Below, in pieces: positions 1-64,000 of a stretch of 64,000 bases of DNA (within the stretch, counting starts at the first letter, position 1; the number at the start of each line of letters is the position of its first letter). The notes beneath the pieces were generated by a model, which made no database searches, was not told where the DNA came from, and was given only the letters and a program-made list of their open reading frames with translations. The translations under genes and the position numbers were made by a program. The stretch is from Gammaproteobacteria bacterium (GTDB lineage: Bacteria; Pseudomonadota; Gammaproteobacteria; Ga0077536). The stretch is from NCBI GenBank assembly GCA_963662545.2, contig CAXXLL010000002.1, positions 480,001 to 544,000 on the forward strand, read 5' to 3'.

Positions 1-562
1 CACGGCATCGACCCAACCTATACAACATGAACACAGTGAGTTAGTACTCAACCGCACGTGGCGTCCCACGCTAGCGGTCACTGGCGCAAATGGCCTGCCA
101 CCGCTGGCGGACGCGGGCAACGTGCTACGCCCAATGACTGCAGCTAAACTGTCGTTGCGCCTGCCACCGACCTGTGACGCTACAGCGGCTAGCGCCAAAC
201 TGAAAAACATTCTGGAGAGTGAACCGCCTTATCGCGCCAAGGTAACGTTTGAGCCAGAAGAAGGCGCCACCGGTTGGGAGGCACCCGAGCTCGCACCATG
301 GCTATCGCAGGCGGTTGATCGGGCGTCACAAACCTATTTCGGTCGGTCGGCTGTCTATATGGGCGAAGGCGGTTCGATTCCTTTCATGGGGATGTTAGGT
401 GAGCAATTCCCACAGGCGCAGTTTTTGATTACGGGCGTGCTCGGTCCTCACTCGAACGCACATGGGCCTAATGAATTCCTGCATATCCCTACTGCGAAGA
501 AAATCACCTGCTGTGTCGCCCAGGTAATCGCCGATCATTTTGTGCAAGCTAAAGATCGATGA
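1..562 (+). CDS. M20/M25/M40 family metallopeptidase, 3' part (starts before window)
   Basis: Frame open from position 2 (LNRTWRPTLAVTGANG...AGNVLRP); C-terminal GEGGSIPF and SNAHGPNEFL motifs. Confidence 0.9.
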   Translation, partial: TASTQPIQHEHSELVLNRTWRPTLAVTGANGLPPLADAGNVLRPMTAAKLSLRLPPTCDATAASAKLKNILESEPPYRAKVTFEPEEGATGWEAPELAPWLSQAVDRASQTYFGRSAVYMGEGGSIPFMGMLGEQFPQAQFLITGVLGPHSNAHGPNEFLHIPTAKKITCCVAQVIADHFVQAKDR

Positions 563-577
563 GAAAACGCGCAGCAT

Positions 578-1195
578 TTACCCATGCTCGCGAATCGCCA
601 CATAGTCTTTGCTCAATACATTAGCGTCGTGGGGGGCTGAAAACAGTGCCCGGAGATTTCCGGCGGGGTCGACCAGTAGCATCGCGCTTGAATGATGCAC
701 CACATAATCTTCGCCCTCACCTTGATATTGATAAAAAATACCAAGCGGTTTCGTAAGCCGTTGCAATTGGCCTTCACTTCCCGTGACACCTTTAAAGGTC
801 GGATGAAAGTACTGCACGTAGCGTTTCAGTGTAACCAGGGAATCTCGCTTGGGATCTACAGACACGAACACTACCTGCGTATCTGCGGCATAAGTCGTTT
901 CTTCGAGCCGCCGGTATACGTCCTTAAGAACAGTAAGCGTCAACGGACATACGTCCGGACAAGATGTATAGCCGAAGAACAATAGCGTCCAGTGATCTTT
1001 TAATTGCGCTCGCGTGAAAGAACGATTGTCGTAATCCTGTAGCTCGAAGTCGGGCATCGGACGACCGCTGTCTGCAAGTATTGTCGCCTGTTGCAACTGC
1101 AACGGTGGCTTGGAATACTGGCGCCACATATAATGACCGCCGAGACCGATAGCAAACGCGCAGACAGCAGCAACGGAGAATGAACTGGATTTCAT
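578..1195 (-). CDS. SCO1/SenC copper chaperone
   Basis: FFGYTSCPDVCP (CxxxC), SVDPKRD, conserved His in YVVHHS, N-terminal TM anchor. Confidence 0.93.
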   Translation of the reverse strand: MKSSSFSVAAVCAFAIGLGGHYMWRQYSKPPLQLQQATILADSGRPMPDFELQDYDNRSFTRAQLKDHWTLLFFGYTSCPDVCPLTLTVLKDVYRRLEETTYAADTQVVFVSVDPKRDSLVTLKRYVQYFHPTFKGVTGSEGQLQRLTKPLGIFYQYQGEGEDYVVHHSSAMLLVDPAGNLRALFSAPHDANVLSKDYVAIREHG

Positions 1196-1697
1196 GGCGC
1201 CTGATTATAACTATGATTCAGGCACCGCACACTGCTTCCGCGAAGCTACAAAAAGATGGCATCGAACAACTCGCAGAGAAACAAAACCGATCGGCAAATT
1301 TGCTGAACGGAGAGCTGACCGATGCAAGAGTCGCCAATTGGCGACTCTCACCCACCAAGCGAAGTCGCCCCTCGATCGAACCCTCATGGCGCCGGGAGGG
1401 ATTGACGTACAACTACCATGCCGAGGTCGCAGTGCGGTGGAAACGTCCCAACGTCAGCCGTTCCCGGCGTCGGGAATGTGGGATGGCCTTGCAGACGGCC
1501 TACAATCGAGCCTGCTGGACGGATCTACCATGCCCATACGGCTGCAAAGCCCATTACCGCGCCTGCGTCGTGGCAGGAAATCTATACGTAATATCGCTCG
1601 ACTATTGCATCTGTGGCTGGGGCGGTGAAGCAACGCCTAAACTAAGGTTTCCAGAATGGTTTGTTGGCGTATATGTATTTTGAATATAATCCCTAAG

Positions 1698-2093
1698 ATG
1701 TGCCGATCGCATGCCCCATTATCGGTGAGAAAGACCCTTTGGGTATTCTACCTCGCTGTCGCCTTGGTGTTCATCCAGGGGGCGCGGTTGCATGTGCATA
1801 TCTATAACCATGATCCGGCCACGTCGGATCATGGACATCAGGAGCAAGCACACTTCAACTATGATACCTCGGAGACAGGACACCCTGATGAGGTGGCGGA
1901 AATCGATTTGTCTCAGCAAGGTTTACTGAAATCCGTTTCATTCGGATCACTGGTCATTGCCTTATTCGTGGCAGTGATTGTTATCCTTTCACCCCGTCTT
2001 TTAACTCGAGTACCTTGGCGCCCCGATCGCCGTGGTCCTCTCGCTTCTTGGCTTTTCAGGCTACGGCCACCCCTGCGCGCGCCCCCGCTCTAA
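1698..2093 (+). CDS. His-rich exported leader-type protein ending in RAPP (DUF2946/CzcI-like)
   Basis: Hydrophobic N-terminus, HVHIYNHD..DHGH, second TM segment, C-terminal RPPLRAPPL; TATAAT at 1685-1690; start codon uncertain. Confidence 0.65.
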   Translation: MCRSHAPLSVRKTLWVFYLAVALVFIQGARLHVHIYNHDPATSDHGHQEQAHFNYDTSETGHPDEVAEIDLSQQGLLKSVSFGSLVIALFVAVIVILSPRLLTRVPWRPDRRGPLASWLFRLRPPLRAPPL

Positions 2094-2222
2094 ATCCTTC
2101 TCTTTCTGATGGTGTTGGTGGCACGGACCTGATTCGGTCTGTGCCGAGCAATGCTGTGTGCTTTCTTTTTCCTGAGAATTCTTCGTACGTGTCGTAGCAA
2201 CGCACCACACCGGGAGTGGGTG

Positions 2223-3524
2223 ATGTCGAAACTGTTTATATTATGGTGCCGAAAAAGCAGCCGGGCAGCGGTGTTCGGGCTCATGCTGTCCGGTGCCGCG
2301 CCGATATTGGTCCTGGCGCAACCGCAGGACAGTTGGACGCTGGAGGATAGCATCCGGCGTGTTGTAGAAATCGCGCCGGAAATGCGTGGGGCATGGGCGG
2401 CGGTCAGTGCCCGGCAGGGTGCCCTGCAACAAGCGGGTGTATGGCCGAATCCGCAGATCGAACTGCGCGCTGACGACAAGATGGGTAAGGATGATGGCAC
2501 CGGCGGCACCGATTTTACTCAATTCGCGTTCAGCCAGCCGCTGCCGCTGAGCGGCCGCCTTGGCCATCAGCGAGCCGTCGCCAGTGCAGAGCTGGACGCT
2601 GCCCGTACCGAACGCCGATATCAACACGTGCGCCTGGAAACACAGGTGGCGCAACGTTATCACAGCTTGCAACTGGCAATGGGTCGCTTGGGCCTGGCTG
2701 AGCAGCGTCTGCAACTCGCGGATGACCTGCAAAACATCGGGCGCCGGCGGGAGGAGACCGGGGACCTTTCCAAGCTGGAGCGTCTACGCATTGATCTCAT
2801 CCGGGAGTCTGCGCAACAGATCCTGGACAAAGCGGAAGGCGAATACAACGAGGCCCTGAGCCGGTTCCGTCCTTATTTGGGTTTAACGTCAGAGACTACA
2901 CCACAACTGACGCCACTCGAACCTTTCGATTCCATACCCGCGTTAGACCAATTGCAGGCAGATTTATCAAAACATGCGGCGTTGCTGGCCGCGAGACACC
3001 GGCTTGAAGCGGCACGATCGAGCGTGAACCTGGTTCGTTCCGAGCGTCTACCCGACCCACACTTGCGCCTGTTCCGCGAGCGGGACTTCCTAAACGGACG
3101 TCGCCAGGATGTCACCGGTATTGGTATCGCCGTTACTGTACCGCTCTGGGACCGTAAGGCTGGACGACTGAGTGAAGTCCAAGCACAGGTGGCGCAGGCG
3201 CAGTCAAAACTCCAGGTGCTGGAACGGGATCTGGGCAGCCGTCTGCGACGCAGTCATCTGCATCTTTCCCACCTGGTCCAACAAGGCAAACATTACCTTC
3301 CCCGGGTACTCGAACCTGCGCGAAAGGTTTTTGACCTGACGCGCAAGGCTTACGCGAGCGGAGAGGTAGAGATCTTCTCCCTGATCGATGCCAACAATAT
3401 CTATTTTGACGCCCACGGACGCTACCTGGAATTACTACAGGAGGCTTGGCAAGAAGCGGCGGAGTTGCGCCTGGCCGCAGGACGCGCCCTCGTGACCACC
3501 GAACAGGATACTCGCCATGAATAA
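2223..3524 (+). CDS. TolC family outer-membrane efflux protein (CzcC/CusC-like)
   Basis: Signal peptide, QAGVWPNPQ, VPLWDR, AYASGE motifs; GGGAG RBS; followed by adaptor gene. Confidence 0.9.
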   Translation: MSKLFILWCRKSSRAAVFGLMLSGAAPILVLAQPQDSWTLEDSIRRVVEIAPEMRGAWAAVSARQGALQQAGVWPNPQIELRADDKMGKDDGTGGTDFTQFAFSQPLPLSGRLGHQRAVASAELDAARTERRYQHVRLETQVAQRYHSLQLAMGRLGLAEQRLQLADDLQNIGRRREETGDLSKLERLRIDLIRESAQQILDKAEGEYNEALSRFRPYLGLTSETTPQLTPLEPFDSIPALDQLQADLSKHAALLAARHRLEAARSSVNLVRSERLPDPHLRLFRERDFLNGRRQDVTGIGIAVTVPLWDRKAGRLSEVQAQVAQAQSKLQVLERDLGSRLRRSHLHLSHLVQQGKHYLPRVLEPARKVFDLTRKAYASGEVEIFSLIDANNIYFDAHGRYLELLQEAWQEAAELRLAAGRALVTTEQDTRHE

Positions 3525-3738
3525 ACAATTGCTCATGTTAGTCCTTATATCAGCCTCGACATTAGCATTCGCGGCGGGACTGCAACTCACCCCAGCACAA
3601 CTGGCCAATGTCAATCTGACCACCGCCACTGTGAGTACCCGAGAGAGCCTCACACATTTGAAACTGAACGGTGTCCTCACCGCCGACCGGCGCAAAACTC
3701 ACCGTGTCGCGCCGTCCCTGGCACCGTGTCGTTGCTAA
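3517..3738 (+). pseudogene. Truncated RND periplasmic adaptor (CzcB-like)
   Basis: Signal peptide plus LTPAQLANVNLTT..LNGVLTAD..THRVAP, then frame ends at the element junction (~3714); no RND pump follows. Confidence 0.75.
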
Positions 3739-3924
3739 TCAACTCGTTTGCGCCTCTACCATCTTCGAATAAAGTGCTTTGAATGCGTCCCCCAGTTCTT
3801 CGGCTTGTTCAACTGCACTGCCTGAGGAGAGGGTTACCGCCTTTGACTCAAGGGCTACCTTTAACAGATCGGCCGCTGCAAACGTCTTAACTTCTGAACT
3901 CGCTGCCATCGTATTTGCCTCCAA
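3739..3924 (-). CDS. Small hypothetical protein
   Basis: Short helical ORF; GGAGG upstream of an internal ATG; GGA hairpin downstream. Confidence 0.5.
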   Translation of the reverse strand: MEANTMAASSEVKTFAAADLLKVALESKAVTLSSGSAVEQAEELGDAFKALYSKMVEAQTS

Positions 3925-3975
3925 GAATAATTATGGCCCACGAATTCTAATGTCGCGAGCACGCTGAAACGTACT

Positions 3976-3995
3976 TTTTGTATACGTATACAAAA
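3976..3995. promoter_or_regulatory. Perfect 20-bp palindrome, operator-like
   Basis: TTTTGTATACGTATACAAAA, upstream of 3739..3924. Confidence 0.55.
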
Positions 3996-4015
3996 CTCCC
4001 GCCGCAACGGGAGTT
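3992..4015 (-). terminator. Rho-independent terminator
   Basis: AACTCCCG-loop-CGGGAGTT followed by a T-tract on the minus strand. Confidence 0.6.
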
Positions 4016-4053
4016 ATGAAGGGGCGCCGTCCCTGGCGCCGTGTTCTCGTCCG

Positions 4054-4257
4054 CTAAAATAGTTTATCCAGCTCACGTTGCTGTTCATCGGACAGATCGT
4101 GGAACGAACCACCTATCCCGAGTTCCGTCTCCAATTCCTCCAGCGCATCAAGCATCGTGCGTTTGGCTTTACGCACGTGATGAGGTTCCGCCCAATCCAC
4201 CACTTGAACGCACCTGTGGAGCTTGCAAATCAGGAAATTAAGTTTGTCCTTATTCAT
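4054..4257 (-). CDS. Small hypothetical protein (67 aa)
   Basis: ATG with CAGGAG RBS; co-oriented with 4317..4568. Confidence 0.6.
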   Translation of the reverse strand: MNKDKLNFLICKLHRCVQVVDWAEPHHVRKAKRTMLDALEELETELGIGGSFHDLSDEQQRELDKLF

Positions 4258-4316
4258 GCCTGGTCTCCTGGCGCCGTGTTGTACTTAGTTGGCGTTATCC
4301 GACGTTAACGTCGTTT

Positions 4317-4568
4317 TCACTGTCCGTGGGTCGCCGCCAATTCGATCCCCTTTTTTACAGCAGCATCAAGTTGCTGCTGCGTTATCTCATCGTTTATAAG
4401 GGCCCTGCCTGCCTCTAATGCCGCCTCTTTGTCGATTAGAAACCAATCGAAAAAACGAACAAAAGCGACCTTCTTGTGTTCATCTAACTCCTCGAACATT
4501 TTTCCAATGTTCTTGAGGTGCTTGAGGGCGTTAGTGGTAATCCTGGGGGTCGTCTCAGATTCGGTCAT
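4317..4568 (-). CDS. Hypothetical protein downstream of C4-like RNA
   Basis: GGAGG RBS at 4577-4581, ATG at 4568, 83 aa. Confidence 0.6.
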   Translation of the reverse strand: MTESETTPRITTNALKHLKNIGKMFEELDEHKKVAFVRFFDWFLIDKEAALEAGRALINDEITQQQLDAAVKKGIELAATHGQ

Positions 4569-4592
4569 GCCTAGCGCCTCCATTGACAAATA

Positions 4593-4670
4593 GGAAGTCG
4601 GGCGCTGATAACCGCACAGAAACGGTCGGGCTTATTCCCCGAAGGTCTTGTATTCACCCACCCCCGACAT
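4593..4670 (-). ncRNA. C4/CI-like antisense RNA
   Basis: ATGTCGGGGGTGGG..CTTCGG..CCGTTTCTGTGCGGTTATCAGCGCCCGAC, complementary to an upstream target on the same transcript. Confidence 0.65.
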
Positions 4671-4696
4671 TGAGGCGGTACCTGCAGGATGCAGGC

Positions 4697-4755
4697 AAAA
4701 AAAATCCGCAAACTGTCGGGAGCGGTGTCCGTTCTGTGAAGGGTTATCAGACCCT
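4697..4755 (-). promoter_or_regulatory. c4 a1/b1-like target with GCGG-T-tract terminator
   Basis: GGGTCTGATAACCC..CACAGAACGG..CCGCTCCCGACA..GCGGATTTTTTTT on the minus strand. Confidence 0.6.
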
Positions 4756-4876
4756 GCCTGACAGGATAGCGCGGCGGCCTACGAAATCAAGCCGCAGGAC
4801 GTCGACGCGCGCAGCACAGCAAACCGTTCAGGTCGAGAGTACGCAAGGGTAGGGCTGAGCCGAGATCGTCGCTTAG

Positions 4877-5146
4877 GGCGCAATACAGACGGCTACTCAA
4901 GATGAGAAACTGCGCGCGGAGCACCCGGAGTGGACACAGCAGCAAATTGCTGACGCGGTAGGGAAATCGAGACAACGCGTCCAGCAAGTTGTCAGTAAGA
5001 AAGAAAATTGCCCAACTAGCAAAAAAGGATATCCATATACACGCGTGCGCACGGACAACCTAGAGAGCGCCGTGCGCACTCTGCTCAAGCACTACGACCG
5101 CAATGAAATTATCGCGGTCCCCTCGGCTGAAATCAGGGGCGTGTAA
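4877..5146 (+). pseudogene. Start-less HTH protein fragment
   Basis: Open frame not in the track: LRAEHPEWTQQQIADAVGKSRQRVQQVVS; bounded by TAG 4874-4876 and TAA 5144-5146. Confidence 0.5.
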
Positions 5147-5411
5147 TATCCGCGGCATGGACGACGGCGCTTTCCCTGCGGAGACATACGACGATCTGCT
5201 ACCGGCGATCGCCGAGGCCATCAAGGAAGTCCCGCCGGCGCCCTGCGATGGCTGCGTACACGCCAGCCGGTGTGCCCTGGAATCACTGGCCTGTCTCACC
5301 TTCATCGAATATTTCAATAGCCGGCATGGCTGCTATAACCCGGATGCACTGAGGATGCCGACAAGCGCAATCTACAATCGAGCGTTTGGCGTGGGACGTG
5401 TGCGCCGGTAA
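5103..5411 (+). CDS. Hypothetical Cys-rich protein
   Basis: PCDGCVHASRC..AC motif; start uncertain. Confidence 0.45.
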   Translation: MKLSRSPRLKSGACNIRGMDDGAFPAETYDDLLPAIAEAIKEVPPAPCDGCVHASRCALESLACLTFIEYFNSRHGCYNPDALRMPTSAIYNRAFGVGRVRR

Positions 5412-5586
5412 CTGCTGACGCCCGGTATTTCTAACCTCTCATCGCGGTGAGAAGTTAGATCCGCAACTTTCCGGTGCAGCGGAATGTTGATCAGGTCGTC
5501 GGCTGGTCGGCGGGCCAGTTTGCGGTAATGGCTAACCGCCTCCCTATTCGGAAGCTCAAAAGCGTCTGACGTTATAGGTTTTGGCT

Positions 5587-5613
5587 AAAAGAAACCCCGC
5601 GCTGAGGCGGGGC
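5587..5613 (-). terminator. Rho-independent terminator of PEP-CTERM gene
   Basis: CCCCGC-loop-GCGGGG plus TTTCTTTT on the minus strand. Confidence 0.75.
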
Positions 5614-5640
5614 TCCGTATTCTGATATAGCTTGGGATCG

Positions 5641-6270
5641 TTACGCTGCTTTACGCCTTCGAAAACCCAATCCTGCGAGTGCTAAACCCATGAGGGCGAG
5701 GCTCGGCGGCACCGGGACAACGCTAGTTTCGCGGATTAAAAAACTTCCTACCGCGGAGTTGGCTGCAAAGTCGAATTGCGTTCCCTCGCCTAAAAAGTCC
5801 GTCGTTGGGTTAGAATCGTTACCGTCAAATAGTGAGAAAAACTTGTGCTGGCCTGGTCCAGATGGGTCGCTGGATATGCCAACCACCCAATCGCTATCTT
5901 CGTTAAAGAAGGAGTAGCCCATCCAGCTAGCGACCAGGTCGGTGTTGCCTTGATATATTTCCAAATTTCCGGGAGTAGTGGACGAAACTCCCGTTATATT
6001 GAATACGAACTGGTGAATCTGATCTATGGCGGCATAACCCCACCCCTCATAATCACCGCCCATACCGAACTGTGCGGAAACATCGTTGTACGTGCGTTCT
6101 ACTGTGCTGGGGGCGGCGCCTCCGTCGAAATCAAGCCAATCGAGTCCGGTGAGGGAATCGGAAGTCCAACTAAAGTTGGCATCTGATGCGGTTGCTAGGG
6201 CAGCTTGAACATTCATGCCAAACGCCAGCAGCGCCACCGTGGAAATTACCAACAAGCTATATCGATTCAT
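5641..6270 (-). CDS. PEP-CTERM/VPLPA-CTERM-type exosortase-target surface protein
   Basis: Signal peptide, DSLTGLDWLD motif, C-terminal VPVPPSLALMGLALAGLGFRRRK; AGGAGG RBS. Confidence 0.85.
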   Translation of the reverse strand: MNRYSLLVISTVALLAFGMNVQAALATASDANFSWTSDSLTGLDWLDFDGGAAPSTVERTYNDVSAQFGMGGDYEGWGYAAIDQIHQFVFNITGVSSTTPGNLEIYQGNTDLVASWMGYSFFNEDSDWVVGISSDPSGPGQHKFFSLFDGNDSNPTTDFLGEGTQFDFAANSAVGSFLIRETSVVPVPPSLALMGLALAGLGFRRRKAA

Positions 6271-6319
6271 TATGTAACCTCCTAAAGCGACGAATTACCG
6301 TTCGCCAAATCGCCAAATG

Positions 6320-6463
6320 TCACCGCTGGCGCCTTGCTAAATCCAGCAACCCGATCAAGCCTGAGCCAAATAACCGCACCGCAGCGGGTATCGGCACCGC
6401 GCCAGTAAGCCAGGTTCCGACGATGAAGCAACTTTTCGCCCAAGGATTGATAAACCGCTCCAT
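6320..6463 (-). pseudogene. Orphan VPLPA-CTERM sorting-signal remnant (47 aa)
   Basis: Manual translation MERFINPWAKSCFIVGTWLTGAVPIPAAVRLFGSGLIGLLDLARRQR*. Confidence 0.7.
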
Positions 6464-6681
6464 TCACAACCTCGAAAATGAACCCAATATCACCGGCCGC
6501 AATGTGAGTTTGCCACACAGCGAAGAAATTGAGGCACAACTCGCTCCACGTCTATTTAGAATTTGGTGATGGCCGCATGGGTTGGTAACGGCCATTTAAA
6601 GCGCACTGAAACAGGCTGCGAAGTGACCTCTGGGGAGGTCCGCTACTGGTAAAAGCAGACGTTAACAGTGGCGATATTGGG

Positions 6682-6706
6682 AAAGAAAAAGCCGCCCGAA
6701 AGCGGC
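6682..6706 (-). terminator. Rho-independent terminator of FimB-like gene
   Basis: GCCGC-TTTCGG-GCGGC plus TTTTTCTTT on the minus strand. Confidence 0.7.
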
Positions 6707-6756
6707 CTTATCTTAAAGCGATAGCGTAAATCGTTCGGCGCGTCTGCGGCGGAACG

Positions 6757-7380
6757 CTAATCCTTCCAGAACCCATTAAACCGATTCGCCGCCAACTCCG
6801 TATACCGACAAGTATGCTGAATATTGGAATGCCCCAAATACATCTGAATCGCTCGAGTATCGTGTCCTTCATTGGCTAAGTAGAAACCGCAGGCATGTCT
6901 GAGCATATGCGGATGAACCGGAAATCCCAGCTCGGCAACTTCCCCCGCCCTCGCGATAATCTTCCGCACAGCTGACGTTGTCAGCGGCCCTCTGCGCTCA
7001 GTGACGAACACATACGGGGACTTCTCATACTCGCGCTGTAAGCGTTTAAGAGCGCGCAATTCTGGCCCTCTAAGCGGGTGTGTGGAGTCAATCCCACCCT
7101 TCATCCTTACGACGTGTAGTTGACCCTGTTTCAGGTCGATTTGGTCCCATCTCAGGGATACTAATTCGGACACGCGCAGAGCATGGCGGTAAGCAATCAG
7201 GATGAGCGTCTTGTCTCGGAACGGATGCCGACCGACCCTGCCGGCAGCCAGCATTAGTTGCGCGACTTCGTCAGGCGTTAAGTATTCGCGTGACCTGACA
7301 TCCTTGTTTCTGGGTTTCCGGGGTAACTTTCCCGAAAACGATGGTTGGGGTAGGTCGATGACGTTGGCTGTAGCCCGCAT
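6757..7380 (-). CDS. FimB/FimE-like catalytic-domain-only tyrosine recombinase
   Basis: REYLT, RHALRVSE, HPHMLRHACG, LGHSNIQHTCRY; 207 aa. Confidence 0.9.
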   Translation of the reverse strand: MRATANVIDLPQPSFSGKLPRKPRNKDVRSREYLTPDEVAQLMLAAGRVGRHPFRDKTLILIAYRHALRVSELVSLRWDQIDLKQGQLHVVRMKGGIDSTHPLRGPELRALKRLQREYEKSPYVFVTERRGPLTTSAVRKIIARAGEVAELGFPVHPHMLRHACGFYLANEGHDTRAIQMYLGHSNIQHTCRYTELAANRFNGFWKD

Positions 7381-7404
7381 GGTTGCTTACCTCGTGACCC
7401 GCAA

Positions 7405-7434
7405 CTCTCCCGAAAATGGGTGCTTTCGGGAAAG
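7405..7434. promoter_or_regulatory. 11-8-11 inverted repeat, candidate recombinase site
   Basis: CTCTCCCGAAA-ATGGGTGC-TTTCGGGAAAG; third half-site CTTTCCCGAAA at 7327-7337. Confidence 0.55.
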
Positions 7435-7462
7435 ACAGTTAGAAGTAAATTGCGAGTCAACG

Positions 7463-7702
7463 TCAGGTTTCGGACTGGCCAGGTTTGGGTGGTTCACTCG
7501 ATGTCTCCTTCGATTTCATCCGAAATGCGCGGCGGAGGACGCCTACTACGATTTCACTGGCGTTCTTGCCCTGTTTCTTAGCCCGGCGCTTGATTTCGGC
7601 GTCGATCGAATCAGGAATGCCGTAAGAGCGCGGAAGGACCTTTTCGTCTGGGTACTTCCTCTTTCGTCCGGCGCCTTCGCGCTTCCCGCCTTTCGGAGAC
7701 AT
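7463..7702 (-). CDS. Small RHH/CopG-like DNA-binding protein
   Basis: GGKREGAGRK basic motif followed by a beta-helix-helix pattern (RSYGIPDSIDAEIKRRAKKQGKNASEIV). Confidence 0.6.
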   Translation of the reverse strand: MSPKGGKREGAGRKRKYPDEKVLPRSYGIPDSIDAEIKRRAKKQGKNASEIVVGVLRRAFRMKSKETSSEPPKPGQSET

Positions 7703-8098
7703 GCAGACATTTTACATGCCCCCAACCGGCGCCTTTTGATTGATTATAAATATTCTAAAATGCAATTCAATGATTTCTTATAATATTTCTTAATATCGGA
7801 TGAAATTGGGAGTAGGATCTAGCCGCCAAGCTAGGCCGTAATTCATTAGAGAGAGCCGTTGGCATCGCAAGAAGTTAAGACGGGTGACGGACCCGAGGAG
7901 GCGCCAAGATGGATTACACGACGCAAGAAAAGCGCGATATTTTCTTTACGGCCCTAGATGTTAGGGCTGGCGTTGCGGAGCCAGAGGCTGCCCGCCAGCT
8001 CATGAAATATTTGGGACTTATGCACCAAAATCAGCAAAAACTCCTAGACATCTGATTATAAATGACATATAATAATAAGCAGTAAATAGGAGTTCCCG

Positions 8099-9046
8099 AT
8101 GGACAAGAAGCGAATCGCCCGAACAATCAGCGTCCCGGAGCTGTATCGGATATTCCCGGATGAGGCGTCCTGCCGGAAATGGATTGAGAAAGTCCGCTGG
8201 AACGGCACCCCGGTCTGCCCGCATTGCGGAAGCATTGAAGACATCAAGCCGCCGCCGCCCAGCAAGCCCTATCACTACTGGTGCAAGTCCTGCCGAGATC
8301 ACTTCACGGTCACTACAGGCACCTGCATGCATTCGACCAAGAAGCCGTTGCAGGACTGGATTTACGCGATTTATTCCGTGCTCACGGCCCGCAAAGGCGT
8401 GAGCGCGATGCAGGTTTCCAAGGAACTAGGCTGCCAATATCGCACGGCGTGGCACATGCTCCATAGGATCCGCGAAGCCTGCGCCAGCGGGGAATTACCA
8501 CTTGAGCGAGTCGTCGAGGTCGATGAGACCTACATCGGTGGGCGCGAGCGCAACAAACACGCGAGCAAGAAACTCCGCCAGGGCCGTGGCACAGTCGGTA
8601 AAATCCCTGTCGTGGGAGCGCGGGAGCGCGGCGGGAAGGTCATTGCTGAGCCGGTCGAACGCACCGACGCTGAAACCCTCGTGGCGTTCGTAGAATCCAA
8701 GGTCGCGCATGGCTCGACCATCTATACCGACGACGCCAAGGCATATAACAATCTCGCCAATGACAGCAATCAGTATCAGCATGAAACGATCTGTCATTCG
8801 GGCCATGAGTACGTCCGGGGCGATGCCCACACCAACAGCATTGAATCAACATGGGCCGTCCTCAAGCGCTCGATTACTGGCACGTGGCACCACGTATCCC
8901 GTAAGCACTTGCCACGCTATATCAACGAGGCGTCATTCCGACTGAACGAAGGCAACTGCGAAGTTGATACGATTGACCGCATGGAAGCGTTGGCAGGAAA
9001 AATCGGCGGGAAGCGGTTAAGCTATCGAGACTTGGTTCAATCTTGA
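8099..9046 (+). CDS. IS1595 family transposase
   Basis: Zn ribbon CPHC..CKSC, VEVDETYIGG, YTDD, HTNSIES, YINEASFR. Confidence 0.95.
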   Translation: MDKKRIARTISVPELYRIFPDEASCRKWIEKVRWNGTPVCPHCGSIEDIKPPPPSKPYHYWCKSCRDHFTVTTGTCMHSTKKPLQDWIYAIYSVLTARKGVSAMQVSKELGCQYRTAWHMLHRIREACASGELPLERVVEVDETYIGGRERNKHASKKLRQGRGTVGKIPVVGARERGGKVIAEPVERTDAETLVAFVESKVAHGSTIYTDDAKAYNNLANDSNQYQHETICHSGHEYVRGDAHTNSIESTWAVLKRSITGTWHHVSRKHLPRYINEASFRLNEGNCEVDTIDRMEALAGKIGGKRLSYRDLVQS

Positions 9047-9051
9047 AAACA

Positions 9052-9080
9052 AGCAGGGTGCTCATTTTGAGCACCCTGCT
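9052..9080. terminator. Hairpin after transposase
   Basis: AGCAGGGTGCTCA-TTT-TGAGCACCCTGCT. Confidence 0.6.
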
Positions 9081-9173
9081 ATGACGAAAAAGTTGCGCCC
9101 CGTGTAGCTTGGCGGCAGATCGGGGAAACCCTCACACGCTATGTTTAATCATAACGTGGAGGCTTCTCTATGC

Positions 9174-9413
9174 CTAGTCCGGTCGATGCTTCTCAATCTG
9201 CTCCAGAACAACCATCAAATCTTGACATAGCTGGCGCGCGGTTCCCGTGGGAATCACCAGCGAAATCCGGTCATTGGGTTTTGATGCTGTCGTGTTCACA
9301 AGAGCCAAAATGGCAGGAACCTCTGAAGAACCCAGTTTTTCGTTGGGTGGAACAGTTTCCACGTCAGGACTCACATGTATCTGAGTGACGGGGAACATTA
9401 TTATTTCGTCCAT
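9174..9413 (-). CDS. IS passenger hypothetical protein
   Basis: 79-aa ORF; competing antisense ORF 9170..9388. Confidence 0.45.
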   Translation of the reverse strand: MDEIIMFPVTQIHVSPDVETVPPNEKLGSSEVPAILALVNTTASKPNDRISLVIPTGTARQLCQDLMVVLEQIEKHRPD

Positions 9414-9529
9414 CTATGCTTCTTCTTTCAATAGTGGAGGATTTCTTATGTCTAGTTCGGAAACTTCATTAAATGCGGTGTTCGCGTCATTCTTGCGGTC
9501 GGATGAAGGGAAGCACGTGCTGGGTGACG

Positions 9530-9781
9530 TTATTTCTGAGATGCTTTTCGACCATAGGCTCCCGCAGCATCCAGTATCTCAGCGGCTTTTAGTAGAGCTT
9601 GATTCTCAAATTCGATCACACCTTTCTCAACAAGAGTCCCATGCGGAAGTTGAGTCTGTATAAGGAGGCTCGCTCGTACGCTGTCCACTTTGTACTTGAA
9701 ATTAACAAAGGCTTTATCCGCATCCTGTCCTTCGCCCTTATCTATGGTGACATTGTGGGAGATGATTTCTATTTCGCTCAT
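9530..9781 (-). CDS. IS passenger hypothetical protein
   Basis: 83-aa ORF with beta-beta-beta-helix pattern; competing plus-strand ORF. Confidence 0.45.
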   Translation of the reverse strand: MSEIEIISHNVTIDKGEGQDADKAFVNFKYKVDSVRASLLIQTQLPHGTLVEKGVIEFENQALLKAAEILDAAGAYGRKASQK

Positions 9782-9881
9782 AAAGCCGTTCCAGACTAAA
9801 AAAGAGAGAGCCTTGGACCGTACCTTATTGCGCTGTGCAGCGCAATAAACTATGGTTCTACATGGTCAATAGGAAGCCGCC

Positions 9882-10058
9882 ATGAAGTCCAAGCCCAAGA
9901 TTGATCCCACCGACCGAGACCCGGCCAGCCTCGACGATATAGAAACCGCCATGCGTCATCTTTTGGAGACGCCAGCGGATTCCAGGCCCAAAAGCGAGAA
10001 TCGGGAGCCGACCAAAAAAGAACTGGAAAGACGTTACAAGCTAGTTCGTAAAGCCTGA
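9882..10058 (+). CDS. IS passenger small protein (58 aa)
   Basis: AGGA RBS; MKSKPKIDPTDRDPASLDDIETAMRHLL..RYKLVRKA*; below the track cutoff. Confidence 0.55.
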   Translation: MKSKPKIDPTDRDPASLDDIETAMRHLLETPADSRPKSENREPTKKELERRYKLVRKA

Positions 10059-10076
10059 ATCAATAGCTCATTTGCC

Positions 10077-10304
10077 ATGCTGTTATACAAGACGCTAGAA
10101 AAACGCCGTCCTTGGCGCAGTGCTCGTCCAATAACTATGGAGGTGCTGTCACCGAGAGGCTATTTGGACCTTCTTGAATCTAACCCAGGTTTAATTCAGT
10201 CTGCAGAGACTGCGCCACTTATTTTGGGCCAGAAGGGATTCGGCGGCATTCGGGTTACCTATACCCGGCCAATTTATCCGTCTCCGCGAACAGGAAAAGC
10301 CTAG
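10077..10304 (+). CDS. IS passenger hypothetical protein
   Basis: EVLS..YL..LGQKGFGGIRVTY..PIY; 1 bp from the next gene. Confidence 0.6.
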   Translation: MLLYKTLEKRRPWRSARPITMEVLSPRGYLDLLESNPGLIQSAETAPLILGQKGFGGIRVTYTRPIYPSPRTGKA

Positions 10305-10305
10305 G

Positions 10306-10677
10306 GTGGCCCAAGAATATGATCCAGACGAAAGCGGGGATTTTCATAGGTATCTTGCTAACCAAGAGAAAGAGCTTGCTATTAAGGGACAAGAGCTTTC
10401 GGTTAGGCATGTCGAACTACAGAATCTTGCAGAATACGCCAAAGCAGAACTAGAAGCACACGTATTAGACCGTCGAGATGAGCGCGGCCTCCAAGACCGC
10501 TTTCATAAACGTAACACCATTTCTGGATCGATAATGCTCGCTTTTCTGATGGCGGCTATTCTTGCGCTCGTATTCTTTGACAAAGAAGCCATCCTTTATC
10601 AACTCATACAGATTACGGTTGCAGGCTTTGGTGGTTATCACTGGGGACGACATAAACAGCGCGCGGAAGGAGACTAG
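10306..10677 (+). CDS. IS passenger coiled-coil plus 2-TM membrane protein (DUF2335-like)
   Basis: Coiled-coil N-terminus, two hydrophobic helices, basic tail. Confidence 0.6.
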   Translation: MAQEYDPDESGDFHRYLANQEKELAIKGQELSVRHVELQNLAEYAKAELEAHVLDRRDERGLQDRFHKRNTISGSIMLAFLMAAILALVFFDKEAILYQLIQITVAGFGGYHWGRHKQRAEGD

Positions 10678-11373
10678 GACCTATTAATACCCATCTATGC
10701 GTACCTTCAGCCGCGTAGGTAACACGACGAGGCGTGCAAGTTTCAAATAGATACACTGCCGTGAGTTAACTAGAAGGGCTTGCTGATTTTGGTGCATAAG
10801 TCCCAAATATTTCATCGACGTTCACGATGCAAATCAGCCTTTGCCACCAGACCTCTATCTTCATTTTCGAGACTGCTTTCTAGAGATATTGGCTGAGGAA
10901 GTAAGCACTGAACAGGCATTAGGGCTTAAACGAAGAAAGAAACCGCCAGCAGATCCACAAAAACGAATCACTATTGCCGCGACCTTCCTAGATCGATTAT
11001 TAAAAGGCGATTTATGGGATGCGGCGTGCGCCTATGCCGCCGGGCTACATCACGTATCCAAGAGCTCCGTCGAAAAGAATTGGAAAAATTTTCGACTTGA
11101 AGCTGTCGCTGCTGTCTCTAGTGCTCGACGCAAACGTGGCGAAATCGGTTGGTCCGAGATTGAAAAAGATCGTCTGCATAACCTACTCGATGAGCAGAAT
11201 CAGCTAGCACAAGCTCTCATCAGGACAGCCCGCAACGACTGCGGAGAATTTCCGTAGTTTTCTTTCGCATACAATTTCCGGTGAATTAACGAGTATCCGG
11301 CGCTATTTTATCTCCTGAAACTACGCACAAGTGTGTGAGGTCATTCAAGCGCGAATGAATTCAGGAGCCCCAA

Positions 11374-11622
11374 ATGTCGGATTTCTCTTTCAATCTTGAG
11401 GACGAAGGTTACGCAGGATTCCCCGAAGCTGAAAAGATCGCCAACCGATCTAAGCCCACCATCTGGCGCTGGTGCAATGAATCCTTATTCCCTTCCCCTC
11501 ACCGCCTGAAAAGCCCCTCCGGGAAAAGCGTGTTTCTAGGTTTCCGCCGATCGGAGCTTCGCGAGTGGGTTAGAGACCCGGCCGCCTGGGTGGAAAAGCA
11601 ACGCGGGAAGGCGGCTGCGTGA
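11374..11622 (+). CDS. alpA: AlpA family regulator
   Basis: SKPTIWRW..FPSPHRL..GFRRSELREWV; AGGAG RBS. Confidence 0.75.
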   Translation: MSDFSFNLEDEGYAGFPEAEKIANRSKPTIWRWCNESLFPSPHRLKSPSGKSVFLGFRRSELREWVRDPAAWVEKQRGKAAA

Positions 11623-11807
11623 TGGCCAACCCGATTGATTCTCTCCGCACCAAGCTTGCGCGCTTCGTCGCTACGAATGATCTTTCTGTCGATGAGGTGA
11701 ATCTTTTACACGCCCTGCTTAGTGGACGAGACACCGAAGTCGCGCCAACAGAGTTTGTAGGGACTGAATTCACCGTCACCGCGGCAGAAGACCATGTGAT
11801 CATCTAG
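11619..11807 (+). CDS. Small hypothetical protein
   Basis: Overlaps the alpA stop; operonic position. Confidence 0.5.
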   Translation: MMANPIDSLRTKLARFVATNDLSVDEVNLLHALLSGRDTEVAPTEFVGTEFTVTAAEDHVII

Positions 11808-11815
11808 GTGATCGC

Positions 11816-12235
11816 ATGACGCCCTCAGAGAAAATTCTGTCGCGCCTTGACGCCGTTCAACAGCGCGCCCCTGGCAAATGGCTTGCTCGATGTCCGGCCC
11901 ATGACGACAAACGCCCATCATTAAGTGTCCAAGTAGCAGAAGACGGCGAAACACTGTTGGCTCATTGTTTTGCGGGTTGTCCGCCCGGCGACGTGTTGAG
12001 CGCAGTCGGCCTCAATCTCGCCGACCTATACGCGACCCGGTACGAACATAAGGGCCGCAAAGGTCCCCATTTCACGGCGAAAGACGCGTTGTTGACCCTC
12101 GATTTCGAATTACTGTTCCTGTCGGTGCTGGCGTCAGATATGCAAGCTGGGCGACCTGTTAATGACAGCGATATTGAACGGCTCGCCCTTGCAGGACGGC
12201 GTATAGAAAGGATGCGGGAAATCTGCCGTGTTTGA
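11816..12235 (+). CDS. CHC2-type zinc-finger primase-associated protein
   Basis: WLARCPAHDDKRPSLSV..HCFAGC. Confidence 0.85.
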   Translation: MTPSEKILSRLDAVQQRAPGKWLARCPAHDDKRPSLSVQVAEDGETLLAHCFAGCPPGDVLSAVGLNLADLYATRYEHKGRKGPHFTAKDALLTLDFELLFLSVLASDMQAGRPVNDSDIERLALAGRRIERMREICRV

Positions 12236-13772
12236 AGCTGCACGAGCACACGACACGGAAACATGCCGGGAAGAAGCGACCAGGAAACTAGACAACATAC
12301 CGTCACTTCTCCCGGTATCGCTACCAGATGGCCTGCCAGATGTACCCGAATTTGACATGCGCCTATTACCCGAAGCATTACGCGGATGGGTTCAGGACAT
12401 AGCAGATCGCCTGCAATGCCCACCTGATTACCCTTCTGTCGGTTCTGTCAGTTCACTGTCGGCGGTCGTGGGACGACAAATTCATATCCGGCCCAAGCGA
12501 AAAGACGATTGGATGGTGGTGCCAAATCTATGGGGAGCGATCGTCGGCCCGCCCGGAATTCAGAAGACGCCCGCCATTACAGAGACCCTAAAACCATTAC
12601 GTGCGCTAGAAGCTCAAGCCCGCGACGCTCATGAAATCGCACTCCAGGGATTTGAAGTAGAAAAGATGGTGGCCGAGGCAACAGCCAAAGCCACTAGGGA
12701 GAAAGTAGCTAAAGCCGTAAAGAATGGTGATGACGCAAAAGCCGCTGCAATGGAGGGCCTTGATGATGAGCCCGAGGAGCCTCAACGCCGACGCTATATG
12801 ACTAGCGATCCTACCGTCGAAAAGTTGGGTGAGTTACTAGCAGCGAATCCACGCGGCATTCTGGTATTCCGCGACTAATTGACCGGATTCCTTAAAGACC
12901 TTGACCGCAGCGGGCGTGAGGGTGCACGCGCGTTCTATCTTGAGTCATGGAACGGAACAGGGAGTTTTACCTACGACCGGATTTCTAGAGGCACGATCGA
13001 CATTGAAGCCTGTTGCGTTTCAATCCTTGGCACGATCCAGCCAGGCCCGCTCAGTCAGTACATCGAATCAGCTTCCAAAGGTGGTGCCGGCGATGACGGG
13101 CTTATCCAGCGATTTCAATTATTGGTGTGGCCAGATCCACCGCGCGTATGGCGAAACGTCGATCGCTGGCCGGATACCGAAGCAAGGCGGACAGCTCGCG
13201 CAGTATTTGACCGCCTTAATGAAATCGACCATGCAGCTTTAGGTACTGAGATCGACGAGGATGCTCGCTATCTCCGATTCGACGATCAGGGGCAAAACCT
13301 CTTTGATGAGTGGCGCAGTGACCTAGAGAATCGATTGCGAAGCGATGAGTTGCCTCCCGCCCTGCAATCGCATCTCGCCAAGTACCGCAGCCTGATCCCG
13401 TCCCTCGCCCTTCTAATCCATCTCGCCGACTCACCAACCGGCGGACCCGTAACCGAAAATGCATTGATCCGAGCCTGCGGGTGGGGGGAATACCTCGAGG
13501 GGCACGCACAACGGCTCTACAGCCCGGCACTTGACCCGGCGATGTCTGCGGCCCGTGAGCTCGATCGGCACATGCTCAGGGGTGATGTACCCAACGAATT
13601 CGCCGCCCGCGACATCTACCGAAAGGGCTGGCGGTTGCTAGACCGCGAAGGCACCTACAAGGCCCTCGACATTATGGCGGATTACAACCGAGTACGTCAG
13701 GTCGAGCAGTTAACGGAAGGGCGAACAGCGCAGGTTTGGCGTGTTCACCCCGATCTTTGGAGGGCAGTTTGA
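12228..13772 (+). pseudogene. DUF3987/YfjI replication helicase-like gene with in-frame nonsense codon
   Basis: Walker A-like GPPGIQKT; ILVFRD*L with TAA at 12876-12878 where RDEL is expected; both halves in one frame. Confidence 0.85.
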
Positions 13773-14125
13773 TGGGCTGGCTTGAACGTCTTGATTCGCT
13801 GGAAACGCCCAGTACGTGTACTGACATAACCGACAAAAGCCCTTCTGTCAGTAATGTCAGTACGGACCCTAGGCGCTTTCAACAGAAAAACGAGGTATTC
13901 ATGCGCGTGGTTGGCGATGAGACCTACCAACTGACACCGGAGGAAACCAAGGGCGCGACCGCCTGCAACATGGTGACATGCCTACGCTGTCAGAACCTGT
14001 CCCGGCATGGCGTCTGCTGGCCCAAGAGCACCCCGAAAACTAAGTACCGCCCACTCGAATATGAACCGGTGATGCTCTGGCGTCGATGTGATGATTACAA
14101 AAGAATTAATTCGCTCAAGGACTAG
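13772..14125 (+). CDS. Hypothetical protein overlapping ori-like repeats
   Basis: TGATG coupling to DUF3987; TDITDKSPSVSNVS; CxxC..C..RC. Confidence 0.55.
   Translation: MGWLERLDSLETPSTCTDITDKSPSVSNVSTDPRRFQQKNEVFMRVVGDETYQLTPEETKGATACNMVTCLRCQNLSRHGVCWPKSTPKTKYRPLEYEPVMLWRRCDDYKRINSLKD
13818..13863. repeat. Iteron-like inverted repeat, candidate origin
   Basis: GTACTGACATAACCGACA-N10-TGTCAGTAATGTCAGTAC (16/18). Confidence 0.6.
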
Positions 14126-14159
14126 TTAACGGCTAATTGATCTAAACAACGGAAGAGCA

Positions 14160-14558
14160 ATGCCATTTGAAAAAGGACAGAGCGGCAACCCGGACGGCCG
14201 GCCCAAAGGCACAGGCGATAAACGCACAGCTCTACGTGCGCTATTGGAGCCGAACGCGGAGAAGTTGGTATCGAAGGCAGTAGAAATGGCCCTCAGCGGA
14301 GACGGTCCCATGCTGAAGCTCTGCATCGAACGCCTAGTCCCCGCGTATCGGCCTGAGGGTATGACGATTCAGCTACCCGGCTTGAAGGCTGCCGAAACTA
14401 TTACCGACCAAGGTAAAGCAGCAATCTCTGCGATGGCTGATGGTGAGTTATCGATAACCGACGCCGGCACGTTGCTGACAGCCATCGCGCAGCAGCTTCG
14501 TATTTACGAATTTGAAGATCTGGAGAAACGCATCGCCATTTTGGAGAAAAGCCGATGA
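14160..14558 (+). CDS. DUF5681 protein (terminase small subunit-like)
   Basis: MPFEKGQSGNPDGRPKG; ALSGD..MLKLCIER; ADGELS; LEKRIAILE. Confidence 0.85.
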   Translation: MPFEKGQSGNPDGRPKGTGDKRTALRALLEPNAEKLVSKAVEMALSGDGPMLKLCIERLVPAYRPEGMTIQLPGLKAAETITDQGKAAISAMADGELSITDAGTLLTAIAQQLRIYEFEDLEKRIAILEKSR

Positions 14559-14746
14559 GTATCAAATCCCGAATCGTAAAACTCGAAGCAGCGAAAGGGG
14601 CATTCAAGCAACTATGCATAATTCGTGATGATGACGAAACGGAGGAAGCTGCGATAGATCGCTACTGTACCGAGCATGAAATCCGGGAAGAAGCACGTGA
14701 TAAATATAGCTGGTTTGTGATGACAGAGCAGGAAGCGGCATTTTGA
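14555..14746 (+). CDS. Small hypothetical protein, paralog A
   Basis: SIKSRIVKLE..DETEEAAIDRYCTEH; overlaps the DUF5681 stop. Confidence 0.7.
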   Translation: MSIKSRIVKLEAAKGAFKQLCIIRDDDETEEAAIDRYCTEHEIREEARDKYSWFVMTEQEAAF

Positions 14747-15015
14747 ATACCGAACCGCAAACTGGCCGAGAAACAGTCGATGGAATTTTGGACGACCTGT
14801 ACGTGAAACCGGATTCGATTCGGGAGTTGGAGAAATTGAGGAAGCTACGTGCGTTGTCACCACTATCGAGACGGGCCTTTCGAATAGCGACGACCGCTTT
14901 AATTAAGGCTCGCGTTTACGGGCCTGCCTCTCTTCTGGAGTCCGAGCCCACCCAATTACCGAAAGCAGAACGAGAAGACCCGAGCAGGCTACGACAGCAA
15001 AGAGGATTTCAATGA
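14743..15015 (+). CDS. Hypothetical protein
   Basis: 4-bp overlap with the previous gene; TTG start. Confidence 0.45.
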   Translation: MNTEPQTGRETVDGILDDLYVKPDSIRELEKLRKLRALSPLSRRAFRIATTALIKARVYGPASLLESEPTQLPKAEREDPSRLRQQRGFQ

Positions 15016-15108
15016 TCCCGTACCCCCTTGCCAGCGTAGTGAAGCCGCCGAAGATTGCGCCTAATACAGCCCAGTCAAGATATTTATTAATTGCGGTTGG
15101 AAAATACC

Positions 15109-15291
15109 ATGAGAAGCATAAAAGGACGAATTGAGGCGCTCGAACGTGTAAGAGATCCGGGATTTATCTTGGTCTTCGGCACCGATGACGAAGATCCGGA
15201 CGAAGCGATTAAACGCTACTGCTTGGAGCACGGTCTCGATCGTGAACGACATGCCCTCATATTTATGGACGAAACTGAACAAAATTTCTAG
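15109..15291 (+). CDS. Small hypothetical protein, paralog B
   Basis: SIKGRIEALE..DEDPDEAIKRYCLEH; similar to 14555..14746. Confidence 0.7.
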   Translation: MRSIKGRIEALERVRDPGFILVFGTDDEDPDEAIKRYCLEHGLDRERHALIFMDETEQNF

Positions 15292-15383
15292 AACAGTCCG
15301 CAAGATGAACGTAAACCACACTGTTTTTGCACCCAGCGGCAGATTGTCGTAAGGAAGAAGCTGGCAGATAGCCTTCATCCGAA

Positions 15384-15608
15384 ATGGAAGACCAAAGGAC
15401 AATGTTTCTGACGGCTGGCGAGATCCAGGAATTGACCGACAGAAAGCGATTCAAAGATCAAATTCGATGGTTTGAGGAACGCGCATATCGCTTCGAAATC
15501 TCAACAATCGGACGCCCAAAGGTAATGCGCGAGGAAATCGAACGCCGGCTACTCAGTGTCCCCCGCAAAAAGTCCGACCGTGGCCCCCGCCTTGAGCTGG
15601 TGAAGTAG
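15384..15608 (+). CDS. DUF4224 excisionase-like protein
   Basis: FLTAGEIQELTDRKR..QIRWF..GRPKVMR; abuts the integrase. Confidence 0.85.
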   Translation: MEDQRTMFLTAGEIQELTDRKRFKDQIRWFEERAYRFEISTIGRPKVMREEIERRLLSVPRKKSDRGPRLELVK

Positions 15609-15939
15609 ATGACGCCTGGTCGCCAAAAGAAGCACAACCCCGGCTTACCGCAGCGGATGCGGCAGAAGGGAAAAGCGTACTACTACGTCAAAAATCAGAA
15701 ATGGATGAAGATTGGCGACACCTACGCCGAAGCAATTGCCAGATGGCAGGAGCTTGAAGGCGTCACGCTAAAGGGTTCGACTGTAGGGCATGCCATAGAC
15801 CGATACCTCCTAGAAATCCTCCCTGAGAAAGCCCAGGCCACCCAACGCGAATACAAACGCTACGCGATCAGGCTCCGCGAAGTATTCGGTGACACGCTCC
15901 TCGAATACATCGAGCAAACCCACATCGCCCAGTATCTAG

Positions 15940-17642
15940 CTAGTGTGCATCCCTAAACGCGATGCGGTTGAAATAAAAAGGAAAATTTGTCGCTTAAGGG
16001 ATCGAAACCTCCGGTGGGTCGTGATCTAATGGAACTTCAAACCTCTGATTTTCCACACAATCATCGACACCACAGGAGGGGGAATGCGTCAGAAACGCAC
16101 GGCCCAAGCGAGTATATACGAGCTGTTTGCTGACCATGACCTGGGGCGAGAGCTGCAGGGCATGTCCGAGTGGCTCGATGCTCACCCCAAGGTCCTCACG
16201 CCGGTCATGAACGATCTGTGTCGGCGGGGTTTGAAGCCCACCGGTCGACGCGGACTGTCGGCGGAGTCGGTGCTGCGCTGCGCGGTGCTCAAGCAGCACC
16301 GGCAATTGAGTTACGAGGAGCTGGCCTTTCACCTGCAGGACTCGGCGAGCTTTCAGGCCTTCGCCCGGTTGCCGGGTAATGAACGTCCGAAGAAGTCTGC
16401 CTTACAGCGGGTGGTCTCGGCGATCCAGGTATCGACGTGGGAGTCTATTCATCGCGCCCTGCTGGCGACGGCGAAAGAGACGCGCATTGAGCCGGCACAG
16501 CGTGTACGGATTGATAGCACGGTAACGGACAGTGCCATCCACGCGCCGAGCGACAGTCATCTGCTGTGGGATGGCGTGCGTGTTGTGGTTCGTCTGCTCG
16601 CACAGGCGCGCGAGTTGCCTGGCGCGCCGGAGTTGTGCTTCGTGAACCACACTCGATTGGCGAAGAAGCGTGCGCGGGCGCTGTGGTATGCGCGTGGTGC
16701 GAAGCAACGCCAACGTCTGTATCGCGATTTGATTGGGGCGACGCGTTCAACCTTGGAAGCGGTAGCGAGGGTACGTGAGCAGCTGCTGAGCCCGGGCGTC
16801 ACCGGCGTTGAACTGCCGGACTGGCTAGCGCAGGTAGCGCACTACGAAACACTTGTTCTGCAGGTGATTTCGCAAACTGAGCGGCGGGTGTTCGGCGGTG
16901 AGAAGGTCCCCGCGAGCGAGAAGTGCGTGAGCTTGTTCGAGCCGCATACCGACATCATCATAAAGGGTGCGCGCGACGTTCAGTACGGACACAAAATCAA
17001 TCTGGCTTCGGGGCGCAGTGGCCTCATCCTCGACGTGGTCATCGAGCGAGGCAATCCGGTCGATAGTCAGCGCTTCATGCCGATGCTCGAACGGCATCGA
17101 ACACACTACGGGACGATGCCACGACAGGTCGCCGCCGATGGCGGCTATGCGAGCCTCGACAATCTCCGGGCGGCGAAAGCAGAAGGCATCGAAGACGTTG
17201 CCTTCCACAAGAAGCGCGGGCTCGCGATCGCCGACATGGTCAAGAGTCAGTGGGTCTATCGACGCTTGCGCAACTTCCGCGCCGGCATCGAGGCCGGTAT
17301 CTCCTGCCTGAAGCGTGCATACGGATTGGCACGTTGCACCTGGAAGAGCCTGCCGCACTTCGAAGCCTACGTGTGGTCTTCTGTGGTCGCCTACAACCTC
17401 AGCCTGCTCGCGCGCTATCAACTCGAATAGCGACGTTCACTCGCACTAACTGACCTCCTCGATATCGTCGAACGGGCGACTTTGGGTTGCAGCGCTCTGC
17501 GGCCGGCGAACGTACTCACAATTACGCTCGAAGAGCCCTTCGACCCCCACCGAACCGCCGCTACCGCTCCAACAACCTACTTTCAACACCTCGATTTCTC
17601 CGTGCCCATCGAAGAAAATGCCTGTTTATGGACGGACACTAG
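15940..17642 (+). mobile_element. ISNCY-type (IS5-like DDE) insertion sequence
   Basis: Imperfect IR CTAGTGTGCATCCCTAAAC / GTTTATGGACGGACACTAG (16/19); inserted in palindrome TATCTAGATA. Confidence 0.88.
16084..17430 (+). CDS. ISNCY-type DDE transposase
   Basis: RIDSTV, SLFEPHTDII, AADGGY, RNFRAGIEAGISCLKR. Confidence 0.9.
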   Translation: MRQKRTAQASIYELFADHDLGRELQGMSEWLDAHPKVLTPVMNDLCRRGLKPTGRRGLSAESVLRCAVLKQHRQLSYEELAFHLQDSASFQAFARLPGNERPKKSALQRVVSAIQVSTWESIHRALLATAKETRIEPAQRVRIDSTVTDSAIHAPSDSHLLWDGVRVVVRLLAQARELPGAPELCFVNHTRLAKKRARALWYARGAKQRQRLYRDLIGATRSTLEAVARVREQLLSPGVTGVELPDWLAQVAHYETLVLQVISQTERRVFGGEKVPASEKCVSLFEPHTDIIIKGARDVQYGHKINLASGRSGLILDVVIERGNPVDSQRFMPMLERHRTHYGTMPRQVAADGGYASLDNLRAAKAEGIEDVAFHKKRGLAIADMVKSQWVYRRLRNFRAGIEAGISCLKRAYGLARCTWKSLPHFEAYVWSSVVAYNLSLLARYQLE

Positions 17643-17823
17643 ATAGGCGAACATCCAAGTACGAGGCCAACCGGGAAGTGGCCATGCTGTCGAGCGTATT
17701 CAACGGAGCGCTGCGATGGGGCTGGTGTAAGCGCAAGGTAACCGGTCAATCCAGGCCGTTATTCACGGTCTCGGGCAGATGGTTTAGTTTGCCAGGTTTC
17801 CCAGTCAATCGGGAGCTTGGTAA

Positions 17824-18114
17824 ATGAATGATCACGGAAAACCTCGGAACAAACGACGTAGTGCGGATGAGTGGCGTGGCCTATTAGCGGAGCAGGCACA
17901 AAGCGGTTCATCGATCCGCGCATTCTGTGCTGAGCGAGGAATTGGATATTCGACGTTCAGTAAAAGGAAGTCGAGGTCAGCGAGGGACGCTCAGATAGGG
18001 AAGGCGGAAACACGTTTCGTCGAGTTGGCCCCGTTACAACCATTAACCAATGCACAATGGGATATCGAGTTAGCGCTCGGTGATGACATCGTGCTACGTG
18101 TGTCACGGCACTGA
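17824..18114 (+). CDS. tnpA: IS66 TnpA
   Basis: W..L..Q..SG.SIRAFC..GI..STF; FVEL. Confidence 0.88.
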   Translation: MNDHGKPRNKRRSADEWRGLLAEQAQSGSSIRAFCAERGIGYSTFSKRKSRSARDAQIGKAETRFVELAPLQPLTNAQWDIELALGDDIVLRVSRH

Positions 18115-18482
18115 TGTGGTCGCCCCCATCGGGTTTGCGTATATGGTTATGTCGGGCACCGACTGATATGCGTCAATCGTTCCATGGTTTATCGGCGTTG
18201 GTGCGGCAGGCGTTACACGAGGAGCCCCTCGATGGGGCACTGTACGTTTTCGTCAATCGCCGGCGTACGTTATTAAAAGCGCTGTACTTTGAGTCGGACG
18301 GATATTGTCTGTGGAGTAAGAAACTCGAACGCGGTCAGTTCCAGGTTCGGTGGAATAGCGAGGTCAAACAGCGGCTGCAACGCAGCGAATGGCAGTGCAT
18401 TATTGAAGGGATCGATCTACGCTCAGTGCGTCGATTAAAACGGTTTCGATTACCGGAAAACGATCGACGGTCAGCAGTGTAA
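18114..18482 (+). CDS. tnpB: IS66 accessory TnpB
   Basis: PTDMRQSFHGL, FVNRRRT, KKLERGQF. Confidence 0.93.
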   Translation: MWSPPSGLRIWLCRAPTDMRQSFHGLSALVRQALHEEPLDGALYVFVNRRRTLLKALYFESDGYCLWSKKLERGQFQVRWNSEVKQRLQRSEWQCIIEGIDLRSVRRLKRFRLPENDRRSAV

Positions 18483-18500
18483 ACGGTACAATACGTACCC

Positions 18501-20084
18501 ATGAATGGGGGTTATGCAACGCCGGAAATATCACTTGATGCGGCGGTGTTACAAGCGGAAAACACAGCCCTCAAAACGCAGGTCGCCACACTCACCCAAC
18601 AACTCGACTGGTTCAAACGCCAACTGTTCGGTCGCAAGTCTGAACGGCGGCTGATTGATCCCAATCCCGATCAACGGTTACTCAATGGCTTCGAGGATGA
18701 GTCGTCATCGACGGCGGCGGTTGAGAAAGAAACGATCACTTATCAGCGGCGCAAAGGAAAGCGCCGTGGCGATGATTGTGTGACTGATCAAGGGTTACGT
18801 TTCGATGACTCGGTGCCGATTGAATGCATCCAATTGTCGGTACCTGAAGATGTCGCGGATGCGTTTGAAGCGAGCAGTGAAAAGATCACCTATCGTTTAG
18901 CGCAACGGCCGGCGGCCTATGTGGTCTTGAAGTACATCCAACCGGTAGTGAAGCGCAAAAGCGACGGTCAGATCTTCACGATCCCGGCGCCCGATGGTCT
19001 GTGGTCCGGCTCATTGGCGGATGTGAGTGTGGTTGCGGGGATGCTGGTTGATAAGTTCGCTTATCACCTGCCGCTGTACCGTCAACATCAACGAATGGGG
19101 CTGAACGGCATTACCGTGGCGCGGTCGAGTCTGACGCACTGGGTGCAGAAGGCAAGTGACCTGTTGAAGCCGATTTATCTGGCGCAGTTGCGGCATATCT
19201 TGTTATCGAAGACGCTGGCGATGGATGAAACGCCGATTAAGGCGGGTCGCTCGGGCAAGGGCAAGATGAACGCGGCGTGGTATTGGCCAATTTATGGCGA
19301 AGCGGATGAGATTGCGTTCACGTTTGCGCGAACCAAGGCGCGGTCGCACATCGACAAAACGTTGGTGGACTTTAAAGGCACCTTACTAACCGATGGCGCC
19401 GCGGCTTATGCGCGTTTTGCCGCCGATCGCGGCGATGAAGTCGTGCATGCGCAATGCTGGGCGCACACGCGTCGTCAGTTCGAAAGGGCATTATCCGATA
19501 GGCCACAAAGTGCGGCGCAGGCACTTGATTTGATCGCGGCACTGTATGCCGTTGAGGCCACCATCCGTGACCAGGCAATGGATGAAGCGGCGACCCAGAC
19601 CTACCGCAGCCGGTACGCCTTGCCTGCGGTTGATGCATTTTTTGCCTGGCTTGACGAGCAACGCCAGTGCATGGGTTTATTACCGAGTCAGCCGTTTACG
19701 AAGGCGCTGGCCTATGCAGCCGAGCGTGAGGGCGCGTTACGTGTTTACTTATCGGATGCGAGCGTCGCGATCGACACGAATCATTTAGAGCGCGCTCTGA
19801 GACCCATTCCGATGGGCCGAAAGAATTGGATGTTCTGTTGGACTGAGGTGGGCGCTGAACACGTTGGGATCATACAAAGTTTGATCTGTACTTGCCGAAT
19901 ACACGGCATTAATCCGTACACCTACCTGGTTGATGTACTCCAGAGGATCGCGATCCATCCGGATAGCGCAGTGGAACAACTCACGCCTCGGGTGTGGAAG
20001 ACATTGTTCGCTACCCAACCGCTGCGTTCTAACTTGGCCGTCGTTACCGCAACACGAGATCAATTACCAGACGCCGCCGTTTGA
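18501..20084 (+). CDS. tnpC: IS66 transposase TnpC
   Basis: LFGRKSER, HLPLYRQ, DETP, CWAHTRR, DTNHLERALR, GRKNW. Confidence 0.95.
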   Translation: MNGGYATPEISLDAAVLQAENTALKTQVATLTQQLDWFKRQLFGRKSERRLIDPNPDQRLLNGFEDESSSTAAVEKETITYQRRKGKRRGDDCVTDQGLRFDDSVPIECIQLSVPEDVADAFEASSEKITYRLAQRPAAYVVLKYIQPVVKRKSDGQIFTIPAPDGLWSGSLADVSVVAGMLVDKFAYHLPLYRQHQRMGLNGITVARSSLTHWVQKASDLLKPIYLAQLRHILLSKTLAMDETPIKAGRSGKGKMNAAWYWPIYGEADEIAFTFARTKARSHIDKTLVDFKGTLLTDGAAAYARFAADRGDEVVHAQCWAHTRRQFERALSDRPQSAAQALDLIAALYAVEATIRDQAMDEAATQTYRSRYALPAVDAFFAWLDEQRQCMGLLPSQPFTKALAYAAEREGALRVYLSDASVAIDTNHLERALRPIPMGRKNWMFCWTEVGAEHVGIIQSLICTCRIHGINPYTYLVDVLQRIAIHPDSAVEQLTPRVWKTLFATQPLRSNLAVVTATRDQLPDAAV

Positions 20085-20642
20085 CCGGTTACAGCGCAAT
20101 CCCTGTCTTGGTGTCAGGCGCAACCCAGAGAAGCGTAGAGAGCGGTTCCTACTGGATGGCGAGATAGCCCTTGTAAGGACGGCGGCAGGGCCTCAGGTCC
20201 AGTGCATCATGGACTTGGTACTCCTCACGGCCCTGAGGAAGGCGGATGTCCTCAAAATCAAGCTCAGAGACTGGACGCCCGAAGGTCTCCGCGTAGAGGT
20301 CCAGAAGACGGGTAGGGTGCTCATATTCGAGAAGACCCCGGCCCTCGAAGGGGTCTGGAATCGGGCTCGCAAATTGAGGCGCCGTGTAGGGAGTCTCTCG
20401 CTCTTTTGCACCCGAACTGGGCAGGCATATACAACTAGCGGATTTGACTCCATCTGGCGACGAACCTTGCAGAGAGCAGGGGTCAAAGACTTCCGATTTC
20501 ATGACTTGAGAGCCCGCGCTTTGACGGACGCTCAGAAGCAATTCGGGCTAGAATATGCCCAGCTTCTCGCGGCCCACGTAAACATCACGACGACCGAGCG
20601 GTACATCAGAGACCGCCGTTCCAAAATCGTGCGTCCGCTCAA

Positions 20643-20703
20643 ATGAGAAGGATATGAGAAAATGAGAAATGGCCTTTGCCAATATCCTCGCATCTCATTG
20701 ATT
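20643..20703 (+). promoter_or_regulatory. att arm: integrase arm-type repeats and IHF-like site
   Basis: ATGAGAA at 20643, 20654 and 20662; minus-strand AATCAATGAGATG near the IHF consensus WATCAAN4TTR. Confidence 0.55.
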
Positions 20704-20712
20704 GCAAAGACT

Positions 20713-20788
<76 letters not shown>

Positions 20789-20864
20789 AATTCAACCTTT
20801 TCGAGATCCGGCGAACGCCCGGCGGCGCCAACGGGAACCGCGATTTACAGAAAGGAGCGATGAG

Positions 20865-22106
20865 GTGATTCGCACGTCGAATTTCACTAAAGCCATCCGG
20901 ATCGTAGTACTGGCGGCGACGTTGGCTCCGACCCTTCCGGTTCTCGCCGCCAATGACGCGCTGATGGAACTGGTCAAGATCCTTCGCAACAAGCGCAGTC
21001 TCACGCAGGACGAGTATGAATTGCTCGTCAGGGCGGCAAAAGCCGATGAAGAAAAAATCGAAGGGGTGAAGCACGAAGTTGCTGAAGAGATCGAGGAGAA
21101 CGCCGCCGCTCTCGAGGACAAGACCAAGGAACCGTCGTGGCCTGAAAAGATCGAGTTCAAGGGCGATCTGCGTACGCGCTATCAGTACGAGGATGAGGAC
21201 GGCCGCGATGAACGCGGGCGCGGTCGTCTACGTTATCGTCTCGGGGTCATTGCGAAACCGTCCATGAAGTTGGAGGTCGGCGCCGGGCTTGCAAGCGGTT
21301 CCGGCGATCAGCGCTCGACCAACCAGTCTTTCGACGCGACCTTTTCGACCAAGGCGGTCAACCTCGATTACGCGTACATGCAATACGCTTTTGAAAACGG
21401 CTTGACGGCGATCGCCGGTAAGTTCAAGCGCGCGAACTTCCTGTGGGCACCGACCGATGTGATGTGGGATAGCGACATCAATCCGGAGGGATTGTCTGCC
21501 AACTACAGGGGTATGAACACCTGGGGCGGGTATTTCGCCAACGCCGGTGTCTGGGTGCTCGAAGAGAACGCCGGTTCCAGCGACGACCCGTTCATGGGCT
21601 ACGGCCAGATTGGACAGTCGTGGACGTCCGGTGAATGGTTTGGAACGCTGTCAGGGGCCGTGTACGGTTTCGGCGATGTGACGTTTGTTTCTGATTTTAC
21701 GAGCTCTGCGGGAACGAATACCGATTCGAAGCTGAGTTCTTTCAACATCGCCGGGGAACTCGGCATCAGGTTCGGCGGCGGGAAGGCGCGGCTGGTCGGT
21801 GAGTACATCAATAATTTTGAAACCAATACGTCCGCGGATACAGCCTGGGCATTGGGTGCGAAGTACGCCTGGAACAAGTGGCGCATGAAGTACATTTATG
21901 CAGACCTTGAAGCCAATTCCGTACCGGATTTCCTGCCGGATTCGGATCGCTTCAATGGCCTCACCGGCATCCGCGGCCACGAGTTCGAGATCAACTTCGC
22001 GCTAGTGAAGCACGTCAGCATCGGCCTCAACTTCTATCACGTCGAGGCCATCGCGACTGATATCGGACAGGATCTGCTTCAAGTCGATATGAATGTAGAG
22101 TTCTGA
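20865..22106 (+). CDS. Putative porin (Porin_5-like beta-barrel)
   Basis: Signal peptide, coiled coil, FKGDLRTRY, WDSDINPEG, terminal Phe. Confidence 0.82.
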   Translation: MIRTSNFTKAIRIVVLAATLAPTLPVLAANDALMELVKILRNKRSLTQDEYELLVRAAKADEEKIEGVKHEVAEEIEENAAALEDKTKEPSWPEKIEFKGDLRTRYQYEDEDGRDERGRGRLRYRLGVIAKPSMKLEVGAGLASGSGDQRSTNQSFDATFSTKAVNLDYAYMQYAFENGLTAIAGKFKRANFLWAPTDVMWDSDINPEGLSANYRGMNTWGGYFANAGVWVLEENAGSSDDPFMGYGQIGQSWTSGEWFGTLSGAVYGFGDVTFVSDFTSSAGTNTDSKLSSFNIAGELGIRFGGGKARLVGEYINNFETNTSADTAWALGAKYAWNKWRMKYIYADLEANSVPDFLPDSDRFNGLTGIRGHEFEINFALVKHVSIGLNFYHVEAIATDIGQDLLQVDMNVEF

Positions 22107-22346
22107 TCCCCCAAGGCGCCCCGAGGGCGCGTATCCACGCCAGAATCAATGTGCCCTGCGTTCAGGTACCGCTCGCTCCTGCAGATAGTTCGGAGCATGT
22201 TGGATAGCGTGGGATTTCAACAGCCCGTTGATGAGCAGCGGACGGGCCGGGGGTTGTCGATTTGTACGTTTTATCAGTTCGAAATTTTGTCGGAACGACG
22301 GCAAAAACCCGAAGGTATGATCGACGCTGCGCGCTGACGATCTGGC

Positions 22347-23840
22347 TCAACGCATGGCGCGGTGCTCGCCGATTTTGCGCAAATCAAATATCAACTGCCG
22401 CGAAGCCGCGCGTTCTTCCTCGGTCATCGACGCCGCCGCGGCCTGCCTCGCATGCCGGACCGCACGGCGTACCGCACCCTCGTCGACCGCGCGTCGCGCT
22501 ATCGACAGGAAGTAAGTATGGAGAATACCCATGCCATTGCGGGCTTGTTCGTTATCGGCATCGATCTCGAGTACACGGCGCAGTCGGGCTAGCGCGTTGT
22601 CGTCGCCGGGGCCGATGAATCGCGCCTCACCCAAGTCCCGCCACGCATCCTGCAATAAGCGGTCCACGTCATCACCCTGATCGACCGGCGATTCGGGGGT
22701 GAATGCATCAGCCTGAAACGAGATCGCGGACCGCATGGCATCCGCGTCTATCACCGGCGGTTGATAAGTGGTGACCCAGGCGGCGAGACCCGCTACCGCT
22801 GCAATCGGTACCGCTGCTTTCAGTAATCGCGTGCCGCGCCACCGATTCCGGGTGTCCGCTGGCGGTCGTGTATCGGGGATCTCTTGCGTCGCCACAGGGC
22901 GTGCGGATGCCGCAGGGATCACCGTCGATCCGATCACGAGAAGTTCGCCTTCGAGTTCGCGCTTCCATCCGGCCAGGTCCTGCGGCCGTTTTTCTTCGCG
23001 AAATGACAGGGCGCGATCGATGGCGCATAGAAACTCGACGCTGTAACGCTCCGCTGCGGCGCGTGTCGCGGGCACATAGGGATCATCGGCTCCGCTCAAC
23101 AGGGCCTCGCTGCGCGCGATTGCATCGCACGGAACCGTTCCAACGGTTGCGCGGTACAGGGTTGCCCCGAGCCCGTAGATGTCCGTCCATGGTCCCTGTT
23201 TGTCGCTGCGCGCATAGTATTGCTCGAACGGCGCATAGCCCGGCGAAACCAGGGTCGTCAGTGTGCGCGCCGTGACACCTTCGGTCCGCCGCGCGGAGCC
23301 GAAATCGAGCAATACGGGAGAGTGGTCTTTCCGAATGTAGATGTTGCCGGGCTTGATGTCGCGATGGGTGAACCCAGCGGCGTGTACCACGCCGAGGCCA
23401 TCCAGGATCGGCAAGACCATCTTCTTGAGCCAGTTCTCGTCAAGCGTTGCGCCGCGGTCGAGTATTTCGCTGAGGCTCGATCCGTCCTCGTAACGCATGA
23501 CCATGTATGCGGTCCGGTTCATTTCGAAAACTGAAAACACGCTGACGATATTCGGGTGTTCGAATCGTGACAGCGTCTGCGCTTCGGTGATGAATCGATT
23601 CAAACCCCAACGGAAGTCCTTGCGGTGACTTTTCGTAAAGGGCACCACGTCGTCATCGGTATTTCGCCAGCATAGATCGGTCGGCAGGTATTCCTTGATG
23701 GCGACCGGTTGGCTCAAGTTCGCGTCATGGGCGAGGTAGGTGATGCCGAATCCACCCTGGCCAAGAACGCCGTGGATCGTATACCGCTGAATGATGGAGC
23801 CTGAAGGGAGCGCCTGGAAAAAGCCGCGGGACATGGTCAA
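22347..23840 (-). CDS. Membrane Ser/Thr protein kinase (Hanks type) with periplasmic TPR-like tail
   Basis: LGQGGFG, AIKE, HRDIKPGN, DFG, GYAPFEQ, TDIYG; TM segment. Confidence 0.93.
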   Translation of the reverse strand: MTMSRGFFQALPSGSIIQRYTIHGVLGQGGFGITYLAHDANLSQPVAIKEYLPTDLCWRNTDDDVVPFTKSHRKDFRWGLNRFITEAQTLSRFEHPNIVSVFSVFEMNRTAYMVMRYEDGSSLSEILDRGATLDENWLKKMVLPILDGLGVVHAAGFTHRDIKPGNIYIRKDHSPVLLDFGSARRTEGVTARTLTTLVSPGYAPFEQYYARSDKQGPWTDIYGLGATLYRATVGTVPCDAIARSEALLSGADDPYVPATRAAAERYSVEFLCAIDRALSFREEKRPQDLAGWKRELEGELLVIGSTVIPAASARPVATQEIPDTRPPADTRNRWRGTRLLKAAVPIAAVAGLAAWVTTYQPPVIDADAMRSAISFQADAFTPESPVDQGDDVDRLLQDAWRDLGEARFIGPGDDNALARLRRVLEIDADNEQARNGMGILHTYFLSIARRAVDEGAVRRAVRHARQAAAASMTEEERAASRQLIFDLRKIGEHRAMR

Positions 23841-23867
23841 TGAGTGCGGAGAACCTGCGCGGCCGCG

Positions 23868-24518
23868 TCAGCCTTTAACTTGCTTGGAGGTCTTGGCGGC
23901 CAGGGCGTAAAACGCGTTCGCCTGCCCGGAAATGAGCCCGGTCAGTGAGTCGATGAACGGGCGGTCCATGCGCTCGCCGGCAAGTTCGTATTTCGTGGTT
24001 CCGAGCATCAAGATGTTGCGCAGGGTAAGCGTGACGATCCCGAGCGCGAGGTCCGCCGAGACCGTAAGTGCGGCGGGTACGGTCGGCTCGATCGATAGCT
24101 TGTTGACCGTGGCGCCCGTCGCGCTCTTAAATGCCAGGCCGTGATCGAAAAGTGTCTTTCGAAGCTTGCGATAAATCGCTTCCGATCTGCAAACATGGCT
24201 CACCGACTCCCGTCCCCGGTACTCGAACGACACGATGAATGTCTGCGAGGCCACGCTGTTGTCGTCGACCAGGGACAAATTCTGTATCTCCGAAGTTTTC
24301 AGCATGCCAATCTCGCCGAGATTGAAATCGTTTTTGAATTTCAGCGGTGCGCTCTGGTGATCAATGACGAAAGCGGCCAGCGTGCGTCGCGCCAGTACCA
24401 TACGCGGTTCGCGTTCGGCGCTCTTGGCCGAACCGCGGGAAATAACGCGCGTTTCCGCGCGTGATACGGGCTCAGTCGTCGGTTCCCATCGTTCAGGAAC
24501 GGTCTTTTTGTCAGACAT
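23868..24518 (-). CDS. Hypothetical protein co-oriented with the kinase
   Basis: GAGG RBS, ATG 24518, 216 aa. Confidence 0.65.
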   Translation of the reverse strand: MSDKKTVPERWEPTTEPVSRAETRVISRGSAKSAEREPRMVLARRTLAAFVIDHQSAPLKFKNDFNLGEIGMLKTSEIQNLSLVDDNSVASQTFIVSFEYRGRESVSHVCRSEAIYRKLRKTLFDHGLAFKSATGATVNKLSIEPTVPAALTVSADLALGIVTLTLRNILMLGTTKYELAGERMDRPFIDSLTGLISGQANAFYALAAKTSKQVKG

Positions 24519-24615
24519 CGCGTGGCACCTCGAAGTGCCGGCTGAGCCTCGAACCCGATCTATCGGCCGGCGTTGAACAAATTTGAACCCAATGAGACAT
24601 AGCACTATTGATTAG

Positions 24616-24778
24616 GCAACCTCTGAATAAGTCATGGTCCGTCTGCCTGGCCCATGAAATCGCGTAGCCTTACGTTAAGAACCTTAGCCCTAGGCCCCTG
24701 CTATGGCCTGCGATTCGTGCCTTGACCTGCACCATTGCATGAACCATTCAGACCCACCATGACTTATTCAGAGGTTCC
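24616..24778. mobile_element. MITE copy 1 (IS5-like ends)
   Basis: TIR G(G/C)AACCTCTGAATAAGTCATGG; TSD TTAG on both sides. Confidence 0.85.
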
Positions 24779-24884
24779 TTAGATACTCGGATCAGCGGGC
24801 GGCGTCCCGGTTTATACCAAAATAAACCGACCGGGGCCGCGCCGGAAATTACAGCTTACTTCCCCTGGCAGGGGCGGCGGCGGT

Positions 24885-26156
24885 ATGGTCGGCTATTCCC
24901 ATTCGAGATACCCGTCCGTGTCGATTGTACAAGCGCTTACCGGACTCGTCGTCTTTCATGTCGGCCTCTGGCTGTTGAGCGAAGACCGAACCCGCGTCAA
25001 ATGGTCCATTGCCGCCGCCGCCCTCGGTCTGCAGATCGTCCTCGCCCTCGTTTTCGTCAGGTGGCCGCCGGCGGCACATGTCTTCGATCTCGTGAGCGGT
25101 CTGATGACGGCCCTGCAAAAGGCGAGCGCAGCCGGGACGCGCTTCGTGTTTGGCTTTCTCGGCGGCGGCCCGGCGCCCTATGCAGTGGTCGAACCGGGCG
25201 CGACCTACGTGCTTGCGCTCCAGGCCCTGCCGCTCATCATTGTGGTGAGCGCGCTGACCCGCGTGCTGACCCATTGGCGAGTCCTGCCGGCACTAGTCCG
25301 CTTGGGCTCGCTGACGCTCGAGCGTCTGCTGGGGATCGGCGGCGCATTGGGCCTTTCCGCAGCCGCCAATCTATTGGTCGGCATGACCGAAGCACCGTTG
25401 GTTGTGCGTCCCTATCTCGGCCGCATGAGCCGGAGTGAATTGTTCGCGCTCATGTCGACCGGCATGGCGACCATCGCCGGCTCCGTATTTGTTCTCTATG
25501 CGACTATCCTGGCGCCCTTGGTGCCGAATGCCCCCGGTCACCTGCTGGCCGCGTCGCTCATGAGCTTACCGGCGGCTATTGCTTACAGCCTGATCCTGAT
25601 CCCCCCCACCGTGCTGACCGGCGCAGACATCGACGCCGGGCGCGAAGACAGCGGCACTTTCGACGCCTTGACTCGAGGGACCTTCCAGGGCTTGCAGCTC
25701 TACCTCAATATCGTCGCCATGTTGCTGGTGCTGGTTGCACTCGTCCACCTGCTCAACATGGGTCTGGGCTTGATCGACTTGACCGGTTCCCCGCTCAGCC
25801 TCGAACGCATGCTCGGATGGATCCTGGCGCCGGTATGCTGGCTCATGGGTATTCCCTGGGGCGAGGCAGCGGCGGCCGGCGCCCTGATGGGGACCAAGGT
25901 CGTGCTGAACGAACTCATCGCCTACGTTAACCTCACCCAGTTACCCGCCGCCACCCTGAGTAAGGATTCGGAGCTCGTTATGACCTACGCGTTGTGCGGG
26001 TTCGCGAATTTCGGCAGTCTCGGCATGCTTGTCGGCGGGCTGAGCCTGCTGGTGCCGGAGCGCCGCGAGGAAATACTGGAACTCGGTTTGCGGTCCATCG
26101 TGGTCGGAACGCTCGCCACGTGTACAACGGGGGCAATCGTCGGCCTGGTCGCCTGA
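24885..26156 (+). CDS. NupC/CNT nucleoside transporter
   Basis: GMTEAPL, GMATIAGSV, GTKVVLNE, YALCGFANFGS. Confidence 0.93.
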   Translation: MVGYSHSRYPSVSIVQALTGLVVFHVGLWLLSEDRTRVKWSIAAAALGLQIVLALVFVRWPPAAHVFDLVSGLMTALQKASAAGTRFVFGFLGGGPAPYAVVEPGATYVLALQALPLIIVVSALTRVLTHWRVLPALVRLGSLTLERLLGIGGALGLSAAANLLVGMTEAPLVVRPYLGRMSRSELFALMSTGMATIAGSVFVLYATILAPLVPNAPGHLLAASLMSLPAAIAYSLILIPPTVLTGADIDAGREDSGTFDALTRGTFQGLQLYLNIVAMLLVLVALVHLLNMGLGLIDLTGSPLSLERMLGWILAPVCWLMGIPWGEAAAAGALMGTKVVLNELIAYVNLTQLPAATLSKDSELVMTYALCGFANFGSLGMLVGGLSLLVPERREEILELGLRSIVVGTLATCTTGAIVGLVA

Positions 26157-26308
26157 GTCGTTGTCCGACGGCGAACGAGATTCTGATTTGATCGCTTGCG
26201 GCCGACAAGATGCGACGCGGATAAACGCGTCGCTATTTTCGTCGTTAAAATGGTCGAACGGCGGATCGATCATTAAGATTCGCGAGTCAGTTCCCGTAGG
26301 ATTAGGCG

Positions 26309-26533
26309 ATGGATGAAACCACACGACTCGGCACGCTCTGGTCGCAAACCTTGATGGACGTCTTGTGCATTGCCGTGCGGCAGCAGAAGGAGGAGAAAGC
26401 ACGAGAGGTGTTGAAAGAAATGCGGGTAAAGCGCTATCGCAAGGACCAAATTAGGAAGTATGCCGCCAAGAACCTGGAACCAGCCGAAGTCGTGTTTCTC
26501 GAACGTCTATTGAAGTCTTTGAGCGGCAAATGA
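26309..26533 (+). CDS. Small basic hypothetical protein
   Basis: 74-aa helical ORF. Confidence 0.55.
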   Translation: MDETTRLGTLWSQTLMDVLCIAVRQQKEEKAREVLKEMRVKRYRKDQIRKYAAKNLEPAEVVFLERLLKSLSGK

Positions 26534-27117
26534 GTTCGCGCCCATTGCGACGGCGGTCGCGAAACGCCGCGGTCGACGGCCAGCCGGGGTCCATTCGCCC
26601 GCGGGATGTTAGCCCGCCTATTTCACGAAGGCGGCCGTAGCGCTCGGAGAAGTTGTTGAGTAAACAGGATTAAGCACGTCATTCGACGAGGTTCGAACCA
26701 GTCGCAATTTGTACGCCCCGCATGCGGCCTACGACGGCACCGGCTGGTCCATGCACGCCTGGACTCAGATCAAGCTCGCGCCATAACTACGACTGTGACG
26801 AGAGCTCCAGACCGGCTTCTTCGTGCGCAATCCCCGCTCCGCTCGAAGTCCAGCCGGGCCATCCATGGCCCGTCGTTCGCGGTTGCGCCGCTCATACAGA
26901 TGCACCTGTCCTCAGCCGCCATCCGCCGTCCGCCGTCCTTCATGCAATAGGCGGGCTAGCCTTCAAAGGCCTCAGGAGTCCGCTAGCGGGCGAATGAAGC
27001 GATCCGAGGGACCGCACTATGCGGTCTATGATCCAGGAAACCCGGTGTATTTCTCGCGGCGGATCGGGGGCGACAAGCGTGGAAGTCAGATTCAACAGCG
27101 TTTAGACTTGAATCGAT

Positions 27118-27801
27118 ATGAGCGGAAAAGCCTACATTATCGGCCGGGCCGGCGATATCACGCTGTACGACGATACCGTGTCGCGCCAACACGCGAGTCT
27201 CGAAATCGACGATGACAGGCTATATCTCAAGGATCTCGATTCGCGCAATGGCACCTACGAAATCCGGGAAAAGAAGCTCGTGCCTTTCACCGCCGGGCTG
27301 GTCACCTCGGACCAGGTTTTCGCTTTTGGCGAATGTGTTCGGAGCGTTGCGCAATTACTGAAAATGATTGAAAGCGCCACCGACGGTTCGCCGACGATGG
27401 GGGACGGCAATGAGGACGATCCGTTGGATGCGACTCAGATCGGGTTCAGTATCGCGCCACGCAAGCGCCTGACATCGGCAAACATCATCGAGATGTTGGA
27501 GCAAGCCGAGGACGATGCGGCGGACGGGAAGTCGTTGCACGAGATCTGTGAAGCGCTTGGAATTACCAAACAACGCTACGAGCGCTGGTGCAAGGAGTAT
27601 GGGGAGACACGCGCGGAACGCGAGGAAACGACGGTAGCGCTACGCCGCGAGAACGAACGCCTGCGTAAAATCGTCGCGGACCTGTCGCTTGAACGGGACG
27701 TGCTAAAGGACGCCTCGCGGCCTTCGACCGAGACGACTGGCGAGGACCCCGACAATCCCGCGTCCCCGAACCTTTCGATCGTCAGCGACTCAAAGCCGTA
27801 A
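27118..27801 (+). CDS. FHA domain fused to IS3-OrfA-like HTH/leucine zipper
   Basis: IIGR..VSRQHA..DLDSRNGT; C-terminal ICEALGIT..YERWCKEYG..ENERLRKIVADLSLERDVLK. Confidence 0.85.
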   Translation: MSGKAYIIGRAGDITLYDDTVSRQHASLEIDDDRLYLKDLDSRNGTYEIREKKLVPFTAGLVTSDQVFAFGECVRSVAQLLKMIESATDGSPTMGDGNEDDPLDATQIGFSIAPRKRLTSANIIEMLEQAEDDAADGKSLHEICEALGITKQRYERWCKEYGETRAEREETTVALRRENERLRKIVADLSLERDVLKDASRPSTETTGEDPDNPASPNLSIVSDSKP

Positions 27802-27831
27802 ACGCCGCTGCGGGTCGCGACAGCACCACGC

Positions 27832-28698
27832 TCACACAGGCTTTTCGCCGAGATGCACCGCTCGACGGGCCGCACCATTCGACGCGTGGGGCGTGCGTAG
27901 CACGCCGTCATTCTGTTTCTCCATTTCTCGTGCTTCATCCGCGAGGCGCGCGGCGGCGCGCATCATTTCGTGGCCCGCGGCGACCAGCGGCACGTAGTTC
28001 CCCGGATCCTGTTCGACAAAGCAGCCCTTGGTTGTCACGGCCGCCACGGATTCGGCAATCTTGAGTGCCGCATACGCCTTGGCTCCCGCGTAGGGATTCG
28101 AGAATTCACCGGCGGCGACGGCTTTCTCGGCGGTGACGATCATGGTCGGCATGTCCGGGGTGTCCCCGGCTTTCAGCGCTTCGATCACGGCGTCGAGTTC
28201 CCTCTGAACGACGCGAAAAGCCCCGGTCGCGGCGAGTAGGCGAATGACGTCACTGTTGAACAAGGCCATCTCGGTGGCGTCGAGAAACTCTCGCCGCGCG
28301 CCGATCATGGGATCGGCGGGAAAGATGAAAAATCCCAGGCCGGGCGGGACGTTCGGCACCTGTTTACCTTGCTCGTTTTTTTTGAAAAACGCTTTTTTTG
28401 ACGGCGCATCGCCGAGCGCAATCGTCGCGACGCCGGTCTCGATCAAAGCCTCGCGGGCCCGCGTCGGGCCCGGCAGGGACGCGTTTGGGCTGACCAGCAG
28501 GACGAGATTGGCCTCGTAAGCCAGACAGTCGGCCGTCGGGCCCTCGCAGGCATCGGGATCGAGCTTCGCGCCGCTGGTAAAGGCCCGCGTTTCGAGATCC
28601 TCGCGGTCCGCACGTTCGTCAACCAAGAGGTCGAGAAGGGGCGCCGCGCCGATGCAGCCCAGTTTAAGGACGGCGAGTTTGAACACGCTGTCAGGCAT
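27832..28698 (-). CDS. mtd: F420-dependent methylene-H4MPT dehydrogenase (archaeal Mtd family)
   Basis: DERADRED, SPNASLPGP, DPMIGARREFLD..EMALFN, NPYA, GCFVEQD, HEMMR, EKQNDGVLRTPH. Confidence 0.9.
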   Translation of the reverse strand: MPDSVFKLAVLKLGCIGAAPLLDLLVDERADREDLETRAFTSGAKLDPDACEGPTADCLAYEANLVLLVSPNASLPGPTRAREALIETGVATIALGDAPSKKAFFKKNEQGKQVPNVPPGLGFFIFPADPMIGARREFLDATEMALFNSDVIRLLAATGAFRVVQRELDAVIEALKAGDTPDMPTMIVTAEKAVAAGEFSNPYAGAKAYAALKIAESVAAVTTKGCFVEQDPGNYVPLVAAGHEMMRAAARLADEAREMEKQNDGVLRTPHASNGAARRAVHLGEKPV

Positions 28699-28716
28699 GG
28701 TGGATTCCTCGTTCTT

Positions 28717-28920
28717 AGAACCTATCTCAAAATTATCCGTAGGTACGTTGCGCCCTGAAAGCGCGATGGCGAGGCGCAGTGCGCAGAGCTGAGTTGCTCT
28801 ATGTACAAGCGCTGTAACGAAGCAAGCGCGTTTTCAGGGCGCAACCCTTTGAGCCGGGGGCGAGACTTTATCACAGTGGGATCCGGCAACGCCGGCGGCA
28901 TCGCGATGCATTAGGTCCAA
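28717..28920. repeat. Degenerate palindromic MITE-like element upstream of mtd
   Basis: AGAACCTATCTC end; perfect 14-bp IR GTTGCGCCCTGAAA (28747-28760, 28832-28845); right end uncertain. Confidence 0.5.
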
Positions 28921-28949
28921 AAAAGAAGACCGGCGTGAGGCCGGTCTTC
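28919..28949 (-). terminator. Rho-independent terminator of HiPIP gene
   Basis: GAAGACCGGC-loop-GCCGGTCTTC plus T-tract on the minus strand. Confidence 0.8.
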
Positions 28950-28970
28950 GATGCTTCGATCAGGCGCGGC

Positions 28971-29288
28971 TCAAGCGGGCTTTTTGACCCACACGATGCA
29001 CCAGCCTTTGGCATTGACGAGATTCCCGGGAAAAATGGTGCACTTGCCCCACTCGTCGCCGCCCTGGTACTGCATGCAGTTCGCACAGGTGCTGCCCGCA
29101 ATGAAGTTTGCGTGCTTACTGGTGTCAACCTCTGATGCGTCAGCGATGTATCCCAGTGCAGAGGCCTGCGGTCCGGCCGGATCCAATTGCGGCAAATCCT
29201 CGGCCCAGGAGACCGGAACGGCGAGTGCCGTTGCCGCAAGGCCGGCGCAAAGATGGCCAAACTCGCGACGATCCAACGATTTTCCCAT
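28971..29288 (-). CDS. High-potential iron-sulfur protein (HiPIP)
   Basis: Tat motif DRREF; ALGY, CANC, CTIFPG, GWC. Confidence 0.93.
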   Translation of the reverse strand: MGKSLDRREFGHLCAGLAATALAVPVSWAEDLPQLDPAGPQASALGYIADASEVDTSKHANFIAGSTCANCMQYQGGDEWGKCTIFPGNLVNAKGWCIVWVKKPA

Positions 29289-29524
29289 GTGTATTACCTC
29301 TGGCTCTCTAAATCGGTAAGTGTATTGTTGATCAACTCGGGTTCGTGCGTACACCCAGCCCGCTGCATTCAACCGAGGGCTCGCGCGCTGGATGCTACAG
29401 TGCGGAAGATTAACGTCGCCTGAATGATACAGGCGGCATTAGAATTGCGCTCGCTGGAGCGTGCCGCGTTTCAGCCACGTTGTCGGAGCCCGCTGGCGGG
29501 TAATACGAGCCCTGGCACGGCGAT

Positions 29525-30151
29525 TCAGATGTCGATATCAGCGTATTCTGTGACGATCGATTTCTCGGCAATGATCTGCCGCCATTCATCCATGAGTTGC
29601 TTGAGTTCCTTGACGCGCTCGCGTCCCCGGAGCTTGCCGTCGATGCCTTTGCCGGCTGCCCGCGCCGCCTGAATCGTGCGTGGATCGAAGTCCACCGTCC
29701 ACCCCCCATAAGACCCGGTCCACGACCAGGCAGTACAGGAGAAATCGTCCCACGCGGCCGTTTCTTTCCAGGTCGCGCGTTTGGGGATGGTGAGCCCGTC
29801 AGTCGGCACATGCGAGGCGCTGAAGCGAAATCCTTCCTTCGAACACTTGAGGTGCTCGATAGAAATGATGGTGATGGTCTGCATATCGAAATAAAGGGCT
29901 TCGGAGGACCACAGGTATTTCCAGGCGAGGTCGAACAGCTCGCGTGCCTCGACGCGCGCCCAGCCGCCGCGCTTGGATGGGCGCAGCGCCTTGAGCCCGT
30001 TCGCCTGAATGGTCGCCCGCATCTTGGCGCTTTCGCTGAAACTGCCGAACAAGGCCCATTTGAGTTGGCGGATCTCGCCTTGCAATACGGAGACCTTGGT
30101 CTCCAGAACCTTGTCCTTTTTCCAGACGAAGCGAGGCAGACGCTTTTTCAT
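29525..30151 (-). CDS. Hypothetical protein
   Basis: 208-aa Trp-rich ORF, family not recognised. Confidence 0.55.
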   Translation of the reverse strand: MKKRLPRFVWKKDKVLETKVSVLQGEIRQLKWALFGSFSESAKMRATIQANGLKALRPSKRGGWARVEARELFDLAWKYLWSSEALYFDMQTITIISIEHLKCSKEGFRFSASHVPTDGLTIPKRATWKETAAWDDFSCTAWSWTGSYGGWTVDFDPRTIQAARAAGKGIDGKLRGRERVKELKQLMDEWRQIIAEKSIVTEYADIDI

Positions 30152-30389
30152 TTCATTGCGGGGATGACGAGGATCGGAAAGATAAACCGATTTTCCAACG
30201 CCGCAATAGATTTATTCGATGCCACACAGGTTCCTAGTCTACCGCAGGACTGATTCTAAGCTCGATGATACGATCGAAGAGATGGTTTTCCGTCGTGATC
30301 CGAAAATCCCGTCCGGTAAAATCAGCGCCTCGCTACGATTCCCTAAGTCCGATAAGCTGCTCGCGTGAAGGAACAACCCGTGGTACTCG

Positions 30390-30646
30390 GCATCGCGCCA
30401 CGCGAGGTCACGGAGCTTTACGCGGTCTGCGCGCGAATGGATTTTGCGGCCGGGAGGAAGCTGCACTACGAGTTGTTCGAGCTGAACCGTCCGGTGTTTT
30501 ACGACACCATTCCGATACCGAGCAAATATATGATGAAGCGCCTGGGACTTTTGCACGAAAACGAGTACCGGCCTCGGATGCATCCGGCGACAGCGGAGCT
30601 TGCCGAGCGCCGCGACGCGGTTCTCGAAGAAGCCGGCCGGATTTGA
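30390..30646 (+). pseudogene. C-terminal remnant of a DapA-family aldolase
   Basis: AP..V.ELY..GRKLHYELFELN..FYDT(I)PIP.KYMMKRLGL..EYR(P)RM; N-terminal two-thirds absent. Confidence 0.7.
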
Positions 30647-30670
30647 ACGATTTGACGGAGACAGAATCGT

Positions 30671-30889
30671 ATGAACACCACCTTGCTCAGGACTTTCCAG
30701 GCCGGGGCCGCGTTGTTGGTATGCACCATTGCGGCGATGGCGATTCTCGTCCTGCTTGGCATTCTCGATTCTGATCAGGCATTGAACATCGGCATCAACA
30801 TCTCCGCCGTCATCGGAATCTGTCTCGTCGCCGGTCTGGGCTTAACCGCGCTGTTCGGCTTGGGCTCGGGCAAATCCGAAGATCGGTGA
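30671..30889 (+). CDS. Small 2-TM membrane protein
   Basis: GGAG RBS; overlaps the arsS start. Confidence 0.65.
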   Translation: MNTTLLRTFQAGAALLVCTIAAMAILVLLGILDSDQALNIGINISAVIGICLVAGLGLTALFGLGSGKSEDR

Positions 30890-31875
30890 CGATGAGTACG
30901 ATATTGGAACGCAAGGTGGCGTGGCCGGCATTTCCGGCGATCAATCGCCGGGAACTCGAAACGGTTCAGGCAAATCTCGGTTACCGCTGTAATCAGGCAT
31001 GCAGTCATTGTCACGTCGACGCCGGACCCCAGCGAACCGAGATGATGGAACGGGATACCGTCGATCTCGTACTGCGGTTCCTCGCGTCCCAACGGGCGGT
31101 AACGCTGGACATCACCGGTGGCGCGCCCGAACTGAATCCGCATTTCCGCCATCTCGTGGCGCAAGCGAGTGCGACCGGCGCGCACGTCATTGATCGCTGC
31201 AATCTGACGGTCCTCGAGGAACCCGGCCAGGAGGATCTCGCTGCCTTTCTTGCAGCGCAGCGTGTTCACATCATCGCTTCCTTACCATGCTACACGCTCG
31301 AAAACGTCGATCGACAGCGCGGTAAGGGCGTGTTCGCGGGTAGTCTTCGCGGCATCGAGCGGCTCAATCGGGAAGGCTTTGGATGCGACGGTTCCGGGTT
31401 GATCCTGGACTTTGTCTACAATCCGGTGGGTCCTCGCCTGCCACCCGATCCCCAATCGTTAGAAGCCGAATACAAACGCGAACTCGGCCGCCTCGGCGTG
31501 AGTTTCAACAAACTTTTGACCCTCACCAACATGCCGATCAACCGGTTTCGGCACGAATTGATACGTACCGGTCAGCTCGACTCTTACATGGGTGTCTTGA
31601 TCGAAGCTTACGCGAAGCGGAATCTCGAACATGTGATGTGCCGCCGGCTTCTGAGCATCGACTGGCGTGGATTCGTTTACGATTGCGATTTCAACCAAAT
31701 GCTCGAGCTGCCGGCGGGCGGACACGATCGCATCCATTTGAGCGACCTCATGGATGCGTCGCTGACCGGGCGGGACATTGCAGTCGCATCCCATTGCTTC
31801 GGCTGCACGGCGGGCCGCGGAAGCAGTTGTTCGGGCGCGCTTACGGAACCTCTGAATAAGTCAAGATGCGTCTGA
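30886..31875 (+). CDS. arsS: ArsS-family radical SAM protein (TIGR04167, Cys form)
   Basis: CNQACSHCH, DITGGAPE, ASLPCY, YDCDFNQML, HCFGCTAG.GSSC. Confidence 0.9.
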   Translation: MTMSTILERKVAWPAFPAINRRELETVQANLGYRCNQACSHCHVDAGPQRTEMMERDTVDLVLRFLASQRAVTLDITGGAPELNPHFRHLVAQASATGAHVIDRCNLTVLEEPGQEDLAAFLAAQRVHIIASLPCYTLENVDRQRGKGVFAGSLRGIERLNREGFGCDGSGLILDFVYNPVGPRLPPDPQSLEAEYKRELGRLGVSFNKLLTLTNMPINRFRHELIRTGQLDSYMGVLIEAYAKRNLEHVMCRRLLSIDWRGFVYDCDFNQMLELPAGGHDRIHLSDLMDASLTGRDIAVASHCFGCTAGRGSSCSGALTEPLNKSRCV

Positions 31876-32006
31876 ATTGTTCCTGCAATGGTGCAGATCA
31901 AGGCACGAATCGCAGGCGATAGCGGGGACTATGGCTAAGGTTCGTAACGTAAGGCTCTGCGATTTCATGAGCAAGGCAGATGTGCCATGACTTATTCAGA
32001 GGTTTC
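31845..32006. mobile_element. MITE copy 2 (inverted relative to copies 1 and 3)
   Basis: Same TIRs; interior matches the reverse complement of copy 1; flanks TTAC/TAAA are not a clean TSD. Confidence 0.85.
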
Positions 32007-32010
32007 TAAA

Positions 32011-32691
32011 GTGAGCGAAGTTTCGATCGTCGTTCCGGTGTTGAACGAAGCGGTGTTTATCGCGCCATTTCTGCAGCAGCTTGCGCCGTGGCGCGAGAAG
32101 GGCGACGAAATCATCGTCGTCGATGGCGGCAGTACCGATGACACGGTCGAGATCGCAGCACCCCATTGCGATCAATTGATATCTGCCCCGCGCGGACGAG
32201 CGCTGCAGTTGAATGCGGGTGCACGCATTGCGCGCGGTGCCATCCTATGGTTTCTGCACGCCGATACAACGCTTGCCAACGGCGTTCGCGATGCCTTGCT
32301 GGAAGCCTGCCGACATGCGCGGACCTGGGGCCGTTTCGACCTGCGCATCGATGACGATGGCACTGTATTCCGCGTGATTGAGTCATCGATGAATCTGCGT
32401 TCGCGGCTGACCGGGATCGCGACCGGCGATCAAGGCATTTTCGTACGCCGCGAATTGTTCAACGTCGTGGGCGGCTTTCGACCGATCGCGTTGATGGAGG
32501 ACGTCGATTTGAGCAAAGCCTTGCGTCGCAAGGCGTGGCCGCGTTGTCTTGGTCGCATGCTTGCGACCTCGCCGCGCCGTTGGCGCGCGAACGGCGTGTT
32601 GAAAACGGTGCTGACGATGTGGGGCTTACGGGTGGCGTGGAACGTCGGCGTATCCGCGGACCGACTCGCGCGGATCTACGGTTACCGCTGA
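32011..32691 (+). CDS. TIGR04283 family GT2 glycosyltransferase
   Basis: SIVVPVLNE, VDGGSTD, FLHAD, TGDQG, LMED, TSPRRW; GTG start after the MITE. Confidence 0.9.
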   Translation: MSEVSIVVPVLNEAVFIAPFLQQLAPWREKGDEIIVVDGGSTDDTVEIAAPHCDQLISAPRGRALQLNAGARIARGAILWFLHADTTLANGVRDALLEACRHARTWGRFDLRIDDDGTVFRVIESSMNLRSRLTGIATGDQGIFVRRELFNVVGGFRPIALMEDVDLSKALRRKAWPRCLGRMLATSPRRWRANGVLKTVLTMWGLRVAWNVGVSADRLARIYGYR

Positions 32692-32705
32692 CGGTCGGCG
32701 GCCGG

Positions 32706-33404
32706 ATGTCGTCGAATGACACCATCGCCGAAGAGGTCGCCATCATCGTGTTTGCGCGCCGGCCATCTACCGGTCGGGTCAAGACCCGGCTCGCGCGCTC
32801 GATCGGAAAGCGCCGCGCCGCCGCCGTCTATGCCGGACTTCTCGGCCGTACTATCGAGATGGTCGAGGATGCGGCATTCCAACGGCGTTGGCTGATGACG
32901 GCAAGCGCGGATGAGGCGCACTATTTCCGCTCGCGTTTCGCGCATCGCGGGTGGCGGGTTCGGACACAGTGCCGTGGTCATCTCGGACGCCGTATGGAAC
33001 GGGCGCTGAAATCAGTGCTGTGCGAAGGGGGTGCGGCCATGCTCATTGGGTCCGACATCGCCGACTTCATCGCTGAGGATCTCGTCGAGGCGCGGTACGC
33101 GCTCGCCGCAGGGGCCGATGCGGTTATTGGCCCCGTGCGGGACGGCGGTTACTGGCTCATTGGCGCATCGCGCGTCATCCACGATGCGTTTTGTCACATT
33201 CCCTGGAGTACGGCGCGTGTATTCGAGCGAACTATCGACCGCTTCAAGCGCCATCGTCTCGAGTGGGTCACGCTCGCTGAGCGGCACGACGTCGATACGC
33301 CCGGCGATCTCCGTTACCTCCTGCCGGGATGCCGCGGTGCTACCACGTTTCAACGCAGCCGATTGTGTTCCCGTTCGAGCCGAGCCACCCAGCGCTCGAT
33401 CTGA
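32706..33404 (+). CDS. TIGR04282/DUF2064 family transferase
   Basis: FARRP..GRVKTRL, LGRRM, IGSD, GP..DGGYWLIG, DVDTPGDL. Confidence 0.9.
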   Translation: MSSNDTIAEEVAIIVFARRPSTGRVKTRLARSIGKRRAAAVYAGLLGRTIEMVEDAAFQRRWLMTASADEAHYFRSRFAHRGWRVRTQCRGHLGRRMERALKSVLCEGGAAMLIGSDIADFIAEDLVEARYALAAGADAVIGPVRDGGYWLIGASRVIHDAFCHIPWSTARVFERTIDRFKRHRLEWVTLAERHDVDTPGDLRYLLPGCRGATTFQRSRLCSRSSRATQRSI

Positions 33405-34102
33405 CGTTCGCTACGCGGATCGAGATCCAGGAAACGTACGCCGACCCTCGGCGCCGCGCGCCGGCGGCTGGGGAAAATGTGGCAGATTTCGATCGCGGCT
33501 TTAACGATGCCGTTGCCGGGAAGTTCGATTTCGCACGTCGCATTGCGCGCATCGTCCGGTTGAAAGACGTTGACCTCGCCGATCAGAAGGCGTGCGGAGA
33601 AACCGCTTGGACAGAGGTCGCGGACTTCGCCGCGGATGGCGGCGCCGTCGCCGCCGTGAATCCGAACCACGACGCACCTGTCCAGGGGCACCGTCACCCG
33701 GTGTTCGCTACGCCGCTGCGGATAATCAATGACGACGGGATAGGGGACTTTATAAAAGGGCAGGCTGTCGACGATGCCTCGCTGGACGATTACGCTGGCG
33801 AACTTGAGATCCATCCGGTTCAAGCGGGTGCGCACCCGAATCCCCGGCAGCGCGGCCGCCTGTTCATCACCATCGTGGGGCGTCAACGCATCCAGCACCA
33901 TGTAGCCGGCTGCGGGCATGAGTTCGACGATGGCCGTCTGGTAGGCTTCCGCGCCACGCTTGAACCGCAGCTCCAACAGGCAATGCCGTTCAAACACCTT
34001 CTTGAGCAGGATGTGGCGGGCGTCGGCGTGACCGATAACGGGTGCTTCGTCAACGGTTACCGCGCCGTCGATCACCTCGAGGTCGCTCAGGCGGTGCAAC
34101 AT
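33350..34102 (-). CDS. ycgR: Flagellar brake protein, PilZ domain (YcgR-like)
   Basis: QRRSEHRV (RxxxR) and DLCPSG; downstream of flgN. Confidence 0.8.
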   Translation of the reverse strand: MLHRLSDLEVIDGAVTVDEAPVIGHADARHILLKKVFERHCLLELRFKRGAEAYQTAIVELMPAAGYMVLDALTPHDGDEQAAALPGIRVRTRLNRMDLKFASVIVQRGIVDSLPFYKVPYPVVIDYPQRRSEHRVTVPLDRCVVVRIHGGDGAAIRGEVRDLCPSGFSARLLIGEVNVFQPDDARNATCEIELPGNGIVKAAIEICHIFPSRRRAAPRVGVRFLDLDPRSERQIERWVARLEREHNRLR

Positions 34103-34142
34103 GTGAAGGAGATCGCGGCGGGGTTGGGCTAAGGCGGGAGTT

Positions 34143-34568
34143 TCAGGCCTGACCGACGCTGCGTACGGCTTCTACCTGGTCGAGGCGGCCACCGGCGTCA
34201 TAAGTGCGTTGCTCTCGCGACACGCCGTAGAGGGTGTCAAGCAGGTTTGAGACCAGGCGTCGGTTCAATGCGATGGCACCACCGTTCGCGCGATTTGCCA
34301 TCTGGCAGTCGCGGGCAAGTGCTTGCAGTTCGGGCCAATCGCCAGCGATATCCGCGCCTTCTTCCGCGTCACGCGAGCGACGAATTGAATGCGCTGCGGA
34401 TTCGAGCGCTGCGACAATTGTCGATTTGTGCGCGGCTGTCGCTTCGAGGCGCTCGACGTCACGCGTGCGCAACGCGTCGAACTCTTCGGACAGTACGCCG
34501 GACATCTCCGCCATAAGGGCCTCGACGGTTTCCTTCGAAGGCGCAAGCCCGTTCGATTTCGGCGTCAC
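34143..34568 (-). CDS. flgN: Flagellar chaperone FlgN
   Basis: CQMANRANG, TYDAGG; synteny. Confidence 0.85.
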   Translation of the reverse strand: MTPKSNGLAPSKETVEALMAEMSGVLSEEFDALRTRDVERLEATAAHKSTIVAALESAAHSIRRSRDAEEGADIAGDWPELQALARDCQMANRANGGAIALNRRLVSNLLDTLYGVSREQRTYDAGGRLDQVEAVRSVGQA

Positions 34569-34882
34569 GGCTCGCGGCCCTTGGCGCTTATCAGCGCTTC
34601 GAAGGCGGTGAGTTTGTCGGCGATCACCCGTTCATCGATACCATAGCTGCCGCTTTCGATGGATTTTCTGAGTTCGGCCACCTTGGCCTGGTCGACGATG
34701 GGCAGCTTGTCGAGCGAATCGGTAAGGCGCTTCAGGCGGGCGGAGAGGTCGGTCAAGCTGACGACCTCCGATGTTTGCGCGGCTCCGCCTTGCGGTAATT
34801 CGTCGGCTCTACCGACGTTGCGTAAAGTCGGTTTGGGCGGTGTGATCGAATGTGATCCCGGACCTTTTACCTCTGTAACCAT
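34565..34882 (-). CDS. flgM: Anti-sigma28 factor FlgM
   Basis: VSLT..DQAKVAELRKSIESGSY.ID..IADKL. Confidence 0.92.
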   Translation of the reverse strand: MVTEVKGPGSHSITPPKPTLRNVGRADELPQGGAAQTSEVVSLTDLSARLKRLTDSLDKLPIVDQAKVAELRKSIESGSYGIDERVIADKLTAFEALISAKGREP

Positions 34883-34913
34883 GTGTATCGTATCCTGATT
34901 TTTCCTGGTACGT

Positions 34914-34940
34914 TTAGCGGATTGGTCTTCATAAACTTTA
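34914..34940 (-). promoter_or_regulatory. sigma28 promoter of flgM
   Basis: TAAA-N15-TCCGCTAA. Confidence 0.65.
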
Positions 34941-34969
34941 GTCTAGCGTATTAATTCGTGACCCGTGTC

Positions 34970-35707
34970 TCAGTTTCCGGCCCGCGCGGTTTGCTGCGGG
35001 GCGAATTGTATGGCGCCACCGGTATTGACGACGACCATGCCACGCGCCGAAACGACGCCCTCGACGATCCGATCGGAATTAAGGTTTCTGACCGATATCC
35101 AGTCGCCCTCGGCACCGTCTTCCAATGCTTTGCCGCTCATCCGGACGCTGATTGCCCGGTTGCCGCTGGACAGTACGACGCGCTGTCCCCGCCGGACGAG
35201 CTGCGGCCGCTCGAGGAGGTGAGATTGCAGCGCCTGGCCTGCGGGAATGATGCGCAGCGCGATCTGCCCCGTTACCCGATCGGGTTCGGTGAGATAGTCC
35301 TGGTGTGCTGCCGACAGTTTGCGGCGTTCGAGCTTCAGATCGGATGCGTCGATCACCACACCTCTCGCAATGGGCCGTGTAGCGACGACAATCTCAGCAT
35401 AGCGTGCGAGGTTAACAGAGACGTAAAGCGACCAAGGTTTCGTGCCCTCGCACCGCACCTCCACGGAGTTCGCGCCTGAATTGCGCCGATCGTGGGTGAA
35501 GCGCGCGCCGAGAGGCTGCTCGCACGCGGGCAGCCGCAGTCTGGGGTCGAGTCGGCCGACGGCGATTTCAACGTCTTCGTCCATTGGCATCGTCGCCGCG
35601 ACGTATTCTCTGACGGTCTTGTCGATCGCTTGGAGGGACTGCACAGCTGCTAGCGCGTCGCCGGCCAGGATCGCGATGAAGATGAACAGCGCAATACGGG
35701 GGGTTAT
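34970..35707 (-). CDS. flgA: P-ring chaperone FlgA (inferred ATA start)
   Basis: LDPRLRLPAC, PWSLYV, GKALEDG, VRNLNS; signal peptide extends upstream of the track start. Confidence 0.88.
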   Translation of the reverse strand: MTPRIALFIFIAILAGDALAAVQSLQAIDKTVREYVAATMPMDEDVEIAVGRLDPRLRLPACEQPLGARFTHDRRNSGANSVEVRCEGTKPWSLYVSVNLARYAEIVVATRPIARGVVIDASDLKLERRKLSAAHQDYLTEPDRVTGQIALRIIPAGQALQSHLLERPQLVRRGQRVVLSSGNRAISVRMSGKALEDGAEGDWISVRNLNSDRIVEGVVSARGMVVVNTGGAIQFAPQQTARAGN

Positions 35708-35745
35708 AGTGGGTGCTCCGCAACGTGAATGACGCCGTAGTCATA

Positions 35746-35761
35746 TGCAAGCAGCATGCCG
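35746..35761 (-). promoter_or_regulatory. sigma54 promoter of flgA
   Basis: CGGCATGCTGCTTGCA (GG-N10-GC). Confidence 0.7.
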
Positions 35762-35928
35762 AGTCCAAAGCGCTGGCTGGCCTCTGGATTCGTGCGAATC
35801 GTAGCGGGCGCAATCATGCCGCTCCCACGACAGGATTGCCGCTTTTACCGGCAGCGCCTTGCCGCATGGAACGGTGCGGCCACTCATTTTTTCGTGCAAA
35901 GCCCTAAATATCAGCTCCTCGACGCGGT

Positions 35929-35944
35929 TGGCACAACTTTCGCA
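35929..35944 (+). promoter_or_regulatory. sigma54 promoter of flgB
   Basis: TGGCACAACTTTCGCA. Confidence 0.7.
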
Positions 35945-35981
35945 GGCAAGCGGGTGAATTTATCGATTGGAGATCCGACGT

Positions 35982-36371
35982 ATGCCGTCTTTCGCCGATG
36001 CCATGGGTATTCATCTGCAAGCTGTCACCCTGCGCGCACAGCGCGCCGAAATCCTGGCGACCAATCTCGCCAACGCGGATACGCCGGGTTATCAGGCGCG
36101 TGATATCGATTTCCGTCAGATCTTGAACCGCTACGCCGATCCGACAGGTCTACGCGTGAGTCACCCGCGTCATCTCGATGGCGTGACCGATGGTGATGGC
36201 CGTTACGCACTGCGTTATCGGCAGCCGTCCCAGGCCTCACTCGATCAAAACACTGTTGACGTGCAGGCGGAACGCGCCGCCTTCCTCGACAACTCGCTCA
36301 GGTACCAGGCCAGTATCACCTTTCTCAACGGTCGACTCACGGGTCTCGTGTCGGCACTGCGCGGAGAATAA
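35982..36371 (+). CDS. flgB: Basal-body rod FlgB
   Basis: NLANADTPGYQARD, DQNTVD. Confidence 0.95.
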   Translation: MPSFADAMGIHLQAVTLRAQRAEILATNLANADTPGYQARDIDFRQILNRYADPTGLRVSHPRHLDGVTDGDGRYALRYRQPSQASLDQNTVDVQAERAAFLDNSLRYQASITFLNGRLTGLVSALRGE

Positions 36372-36374
36372 TCC

Positions 36375-36794
36375 ATGTCTCTATTTCGCGTATTCGACAT
36401 CGCCGCGACGGCGCTGAACGCACAGTCCGTGCGTATGAACACGACCGCGAGCAACATGGCGAATGCCAACAGCGCGAGCAGCAGCAGCGGCGCGACCTAT
36501 CGCGCCCGCAATCCGATCTTCACGCCGCTGCTCATCGACGAGTTCGGCATGCAGGGGACGACAGTCGGTGGCGTCAAAATCGACGGCATCGTCGAGAGTG
36601 AAGCACCGCTCAAGCGCGAATACCACCCGCAACATCCGATGGCCGATCAGGAAGGATATGTTTTCCTGCCCAACGTCAATGTCATCGAGGAAATGGCCAA
36701 TATGATTTCGGCCTCGCGCAGTTACCAGACCAATATCGAAGTCATCGAAGCATCCAAACGCATGCTTCAGCAGACCCTGGCGCTCGGCCAGTAA
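36375..36794 (+). CDS. flgC: Basal-body rod FlgC
   Basis: SNMANA, HPMAD..GYV.LPNVN. Confidence 0.95.
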   Translation: MSLFRVFDIAATALNAQSVRMNTTASNMANANSASSSSGATYRARNPIFTPLLIDEFGMQGTTVGGVKIDGIVESEAPLKREYHPQHPMADQEGYVFLPNVNVIEEMANMISASRSYQTNIEVIEASKRMLQQTLALGQ

Positions 36795-36810
36795 CAGGGG
36801 GATAGACGCA

Positions 36811-37482
36811 ATGGATAAACCTTCCGGCATTCTGCCCTCGGGATTGGACCAGTTCCGCCTCACCGAAACCGAACCGGCCAAATCGAAAGAATTGGGCCAG
36901 GATCAATTTTTCAAATTGATGGTGACGCAATTACAGAACCAGGATCCTTTCAAGCCGATGGAAAGCGGCGATTTCCTGGGTCAGATAGCCCAGTTCAGCA
37001 CCGTCAGTGGGATCAGCGCACTACAGCAGTCATTTGCGACACTGGCTTCGACCTTGCAATCCAGCCAGGCCTTGCAGGCATCGACCATGGTGGGACGCGA
37101 AGTGGTGGTGCCGCGCGACACGGTGCAATTCAGTGGCGAGGACGTAGCCCTTGCGGCGATGCTTCCGTCCGCTGCCACCTACGTCAAGCTCACCGTTACC
37201 GACGGCGCCGGTCAAGTGGTCCGACAAGTGCTGCTCGGACCGCAAGACGCCGGCACCCTGGGCTACGTGTGGGACGGATCGAATGATCAAGGCGGTGCCG
37301 CCGCGTCCGGTGCCTATATGGTCCGCTTCGAAGCGACCATCGACGGCCGGATCCAGGCCCTGGACACCGCCGTGCGCGCCCGCGTCGACAGCGTCACCCT
37401 GTCCAAGAGCGGGCTTGCGCCGACACTGAATCTCGATGGTCTGGGTGCCGTCGAAATGAGCGAAGTCATCGAAATCCTGTAG
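36811..37482 (+). CDS. flgD: Hook cap FlgD
   Basis: FFKLMVTQLQNQDPFKP. Confidence 0.95.
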   Translation: MDKPSGILPSGLDQFRLTETEPAKSKELGQDQFFKLMVTQLQNQDPFKPMESGDFLGQIAQFSTVSGISALQQSFATLASTLQSSQALQASTMVGREVVVPRDTVQFSGEDVALAAMLPSAATYVKLTVTDGAGQVVRQVLLGPQDAGTLGYVWDGSNDQGGAAASGAYMVRFEATIDGRIQALDTAVRARVDSVTLSKSGLAPTLNLDGLGAVEMSEVIEIL

Positions 37483-37509
37483 ATAAAATCAGAATCAGGA
37501 GAGTGAGTT

Positions 37510-38724
37510 ATGCCTTTCAAGACAGCCATTAGCGGACTTCAGGCGGCGCAAATCGACCTGAATGTCATCGGTAACAACGTTGCCAATTCCAACACCACGG
37601 GTTTCAAACGATCCCGTGCAGAGTTCCGCGACGTGTATGCCGTGTCGAACCTTGGCACGTCCACCAACGACGCAGGACGCGGTGTCGATACCTCGCGTAT
37701 CGCCCAGCAGTTCGATCAGGGCAATATCACTTTTACCGACAACCCGCTCGACCTTGCGGTCAGCGGTCAGGGTCTCTTTATGCTCGATGATAACGGCGTG
37801 CGGTCGTATACGCGCGACGGTACCTTTGGACTCAATCGGGACGGCTACATCGTGGATGCGTCCGATCGGCGCCTGGTCACCTACGGCGTTGACGCCTCGG
37901 GTAACATCACCGGGGCGCTCGGCCCGCTGCAGTTATCGCAGGCGAACAATCCACCGCAAGCATCCTCCGCAGTGGACGTCGGCGCGAATTTCGATGCCAA
38001 CGCCACGCCTCCCGCCATCGCCGTGTTCGATCCCACCGATGCCAATAGTTTCAACGATACGACGGCGATGAGTATTTTCGATTCGCAGGGTGGTTCGCAT
38101 CTCATGCAGATGTATTTTATACGCGACGCGGCGGTCAATACCTGGCAGATGCACAGCTACGTGGACGGTACGGCCGTCGCCGGCCCGGACACGCTCGTCT
38201 TCGACGGTGCCGGCCTGCTGACGACGCCGGCCTCCGGCAGTTTCACCTTGCCGGCGTTTACCCCGACGCCCGGCGTCAATCCGATCAATCTCACCGTGTC
38301 GGTTGGCACCTCGACCATGTTCGGTGCGCCATTTGGCGTGAGCCTGCTGACGCAGGACGGCTACACCACCGGGCGTCTCGCGGGCCTCGATATCGATAGC
38401 GAGGGCATTGTGCTCGCGCGTTTCCCCAACGGACAATCAGAAGTACAGGGGCAGGTTGCGCTGGCGAATTTTCCAAACCAACAGGGCCTCCAATCGATGG
38501 GCGACAATGCGTGGGCCGCGACCTTCAGCGCCGGGCTCGTGCTCGAAGGCAAACCCGGCACCTCGAGCCTCGGCCTTATCCAGGGCGGTGCGCTCGAGGA
38601 CTCGAACGTCGACCTATCTGAGGAATTGGTCGGCCTCATCATCGCGCAGCGTAATTTTCAGGCCAATACCGAAGTGATTTCAACGGCGGATGCCATCATC
38701 CAGGCGGTGATGAACATCCGTTAA
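37510..38724 (+). CDS. flgE: Hook protein FlgE
   Basis: GNNVANSNTTGFK, LEDSNVDL, QRNFQAN. Confidence 0.95.
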   Translation: MPFKTAISGLQAAQIDLNVIGNNVANSNTTGFKRSRAEFRDVYAVSNLGTSTNDAGRGVDTSRIAQQFDQGNITFTDNPLDLAVSGQGLFMLDDNGVRSYTRDGTFGLNRDGYIVDASDRRLVTYGVDASGNITGALGPLQLSQANNPPQASSAVDVGANFDANATPPAIAVFDPTDANSFNDTTAMSIFDSQGGSHLMQMYFIRDAAVNTWQMHSYVDGTAVAGPDTLVFDGAGLLTTPASGSFTLPAFTPTPGVNPINLTVSVGTSTMFGAPFGVSLLTQDGYTTGRLAGLDIDSEGIVLARFPNGQSEVQGQVALANFPNQQGLQSMGDNAWAATFSAGLVLEGKPGTSSLGLIQGGALEDSNVDLSEELVGLIIAQRNFQANTEVISTADAIIQAVMNIR

Positions 38725-38926
38725 CGCCCGCCGTTGAACGAATCGCCAATACGAGGAACCCTTAGTGCGCCGTCCCGCAAATATCTTTCATAATCCGCCG
38801 GTCTTTTTCGCTCCTGGCGGCGTTGCTCGTCCTTGTGTAGAGCCTGCCACACGGCGTCCTCGCGCCTTGCCAGGAACGAAAAATCCGGCGCAACTTACGC
38901 AAGCTATTTGCGGGACGGCACACTAA

Positions 38927-39670
38927 ATGGATCGCATGATTTATCTCGCCATGTCTGCGGCCAAGCAGACGATGACTGCGCAGGCCTTGGCCACGCACAA
39001 TCTGGCGAATGCGAACACGACCGGGTTCAAGGCGGATTTCGAGGCGTTTCGAGCCATGCCTATGGCCGGCCCCGGATACGCATCGCGCGCCTTTGCCCTA
39101 ATCGAACGCCCCGGAACGAATTTTGCGCCGGGCTCGATCGAGACCACGGGTAACGAACTCGACGTCGCGATCAACGGCGACGGGTTCATCGCCGTGCTTG
39201 CGGCCGATGGAACTGAGGCCTATACCCGGGCCGGGGACCTGCAGCTGACCGTCAACGGGCAATTGCAGACCGGCACCGGCTTGCCCGTACTCGGCAACGG
39301 CGGACCCATCGCCCTGCCGCAGTCGGAAACCATCGCCATCGGGGTCGACGGTACGATCTCGATAAGGCCGCTCGGCCAGGAGGCGAATACGCTGGCGCAG
39401 ATCGACCGCATCAAGCTGGTCAAGCCCGATCTCCGGCAATTGATCAAGAGCGGCGACGGCCTGCTGCGTTTACGTGACGGCGCCAACCTGCCTGCCGACG
39501 GCAGTGTGCGCCTGACGGCCGGTGCACTGGAGGGCAGCAATGTCAACGTGGTACAGCAGATGGTGAACATGATCAAACATGCACGCGCCTATGAAATGGC
39601 CGTCAAGGCCATGAACACGGCGCAGCAAATGGATGCGGCGGGCGCGCGCTTACTTAACCTCGGCGGCTGA
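38927..39670 (+). CDS. flgF: Rod protein FlgF
   Basis: MDRMIYLAM, NLANANTTGFK, LEGSNVN. Confidence 0.95.
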   Translation: MDRMIYLAMSAAKQTMTAQALATHNLANANTTGFKADFEAFRAMPMAGPGYASRAFALIERPGTNFAPGSIETTGNELDVAINGDGFIAVLAADGTEAYTRAGDLQLTVNGQLQTGTGLPVLGNGGPIALPQSETIAIGVDGTISIRPLGQEANTLAQIDRIKLVKPDLRQLIKSGDGLLRLRDGANLPADGSVRLTAGALEGSNVNVVQQMVNMIKHARAYEMAVKAMNTAQQMDAAGARLLNLGG

Positions 39671-39704
39671 CCACAAACTTTCCAACTTTCGCTAGGACTT
39701 GCAC

Positions 39705-40490
39705 ATGTCATCAGCACTGGATATTGCACAATCGGGACTCGACGCGCAGCAAACGCGCCTCTCGGTCATTTCAAACAATCTCGCCAATGTCGCAACCACC
39801 GGCTTCAAAAAAGGCCGTGCGGTGTTCGAAGACCTGCTGTACGAAACGATCACGCAACCGGGTGCGGATTCCTCGGAGAGCACGGAGCTACCGTCGGGCC
39901 TGATGCTTGGCACGGGCGTGCGTACGGTGGCGACCTCGAAGATCTTTACCCAGGGAACCCTTTCCCAAACCGACAACACCCTCGACGTCGCGATACAAGG
40001 GCGCGGATTTCTGCAGATCCTGATGCCGGATGGCTCGACCGCTTATACCCGCGACGGATCCCTGTCGATGAATTCGCAGGGCCAGGTGGTCACGTCGACG
40101 GGGTATGAAATTGACCCGGGCATCACCATTCCGACCGAAACGCTGTCGGTAACCATTGGCACCGACGGCACGATTTCAGCGTTGACGGCGGGCAGCAACG
40201 CCCCCACCCAGATAGGCAACCTCCAGCTCGCGGATTTCATCAATCCACAAGGGTTGCAGCCGATCGGACAAAACCTGTTCAAGGAAACCGTCGCGAGCGG
40301 CACGCCGCAGACCGGGAATCCCGGACTCAACGGTCTGGGAACCCTGATTCAGGGCTCGGTGGAATCGTCCAACGTCAACGTGGTCGAGGAATTGGTGAAC
40401 ATGATCGAGACGCAGCGCGCCTATGAAATGAATGCAAAGGCGATCCAGACAATCGACGAAATGCTGCAGTTCGTGACTCAGACACTATAG
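39705..40490 (+). CDS. flgG: Distal rod FlgG
   Basis: NNLANV.TTGFKK, FEDLLY, QRAYEMN. Confidence 0.95.
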
Positions 40491-40510
40491 ATTGAACCGA
40501 GGAACCAGGC

Positions 40511-41236
40511 GTGACCATGTACGATAGGGCAGCGGGCTTTTTTCTTCTGGCAGCGTGCGTCGCAGCACTGAGTGCCTGCAATTCGACACCGCGACGCGAT
40601 CCGGAATTCGCCGCCTCTTATCCCGCGGCTCACGAAGATCCGGTGCGTGCGCAGGCAGCATCCGGATCGATTTTCCAGACCGGCTATGACATTGCGCTTT
40701 TTGAGGACATAAAAGCGCGGCGGATTGGTGATATTTTAACCATTGTCCTGACCGAATCGACTAACGCGCAGAAGTCCTCTGATACGACCATCAGACGTGA
40801 ACACAGCTCCTCCATCACCAACCCGACGCTCCTCGGCACGACGCCACAGTTCGATCTGCCCGGCTTGTTACCGCTCGCCAACACCGAGAACAACTCGCTC
40901 GAAACGAGCCTCGCAGCGGAGCATGATTTCGGCGGTGAATCGGAGTCCGGTCTCAGCAATTCGCTCACCGGACAAATTACCGTCACCGTCGCCGATGTGT
41001 TGCCTAACGGAAATCTCGTGGTGCGCGGCGAGAAACGACTCAACATCAACCAGGGCAACGAGTACGTGAAGATCGTAGGCATCGTACGCCCCGTGGATAT
41101 CGCGGCCGACAACACGGTACCGTCGACCAGGGTTGCCGACGCCACCATCGTCTATAACGGCGACGGCGCGACGGCGGATGCGAATCGCATGGGTTGGCTT
41201 TCACGCTTCTTCGTCAGCGCCGTTTTTCCCTTCTGA
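40511..41236 (+). CDS. flgH: L-ring lipoprotein FlgH
   Basis: Lipobox LSAC, GDILTI, GIVRP.DI, GWLSRFF. Confidence 0.95.
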
Positions 41237-41289
41237 ATCAATCCAAGCAAACGCGTCCGCACCATCGCGCGCATTATGGAGCTACGAAG

Positions 41290-42393
41290 ATGCATAGCTT
41301 AAGAACACTGATATTCATCACTCTCCTCGGCGCCTCTCTCGTCGCATCCGCGGAGCGCATTAAGGACCTCGCGCGGGTCGCCGGCGTGCGCGACAACCAG
41401 CTCGCCGGATACGGCGTGGTCTTCGGATTAGACGGTACGGGCGATCAGACTTCGCAGACGCAGTTCACGGTGCAAAGCATCCGGAACATGTTGAACCGGC
41501 TGGGCATCACCCTGCCGCCGACGGCCAATCCGCAGCTCAAGAATGTCGCGGCCGTGGTGGTGCATGCGACCTTGCCGCCTTTTGCCAAACCGGGCGCGAC
41601 TATCGACGTCACGGTATCGTCGATCGGCAACGCCAAAAGCCTGCGTGGCGGCAGCCTCTTGATGACACCCTTGAAGGGCGCGGACGGCCGTGTCTATGCG
41701 ATGGCGCAGGGCAATCTCGTCGTCGGCGGCTTCGGTGCTTCCTCCGACGACGGCTCGAGCATCACCGTCAACGTGCCGAGCGTTGGGCGAATTCCGAATG
41801 GCGCCACCGTTGAGCGTGAAGTCGTGACGCCGTTTTTGAGCGGCGACTCCCTGACGCTCAACCTGCATCGCACCGACTTCACCACGGCTACGCGGGTCGT
41901 ACAAGCGATCGACGATGCGCTCGGATCGAATTCGGCGGTCGCGATCGACGGCAACTCCGTGCGCGTCGTGGCGCCGGCCGATCCTGCGCAGCGCGTCGCT
42001 TTCGTGGCGATAGTCGAGAACATCGAGGTCAATCCGGGCGACGCGCCGGCCAGAATCGTGGTCAATTCGCGCACTGGAACCATCGTGATCGGCGCCCGAG
42101 TGCTGGTCTCGCCTGCCGCCGTCACCCACGGCAGCCTGTCCGTCACGATCAGCAACAACCCCATCGTAAGCCAGCCGGCGCCGCTGGCAGGCGGCCAGAC
42201 GGTGGTCGTGCCAAGGCAGGACATCGACGTCGAGCAGGAAGCTAACCGTATGTTCCTGTTCAATCCCGGCGTCTCGTTGGAGGAAATCGTGCAGGCGGTC
42301 AACGGCGTCGGCGCGGCGCCCGGTGATCTCGTCGCGATCCTCGAAGCCCTCAAGGAAGCCGGCGCGCTGCACGCCGAACTCATCATCATTTGA
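41290..42393 (+). CDS. flgI: P-ring protein FlgI
   Basis: [26 protein letters not shown]. Confidence 0.95.
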
Positions 42394-42499
42394 CGCCGCG
42401 GTTGCCCGTCGTCTGGTGGCTGCCGCTTTTTCGGCAGGATTTGCCGCCTCGCTAAGCCGTCGCGTCGTGAATCCCGCAACAACGGCGATGCGCCGGATC

Positions 42500-42515
42500 T
42501 GGCACCGCTTATGCA
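42500..42515 (+). promoter_or_regulatory. sigma54 promoter of flgJ
   Basis: TGGCACCGCTTATGCA. Confidence 0.7.
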
Positions 42516-42547
42516 TTGGTTCCGGCAGGCACCGTAGGAGACCTCGA

Positions 42548-43384
42548 ATGCAATCCACACTGCCCGGCGGCAGTATCGGTTTTCCCCGCTTCGCGGATCT
42601 GCGCGGGCGCTCGCGCGAGGACGCGGCCGGCGCCCTGGCGGAGGTTGCCGACGAGTTCGAGGCCTTGTTCGTCGAAATCATGCTCAAAGCGGCGCGCGAC
42701 GCGCAGATGGAGGATGGATTATTCGATTCGAACGAGCTCGATACCTACCGTGAAATGCTCGACCAGCAGATCGCCATCACGATGGCGCGCAATCATGATC
42801 TCGGTATCGGCGATATCTTGATGCAGCAGTTCGATGGATTCGTGGCCCCGCAAAAAGCCGCTACGGCTGGCACGGGCGCGCTCCCCCGTGAGGGTGACAA
42901 AGACGGATTCGTCGCGTTGCTCGCACCGCTGGCAGTGGATGCCGCGCGTAAACTCGGCGTGTCGCCGCGCGGACTGATCGCGCAGGCCGCGCTCGAATCG
43001 GGCTGGGGACGCCACGTCATACGCCATCCCGACGGGCGCAGCTCGCATAATTATTTTGGCGTCAAGGCGGATGCGCGTTGGGCGGGCGAGGTCGTGCACG
43101 TGCCGACCACGGAATTCATCGACGGCCGCGCCGTCACGGTCAAAGCCGCATTTCGTTCCTACGACAGCGCCGCTGCCGCATTCGACGACTACGTTGATTT
43201 CATGCAGGACAATCCGCGCTATCAACGCGTACTGGCGGAAGGTCGGGACGCGGGACGGTTCGCCGCGCAGCTGGCCAGCGCGGGTTACGCCACGGACCCT
43301 AACTACGCCGAGAAAATAGTCGCGATCCTCGATACCGGTGACTGGGCTCGATATGACGGGCTCGAGCACAACAGCAGAAACTGA
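42548..43384 (+). CDS. flgJ: FlgJ rod cap/peptidoglycan hydrolase
   Basis: EFEALF..MLK, AQAALESGWG, GYATDPNYA. Confidence 0.93.
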   Translation: MQSTLPGGSIGFPRFADLRGRSREDAAGALAEVADEFEALFVEIMLKAARDAQMEDGLFDSNELDTYREMLDQQIAITMARNHDLGIGDILMQQFDGFVAPQKAATAGTGALPREGDKDGFVALLAPLAVDAARKLGVSPRGLIAQAALESGWGRHVIRHPDGRSSHNYFGVKADARWAGEVVHVPTTEFIDGRAVTVKAAFRSYDSAAAAFDDYVDFMQDNPRYQRVLAEGRDAGRFAAQLASAGYATDPNYAEKIVAILDTGDWARYDGLEHNSRN

Positions 43385-43385
43385 A

Positions 43386-45269
43386 ATGACCGCGAGCACT
43401 TTCAATATCGGTTTGTCCGCCCTGCGGGCCTTTCAACAGGGGCTTGCGACCACCGGCCACAACATCGCCAACGTCAATACCGAGGGATTCAGCCGTCAGC
43501 GCGTCACTTTCGAATCACGTGAACCGCAGTTCATCGGTATTGGCTTCGTCGGTAAAGGCGTCGATACCCAGGGCATTCGTCGGCTTGCCAATCAGTTTCT
43601 GATCGATCAACTGCGATCGACCACGTCCAGCCAGGTCAATGCGGCGATGATGACCGATCTCATCGACCAGGTAGATCGACAGATCGGCGATGGCCTGGTG
43701 GCGAACAGCATGGCGAGTTTCTTCAACGCTCTCAACGACGCCAATGACGATCCGCGGCTGATGGCGACACGACAGGTACTGATGGAAAACGCACAAGCCA
43801 TGGTCGCGCGGTTTGCGGAGCAGGAAGATCTGCTGAACGGACTGTCACGCAGCGTCAACCAGCAAATCACCGGAAAGATCGCCGAGATCAACACGTTCAC
43901 CGAAGCCATCGCTGCGATCAATATCGATATTGCGCGGAGCGCAGGCCTCGCCCAGGGTGAAGCGCCTAGCGACCTGTTGGACATGCGCGACAAAATGCTG
44001 CTCGATCTGTCCCGCCTGATCGGGATAACTACGCAGCCAGGCAACGACGGCATGATCAACGTACTCGCCGGCAGCGGAAATTTACTCGTTACGGGCGGCA
44101 CCCAGGCCAAGCTTCGAGCCATACCCAATGCGCTCGACGCCTCCCGTATTGAAGTCGCCTACGACGTCGCCGGAACCCTGGCGCAGATTACCTCATCCAT
44201 CGATGGGGGTGAGCTCGGTGCACTGATCGAATTCCGCGATGCAGTGCTCGAACCTACCCGCAATGCGATCGGCCGGCTGGCAGTGGGCATCGCCTTGTCG
44301 GTGAACGAGCAGCACCGCGAAGGGATGGACCTGAACGGCGCGCTCGGCGGTGACCTGTTTTCCTTACCTGCGCCCAACGTGAATTCACTCGCGACCAACG
44401 TGGGATCGATAAGCGTCGTCTTCGATCAGAATGATGTCGGTGGCCTCACTACTTCCGATTACCGGTTGCGGCACGACGGTACGGATTTCATCCTGACGCG
44501 CTTGTCCGATAACTCGATGCAGACCTTGTCTGGTGCCGGGCCGTTCAGCGTCGACGGCATCACGATATCGATCACCGGGGCGCCGGCCGCCGGTGACGAA
44601 TACTTGATAAATCCGACCAAACTCGTGCCCCGAGCAATGCAGCTCGCGACTACCGACCCTGCCGAACTCGCCCTGGCGCTGCCGATCCGCACGCAAAGCG
44701 AGTTTGCGAACCTGGGCGACGCCATCGTGTCGATTGGCGAAATTCTGGATCCGACCGATCCGTCGCTCCTCGCGACCACGCAAATAGTGTTCAACGATCC
44801 GCCGACGACATACCAGATCAACGGCGCCGGTCCAACGCTCGCCTACACTAGTGGGGGCAATATCGATGTCAACGGCTGGCGCATACAGGTGACGGGCGCC
44901 CCCGTCGCAGGCGATGTGTTCACCATCGAGAGCAATGCCGGCGGTATCGGCGACAACGGTAACGGGCTCGTCTTAAGTGGCCTGCAATTCACGCCGATAC
45001 TTCAGGGTGGGACCGCCAGTTACCAGGAGGCCTACGGCATTCTCATCGGCGAAGTCGGCTCGGCGGCTCAGCAATCTCGCATCAGCCGCGATGCCCTGAG
45101 CGCGCTTCAGGAAAATGCCCAAATCGCGCGCGATGGGCTTTCCGGCGTCAACCTCGATGAGGAAGCTGCCAACCTGTTGCGCTTCCAGCAGGCTTACCAG
45201 GCCGCGGCGCAGATCATCATCGCCGCGAACGAAGCATTCGAAGCATTGCTCTCGGCGGTGCGGAGGTAG
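43386..45269 (+). CDS. flgK: Hook-associated FlgK
   Basis: GHNIANVNTEGFSRQ, SGVNLDEE. Confidence 0.95.
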   Translation: MTASTFNIGLSALRAFQQGLATTGHNIANVNTEGFSRQRVTFESREPQFIGIGFVGKGVDTQGIRRLANQFLIDQLRSTTSSQVNAAMMTDLIDQVDRQIGDGLVANSMASFFNALNDANDDPRLMATRQVLMENAQAMVARFAEQEDLLNGLSRSVNQQITGKIAEINTFTEAIAAINIDIARSAGLAQGEAPSDLLDMRDKMLLDLSRLIGITTQPGNDGMINVLAGSGNLLVTGGTQAKLRAIPNALDASRIEVAYDVAGTLAQITSSIDGGELGALIEFRDAVLEPTRNAIGRLAVGIALSVNEQHREGMDLNGALGGDLFSLPAPNVNSLATNVGSISVVFDQNDVGGLTTSDYRLRHDGTDFILTRLSDNSMQTLSGAGPFSVDGITISITGAPAAGDEYLINPTKLVPRAMQLATTDPAELALALPIRTQSEFANLGDAIVSIGEILDPTDPSLLATTQIVFNDPPTTYQINGAGPTLAYTSGGNIDVNGWRIQVTGAPVAGDVFTIESNAGGIGDNGNGLVLSGLQFTPILQGGTASYQEAYGILIGEVGSAAQQSRISRDALSALQENAQIARDGLSGVNLDEEAANLLRFQQAYQAAAQIIIAANEAFEALLSAVRR

Positions 45270-45274
45270 GCGAT

Positions 45275-46477
45275 ATGCGGGTCAGCTATAACCAGCTTTT
45301 TCAACAACCGCTCAATCGCATTCTGGAATTGCAACGGCATATATACGACGTCCAGCAGCAGATCGCGAGCGGGCGGCGGGTCGTGCAACCCGCTGACGAT
45401 CCGGTCGCGGCGGCGACCGTCATGCAGGTGAACGAGCGCATCCAGGCAGCCGCGCAGTTCGATCGCAACGGCGCCCAGGCTGAACAACGCCTCGCGCTCG
45501 CCGAGGACGTCATGCGCGGTGTGAGCAACGCGCTGCAGCGGGTCCACGAACTCGTGCTGCAGGGGCGCAACGAAACGCTGGGAGCTGCCGACCGGCGCGC
45601 GCTGGCACTCGAAGTGCGCGCGCAGCTCGATGTGCTGGCCGATCTCGGCAACACGCGTAATGCCTCCGGCGAGTACATTTTTGCCGGCGCTCAGGCAACG
45701 ACGCGGCCGTTTACCCGCGACTTCGCCGGCAATGTCAGCTTTAACGGCGACCAGGTCGTCAGGCAGATTCAGATCTCGGAAACCCGTGCCGTCGGAGAAA
45801 GTTTTTCGGGTGACGAAGCGCTGATGTCGATACGCAACGGCAACGGGATATTTTTTACGAGCATGGCGCTCGGCAATACCGGCACCGCGCAGATCAGCGA
45901 CAACATCGTATCTGATCCGAGCGCGTTTCTAACACATGATTTCCGCATCAGTTTTACCAGCCCCACGACTTTCGACGTGATCGACGATACGCTCGGCATG
46001 ACCGTATTGGCGGCGCAGCCGTACACGGAAGGCAACGCCGTCGCATTCTCCGGCATGCAAGTGACGCTATTCGGCCTTCCCGACGCGGGTGACGAGTTCT
46101 TGTTACGCCCGAGCCGCAATCAGTCGATGTTCGATACCCTCAACACGATCGCCGGCACCATGGAAACGGATTTTGCCAACCCGGCCAGCGCCACCCGCTT
46201 CGGCTTCGACATGGACCGTTCGATTGAAGATCTCAACCAGGCCATCGAGCATGTTGCGCAGATCCGGGCTACCGCGGGGGCACGGCTGAATACCATCGAA
46301 GGACAGCGCGAGGTTCATGCAGATGTGGCACTCAACCTGCAGATCCTGCGTTCCAAGCTGGAGGACGTGGACCTCGCGGAGGCGATCAGCCTGCTGGTGC
46401 AGGAGACGACGGCGCTCGAGGCGGCTCAGGCATCTTTTGTCCGGGTGCAGGGGCTGACCTTGTTCAATTTCCTCTAA
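45275..46477 (+). CDS. flgL: Hook-associated FlgL
   Basis: MRVS, PADDP, GEYIFAG, LTLFNFL. Confidence 0.95.
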   Translation: MRVSYNQLFQQPLNRILELQRHIYDVQQQIASGRRVVQPADDPVAAATVMQVNERIQAAAQFDRNGAQAEQRLALAEDVMRGVSNALQRVHELVLQGRNETLGAADRRALALEVRAQLDVLADLGNTRNASGEYIFAGAQATTRPFTRDFAGNVSFNGDQVVRQIQISETRAVGESFSGDEALMSIRNGNGIFFTSMALGNTGTAQISDNIVSDPSAFLTHDFRISFTSPTTFDVIDDTLGMTVLAAQPYTEGNAVAFSGMQVTLFGLPDAGDEFLLRPSRNQSMFDTLNTIAGTMETDFANPASATRFGFDMDRSIEDLNQAIEHVAQIRATAGARLNTIEGQREVHADVALNLQILRSKLEDVDLAEAISLLVQETTALEAAQASFVRVQGLTLFNFL

Positions 46478-46545
46478 CGCCGCTGCATAGGCAGGATCTT
46501 AGGCGTTGAACTGAAACGCCGAGGCATTACCGAGCGGCACAATAA

Positions 46546-46644
46546 AACCACAGAGACCACTGAGTACACAGAGAAAACCATTGTTTTGTGACCTGTAAAC
46601 GGTCTTTTTTCCTTTTCTCCGTGTACTCCGTGACCTCTGTGGTT
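46546..46644. repeat. Palindromic element of 9-bp CACRGAG units
   Basis: 32-bp arms (28/32): AACCACAGAGACCACTGAGTACACAGAGAAAA / TTTTCTCCGTGTACTCCGTGACCTCTGTGGTT. Confidence 0.75.
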
Positions 46645-46699
46645 CGTTAAGACGGTATTTTGGAGTTACGGACTCAAGAACCAACTTATGAGCGCCACT

Positions 46700-46726
46700 T
46701 AAAGGCCGGGCCACCGTGGCCGATAA
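46700..46726 (+). promoter_or_regulatory. Consensus sigma28 promoter
   Basis: TAAA-N15-GCCGATAA. Confidence 0.85.
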
Positions 46727-46767
46727 AGATTCCGGACCCCTTTCGATTCGGTCCCGGAGGCGCTGCC

Positions 46768-46974
46768 ATGCAAGTGCACGAAGATGCTCGAATCGAGCGA
46801 CTCTACTGCGAAATTCGTACCTTGACGGCGATGCGTCTGCAGGCCGTAGCTGTGGCCGATTGGGCCTGGGTCGACGTCCTGGAATGGAAACGCGGCGCCT
46901 GTCGTGACGAACTCGCAAGCGCATGCGCTGCCGCAATGGAGGGCCACCACGGCCATTTGTTGAGCGCTGCCTGA
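46768..46974 (+). CDS. Short FliT-like protein (68 aa)
   Basis: GGAGG RBS, sigma28 promoter, LT.M..A...DW..V..LE..R pattern, position before fleQ. Confidence 0.55.
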   Translation: MQVHEDARIERLYCEIRTLTAMRLQAVAVADWAWVDVLEWKRGACRDELASACAAAMEGHHGHLLSAA

Positions 46975-47321
46975 GGCACGCGCCCTCTGACCGGCCCGAG
47001 TGGTCGCCGTTGATTCTATCGGCGTCGAAAACCTGTCGCTGAACACGGGTTCCGATCGTGGCTTACAGTCACTTATGCCACCAATGGAAGTAACACGGTA
47101 AGGATCGATCCCTAAAGTCCATTTGGATGCCTCAGTAGATCGCCAGAATTGTGTCATTTCGCGATTCAAGCTCACGATTTCTTGACACTTCCTCCGCGTA
47201 CCGGTTAAATCCGTCTCAGGCCGTTCGCCGCCGCGTAGAAAATGCGGCGCGGGCGATCGCCGTCCACCGGCTAGCGGGGCCTGCCCCGGCCGGCGGAGAC
47301 AATCAAGAGGGAATTACAAAA

Positions 47322-48764
47322 ATGCCCAGAACGTCGCCGGTGCTTATCATCGAGCGCGACGACGAGGCCGCGCGCCACGTCGAAGCGATTTTGAGCTACC
47401 TCGAAATGACGCCGCTGGTGGTCGATCCCGAAGGCGATTTCTTAGGGCCCCTGGAACAGGAGCCAACGCCCTACATGATATTGCTCGGTGAATGCGGCGA
47501 CGGTAAAACGCTCACCGATGTTTTCAAACGTATCAAGGCGGCTGATCCGTATACGCCCGTCCTGTTGATGACCGGCTCTGGATCCACATCGGTCAGCGCG
47601 GATCTCGAACACGATGCATTGGCCCGCGTGCCACTGCCCCTGCGCCAGACCGATCTCGAATCCGCGCTGCAAAAAGTCAAAACCTACCGCGAAAACCGCC
47701 ACCAGGAAGGTTCACCGCGCTCGGTCGAGTTGTTCCGCAGCCTCGTTGGCGGCAGTCCCGGGATCCAACGCGTACGCAACATGATCGAAATGGTTGCCAC
47801 TAGTGACGCGAACGTCCTCATCGTCGGCGATTCCGGCACCGGGAAGGAGGTCGTTGCACGCCACGTGCATCACCACTCCAACCGCCGCAGTAAACCCTTC
47901 GTGCCTTTAAACTGTGGTGCGATTCCGGCGGATTTGCTCGAAAGCGAATTGTTCGGCCATGAAAAAGGAGCTTTTACCGGGGCCATTACCAGCCGGCAGG
48001 GCCGCTTCGAGATGGCGGACGGCGGCACGCTGTTCCTCGATGAAATCGGCGACATGAGCCTACCCATGCAGGTCAAGCTGCTGCGGGTTCTGCAAGATCG
48101 CAGTTTCGAGCGCGTCGGCAGCAGCCGCAGCGTCACGGTTAATGTCCGCATCATCGCGGCGACCCACGTTAACCTCGAACGGGCGATTCAGGAAGGCCGC
48201 TTTCGTGAAGATCTCTTTTACCGCCTAAACGTATTTCCGATCGAAACTCCACCGCTTAGGGAACGCACCGACGATTTGCCGCTGTTGGTCAACGATATCG
48301 TGGAGCGGCTCGAACACGAAGGTCGCGGGACCATCCGCATGACCTCCTCGTGCGTTGAATCGCTCACATCGTACCACTGGCCCGGCAACGTACGCGAATT
48401 GGCGAACCTGGTCGAACGCCTGTCGATCCTCTACCCAAACGGGGTCGTCGACGTTCACGATTTGCCGGAAAAGTATCGCTCTGCGGAAGTCGTCACGCGA
48501 GCGCCGGCAAAGCCGTCGCTCGCCGTCCTGCCCGATATCGCGGCGAGCCCCGATGACAGCGGGATAGCGCGGCTGCCGCGCTCGGGTCTGGATCTGAAAA
48601 TCCACTTGACTGGTATCGAGCGGGATTTGATCCGCCAGGCTCTGGATAACACGGACTGGGTCGTTGCGCACGCGGCGAAACGACTGCGCATGGGTCGCAC
48701 GACACTGGTCGAAAAAATGCGTAAATTCGACCTCTCGCGGAGCGATCAAGTGACGGTTCTTTGA
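47322..48764 (+). CDS. fleQ: sigma54 activator FleQ/FlrA
   Basis: GDSGTGKE, GAFTGA, RTTLVEKMRK; TTGACA at 47182 upstream. Confidence 0.93.
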   Translation: MPRTSPVLIIERDDEAARHVEAILSYLEMTPLVVDPEGDFLGPLEQEPTPYMILLGECGDGKTLTDVFKRIKAADPYTPVLLMTGSGSTSVSADLEHDALARVPLPLRQTDLESALQKVKTYRENRHQEGSPRSVELFRSLVGGSPGIQRVRNMIEMVATSDANVLIVGDSGTGKEVVARHVHHHSNRRSKPFVPLNCGAIPADLLESELFGHEKGAFTGAITSRQGRFEMADGGTLFLDEIGDMSLPMQVKLLRVLQDRSFERVGSSRSVTVNVRIIAATHVNLERAIQEGRFREDLFYRLNVFPIETPPLRERTDDLPLLVNDIVERLEHEGRGTIRMTSSCVESLTSYHWPGNVRELANLVERLSILYPNGVVDVHDLPEKYRSAEVVTRAPAKPSLAVLPDIAASPDDSGIARLPRSGLDLKIHLTGIERDLIRQALDNTDWVVAHAAKRLRMGRTTLVEKMRKFDLSRSDQVTVL

Positions 48765-48828
48765 CACGCGTTGACGCCGGCGAACCTCGCTATTCTCCAA
48801 CTCACTGATAATCAAGCCCTGATCTCGG

Positions 48829-48843
48829 TGGCACGGTCCTTGC
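48829..48843 (+). promoter_or_regulatory. sigma54 promoter of fleSR
   Basis: TGGCACGGTCCTTGC. Confidence 0.85.
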
Positions 48844-48885
48844 TCATGCTCTGTCGCGCAGACGTCGATCTGACGCGCAAAATTT

Positions 48886-50142
48886 GTGAAGCCAACATCG
48901 AGCATGAACTCGCAAGCTACGAATACTGCCGAACAGCTCTGCGACGCATTCGCAGAATTCGAAGACGCTTCGCAAACACTGTCCGCCTTCTACCGTGAAC
49001 TGGAACATCAAGTAGCGAGCCTCACCGCAGAACTTTCCGCCTCGCGCGCGGAACAGGTTCGCGAGTTTGCCGAGAAGGAACGCCTGGCGGCGCGCCTCGA
49101 AAATCTTCTCGAAGCCTTGCCGGGCGGAGTCGTCGTCCTCGATCAGCACGGCCGCGTGCAGGAGTTCAACCCGGCGGCGACCGATCTCCTGGGTGACTTG
49201 GTCCCGGGGGAATCCTGGAACCTGGTCGTGGCACGGGCGTTCGCGCCGCGTTGGGACGATGGTCACGATATTTCGCTCAAGGACGGTCGCGGAGTCAACA
49301 TCGCCACCCAGGCACTGAGCGGCGAACCCGGTCAAATTCTGCTGCTCAAGGACGTCACGGAAACGCGGCGCCTGCAGGAACAACTAGCCCACTCCAAGCG
49401 GATCTCGGCGAAGACGGAAATGGCGGCCGCGATGGCGCATCAGATCCGAACGCCGCTCGCCGCAGCCCTGCTCAATACGGGTAACCTCAAGCGCCGCGGG
49501 GTCGCCGATGCCGAGCGGGATCGCACCGTTGAACGCGCACTGAAGTCGTTGCGCAAACTCGAGCGACTGGTCGACGACATGCTGCTGTTTGCCCGCGGTG
49601 GCAAACTCGAGGTCGAGGAAATCACGAATACCGATCTACTCACCGCGATCGAATCAGCGGCTGCGGATGCATTCGACTACAAAGAGTTTGATATTGGCTT
49701 CGAGCCGGAAGCGCACGAAGGTGCGGTTTTCGCCAATGTTGCGGCCTTGACGAGCGTAGCGCTCAATCTGATCGACAACGCCTGGCATGCGTGCAAGGGA
49801 CGAGGTCGTATCCTCATCCGATCACGCACCTCGGCCGGCGCGCTTGAAATTATGTTCGAAGACAATGGGCCAGGGGTGAACCCCGGTGAATACGAAAAGA
49901 TTTTCGAACCCTTTCATTCGATCCGCAAGAACGGGACCGGTCTCGGCTTGTCGATCGCGCGATCCGTTGCGCGGGCGCATGCGGGCGAACTCTGCGTGAA
50001 CGTCGAGACCACCTCGGGCGCGTGTTTCATCATGCGCCTGCCGTTGATCGCGTCTATATCGTCGCCTTACGAGCCGCATCGGCCACCCGGCGGCGCGCAC
50101 GCGGATGTTCCCCAAACCATCCGGTTCCAACAAGCGGGGTAA
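48886..50142 (+). CDS. fleS: PAS histidine kinase FleS/FlrB
   Basis: AHQIRTPL, DNGPG, GTGLGL; start may be 48904. Confidence 0.92.
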   Translation: MKPTSSMNSQATNTAEQLCDAFAEFEDASQTLSAFYRELEHQVASLTAELSASRAEQVREFAEKERLAARLENLLEALPGGVVVLDQHGRVQEFNPAATDLLGDLVPGESWNLVVARAFAPRWDDGHDISLKDGRGVNIATQALSGEPGQILLLKDVTETRRLQEQLAHSKRISAKTEMAAAMAHQIRTPLAAALLNTGNLKRRGVADAERDRTVERALKSLRKLERLVDDMLLFARGGKLEVEEITNTDLLTAIESAAADAFDYKEFDIGFEPEAHEGAVFANVAALTSVALNLIDNAWHACKGRGRILIRSRTSAGALEIMFEDNGPGVNPGEYEKIFEPFHSIRKNGTGLGLSIARSVARAHAGELCVNVETTSGACFIMRLPLIASISSPYEPHRPPGGAHADVPQTIRFQQAG

Positions 50143-50145
50143 AGC

Positions 50146-51510
50146 ATGTCCGGCGGTAATACCAATATCCTGATCGTTGAAGACGACGATGCTTTACGCG
50201 ATGCCTTGATTGATACGGCGGTGATCGCGGGCCTCAAGGCATCGGGCGCGCCGCACGGTCGCGCCGCGCTCGATGCCTTGGCGCACACGCAGTTCGACCT
50301 CGTGATCAGCGACATTCAAATGGATCCCATGGATGGTCATGCCTTACTGCGCGAAATCAGGAAGCGCGATCGCAACCTGCCGGTGGTGCTCATGACCGCC
50401 TACAAATCGATTCAAAGTGCGGTCAGCGCCCTGCGCGAAGGTGCGACCGATTATTTGATCAAACCGTTCGAGGCCGAAGTGCTGCTCAGCCGCATTGACG
50501 AATGGCTACCCCGGCTTACGGCGGTGAATGACACCGATATCGTGGCCGAAGACCCAGTCAGCAAGCGCGTATTCGAGCTGGCTAGACGAATTGCAGAATC
50601 GGATGCGTCGGTGATGATCACCGGCGAGAGCGGCGTCGGTAAGGAGGTCGTCTTTCGGGCGATTCATCGCCATTCGAATCGCGCTCAAGCCACACCGGTC
50701 GCGATCAATTGTGCAGCCATTCCGGAAAACATGCTCGAAGCCATCCTGTTCGGCTACGAAAAAGGCGCGTTTACGGGCGCCTACAAGGCCTGCCTCGGAA
50801 AATTCGAACAGGCGCAGGATTCAACGCTGCTGCTGGACGAAGTTTCTGAAATGCCGCTGGGATTACAGGCCAAGCTGCTGCGCGTACTGCAGGAACGCCA
50901 GGTCGAACGCCTCGGCAGCCAGCGATTGATCGATCTCGATGTCCGCGTGGTGGCGACCTGCAACAGCGACCTGCGGGCCCAGGTATCGGGTGGCCGATTC
51001 CGCGAAGATCTCTATTACCGCCTGAACGTCATGCCGATCGACGTGCCGCCGTTGCGCGCACGCCGCGCGGACATCATCCCCTTGGCAAGGGCGATGCTTA
51101 ACCGGGCCGTGGCAAAATCGAAAAAGACGCCGCCCGAACTGACGCCGGAAGCACGCGCGCGGCTATTCGAATACGACTGGCCGGGTAACGTGCGCGAACT
51201 CGACAACGTCATGCAGCGCGCTCTCATCATGCGCCAGGCCACCGAGATCGGTGAGTGCGATCTCATTTTCGAGGGCGTCGCCGTCACGAATTCAAGTGAA
51301 GGCGCGCCTTTCCGCGAGGCCGGTTGTGACGAAGCTGAATCGCTCGGTACCGATCTTAAGGATCATGAACGGCGATTGATCCTCGGCGCACTTGAGGAGG
51401 GCCGCGGCAGTCGCAAGTTCGCTTCGGACAAATTGGGGATTAGCCCGCGCACCTTGCGCTACAAGATTGCGCGCATGCGTGAGGCGGGTATTACGATTCC
51501 GGGACACTGA
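50146..51510 (+). CDS. fleR: sigma54 response regulator FleR/FlrC
   Basis: REC domain, GESGVGKE, GAFTGA, GISPRTLRYK. Confidence 0.93.
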   Translation: MSGGNTNILIVEDDDALRDALIDTAVIAGLKASGAPHGRAALDALAHTQFDLVISDIQMDPMDGHALLREIRKRDRNLPVVLMTAYKSIQSAVSALREGATDYLIKPFEAEVLLSRIDEWLPRLTAVNDTDIVAEDPVSKRVFELARRIAESDASVMITGESGVGKEVVFRAIHRHSNRAQATPVAINCAAIPENMLEAILFGYEKGAFTGAYKACLGKFEQAQDSTLLLDEVSEMPLGLQAKLLRVLQERQVERLGSQRLIDLDVRVVATCNSDLRAQVSGGRFREDLYYRLNVMPIDVPPLRARRADIIPLARAMLNRAVAKSKKTPPELTPEARARLFEYDWPGNVRELDNVMQRALIMRQATEIGECDLIFEGVAVTNSSEGAPFREAGCDEAESLGTDLKDHERRLILGALEEGRGSRKFASDKLGISPRTLRYKIARMREAGITIPGH

Positions 51511-51579
51511 GTAGAAACCGCGGCCGCGGGCGGGACGGATGCAGCCTTCCCCCGGGTCGTTGGTCATCGAGGAGGAAAC

Positions 51580-51906
51580 ATGTCGATAGGTGCGATTGAT
51601 TCACAAGCATTGCTTGAGCAGATGCGCGCGTTCGCCAACGAGGCCCGCGGAACAGAAATCAAACGGTCCGCCGAGGTTTCAGGTACGGATTTCGACCAGG
51701 TGTTGAAACAAGCGCTCGACGCCGTCAATGCCAATCAAACCGAAGCGGGCCGGATGACGCAGAGTTTCGAACGCGGTGAGCCGGGCATGGATCTGGCCGC
51801 GGTGATGGTGGCGATACAAAAGGCCAACGTTTCGTTCCAGGCCGCGACCCAAGTGCGCAACCGCCTCGTTGCGGCTTACCAGGACATCATGAATATGCCG
51901 ATTTAA
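51580..51906 (+). CDS. fliE: FliE
   Basis: QVRNRLVAAYQDIMNMPI. Confidence 0.95.
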   Translation: MSIGAIDSQALLEQMRAFANEARGTEIKRSAEVSGTDFDQVLKQALDAVNANQTEAGRMTQSFERGEPGMDLAAVMVAIQKANVSFQAATQVRNRLVAAYQDIMNMPI

Positions 51907-51943
51907 TCGGCGCCAAGGCATTTTAAAGGCACGAATCGAATCC

Positions 51944-53626
51944 ATGGCTGAAGTAGTCGCCGCTGACCCTCAAACCCACGTCATGGTCCTGTTGCGGCAG
52001 GCCGGCGTGATGATCGGCCTCGCGGCGAGTGTCGCGCTGGGCTTTTACGTTGTTACGTGGGCGCGCACGCCGAACTTCGCGGTGCTCTATACCGATCTGC
52101 CCGATCGCGACCTGAGCCAGGTGGTCGAAGCGCTGCAAAGCCACGATATTGCGTATCGCATGGACCACCGCGGCGGCGTGATACTCGTCGATTCTGCGCG
52201 TGTGCACGATGCTCGTCTCAAACTGGCATCGGCCGGTCTACCAAAGAGCGCGGACATGGGATTCGAGATGCTGCAGGAGAATCAGGGTTTCGGCACCAGC
52301 CAGTTCCTCGAACAAGCGCGTTATCAACACGCCGTCGAAGGCGAGCTATCGCGTTCGATCTCCCACATCAATAATGTGCGCTCAGCGCGCGTGCATCTGG
52401 CAATACCCAAGCAATCCGCGTTCGCTCGCACCCGCCGCGATCCCTCCGCTTCAGTTATCGTCGATCTGTACAACGGGCGACGGCTCGAACCGCACCAGAG
52501 TGCTGCCATCGTGCATATGGTGTCGGCCGCCGTCCCCGGATTGTCGACGCGAGGCGTTACCGTCATCGATCAGCGCGGTAATCTGTTGACCGATGCTCAC
52601 GGCGGTACCGACGATCTCGCCCTGACGGCGAAGCGATTTGAATACACGCGCCGGCTGGAGAAATCGTACATCAACCGCGTCGAAGCGATCCTTGCGCCGC
52701 TGGTAGGCACTGATGGCGTACATGCCGAGGTGACGGCCGACCTCGATTTTACAGCTACCGAGCAGACGCGGGAAAGCTTCAACCCGGATCTACCGGCCGT
52801 GCGCAGCGAAAGCCTGCTCGTAGAAGAACGTCAAGGCAGCGCGGTTGGGGGTGTTCCCGGCGCATTGACCAATGAGCCCCCAAGTGTCGCTGCAGCCCCG
52901 GAAGTGACGACCGACGTGGAAGAAGGCACCGGCGCTCCGCCCCCGATGCCCAGCAACCGCCGTAACCAGACCACGCGTAATTACGAACTGGATCGCACCA
53001 TCAGCCATACCAAGCCGGCCGTTGGTAGCCTGCGACGCTTGTCGGTCGCGGTCGTTGTTCGGAATCCGACGCCGCCGCCCGCCGCAGGCACGGCAGCGGC
53101 CCAGAGTGCGTCGCCGGAGAGCGAGCCCTTGAGCGAGGCGCAACTCGCACGCATGACCCATCTGGTTAAGGAAGCGATCGGTTTCGATGCGACACGCGGT
53201 GACTCGGTCAGCGTTACCAGCGCCGATTTTCTGAGGCCTGAAACGCCGGAGCCATTACCGGAGCTGCCCATTTGGAAACAGGATTGGGTCTTGAGTGCCG
53301 GCAAGCAGGCCCTCGGCGGCGCATTCGCTCTGTTCATCCTGTTGGGCGTGATTCGCCCGGCGATGAAATCTCTCCTGGCCAAACCGATGCACGTGACGGC
53401 GCTTGCCGGTGGTGCGGGGGCAGGCCTTACCGCTCTCACGCAAGGTGGCGATGCACAAGCCGCCCAACCGATGAAGCCGGCGCTATCGTATGCGGAGCAA
53501 GCGAGCAGTGGTCAGGCGCTACTGCCGTCGGGAGCGGGCGAACCGAGCCTCGATCAGGTCAAGCAATATGTCTCCCAGGATCCCAAGGTGGCAGCACAAG
53601 TAGTCAAGGGCTGGGTTGGAGACTGA
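51944..53626 (+). CDS. fliF: MS-ring FliF
   Basis: FGTSQF, ARVHLAIP, RNYELD, GFDATRGD. Confidence 0.95.
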   Translation: MAEVVAADPQTHVMVLLRQAGVMIGLAASVALGFYVVTWARTPNFAVLYTDLPDRDLSQVVEALQSHDIAYRMDHRGGVILVDSARVHDARLKLASAGLPKSADMGFEMLQENQGFGTSQFLEQARYQHAVEGELSRSISHINNVRSARVHLAIPKQSAFARTRRDPSASVIVDLYNGRRLEPHQSAAIVHMVSAAVPGLSTRGVTVIDQRGNLLTDAHGGTDDLALTAKRFEYTRRLEKSYINRVEAILAPLVGTDGVHAEVTADLDFTATEQTRESFNPDLPAVRSESLLVEERQGSAVGGVPGALTNEPPSVAAAPEVTTDVEEGTGAPPPMPSNRRNQTTRNYELDRTISHTKPAVGSLRRLSVAVVVRNPTPPPAAGTAAAQSASPESEPLSEAQLARMTHLVKEAIGFDATRGDSVSVTSADFLRPETPEPLPELPIWKQDWVLSAGKQALGGAFALFILLGVIRPAMKSLLAKPMHVTALAGGAGAGLTALTQGGDAQAAQPMKPALSYAEQASSGQALLPSGAGEPSLDQVKQYVSQDPKVAAQVVKGWVGD

Positions 53627-53651
53627 ACATTCATTCACGAAAGGAAGATTA

Positions 53652-54656
53652 ATGGCTGAACAATCCAAGGGGCTGGACGGCGCGCAGAAAGCGGCCATTT
53701 TCCTGATGACAGTCGGCGAGGGAGCCGCAGCCGAGGTTATGAGGCATCTCGGTCCGCGCGAAGTGCAGAAAATCGGTACGGCAATGTCCGGGCTCGAAGT
53801 CGTGTCTCCACAGAACGTCGACAGCGCCATGATCGATTTTATGAAGTCAGTAAAGCAAAGTACCGGTATCGGTATCGGCACGGAGGACTACATCCGTAAC
53901 GTACTGACGAACGCGCTCGGCGAAGACAAAGCCGGCGGCATGATCGATCGCATCCTGCTCGGCGGCCATACCAAGGGTTTTGAGTCGCTCAAGTGGATGG
54001 ATGCTCGGACTATCGTTGATTTGATTAACTTTGAGCACCCGCAAATAATCGCCATCGTCTTCAGCTATCTCGACAGCGATCAGGCGGCCGAGGTCCTAAG
54101 CTTACTTTCCGAAAGCGTGCGTTCAGACCTACTCTTGCGGGTCGCGACGATGGACGGCGTCCAACCTGCGGCAATGAAGGAATTGAACGACGTGCTCGAA
54201 TCTCAGCTACGCGGCGGAGCGGCCAGCGGTCAATCAACGCTCGGCGGCGTCAAATGCGCGGCAGAGATCCTGAACTATGTCGAGCGCGACGTCGAAGCGA
54301 AGATCAACGATCACATCGTCGGAGTCGACGCCGATCTCGCAGAGCGAATTCAAGATCTCATGTTCACTTTCGAAAACATCGTGGACATCGACGACCGCGG
54401 TGTCCAGGCGCTGCTGCGCGAGGTCTCAACCGAGAATCTCGTACTCGCGCTCAAGGGCACCGACGATTCCATTCAGGAAAAAATATTCGCCAACATGTCC
54501 CAGCGCGCAGGCGATATGCTGCGCGACGATCTTGAGGCAAAGGGGCCGGTGAAGGTGTCCGAAGTTGAGGCGGCGCAGAAGGAAATCCTGGGTATTGCCC
54601 GGCGGCTTGCCGATGAAGGCCAGATCAGTCTCGGCGGCGGCGAGGAAATGATCTAG
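53652..54656 (+). CDS. fliG: Motor switch FliG
   Basis: KAAIFL, EHPQ, MFTFE, NMSQRA. Confidence 0.95.
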   Translation: MAEQSKGLDGAQKAAIFLMTVGEGAAAEVMRHLGPREVQKIGTAMSGLEVVSPQNVDSAMIDFMKSVKQSTGIGIGTEDYIRNVLTNALGEDKAGGMIDRILLGGHTKGFESLKWMDARTIVDLINFEHPQIIAIVFSYLDSDQAAEVLSLLSESVRSDLLLRVATMDGVQPAAMKELNDVLESQLRGGAASGQSTLGGVKCAAEILNYVERDVEAKINDHIVGVDADLAERIQDLMFTFENIVDIDDRGVQALLREVSTENLVLALKGTDDSIQEKIFANMSQRAGDMLRDDLEAKGPVKVSEVEAAQKEILGIARRLADEGQISLGGGEEMI

Positions 54657-54738
54657 TGTGCCGACCGTCCGCGCCGGCTCTGCGCCGACCGTGTGGACCG
54701 CCTGACATCCGTTCGTCACTTACTCCAGAGCCCAGCGA

Positions 54739-55386
54739 ATGATTGACGAGGCGGAGAGCTCAGGCATCGATGAGGTGACGGCGTACGAACTGCCAAACGT
54801 CGAGGGCATGATCCAAGGTGAGTTCGAAGGCAGCGCGAGTATGCCGACGGCGCGGCAACTGGAGGCCATGCACCGGCACGCCTATGCGGAAGGCTTCGCC
54901 GCCGGAGAAAAGGACGGCTGCGCCGCCGGCGAGCAGCGGGCGGCGGCCGACGTCGAACAGCGCATCGCCGTACTCGACGGCATCCTGCAGGATCTGTCCG
55001 CGCCGCTGGCCATACTCGATCACGAGTTGGTGGAATCCGTTGCGAACCTGGCGCTCTTGATCGCGCGGCATCTCGTGCGCCGTGAACTCAAGGCCAAACC
55101 CGGAGAAGTGATCGCCGTCGTGCGCGAGACCATCAAGCATCTGCCGGTCGCCAGCCGGGGTACGACCCTGCATCTCAATCCAGAGGATGTGAAGCTGGTG
55201 CGCGAAGCCCTGGCACTTGGCAACGATGCACTCGACTGGCGTCTCGAGGCCGATCCCCTCATCGCGCGCGGGGGTTGTATTGTCGAGACGGAGACATCAC
55301 GCATCGACGCCTCGGTGGAAACCCGCCTGGCGGCGATAGCATCGAAGATGTTCGGCGGCGAACGCGAAAGTGATCGCGAAGCATAA
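54739..55386 (+). CDS. fliH: FliH
   Basis: AxxxG repeats, LHLNPED, GGCIVET..IDA. Confidence 0.92.
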   Translation: MIDEAESSGIDEVTAYELPNVEGMIQGEFEGSASMPTARQLEAMHRHAYAEGFAAGEKDGCAAGEQRAAADVEQRIAVLDGILQDLSAPLAILDHELVESVANLALLIARHLVRRELKAKPGEVIAVVRETIKHLPVASRGTTLHLNPEDVKLVREALALGNDALDWRLEADPLIARGGCIVETETSRIDASVETRLAAIASKMFGGERESDREA

Positions 55387-55387
55387 A

Positions 55388-55549
55388 GGAACCTCTGAAT
55401 AAGTCATGGCCCATCTGCCTTGCCCATGAAATCGCGGCGCCTTACGTTACGGACCTTGCCCATAGTCCCCGCTGTGGCCGGCGCTTCGTGTCTTGATCTG
55501 TACCATTGCATGAACCATTCAGATGCACCATGACTTATTCAGAGGTGCC
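55388..55549. mobile_element. MITE copy 3
   Basis: Same TIRs; TSD TAAA, which includes the fliH stop. Confidence 0.87.
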
Positions 55550-55591
55550 TAAAGCTCCTTGCCCGCAAGAGAACAAAGTCGAATCGAACTC

Positions 55592-56968
55592 GTGACCAAT
55601 CAACCAAGCAACGCGCAGCGCTGGACCGCACCGCTCAAGACCTATTTCGAGCGTCTGAGCGAACCGCCGGCCTTGATCGTCGAAGGTAAGTTGTCGCGCA
55701 TGATTGGACTGACCCTGGAAGCCGTTGGCTGCCAGGCGGCCATCGGTGATCGCTGCCGGGTGTTCAATCCCAACGGCACCGATGTCGATGCCGAAGTCGT
55801 CGGCTTTTCCGGAGAGAGGTTGTTCTTGATGCCCACGGGTTCGCCGCACGGGCTCGCTCCAAATGCACGCGTGATCCCGATCGGCGGAGCCGGTGAAATC
55901 GGGGTCGGCGAAGCGCTTTTGGGTCGGGTGCTGGATGGCTCGGGCCAACCGCTAGACGGCCGCGGCGCCCTCGAGTTCGATCACAAGCGCCCGCTCTACG
56001 GCGAGACGATGAACCCGCTGGAGCGCGAGCTGATCACCGATTGCCTGGACGTGGGTGTGCGATCCATCAACGCTCTGCTCACTGTGGGACGTGGCCAGCG
56101 CCTGGGGCTATTCGCGCCGAGCGGCGTCGGCAAGAGCGTCTTGCTTGGCATGATGACGCGATTCACCGATGCCGACGTCATCGTCGTCGGTCTCGTCGGC
56201 GAGCGTGGCCGGGAGGTCAAGGAGTTCATCGATCAGATCTTGGGACCCGCAGGGCTCGCGCGGTCGGTCGTGGTCGCGACGCCGGCCGACAATCCGCCGC
56301 TGATGCGCCTCCACTGCGCCGCTATCGCCACGAGTATCGCGGAATATTTCAGAGACACCGGACGCCACGTGCTGTTGCTCATGGATTCGCTCACCCGTTA
56401 CGCCCAGGCGCAACGTGAAATTGCTCTGACCATCGGTGAACCACCAGCGACACGCGGTTTTCCACCATCGGTCTTTGCCCGCTTGCCACAGTTGGTGGAA
56501 CGCGCCGGTACCGGACTCGCCGGCCAAGGATCGATCACGGCCATCTACACGGTATTGACCGAGGCGGACGACCCGAACGACCCCATCGCCGAAGCCGCCC
56601 GCGCGATACTAGACGGGCACATCGTACTATCGCAACGCCTGGCCGAACGCGGGATCTATCCCGCGATCGACATCGAAGCGTCCATCAGCCGCACGATGCC
56701 GCAGATTACAGGAGAATCCCATCAGAAATACGCCAAGGCGTTGCGCTATTTCCATGCGCTTTACGAACAAAACGCAGATCTGTTCAGCGTCGGCGCGTAC
56801 CAGCACGGTACCAGCGTGGAACTCGATACTGCGGTGGACATGCGCCCTGCGATCATGGAATTTCTGAGCCAGGATATGCGAGTAGCGGTGGATTACGATA
56901 CCGCAGTGGCAGCACTTGCGAGCGTGACCGGGGGCGACGTCATCGACGCCGCTGCTACTGTCTCGTGA
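55592..56968 (+). CDS. fliI: Flagellar export ATPase FliI
   Basis: APSGVGKS, GERGRE, MDSLTR, ILDGHI; start uncertain. Confidence 0.95.
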   Translation: MTNQPSNAQRWTAPLKTYFERLSEPPALIVEGKLSRMIGLTLEAVGCQAAIGDRCRVFNPNGTDVDAEVVGFSGERLFLMPTGSPHGLAPNARVIPIGGAGEIGVGEALLGRVLDGSGQPLDGRGALEFDHKRPLYGETMNPLERELITDCLDVGVRSINALLTVGRGQRLGLFAPSGVGKSVLLGMMTRFTDADVIVVGLVGERGREVKEFIDQILGPAGLARSVVVATPADNPPLMRLHCAAIATSIAEYFRDTGRHVLLLMDSLTRYAQAQREIALTIGEPPATRGFPPSVFARLPQLVERAGTGLAGQGSITAIYTVLTEADDPNDPIAEAARAILDGHIVLSQRLAERGIYPAIDIEASISRTMPQITGESHQKYAKALRYFHALYEQNADLFSVGAYQHGTSVELDTAVDMRPAIMEFLSQDMRVAVDYDTAVAALASVTGGDVIDAAATVS

Positions 56969-57396
56969 CGCGCTCGCAACGTCTCAAACGGATCACGAAG
57001 CTGGCCGTTCTCGCCGAGCAGACCGCGTCACAAAGGCTGTCGAACTCGGTCCGCAAACACGACGAAGATCTGCAGCGCCTCGAAGAGTTCCGGAACTATC
57101 AACGTGAATACAACGAAACGCTGGGTCATAAAGCCGCGATAATGAGCGCTCATTCGGCGCGTGAGCTGAAACGGTTCATCGGCCAGCTCGAGCGGACCAT
57201 CTCCGCGCTCGAGGAACATGTCACTCGGTCCGGGGGAGAATGCGATTCGGATCAGACAGTATGGCGCGAGAAATCACGTCGGGCCCGCGCGCTTGCCGAC
57301 GTCTTCGATCGATCCCGACGCCAAGACGATCGGCGCGAGAATCACGTGACACAACATGAAATGGACGACCGCGCGGCGTCGAAACGTAAAGAATGA
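56965..57396 (+). CDS. fliJ: FliJ
   Basis: Coiled coil, Y..EY, Q.EMDD; overlaps the fliI stop. Confidence 0.85.
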   Translation: MTRSQRLKRITKLAVLAEQTASQRLSNSVRKHDEDLQRLEEFRNYQREYNETLGHKAAIMSAHSARELKRFIGQLERTISALEEHVTRSGGECDSDQTVWREKSRRARALADVFDRSRRQDDRRENHVTQHEMDDRAASKRKE

Positions 57397-57461
57397 CGCG
57401 TAATTTCCGTCGGGCTGTTGGCCCGCCAATTGCAAAGGCGACGGCGGTTGCTCAGGGAAGT

Positions 57462-58466
57462 TCAGTTTCTGGCGACGCCGATAGACGACACGCCCGATCG
57501 TGAGATCAGATCCTCGAAGTACTGAATGGTTCGGGCAAGACCCTCGCGCAGTTCGACCCGCGGTGTCCAGTCAAGTATTTCTTTTGCGCGGGTGATGTCC
57601 GGCTGGCGTTGTTTGGGATCGTCCGTTGGCAGCGATTCGTTGATAATCTTGGTTTTCGATCCAGTCATCTCAACGATCATATCGGCAAGTTCGATTATCG
57701 TGAATTCGTGTGGATTACCGAGGTTGACCGGACCCGTGATCTCGGGGCCCGATTCCATCAGACTGGTCAGCCCCGCTATCAAGTCGTCAACAAAACAGAA
57801 CGAGCGCGTCTGAGAACCGTCACCGTAAATTGTAATCGGTTGATTCGTCAGAGCTTGAACGATGAAATTCGAAACCACGCGCCCGTCATTCGGATGCATG
57901 CGCGGGCCGTAGGTGTTGAAGATCCGTGCTACCTTGATTTGGACTGAATGCTGGCGGTGGTAGTCAAAGAACAGCGTCTCCGCGCAGCGCTTTCCTTCGT
58001 CATAGCAGGCCCGCGGCCCGATCGGATTCGTGTGACCCCAGTAGCTTTCCGGTTGCGGATGAACAGCCGGGTCACCATAAATCTCGCTGGTAGACGCCTG
58101 TAGAATTCGTGCCTTGATCCGTTTTGCGAGCCCCAGCATGTTGATGGCGCCGTGCACGCTGGTCTTGGTCGTTTGCACGGGATCGAATTGATAATGTACG
58201 GGCGATGCCGGACACGCGAGGTTATATATCTCATCAGCCTCGACGTATAGTGGGAACGTGATGTCTTGGCGCATCAACTCGAAAAACGGGTTGTTGAGCA
58301 AATGAATCAGGTTGTCCTTGGATCCCGTATAGAAATTGTCCACGCACAGCACGTCATGCCCGCGTGCGATCAGCTTATCGCACAGGTGTGATCCGAGAAA
58401 ACCGGCGCCGCCGGTCACCAGAATGCGTTTACGCGTGGCCGTGGGGAGGTGCGAAGATTGATTCAG
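57462..58466 (-). CDS. UDP-glucuronate decarboxylase (UXS family); inferred CTG start
   Basis: [40 protein letters not shown]. Confidence 0.92.
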
Positions 58467-58574
58467 CGTAATTCTCCTCGTTGAGTGTCACGCTTGGAGC
58501 GTGACGTCACGATTTTACGTCGGGACGCAGAATTCTCCACACGCCCTACGGGATTCGATTGAATCTCGACAATC

Positions 58575-58589
58575 TGGCACGACGATTGC
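58575..58589 (+). promoter_or_regulatory. sigma54 promoter of fliK
   Basis: TGGCACGACGATTGC. Confidence 0.8.
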
Positions 58590-58637
58590 TCTCTCCCGGT
58601 AACCATCGGCAAAACTCCGCTGGTTATCGAATTCATT

Positions 58638-59651
58638 ATGGAACAAATACCCATCGTCATACCGGGCCTAAACGACGTGCAGGGGCTGCATTCCGGCTCG
58701 CTATCGGTTGCGCAAGGCATTGAAATCAATGAATTTGGCGTCTTCATTGCTGAATTTTCCTCGATCGCGGCCGAAATTGATGTAGCGGGCCGTCCGCACA
58801 GCGATACGCCGCTCGCAAGGGATGGTCCCGACGAGCACGGCGGTGACGTCTTGCCGCCCGTGCGGCCGGCTCTTGCCTTTTTGCTACCGGCGGCACTCGG
58901 CGCGATAAGGCCACCGACGGAGGTCGTCGCGGTCGACCACACAAATTCGACGCGCGGCGCCCACTCGACATCTTTATCTTCGATCGATCGGGCAAATAAA
59001 GAGATGGCTGGAAAGCGTCTGGGCGCGTCGCGTAGTTCAGGTCTGAACATCATCGTGCCCCTGACGGAACCGGGCAGTGGCCGCGACCGCGAAGACTTGG
59101 TCGAGATCAAGACGGGAGGTGAAAACGGCCGTGTTGCCACGACCTACCATACGTCTTCGGATCCGACCTCGCCCGCGTCGCTGCATAAGCCCCTGGACTT
59201 TCTGAGCACGATGAATGGAACAACGGCCAAACTTCCGTCCCTGCCCCTTGAACAGCCCGCGGTATTTGCCGAACGCCTGAGTCAGAGTATCTCTGTGATG
59301 CTGACCCACAATGCGCAGCATGCACGGATCGCAGTAACACCGCCCGAACTCGGACCGGTGGACGTGCACGTTACGGTGACCGGGGAAGAAGCGACCGTGC
59401 GGTTGATTTCACCGCTCGCGGCGACGCGCGAAGCGCTCGAAGATGCCCTGCCGCGCCTGCGAATTTTGTTTGCCGACAGCGGCCTCTCGCTGGGTCACGC
59501 CGGCGTTTTCGCCGAGACGCCGGGGCGCGGACACACCGTGCCTGCAGACGGAGACGACGACCCGATGTCCGGCACGACGGGGGCTGCATCGCTCGACGAT
59601 GCCCGCGGGCGTATCCGCATGAAACTCGGCTTGATCGACCAGTTCGTCTAA
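58638..59651 (+). CDS. fliK: Hook-length control FliK
   Basis: PPELGPV, REALEDALPRLR, GLID; low-complexity N-terminus. Confidence 0.88.
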   Translation: MEQIPIVIPGLNDVQGLHSGSLSVAQGIEINEFGVFIAEFSSIAAEIDVAGRPHSDTPLARDGPDEHGGDVLPPVRPALAFLLPAALGAIRPPTEVVAVDHTNSTRGAHSTSLSSIDRANKEMAGKRLGASRSSGLNIIVPLTEPGSGRDREDLVEIKTGGENGRVATTYHTSSDPTSPASLHKPLDFLSTMNGTTAKLPSLPLEQPAVFAERLSQSISVMLTHNAQHARIAVTPPELGPVDVHVTVTGEEATVRLISPLAATREALEDALPRLRILFADSGLSLGHAGVFAETPGRGHTVPADGDDDPMSGTTGAASLDDARGRIRMKLGLIDQFV

Positions 59652-59927
59652 CATTAAGAACTGACGGAAAGCTGTCACCGTGATGCCGTACAGGGCTCTA
59701 TTCTGTCAAGAACTTGGCATGACTATCCGCAGGCGCTCTTCCTGACTCGGCTGAAAAACAAGGATTCGCGCACCGGTTTTTCTGACTCCAGATTTCGTGT
59801 TGCACCCGAAGGCGGTGCGATTGAGTCACGAAATCAACAACCTAGCAGCACGAATTTCACGACCCGTCTGTGCCGCGCCGGTACATCACCCACATCGCTC
59901 GTCGTTTCTACCGTCAATGCTCGACAC

Positions 59928-59943
59928 TGGCATGCCGTTTGCA
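59928..59943 (+). promoter_or_regulatory. sigma54 promoter of fliL operon
   Basis: TGGCATGCCGTTTGCA. Confidence 0.8.
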
Positions 59944-59977
59944 CTTCTCGACACGGACAGTTTTGAGGAGTCTTTCC

Positions 59978-60475
59978 ATGGCCGAGGAGATCGTCGAACA
60001 AGCCCCGCAAACTGGCGGCGGCAAAAAAAAGCTCATCATCATTATCGCGGCATCCACCCTGATCATCATCGCCGCCGCCGTCGGCGTCTCGATGGCGCTC
60101 AGCGGCGGTGACGAGAATACCGAAGCCGGAGCGCAGGACGAACCCAAGCAACCCGAGTTCATTTACGTCGATATCAATCCGGAGTTCGTCATCAACCTGG
60201 TTGATAAGAACAACCGGCCGAAATTTCTGAAGGCTGAAATGTCGGTGGCGACGACGGATCCGGATGTGGAGGAAGCCGTCGCGCTGCACATGCCAGCCAT
60301 CCGCAACAGCCTGGTACTGCTCCTCAGCCGGCAGGTCTATGACAACCTCATACCCCACGAGGGCAAGGAGCAACTCCGCGCGCAGGCGCTCGCCGAGGTC
60401 CAGGCCGTACTTGAGGCCCGCATCGGAAGCTCCGGTGTCGACGAGCTCTACTTTTCCAACTTCGTCATGCACTAG
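59978..60475 (+). CDS. fliL: FliL
   Basis: KKKLIII TM, FVINL, HMPAIR, LYFSNFV. Confidence 0.93.
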   Translation: MAEEIVEQAPQTGGGKKKLIIIIAASTLIIIAAAVGVSMALSGGDENTEAGAQDEPKQPEFIYVDINPEFVINLVDKNNRPKFLKAEMSVATTDPDVEEAVALHMPAIRNSLVLLLSRQVYDNLIPHEGKEQLRAQALAEVQAVLEARIGSSGVDELYFSNFVMH

Positions 60476-60486
60476 GCGTCGAGTCG

Positions 60487-61473
60487 ATGGCGGACACAGA
60501 TCTCTTATCGCAGGATGAAATCGACGCGCTTCTATCGGGGGTCGACAGCGGCGATGTCGGCGCCGAAATAGAGGCGCCAGTCGACGCCGGAGACGCGCAG
60601 ACATACGACTTCACCAGTCAGGACCGTATCGTGCGCGGGCGCATGCCCAACCTCGAGATGATTAACGAACGTTTCGCGCGGGATCTACGCCAGAGCTTGA
60701 TGAACATGGTACGACGTTCGCCTAGCATATCGTTCGAAGGGCTGCAATTCAGTAAGTTCGGGGAATATGTTCAGACCCTGGTAGTGCCCTCCAACCTGAA
60801 TCTCTTTCACATGAAGCCGTTGAAGGGGCCCGGCCTGATCGTCTGCAACCCCAAACTCGTATTCTCGATTGTCGACTGCTTTTTCGGTGGTGAGGGACGC
60901 TTCAGCGGCCGTGCAGAAGGTCGTGATTTCACGATCACCGAAATGCGTATCATCCGCAAGTTCATCGACATCGTGTTCCGGGACCTCGTCGAGGCTTGGG
61001 AGCCGATCATGCCGGTCGAATTCGAGTACGTCGATTCCGAGGTCAATCCCCAGTTCACGAACATCGTTACGTCGAGTGAGATCGTACTCGTTTCAAACTT
61101 TCACATCGATCTCGAAGGCGGCTCGGGTTTCATGCATATCGTCTTGCCTTACTCCATGGTCGAACCAATACGCGATCTGCTCGATTCGGGTGCGCACAAC
61201 GACGGGATCGAGAAAGACGAACTTTGGAGCGAGATCCTGTGCGAAGAGATCAAGTCCGCTAAGGTCAACCTCAATGCAACCCTGACTCATGCGGAACTAA
61301 CCTTGGCCGAAGTTCTAAACTTTAAGCCCGGCGATATCTTCCCGATCGAACTTCCTCAAACCGTCGTCGCGTGCGTTGACGACATCCCGGTATTTCGAGC
61401 TACGTACGGCGCAGCACGCGGCAACGTCGCGCTGAAAGTCGTCGAACCCATTCTCCACGGTGAACTACTGTGA
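60487..61473 (+). CDS. fliM: FliM
   Basis: LSQDEIDALL, YDF, SEVNPQF. Confidence 0.95.
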   Translation: MADTDLLSQDEIDALLSGVDSGDVGAEIEAPVDAGDAQTYDFTSQDRIVRGRMPNLEMINERFARDLRQSLMNMVRRSPSISFEGLQFSKFGEYVQTLVVPSNLNLFHMKPLKGPGLIVCNPKLVFSIVDCFFGGEGRFSGRAEGRDFTITEMRIIRKFIDIVFRDLVEAWEPIMPVEFEYVDSEVNPQFTNIVTSSEIVLVSNFHIDLEGGSGFMHIVLPYSMVEPIRDLLDSGAHNDGIEKDELWSEILCEEIKSAKVNLNATLTHAELTLAEVLNFKPGDIFPIELPQTVVACVDDIPVFRATYGAARGNVALKVVEPILHGELL

Positions 61474-61497
61474 GAATAATGCCTACGGAGCAATCAA

Positions 61498-61941
61498 ATG
61501 AGTGAATCAGAAGTGGCAACCATCGATGAACAGGTCGATGACGCGGTGCCCCCTGCGCCCGATGATGATGGCCTCGACAGTGCCCCAAAGGCAGCGGAGG
61601 GAGCCGCGGTCGATGACGAAGCGGCCGCTGTTGCGCCCGCCGCCATGGACGATCTCGTGCCTGACGACGTCCCTCAGCAAGACGGCGCCCTCGACAATAT
61701 TCTCGATATCTCGGTTACCCTCGCCGTCGAGATTGGAAGTACGCTGATTCCAATTCGAAATCTCCTTCAATTTAATCGGGGTTCGGTCGTCGAACTCGAT
61801 CGGCTGGCTGGCGAACCGCTGGACGTGCTCGTCAACGGTACGCTCATTGCTCACGGCGAGGTCGTGGTGGTCAACGAGAAGTTCGGTATCCGCTTGACGG
61901 ACGTCGTAAGCGCACGGGAACGCGTGCGCAAACTCCAGTGA
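61498..61941 (+). CDS. fliN: FliN
   Basis: GSVVELDRLAGEPLD, GEVVVV. Confidence 0.95.
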   Translation: MSESEVATIDEQVDDAVPPAPDDDGLDSAPKAAEGAAVDDEAAAVAPAAMDDLVPDDVPQQDGALDNILDISVTLAVEIGSTLIPIRNLLQFNRGSVVELDRLAGEPLDVLVNGTLIAHGEVVVVNEKFGIRLTDVVSARERVRKLQ

Positions 61942-61953
61942 CCGGCGATCGTT

Positions 61954-62370
61954 GTGTGCGTAACCTCACGGCATAAAGCGGCCCGCTCCTGGTCGCTCGT
62001 GATTGCCACTGCGCAAGCGTCGCCATGCGCGTGGGCTGATGGCGGCATTCGGCTGGGGTCCGATCAGGCGCTGCAGGTTTTGGCGGGGCTCGCGATCGTC
62101 CTAGCGCTGATTGCCGCCGTCGCCTGGCTGACCCGGCGCCTGCATCGCCTGAGGTCGCCGGGCAGCGGCCATATTCGCATCATCGAAGGTTTGTCGCTCG
62201 GCGCGCGCGAAAAGCTATTACTGATCCAGGTCGACGACCGCCGCGTACTGATCGGGATGTGCCCCGGCCGCATCGCGACCTTGCACGCGTTTCCCGCCGA
62301 TGAACAGCCATTGAATTTCGGGCAAACGCTGGCCGGAGTCGAGCGCGGCGATACGGACGCGGCCGCATGA
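61954..62370 (+). CDS. fliO: FliO
   Basis: TM then [14 protein letters not shown]; start uncertain. Confidence 0.88.
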
Positions 62371-63104
62371 CGCGAACCATCGTTTTGATCCTGTGTCTCA
62401 GCCTGCCCGGGCTCGTCGCGGCGCAAAGTGGATTCGACGCGGTATCCGTGACGACCAACGGCGACGGCTCGCAGACCTACACGCTGACTCTGCAGGTCCT
62501 CATTCTGATGACCGCCTTGACACTGCTGCCGGCGATCGTTCTCGCCATGACTTCGTTCACACGCATCATCATCGTGCTTGCGATCCTGCGCCAGGCGCTG
62601 GGCACGACGCAAACGCCGTCCAACCAGGTACTCCTCGGCCTCGCCATGTTCATGACCTTCTTCATCATGGCGCCGGTGCTCGACCAGGTGCATCGCGACG
62701 CGGTGACTCCGTACCTAGAGGACGAGCTCAAAGTCGGCGAGGCGCTTGCTCGCGCAGCAGTACCTGTTCGGAATTTCATGACCGAACAAACACGTGAATC
62801 CGATCTGGCGCTCTTTGCCGAACTGGCCGGCGACGAACCTTACCAGGGCCCGGACGACGTGCCGTTCTCGGTGCTCGCGCCGTCGTTCATCACGAGTGAA
62901 CTCAAGACGGCGTTTCAAATTGGATTCTTGATCTTTCTTCCTTTTCTCATCATCGACCTGGTGGTCGCAAGCGTGCTGATGTCGATGGGCATGATGATGC
63001 TCTCGCCGCTGATCATCTCGCTGCCGTTCAAGATCATGCTGTTCGTGCTGGTCGACGGCTGGGCCTTGATCGTGGGCATGCTCGCAGCGAGTTTCTATGC
63101 ATGA
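62367..63104 (+). CDS. fliP: FliP
   Basis: [26 protein letters not shown]. Confidence 0.95.
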
Positions 63105-63370
63105 CGCCTGAAACCGTCATCACCGTCGGTCACCGGGCGCTCGAGCTGACGATCGTCCTCATGGGCTTGCTGCTCGGTCCGGCACTCGCAGTCGGCCTTT
63201 TGATCAGCTTGTTTCAGGCGGCCACCCAGATCAACGAGATGACACTGAGCTTTATCCCCAAGCTCCTGGTCACGGTCGGCGTACTGATGTTCGGCGGCCC
63301 TTTCATCATAAAGGTGTTGACCGATTACACGGTTAGGCTCTACCAGTCGATCCCGGGGCTCATCGGATGA
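63101..63370 (+). CDS. fliQ: FliQ
   Basis: [16 protein letters not shown]. Confidence 0.95.
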
Positions 63371-63389
63371 TGGCAATGGAGCGGGGAGC

Positions 63390-64000
63390 TTGATCGCCGT
63401 CACTGAAGCCACCGTGTTGCAACTGCTCGCAAGCTGGATGTGGCCGTTCATGCGCATCGCCGGATTCGCCATGACCGCGCCCGTCATTGGCACGCGCGCG
63501 GTGCCTATGCGCATACGACTGATCTTCGCGCTATCGTTGACCGGCGTGCTGGCGCCGGTGGTCGCGCCCACCGCAGGGATCGATCCGCTGGCCGCGGAAG
63601 GCCTGTTGACCGGCGCGCACCAGATCGTCGTCGGTGCCACCATCGGGCTCGTCATGCGCCTGTTGTTTTTCGTGTTCGAATTTGCGGGCCAGGTCGTGGC
63701 GCAGCAAATGGGCCTCGGCTTTGCCTCGCTGATCGATCCGCAGACCGGCGCGCAGGTCCCGGTGCTCGCCCAGTTCTATATCATCCTGGCGACCTTGCTA
63801 TTCTTCGTGATGGACGCACATTTGGCGCTGATCGCCCTGCTGGCCGAGAGCTTCGAGGTACTGCCGATTGGGCCGGCCGGGATCACCCAGGCCGGCGCGG
63901 GGATCGTCATCGAGTGGTCGGCTGATCTGATCGCCACAGCGTTGCTGCTCGGGCTCCCGATTCTGGTCGCACTGCTGGCGATCAATTTCGGACTCGGGGT
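63390..64000 (+). CDS. fliR: FliR (partial, runs off window)
   Basis: Manual translation: WPFMRIAG..AP..VP.RIR, AGQVVAQQMGLGFASLIDP. Confidence 0.92.
   Translation, partial: MIAVTEATVLQLLASWMWPFMRIAGFAMTAPVIGTRAVPMRIRLIFALSLTGVLAPVVAPTAGIDPLAAEGLLTGAHQIVVGATIGLVMRLLFFVFEFAGQVVAQQMGLGFASLIDPQTGAQVPVLAQFYIILATLLFFVMDAHLALIALLAESFEVLPIGPAGITQAGAGIVIEWSADLIATALLLGLPILVALLAINFGLG

What the first reader, a model, noticed from the sequence alone, without database searches (positions are those of the whole stretch)
27118..27801. FHA domain fused to a domesticated IS3-family OrfA DNA-binding module
Seen: an N-terminal FHA domain (GR, SRQH, SRNGT), an acidic linker with the Thr-containing DPLDATQIG, then a C-terminus matching IS3/IS407 OrfA along its length (II..L..AE..GKSL.EIC..LGI...Y.RW.KEYG...L..EN.RL.K.VADLSL...LK). 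I see no OrfB, no slippery A-run after the zipper and no IS ends. A membrane Ser/Thr kinase lies 3.3 kb away. Established: FHA domains bind phosphothreonine; OrfA binds IS inverted repeats and can repress transposition. Inference: an exapted transposase HTH acting as a phospho-controlled transcription factor or IS repressor, possibly the output of the nearby kinase.
Basis: partly seen in the sequence, partly recalled or inferred. Interest (0 to 1): 0.78.

Follow-up and report, generated by a model that had tools for sequence, protein, structure and literature searches.

The report
FHA domain fused to captured transposase HTH
A conserved single-copy bacterial gene joins a phosphothreonine-reading FHA domain to the DNA-binding and dimerising part of an insertion-sequence protein, so it is probably a host regulator built from a captured transposon module, but it is not tied to the kinase gene that happens to lie nearby.

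Summary
Window 27118-27801 (+) encodes a 227-aa protein. It has an FHA domain (45.2 bits), a disordered linker with a conserved D-x-T motif (T106 in 88 of 92 homologues), and a complete IS3-type OrfA module of HTH plus leucine zipper (HTH_Tnp_1 30.7 bits; 42% gapless identity to a genuine IS3 OrfA in the same genome). There is no OrfB, no slippery run and no IS ends.

The fusion is not an assembly artefact. It occurs in 22 of 81 genomes (7 of 18 genera) of one uncultured gammaproteobacterial family, at a fixed locus next to an Mtd-like gene and HiPIP. The HTH (dN/dS 0.09) and zipper (0.05) are as constrained as the FHA domain (0.10). All fusion C-termini form one branch against free OrfAs, consistent with one capture. 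The HTH-zipper half is predicted to homodimerise.

The kinase link is not supported. No kinase is near the gene in any relative, and these genomes hold 13-17 Hanks-kinase matches each. A role in controlling IS3 elements is not excluded.

Best reading: a dimeric, phosphothreonine-controlled DNA-binding regulator derived from an IS3 OrfA, with unknown targets. No publication was found.

The parts
27118..27801 (+). Whole gene, 227 aa plus stop: FHA - linker - OrfA-type HTH - leucine zipper - tail
   Evidence: ORF list; Pfam and NCBIfam; 93 homologous clusters
27118..27381 (+). FHA domain, residues 1-88: beta-sandwich 4-76 plus helix 77-88, with the signature residues G9 R10 S22 H25 N44
   Evidence: Pfam 45.2 bits; invariant residues; AF2 model; Foldseek hits to FHA structures such as CT664, FhaA and GarA; dN/dS 0.100 for residues 1-85
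27382..27456 (+). Disordered, acidic, variable linker (residues 89-113) holding the conserved motif [LF]103-D104-[AS]105-T106. The T106 codon is 27433-27435. It is a candidate phospho-acceptor
   Evidence: pLDDT below 50 for residues 91-109; T106 in 88 of 92 and D104 in 76 of 92; dN/dS 0.339 for residues 86-113
27457..27612 (+). IS3 OrfA-type helix-turn-helix, residues 114-165 (helices 120-135, 140-147, 151-161)
   Evidence: HTH_Tnp_1 30.7 bits; 42% gapless identity to the resident IS3 OrfA; profile match to 2jn6; dN/dS 0.086
27613..27732 (+). Leucine zipper, one long helix (residues 165-205), predicted parallel homodimer interface
   Evidence: AF2 helix 165-205; homodimer score 0.53 against best control 0.00, with symmetric contacts at 175, 179, 182, 186, 189, 193, 196; dN/dS 0.048 for residues 166-200
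27733..27798 (+). C-terminal tail, residues 206-227, low model confidence and partly conserved
   Evidence: Mean pLDDT of 10-residue blocks from residue 201: 63, 52, 44; dN/dS 0.092 for residues 201-227
27080..27108 (+). Putative promoter: -35-like TGGAAG (27080-27085) and -10 TAGACT (27103-27108), ending 9 nt before the ATG, with no Shine-Dalgarno. It implies a leaderless or near-leaderless mRNA
   Evidence: Exact TAGACT lies 6-10 nt before the ATG in 18 of 20 orthologous loci (TAAACT and TAGAGT in the other two), with (T/A)TGGCG-like -35 elements at an 18-nt spacer in most. Function is inferred, not shown. The generic promoter scan found nothing at its stricter threshold

Best explanation
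The gene encodes a host-retained (exapted) copy of an IS3-family OrfA, meaning its sequence-specific HTH plus its leucine zipper, placed behind a phosphothreonine-binding FHA domain and a flexible linker. Shown or computed here: both domains are present, the fusion is old, single-copy and positionally fixed, all parts except the linker are under strong purifying selection, and the HTH-zipper half is predicted to form a parallel coiled-coil dimer. Inferred: the dimer binds a specific DNA site as IS3 OrfA-type proteins do, and this activity is switched by Ser/Thr phosphorylation. Either the FHA domain binds the protein's own phosphorylated linker Thr106, within one chain or across the dimer, in the manner of GarA/OdhI or DgcB. 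Or it docks on a phosphorylated partner. The kinase is probably one of the roughly 16 Hanks-type kinases of the genome, and nothing singles out the neighbouring one. The gene has its own promoter abutting the start codon and is probably translated from a leaderless mRNA. The DNA targets are unknown.
For: Domains: FHA 45.2 bits and HTH_Tnp_1 30.7 bits, both over cut-off. Among 56 aligned members, 55 score for FHA and 46 for HTH_Tnp_1. FHA signature residues are invariant in 92 of 92 (R10 in 89, rest gaps), and T106 is present in 88 of 92 inside an otherwise variable linker. The model shows an FHA sandwich, a disordered linker, a three-helix HTH and a 40-residue helix. The nearest solved FHA relatives are ArnA, GarA and OdhI. 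OrfA origin: 42% gapless identity over 88 residues to the OrfA of a real IS3 element in the same genome, and typical ~90-aa OrfAs match at 40-45%. Conservation: 22 of 81 genomes and 7 of 18 genera of the family, near-universal within carrying genera (g13 6/6, g18 10/11, g8 2/2). Fixed locus: Mtd downstream in 17 of 24 loci, HiPIP in 19 of 24, HD-GYP upstream in 15 of 24. Selection, pooled over 5 independent close pairs: dN/dS is FHA 0.100, HTH 0.086, zipper 0.048, linker 0.339. Single origin: 55 fusion C-termini lie on one side of a branch against 46 OrfAs, SH-aLRT 99. Dimer: score 0.53 in three runs against best control 0.00. This mark was reached by 20 of 30 proteins solved as pairs of one chain and by 1 of 23 solved as single chains. 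The runs agree in at least 86% of contacts, and partner pLDDT is at least 82. IS911 OrfAB[1-149] binds its IR through the HTH as a dimer, with the zipper as a multimerisation domain (PMC2909936, passages read). The fusion is not on mobile DNA: 0 of 89 matching plasmid records cover 80% or more of the query, and there is no phage match. Weak hint of expression: short contigs at 99-100% identity from RNA libraries of 2 studies lie on 27330-27883.
Against: No DNA target or operator was found. The conserved upstream motifs are explained by a promoter, and the Mtd-HiPIP intergenic region shows no shared motif. No kinase, phosphatase or other signalling partner is conserved nearby. Four distant family members keep FHA and coiled coil but have no detectable HTH_Tnp_1, so DNA binding may not be essential to the wider family. 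T106 is not conserved in those members, and a comparable motif is seen in only 1 of 5 FHA-zinc-ribbon relatives. Residues after T106 do not obviously fit a hydrophobic +3 preference (the preference itself is recalled). The dimer pass may reflect likeness to solved coiled coils. RNA-library contigs do not prove transcription. Phosphorylation, phosphothreonine binding and DNA binding are all untested.
Confidence: 0.6

Rival explanations
1. Regulator of insertion-sequence activity. The protein still acts on IS3-family elements, either by occupying their terminal inverted repeats or by forming zipper heterodimers with OrfA/OrfAB. That would place transposition under Ser/Thr-kinase control.
For: The whole OrfA module, including an IS3-typical zipper, is retained at 42% gapless identity to a resident IS3 OrfA. 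In IS911, OrfA is a regulator of transposition and the zipper mediates multimerisation (PMC2909936, passages read). The window's genome is IS-rich, with 33 HTH_Tnp_1 matches. All 5 fusion-carrying genomes tested have some HTH_Tnp_1 elements, 3 to 9 matches including the fusion.
Against: The gene is fixed at one chromosomal locus and conserved across genera, while the IS content differs widely between carriers (3 to 33 matches). With the fusion as query, G019, G009 and G014 show no other OrfA-like match at E<=0.001, so no closely related IS is present there. Fusion C-termini form their own long-diverged branch.
Confidence: 0.15
2. Phospho-dependent dimeric adaptor that does not bind DNA. The OrfA part serves only as a dimerisation or protein-interaction module, and the FHA domains recruit phosphorylated partners.
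For: The zipper is the most constrained segment (dN/dS 0.048). Four distant members (P0097, P0101, P0104, P0092) keep FHA and coiled coil without detectable HTH_Tnp_1. Relatives of the same FHA module carry a zinc ribbon instead.
Against: The HTH segment is nearly as constrained (dN/dS 0.086). Its recognition-helix motif (LGI..QRY.RW) is conserved across the family and shared with true OrfAs. HTH_Tnp_1 is detected in 46 of 56 aligned members.
Confidence: 0.15
3. Dedicated output of the neighbouring membrane Ser/Thr kinase (22347..23840).
For: The kinase lies 3.3 kb away. With about 16 kinase genes in 5.58 Mb (17 Pkinase matches), my own rough estimate of chance proximity within 3.3 kb is about 2-3%.
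Against: Adjacency is not conserved: no match to this kinase in 8 loci with 4-8 kb flanks or in L035/L036. The nearest kinase is 66 kb or more away, or on another contig, in 5 whole genomes. The two genes are on opposite strands and separated by three genes and a MITE-like repeat. The best matches to this kinase in relatives cover only the kinase domain and lie in much longer frames.
Confidence: 0.1
4. Chimeric ORF created by a recent IS insertion into an FHA gene, that is, a read-through artefact or a gene in decay.
For: Such chimeras exist in the databases: six proteins share one identical IS left end and OrfA behind unrelated, truncated N-termini.
Against: The junction is the same in 92 aligned homologues. 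The fusion is conserved at 40-61% identity across genera and is under purifying selection in every domain. There is no OrfB, slippery site or IS ends, and only one copy in the genome.
Confidence: 0.01

Closest known systems
IS3-family OrfA (for example IS911 OrfA, 100 aa; Pfam HTH_Tnp_1)
   Same: N-terminal HTH followed by a leucine zipper. The match to a genuine IS3 OrfA is colinear and gapless over 88 residues. Dimerisation through the zipper is predicted, as reported for IS911 OrfAB[1-149] (PMC2909936).
   Different: No orfB, no frameshift site and no inverted repeats. It is single-copy at a fixed syntenic locus, preceded by an FHA domain and linker, and forms its own branch apart from free OrfAs.
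GarA / OdhI (actinobacterial FHA regulators)
   Same: Closest solved FHA relatives by sequence profile (E about 1e-8 to 1e-7) and among the top fold matches. They are small proteins that pair an FHA domain with a Thr-bearing flexible segment. PDB titles show phosphorylated forms (2kb3 pOdhI; 2kfu Rv1827 pThr22).
   Different: In GarA/OdhI the Thr segment is N-terminal and the output is inhibition of metabolic enzymes (recalled). Here the Thr is C-terminal to the FHA domain, and the output module is an HTH-zipper.
EmbR of Mycobacterium tuberculosis (FHA plus DNA-binding domain)
   Same: One polypeptide combines an FHA domain with a DNA-binding module. It is matched by fold through the FHA part only (2fez, rank 50; E 0.0042 by profile).
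   Different: EmbR has a winged-helix (SARP) DNA-binding domain and a BTAD, with the FHA domain at the C-terminus (recalled). It has no transposase-derived HTH and no zipper.
ArnA of Sulfolobus acidocaldarius and Bdellovibrio DgcB (FHA with another output)
   Same: ArnA is the best profile match among solved structures (5a8i, E 1.1e-8). DgcB shows an FHA domain binding the protein's own phosphorylated tail (6hc1 and 6hc0 titles). The FHA-zinc-ribbon relatives found here resemble ArnA's zinc-finger-plus-FHA make-up (recalled; PMC6509490 seen in a search listing only).
   Different: Their output modules differ (a zinc finger working with ArnB; a GGDEF cyclase), and neither is derived from a transposase.

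Membership tests
FHA domain (PF00498) | Profile match over the curated cut-off | tested here: met
   45.2 bits against 20.7; 55 of 56 aligned members match (the one without is P0100, a tandem OrfA)
FHA domain (PF00498) | Signature phosphothreonine-binding residues (G-R, S-x-x-H, N) | tested here: met
   G9/R10 in 89 of 92 (3 gaps); S22, H25 and N44 in 92 of 92. Which residues contact the phosphate is recalled knowledge
FHA domain (PF00498) | Beta-sandwich fold | tested here: met
   AF2 strands between residues 4 and 76, with pLDDT mostly 80-94; 30 Foldseek matches at E<=0.001, and the rows listed are FHA structures
FHA domain (PF00498) | Binds phosphothreonine peptides | not testable with these tools
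   Needs biochemistry
HTH_Tnp_1 / IS3-family OrfA module | Profile match over the curated cut-off and homology to real OrfAs | tested here: met
   30.7 bits against 24.1; BLASTP E 2e-22 and 42% identity to the resident IS3 OrfA; 46 of 56 members match
HTH_Tnp_1 / IS3-family OrfA module | HTH followed by a leucine zipper that multimerises | tested here: met
   Helices 120-161 plus helix 165-205; homodimer score 0.53 against best control 0.00. This is a prediction only
IS3-family insertion sequence (a mobile element) | orfB (DDE integrase core) downstream, reached by a -1 frameshift at a slippery run | tested here: not met
   No A-run of 5 or more and no OrfB match in the window. The convergent Mtd gene ends 30 bp after the stop codon. 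NCBIfam transpos_IS3 scores 43.9 bits against a cut-off of 160
IS3-family insertion sequence (a mobile element) | Terminal inverted repeats and multiple or mobile copies | tested here: not met
   Only short 72-88% inverted repeats. There is one full-length copy in the genome, the same locus is kept across genera, and the fusion is absent from plasmids and phages
   No ISfinder-type reference set was available
GarA/OdhI-type intramolecular phosphothreonine switch | Conserved phospho-acceptor Thr in a flexible segment of the same chain | tested here: inconclusive
   T106 is conserved in 88 of 92 within a disordered linker, but not in the distant members. Phosphorylation and binding within the chain cannot be tested here

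The most novel reading that the evidence does not exclude
This would be a bacterial transcription factor class in which the DNA-binding and dimerising module of an insertion-sequence regulator (IS3 OrfA) was captured once by the host and wired to Hanks-kinase signalling through an FHA domain. A conserved linker threonine would act as a built-in phospho-switch. In the bolder version the protein still recognises IS3-type ends or partners, so that Ser/Thr signalling gates transposition.
Probability: 0.4. Interest if true: 0.72.

Novelty: new variant of a known kind. Interest (0 to 1): 0.56.

Why it matters
Transposase-derived DNA-binding domains that became host transcription factors are well documented in eukaryotes, but few clear bacterial cases have been described. 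FHA-containing DNA-binding regulators in bacteria are likewise few, EmbR being the textbook one (recalled). This family would add a clean example of both: one capture event, a fixed locus, strong purifying selection on the captured module, and a plausible phospho-switch. It gives a small, tractable protein (227 aa) for asking how Hanks-kinase signalling reaches DNA in Gram-negative bacteria. It also offers a test of whether a host can put IS control under phospho-regulation. Its limits are that it is confined to one uncultured gammaproteobacterial family and that its targets are unknown.

Tried and rejected
Kinase synteny. I looked for the window's kinase beside the fusion in relatives and found none.

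Co-occurrence with the Mtd-like neighbour. Mtd is much wider (50 of 81 genomes, 14 of 18 genera) than the fusion (22 of 81). In 7 fusion-less genomes, Mtd sits in a different context without NupC, HD-GYP or HiPIP. The adjacency is therefore clade-specific gene order, not an obligate pairing.

HD-GYP. It lies directly upstream in 15 of 24 loci but is absent from the window. The gap holds no remnant, and the genome's best match is a 29% identical paralogue elsewhere.

Operator search. The upstream regions share only promoter-like hexamers. The Mtd-HiPIP intergenic region shows a terminator, a promoter and a Shine-Dalgarno but no shared motif. Rfam found nothing meaningful in 26100-28000 (one match at E 0.73). 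The generic promoter scan found no site.

Contexts of a paralogue (L137) and of a distant HTH-less copy (L136) hold no kinase, phosphatase or regulator that helps.

The related-loci scan of genome contigs was swamped by generic FHA matches and returned only 4 full-length loci.

Absence of IS elements could not be used against the IS-regulator reading, because all 5 carriers tested have some HTH_Tnp_1 matches.

dN/dS on distant pairs is unusable because synonymous sites are saturated. Of 190 pairs, I used the 5 lowest-dS pairs that share no member.

RNA evidence is limited to assembled contigs from RNA libraries, which show neither strand nor start nor level, so the leaderless start is untested.

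Literature searches for this architecture found nothing relevant: 'FHA domain' + 'HTH_Tnp_1' gave 0 papers; forkhead-associated/transposase/HTH/domesticated gave eukaryotic cases only among the 15 listed; 'HTH_Tnp_1' alone gave 10 papers, none on this by title or abstract; a search for FHA architecture surveys gave 25 papers, 15 listed, none mentioning it by title or abstract; 'FHA domain' + OrfA + transposase gave 2 unrelated papers. Subscription journals and supplementary files were not searchable.
Full report
WHAT IS THERE. The ORF at 27118..27801 (+) is real and encodes 227 residues. The frame is open for only 229 codons, so the ATG at 27118 is the only possible start. Pfam finds an FHA domain (PF00498, 45.2 bits, cut-off 20.7, residues 6-47) and HTH_Tnp_1 (PF01527, 30.7 bits, cut-off 24.1, residues 115-186). 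NCBIfam's IS3 transposase model matches residues 124-201 to its first 83 of 369 positions, at 43.9 bits against a 160-bit cut-off. Only the OrfA part of an IS3 transposase is therefore present. A BLASTP comparison with the OrfA of a genuine IS3 element elsewhere in the same genome (locus L002: a 98-aa OrfA followed by OrfB pieces) gives 42% identity over 88 residues without a gap, covering OrfA residues 8-95. The fusion thus contains an entire OrfA.

The gene has no A-run of 5 or more. No part of the window matches the resident OrfB at E<=1e-3. Only short, imperfect inverted repeats surround the gene. The convergent next gene ends 30 bp after the stop codon.

STRUCTURE. An AlphaFold2 model built on a 56-sequence alignment (mean pLDDT 79.1, pTM 0.45) shows four parts:
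- a beta-sandwich (strands between residues 4 and 76) with a helix at 77-88;
- a disordered stretch (91-109, pLDDT below 50);
- three short helices (120-135, 140-147, 151-161);
- one long helix (165-205).

Foldseek matches are FHA structures such as CT664, FhaA, MDC1, DgcB, GarA and OdhI. A profile search of PDB sequences gives ArnA, GarA and OdhI for the FHA half (E 1e-8 to 1e-7), and the transposase-like Cgl2762 (2jn6, E 0.0027) and bZIP proteins for the C-terminal half.

Two copies of residues 112-208 are predicted to pair as a parallel coiled coil. The score was 0.53 in each of three runs, against a best control of 0.00. That mark was reached by 20 of 30 proteins solved as pairs of one chain and by 1 of 23 solved as single chains. 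The runs agree in at least 86% of contacts, partner pLDDT is at least 82, and there are symmetric contacts at residues 175, 179, 182, 186, 189, 193 and 196. Coiled coils are common among solved structures, so this pass may partly reflect likeness. For IS911, the paper I read in passages states that OrfA (100 aa) regulates transposition. It also states that the N-terminal HTH gives specific binding to the inverted repeats, that the leucine zipper is a multimerisation domain, and that OrfAB[1-149] binds the repeat as a dimer (PMC2909936).

IS THE FUSION REAL AND CONSERVED? Yes.
- A word-indexed search of 5.8 billion proteins returned 93 clusters at E<=0.001. Nearly all are 210-270 aa with both Pfam domains precomputed, and sources name them 'FHA domain-containing protein' or 'transposase' from Gammaproteobacteria MAGs.
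- In whole genomes, 22 of 81 genomes of the window's family have a match at E<=1e-20. In this collection that family is the whole order. This is 7 of 18 genera: g13 6/6, g18 10/11, g8 2/2, g5 1/1, g10 1/1, g16 1/11, and in the window's own genus only the window's genome (0 of 2 others).
- The window's genome holds one full-length copy. Three relatives (G006, G023, G063) have a second, non-syntenic copy.
- No plasmid record covers 80% or more of the query (0 of 89 matching records, all matching through the OrfA half), and no phage record matches.

In an alignment of the window's protein with 91 homologues of 200-280 aa (91 of the 93 found), the FHA signature residues are invariant (S22, R23, H25, S42, N44, G45, T46 in 92 of 92; G9 and R10 in 89, the rest gaps). 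The HTH recognition region (LGI..QRY.RW) and the zipper (LRRENERLR..V.DL.LER) are strongly conserved. The linker is variable except for [LF]103-D104-[AS]105-T106, with T106 in 88 of 92 and D104 in 76 of 92.

SELECTION. I built codon alignments of 20 orthologues and computed Nei-Gojobori dN/dS. Distant pairs are saturated at synonymous sites. I therefore pooled the five closest pairs that share no member (whole-gene dS 0.23-0.62), which gave:

| Segment (residues) | dN/dS |
|---|---|
| FHA (1-85) | 0.100 |
| Linker (86-113) | 0.339 |
| HTH (114-165) | 0.086 |
| Zipper (166-200) | 0.048 |
| Tail (201-227) | 0.092 |
| Whole gene | 0.123 |

ORIGIN. In a quick maximum-likelihood tree (92 columns), the C-terminal modules of 55 fusion proteins were compared with 46 free-standing OrfAs (45 from the representative search plus the resident one). 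All fusion modules lie on one side of a single branch (SH-aLRT 99). Few columns and several long branches limit this result, but it is consistent with one capture.

A useful contrast comes from six database proteins of 155-348 aa. They carry one identical IS left end and OrfA behind unrelated, truncated N-termini, so they are read-through ORF calls at IS insertions. The FHA fusion is the opposite case: one junction kept through long divergence. In the unrestricted search of 1.84 billion representatives, no protein longer than 280 aa among the best 150 matched both halves. Long hits matched only through repeated FHA domains or only through the OrfA part.

Relatives of the same FHA module exist with a C-terminal zinc ribbon instead (five proteins of 135-148 aa). 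Four distant members of 264-273 aa keep FHA and coiled coil but have no detectable HTH_Tnp_1.

CONTEXT. Across the 24 distinct fusion loci outside the window, examined with 1.5 kb flanks, the counts are as follows:

| Neighbour | Loci (of 24) |
|---|---|
| Convergent Mtd-like gene directly downstream | 17 |
| HiPIP beyond it | 19 |
| HD-GYP gene (DUF3391 + HD_5) directly upstream, same strand, 58-75 bp away in the loci measured | 15 |
| NupC directly upstream instead, as in the window | 3 |

One locus starts at the gene. Four paralogous or distant loci share no neighbour. One contig ends just after the gene, and two loci lack Mtd.

The window lacks the HD-GYP gene. In its place, 26610-26958 holds a MITE-like repeat with 22-nt terminal inverted repeats (91% complementary). 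The genome has 27 matching stretches, including 7 further copies of 200 bp or more at 78-84% identity.

The window's kinase has no counterpart near the fusion anywhere. None appears in 8 loci with 4-8 kb flanks, nor in L035 and L036 with 7 kb flanks. In five whole genomes, each with 13-15 kinase-domain matches at E<=1e-10, the nearest one on the same contig is 66 kb or more away. The window's genome has 17 Pkinase matches, about 16 genes. By my own rough estimate the chance of lying within 3.3 kb of one is 2-3%. That is notable, but the adjacency is not conserved, and the two genes are separated by three genes and the repeat, on opposite strands.

The Mtd-like gene is much more widespread than the fusion (50 of 81 genomes). 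In 7 fusion-less genomes it sits in a different context. The adjacency is therefore a clade-specific block, not evidence of a functional pair.

PROMOTER. Upstream sequences of the orthologues are otherwise unalignable, yet TAGACT lies 6-10 nt before the ATG in 18 of 20 loci (TAAACT and TAGAGT in the other two). A (T/A)TGGCG-like element sits 18 nt further upstream in most, and there is no Shine-Dalgarno. The neighbouring Mtd gene, in contrast, has a clear GGAG-type site. In the window, TAGACT is at 27103-27108, 9 nt before the ATG. I read this as the gene's own sigma-70-type promoter giving a leaderless or near-leaderless mRNA, also where HD-GYP lies 58-75 bp upstream. This is inferred and not shown. 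These loci are kin, so the count overstates independence. Contigs from RNA libraries of two studies lie on 27330-27883 at 99-100% identity, which is a weak hint of expression and no more.

HOW IT MOST LIKELY WORKS. The captured OrfA module supplies a dimeric, sequence-specific DNA-binding unit. This is homology-based inference, with predicted support for the dimer. The FHA domain, with all signature residues intact, supplies phosphothreonine recognition by family knowledge. The single conserved Thr in a disordered acidic linker is the obvious candidate for a built-in phospho-acceptor that the FHA domain could bind within one chain or across the dimer. Solved structures show this kind of binding for OdhI/GarA and for the DgcB tail (titles; the mechanism itself is recalled). 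Phosphorylation would then change DNA binding or oligomeric state. I put this at about 0.6.

The rivals are a role on IS3 elements themselves (0.15), a dimeric adaptor that does not bind DNA (0.15), and a recent chimera (0.01). The link to the neighbouring kinase specifically is a sub-claim that I rate at 0.1. No target site could be found by footprinting. Absence of IS elements cannot be invoked against the IS rival, because all five carriers tested have some HTH_Tnp_1 matches (3-9 including the fusion; 33 in the window's genome). However, three carriers (G019, G009, G014) have no other OrfA-like match to this protein at E<=0.001.

NOVELTY. Automatic annotation already labels these proteins by their domains. 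My five literature searches found no description of an FHA plus HTH_Tnp_1 protein or of a host-captured IS3 OrfA of this kind. Subscription journals and supplements were not searchable. I class it as a new variant of known kinds: FHA signalling proteins, and transposase-derived DNA-binding domains.

Noticed in passing
window 26610-26958: MITE-like non-autonomous repeat with 22-nt terminal inverted repeats (91% complementary). The genome has 27 matching stretches, including 7 further copies of 200 bp or more at 78-84% identity. A shorter form lacks about 77 bp. It sits just upstream of the fusion gene's promoter, where relatives have an HD-GYP gene. An RNA-library contig of a diverged copy also lay here.
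   Followed up: partly
window 27832-28698 (-): A gammaproteobacterial homologue of F420-dependent methylene-tetrahydromethanopterin dehydrogenase (Pfam MTD 347.7 bits; NCBIfam equivalog 343.4 bits, over its 297 cut-off). It is found in 50 of 81 genomes of the family and is usually next to a HiPIP gene in the fusion-bearing clade. The genome also has Mch (407.9 bits) and an F420 ligase (249.3 bits), and in the control genomes these two families ring only in archaea.
   Followed up: partly
window 23868-24605 (-) and 22347-23840 (-): A 245-aa protein with no Pfam or NCBIfam match lies 27 bp upstream of the Ser/Thr kinase on the same strand, so the two look like one operon. A 43.5% identical homologue sits beside NupC in a relative (L035), with no match to the window's kinase in that locus. 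The kinase therefore looks like the lineage-specific addition.
   Followed up: partly
window 26309-26533 (+): A small 74-aa ORF after NupC is conserved at 66% identity in one relative (L025), so it is probably a real small gene. It has no family match over cut-off.
   Followed up: no
L024, L025, L026, L027 and 11 further loci: An HD-GYP-type protein (DUF3391 + HD_5, 426-462 aa in the four loci scanned) is the conserved upstream neighbour of the fusion gene in 15 of 24 loci. It is missing from the window's genome, whose best match is a 29% identical paralogue.
   Followed up: yes
proteins P0102, P0106, P0109, P0093, P0116: Relatives of the same FHA module (48-53% identity over residues 1-90 for the first four) carry a C-terminal CxxC...CxxC zinc ribbon instead of the OrfA module. 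One of them (P0116) has a PLDIT motif like the fusion's linker.
   Followed up: partly
own genome (G000), whole: The genome is rich in IS3-type OrfA genes, with 33 HTH_Tnp_1 matches, several in identical copies. Five relatives have 3-9.
   Followed up: no
proteins P0132, P0182, P0161, P0137, P0154, P0136: Six database 'proteins' are read-through ORF calls. One identical IS left end and OrfA sit behind unrelated, truncated host N-termini, which warns against trusting X + OrfA architectures in metagenome protein sets.
   Followed up: yes
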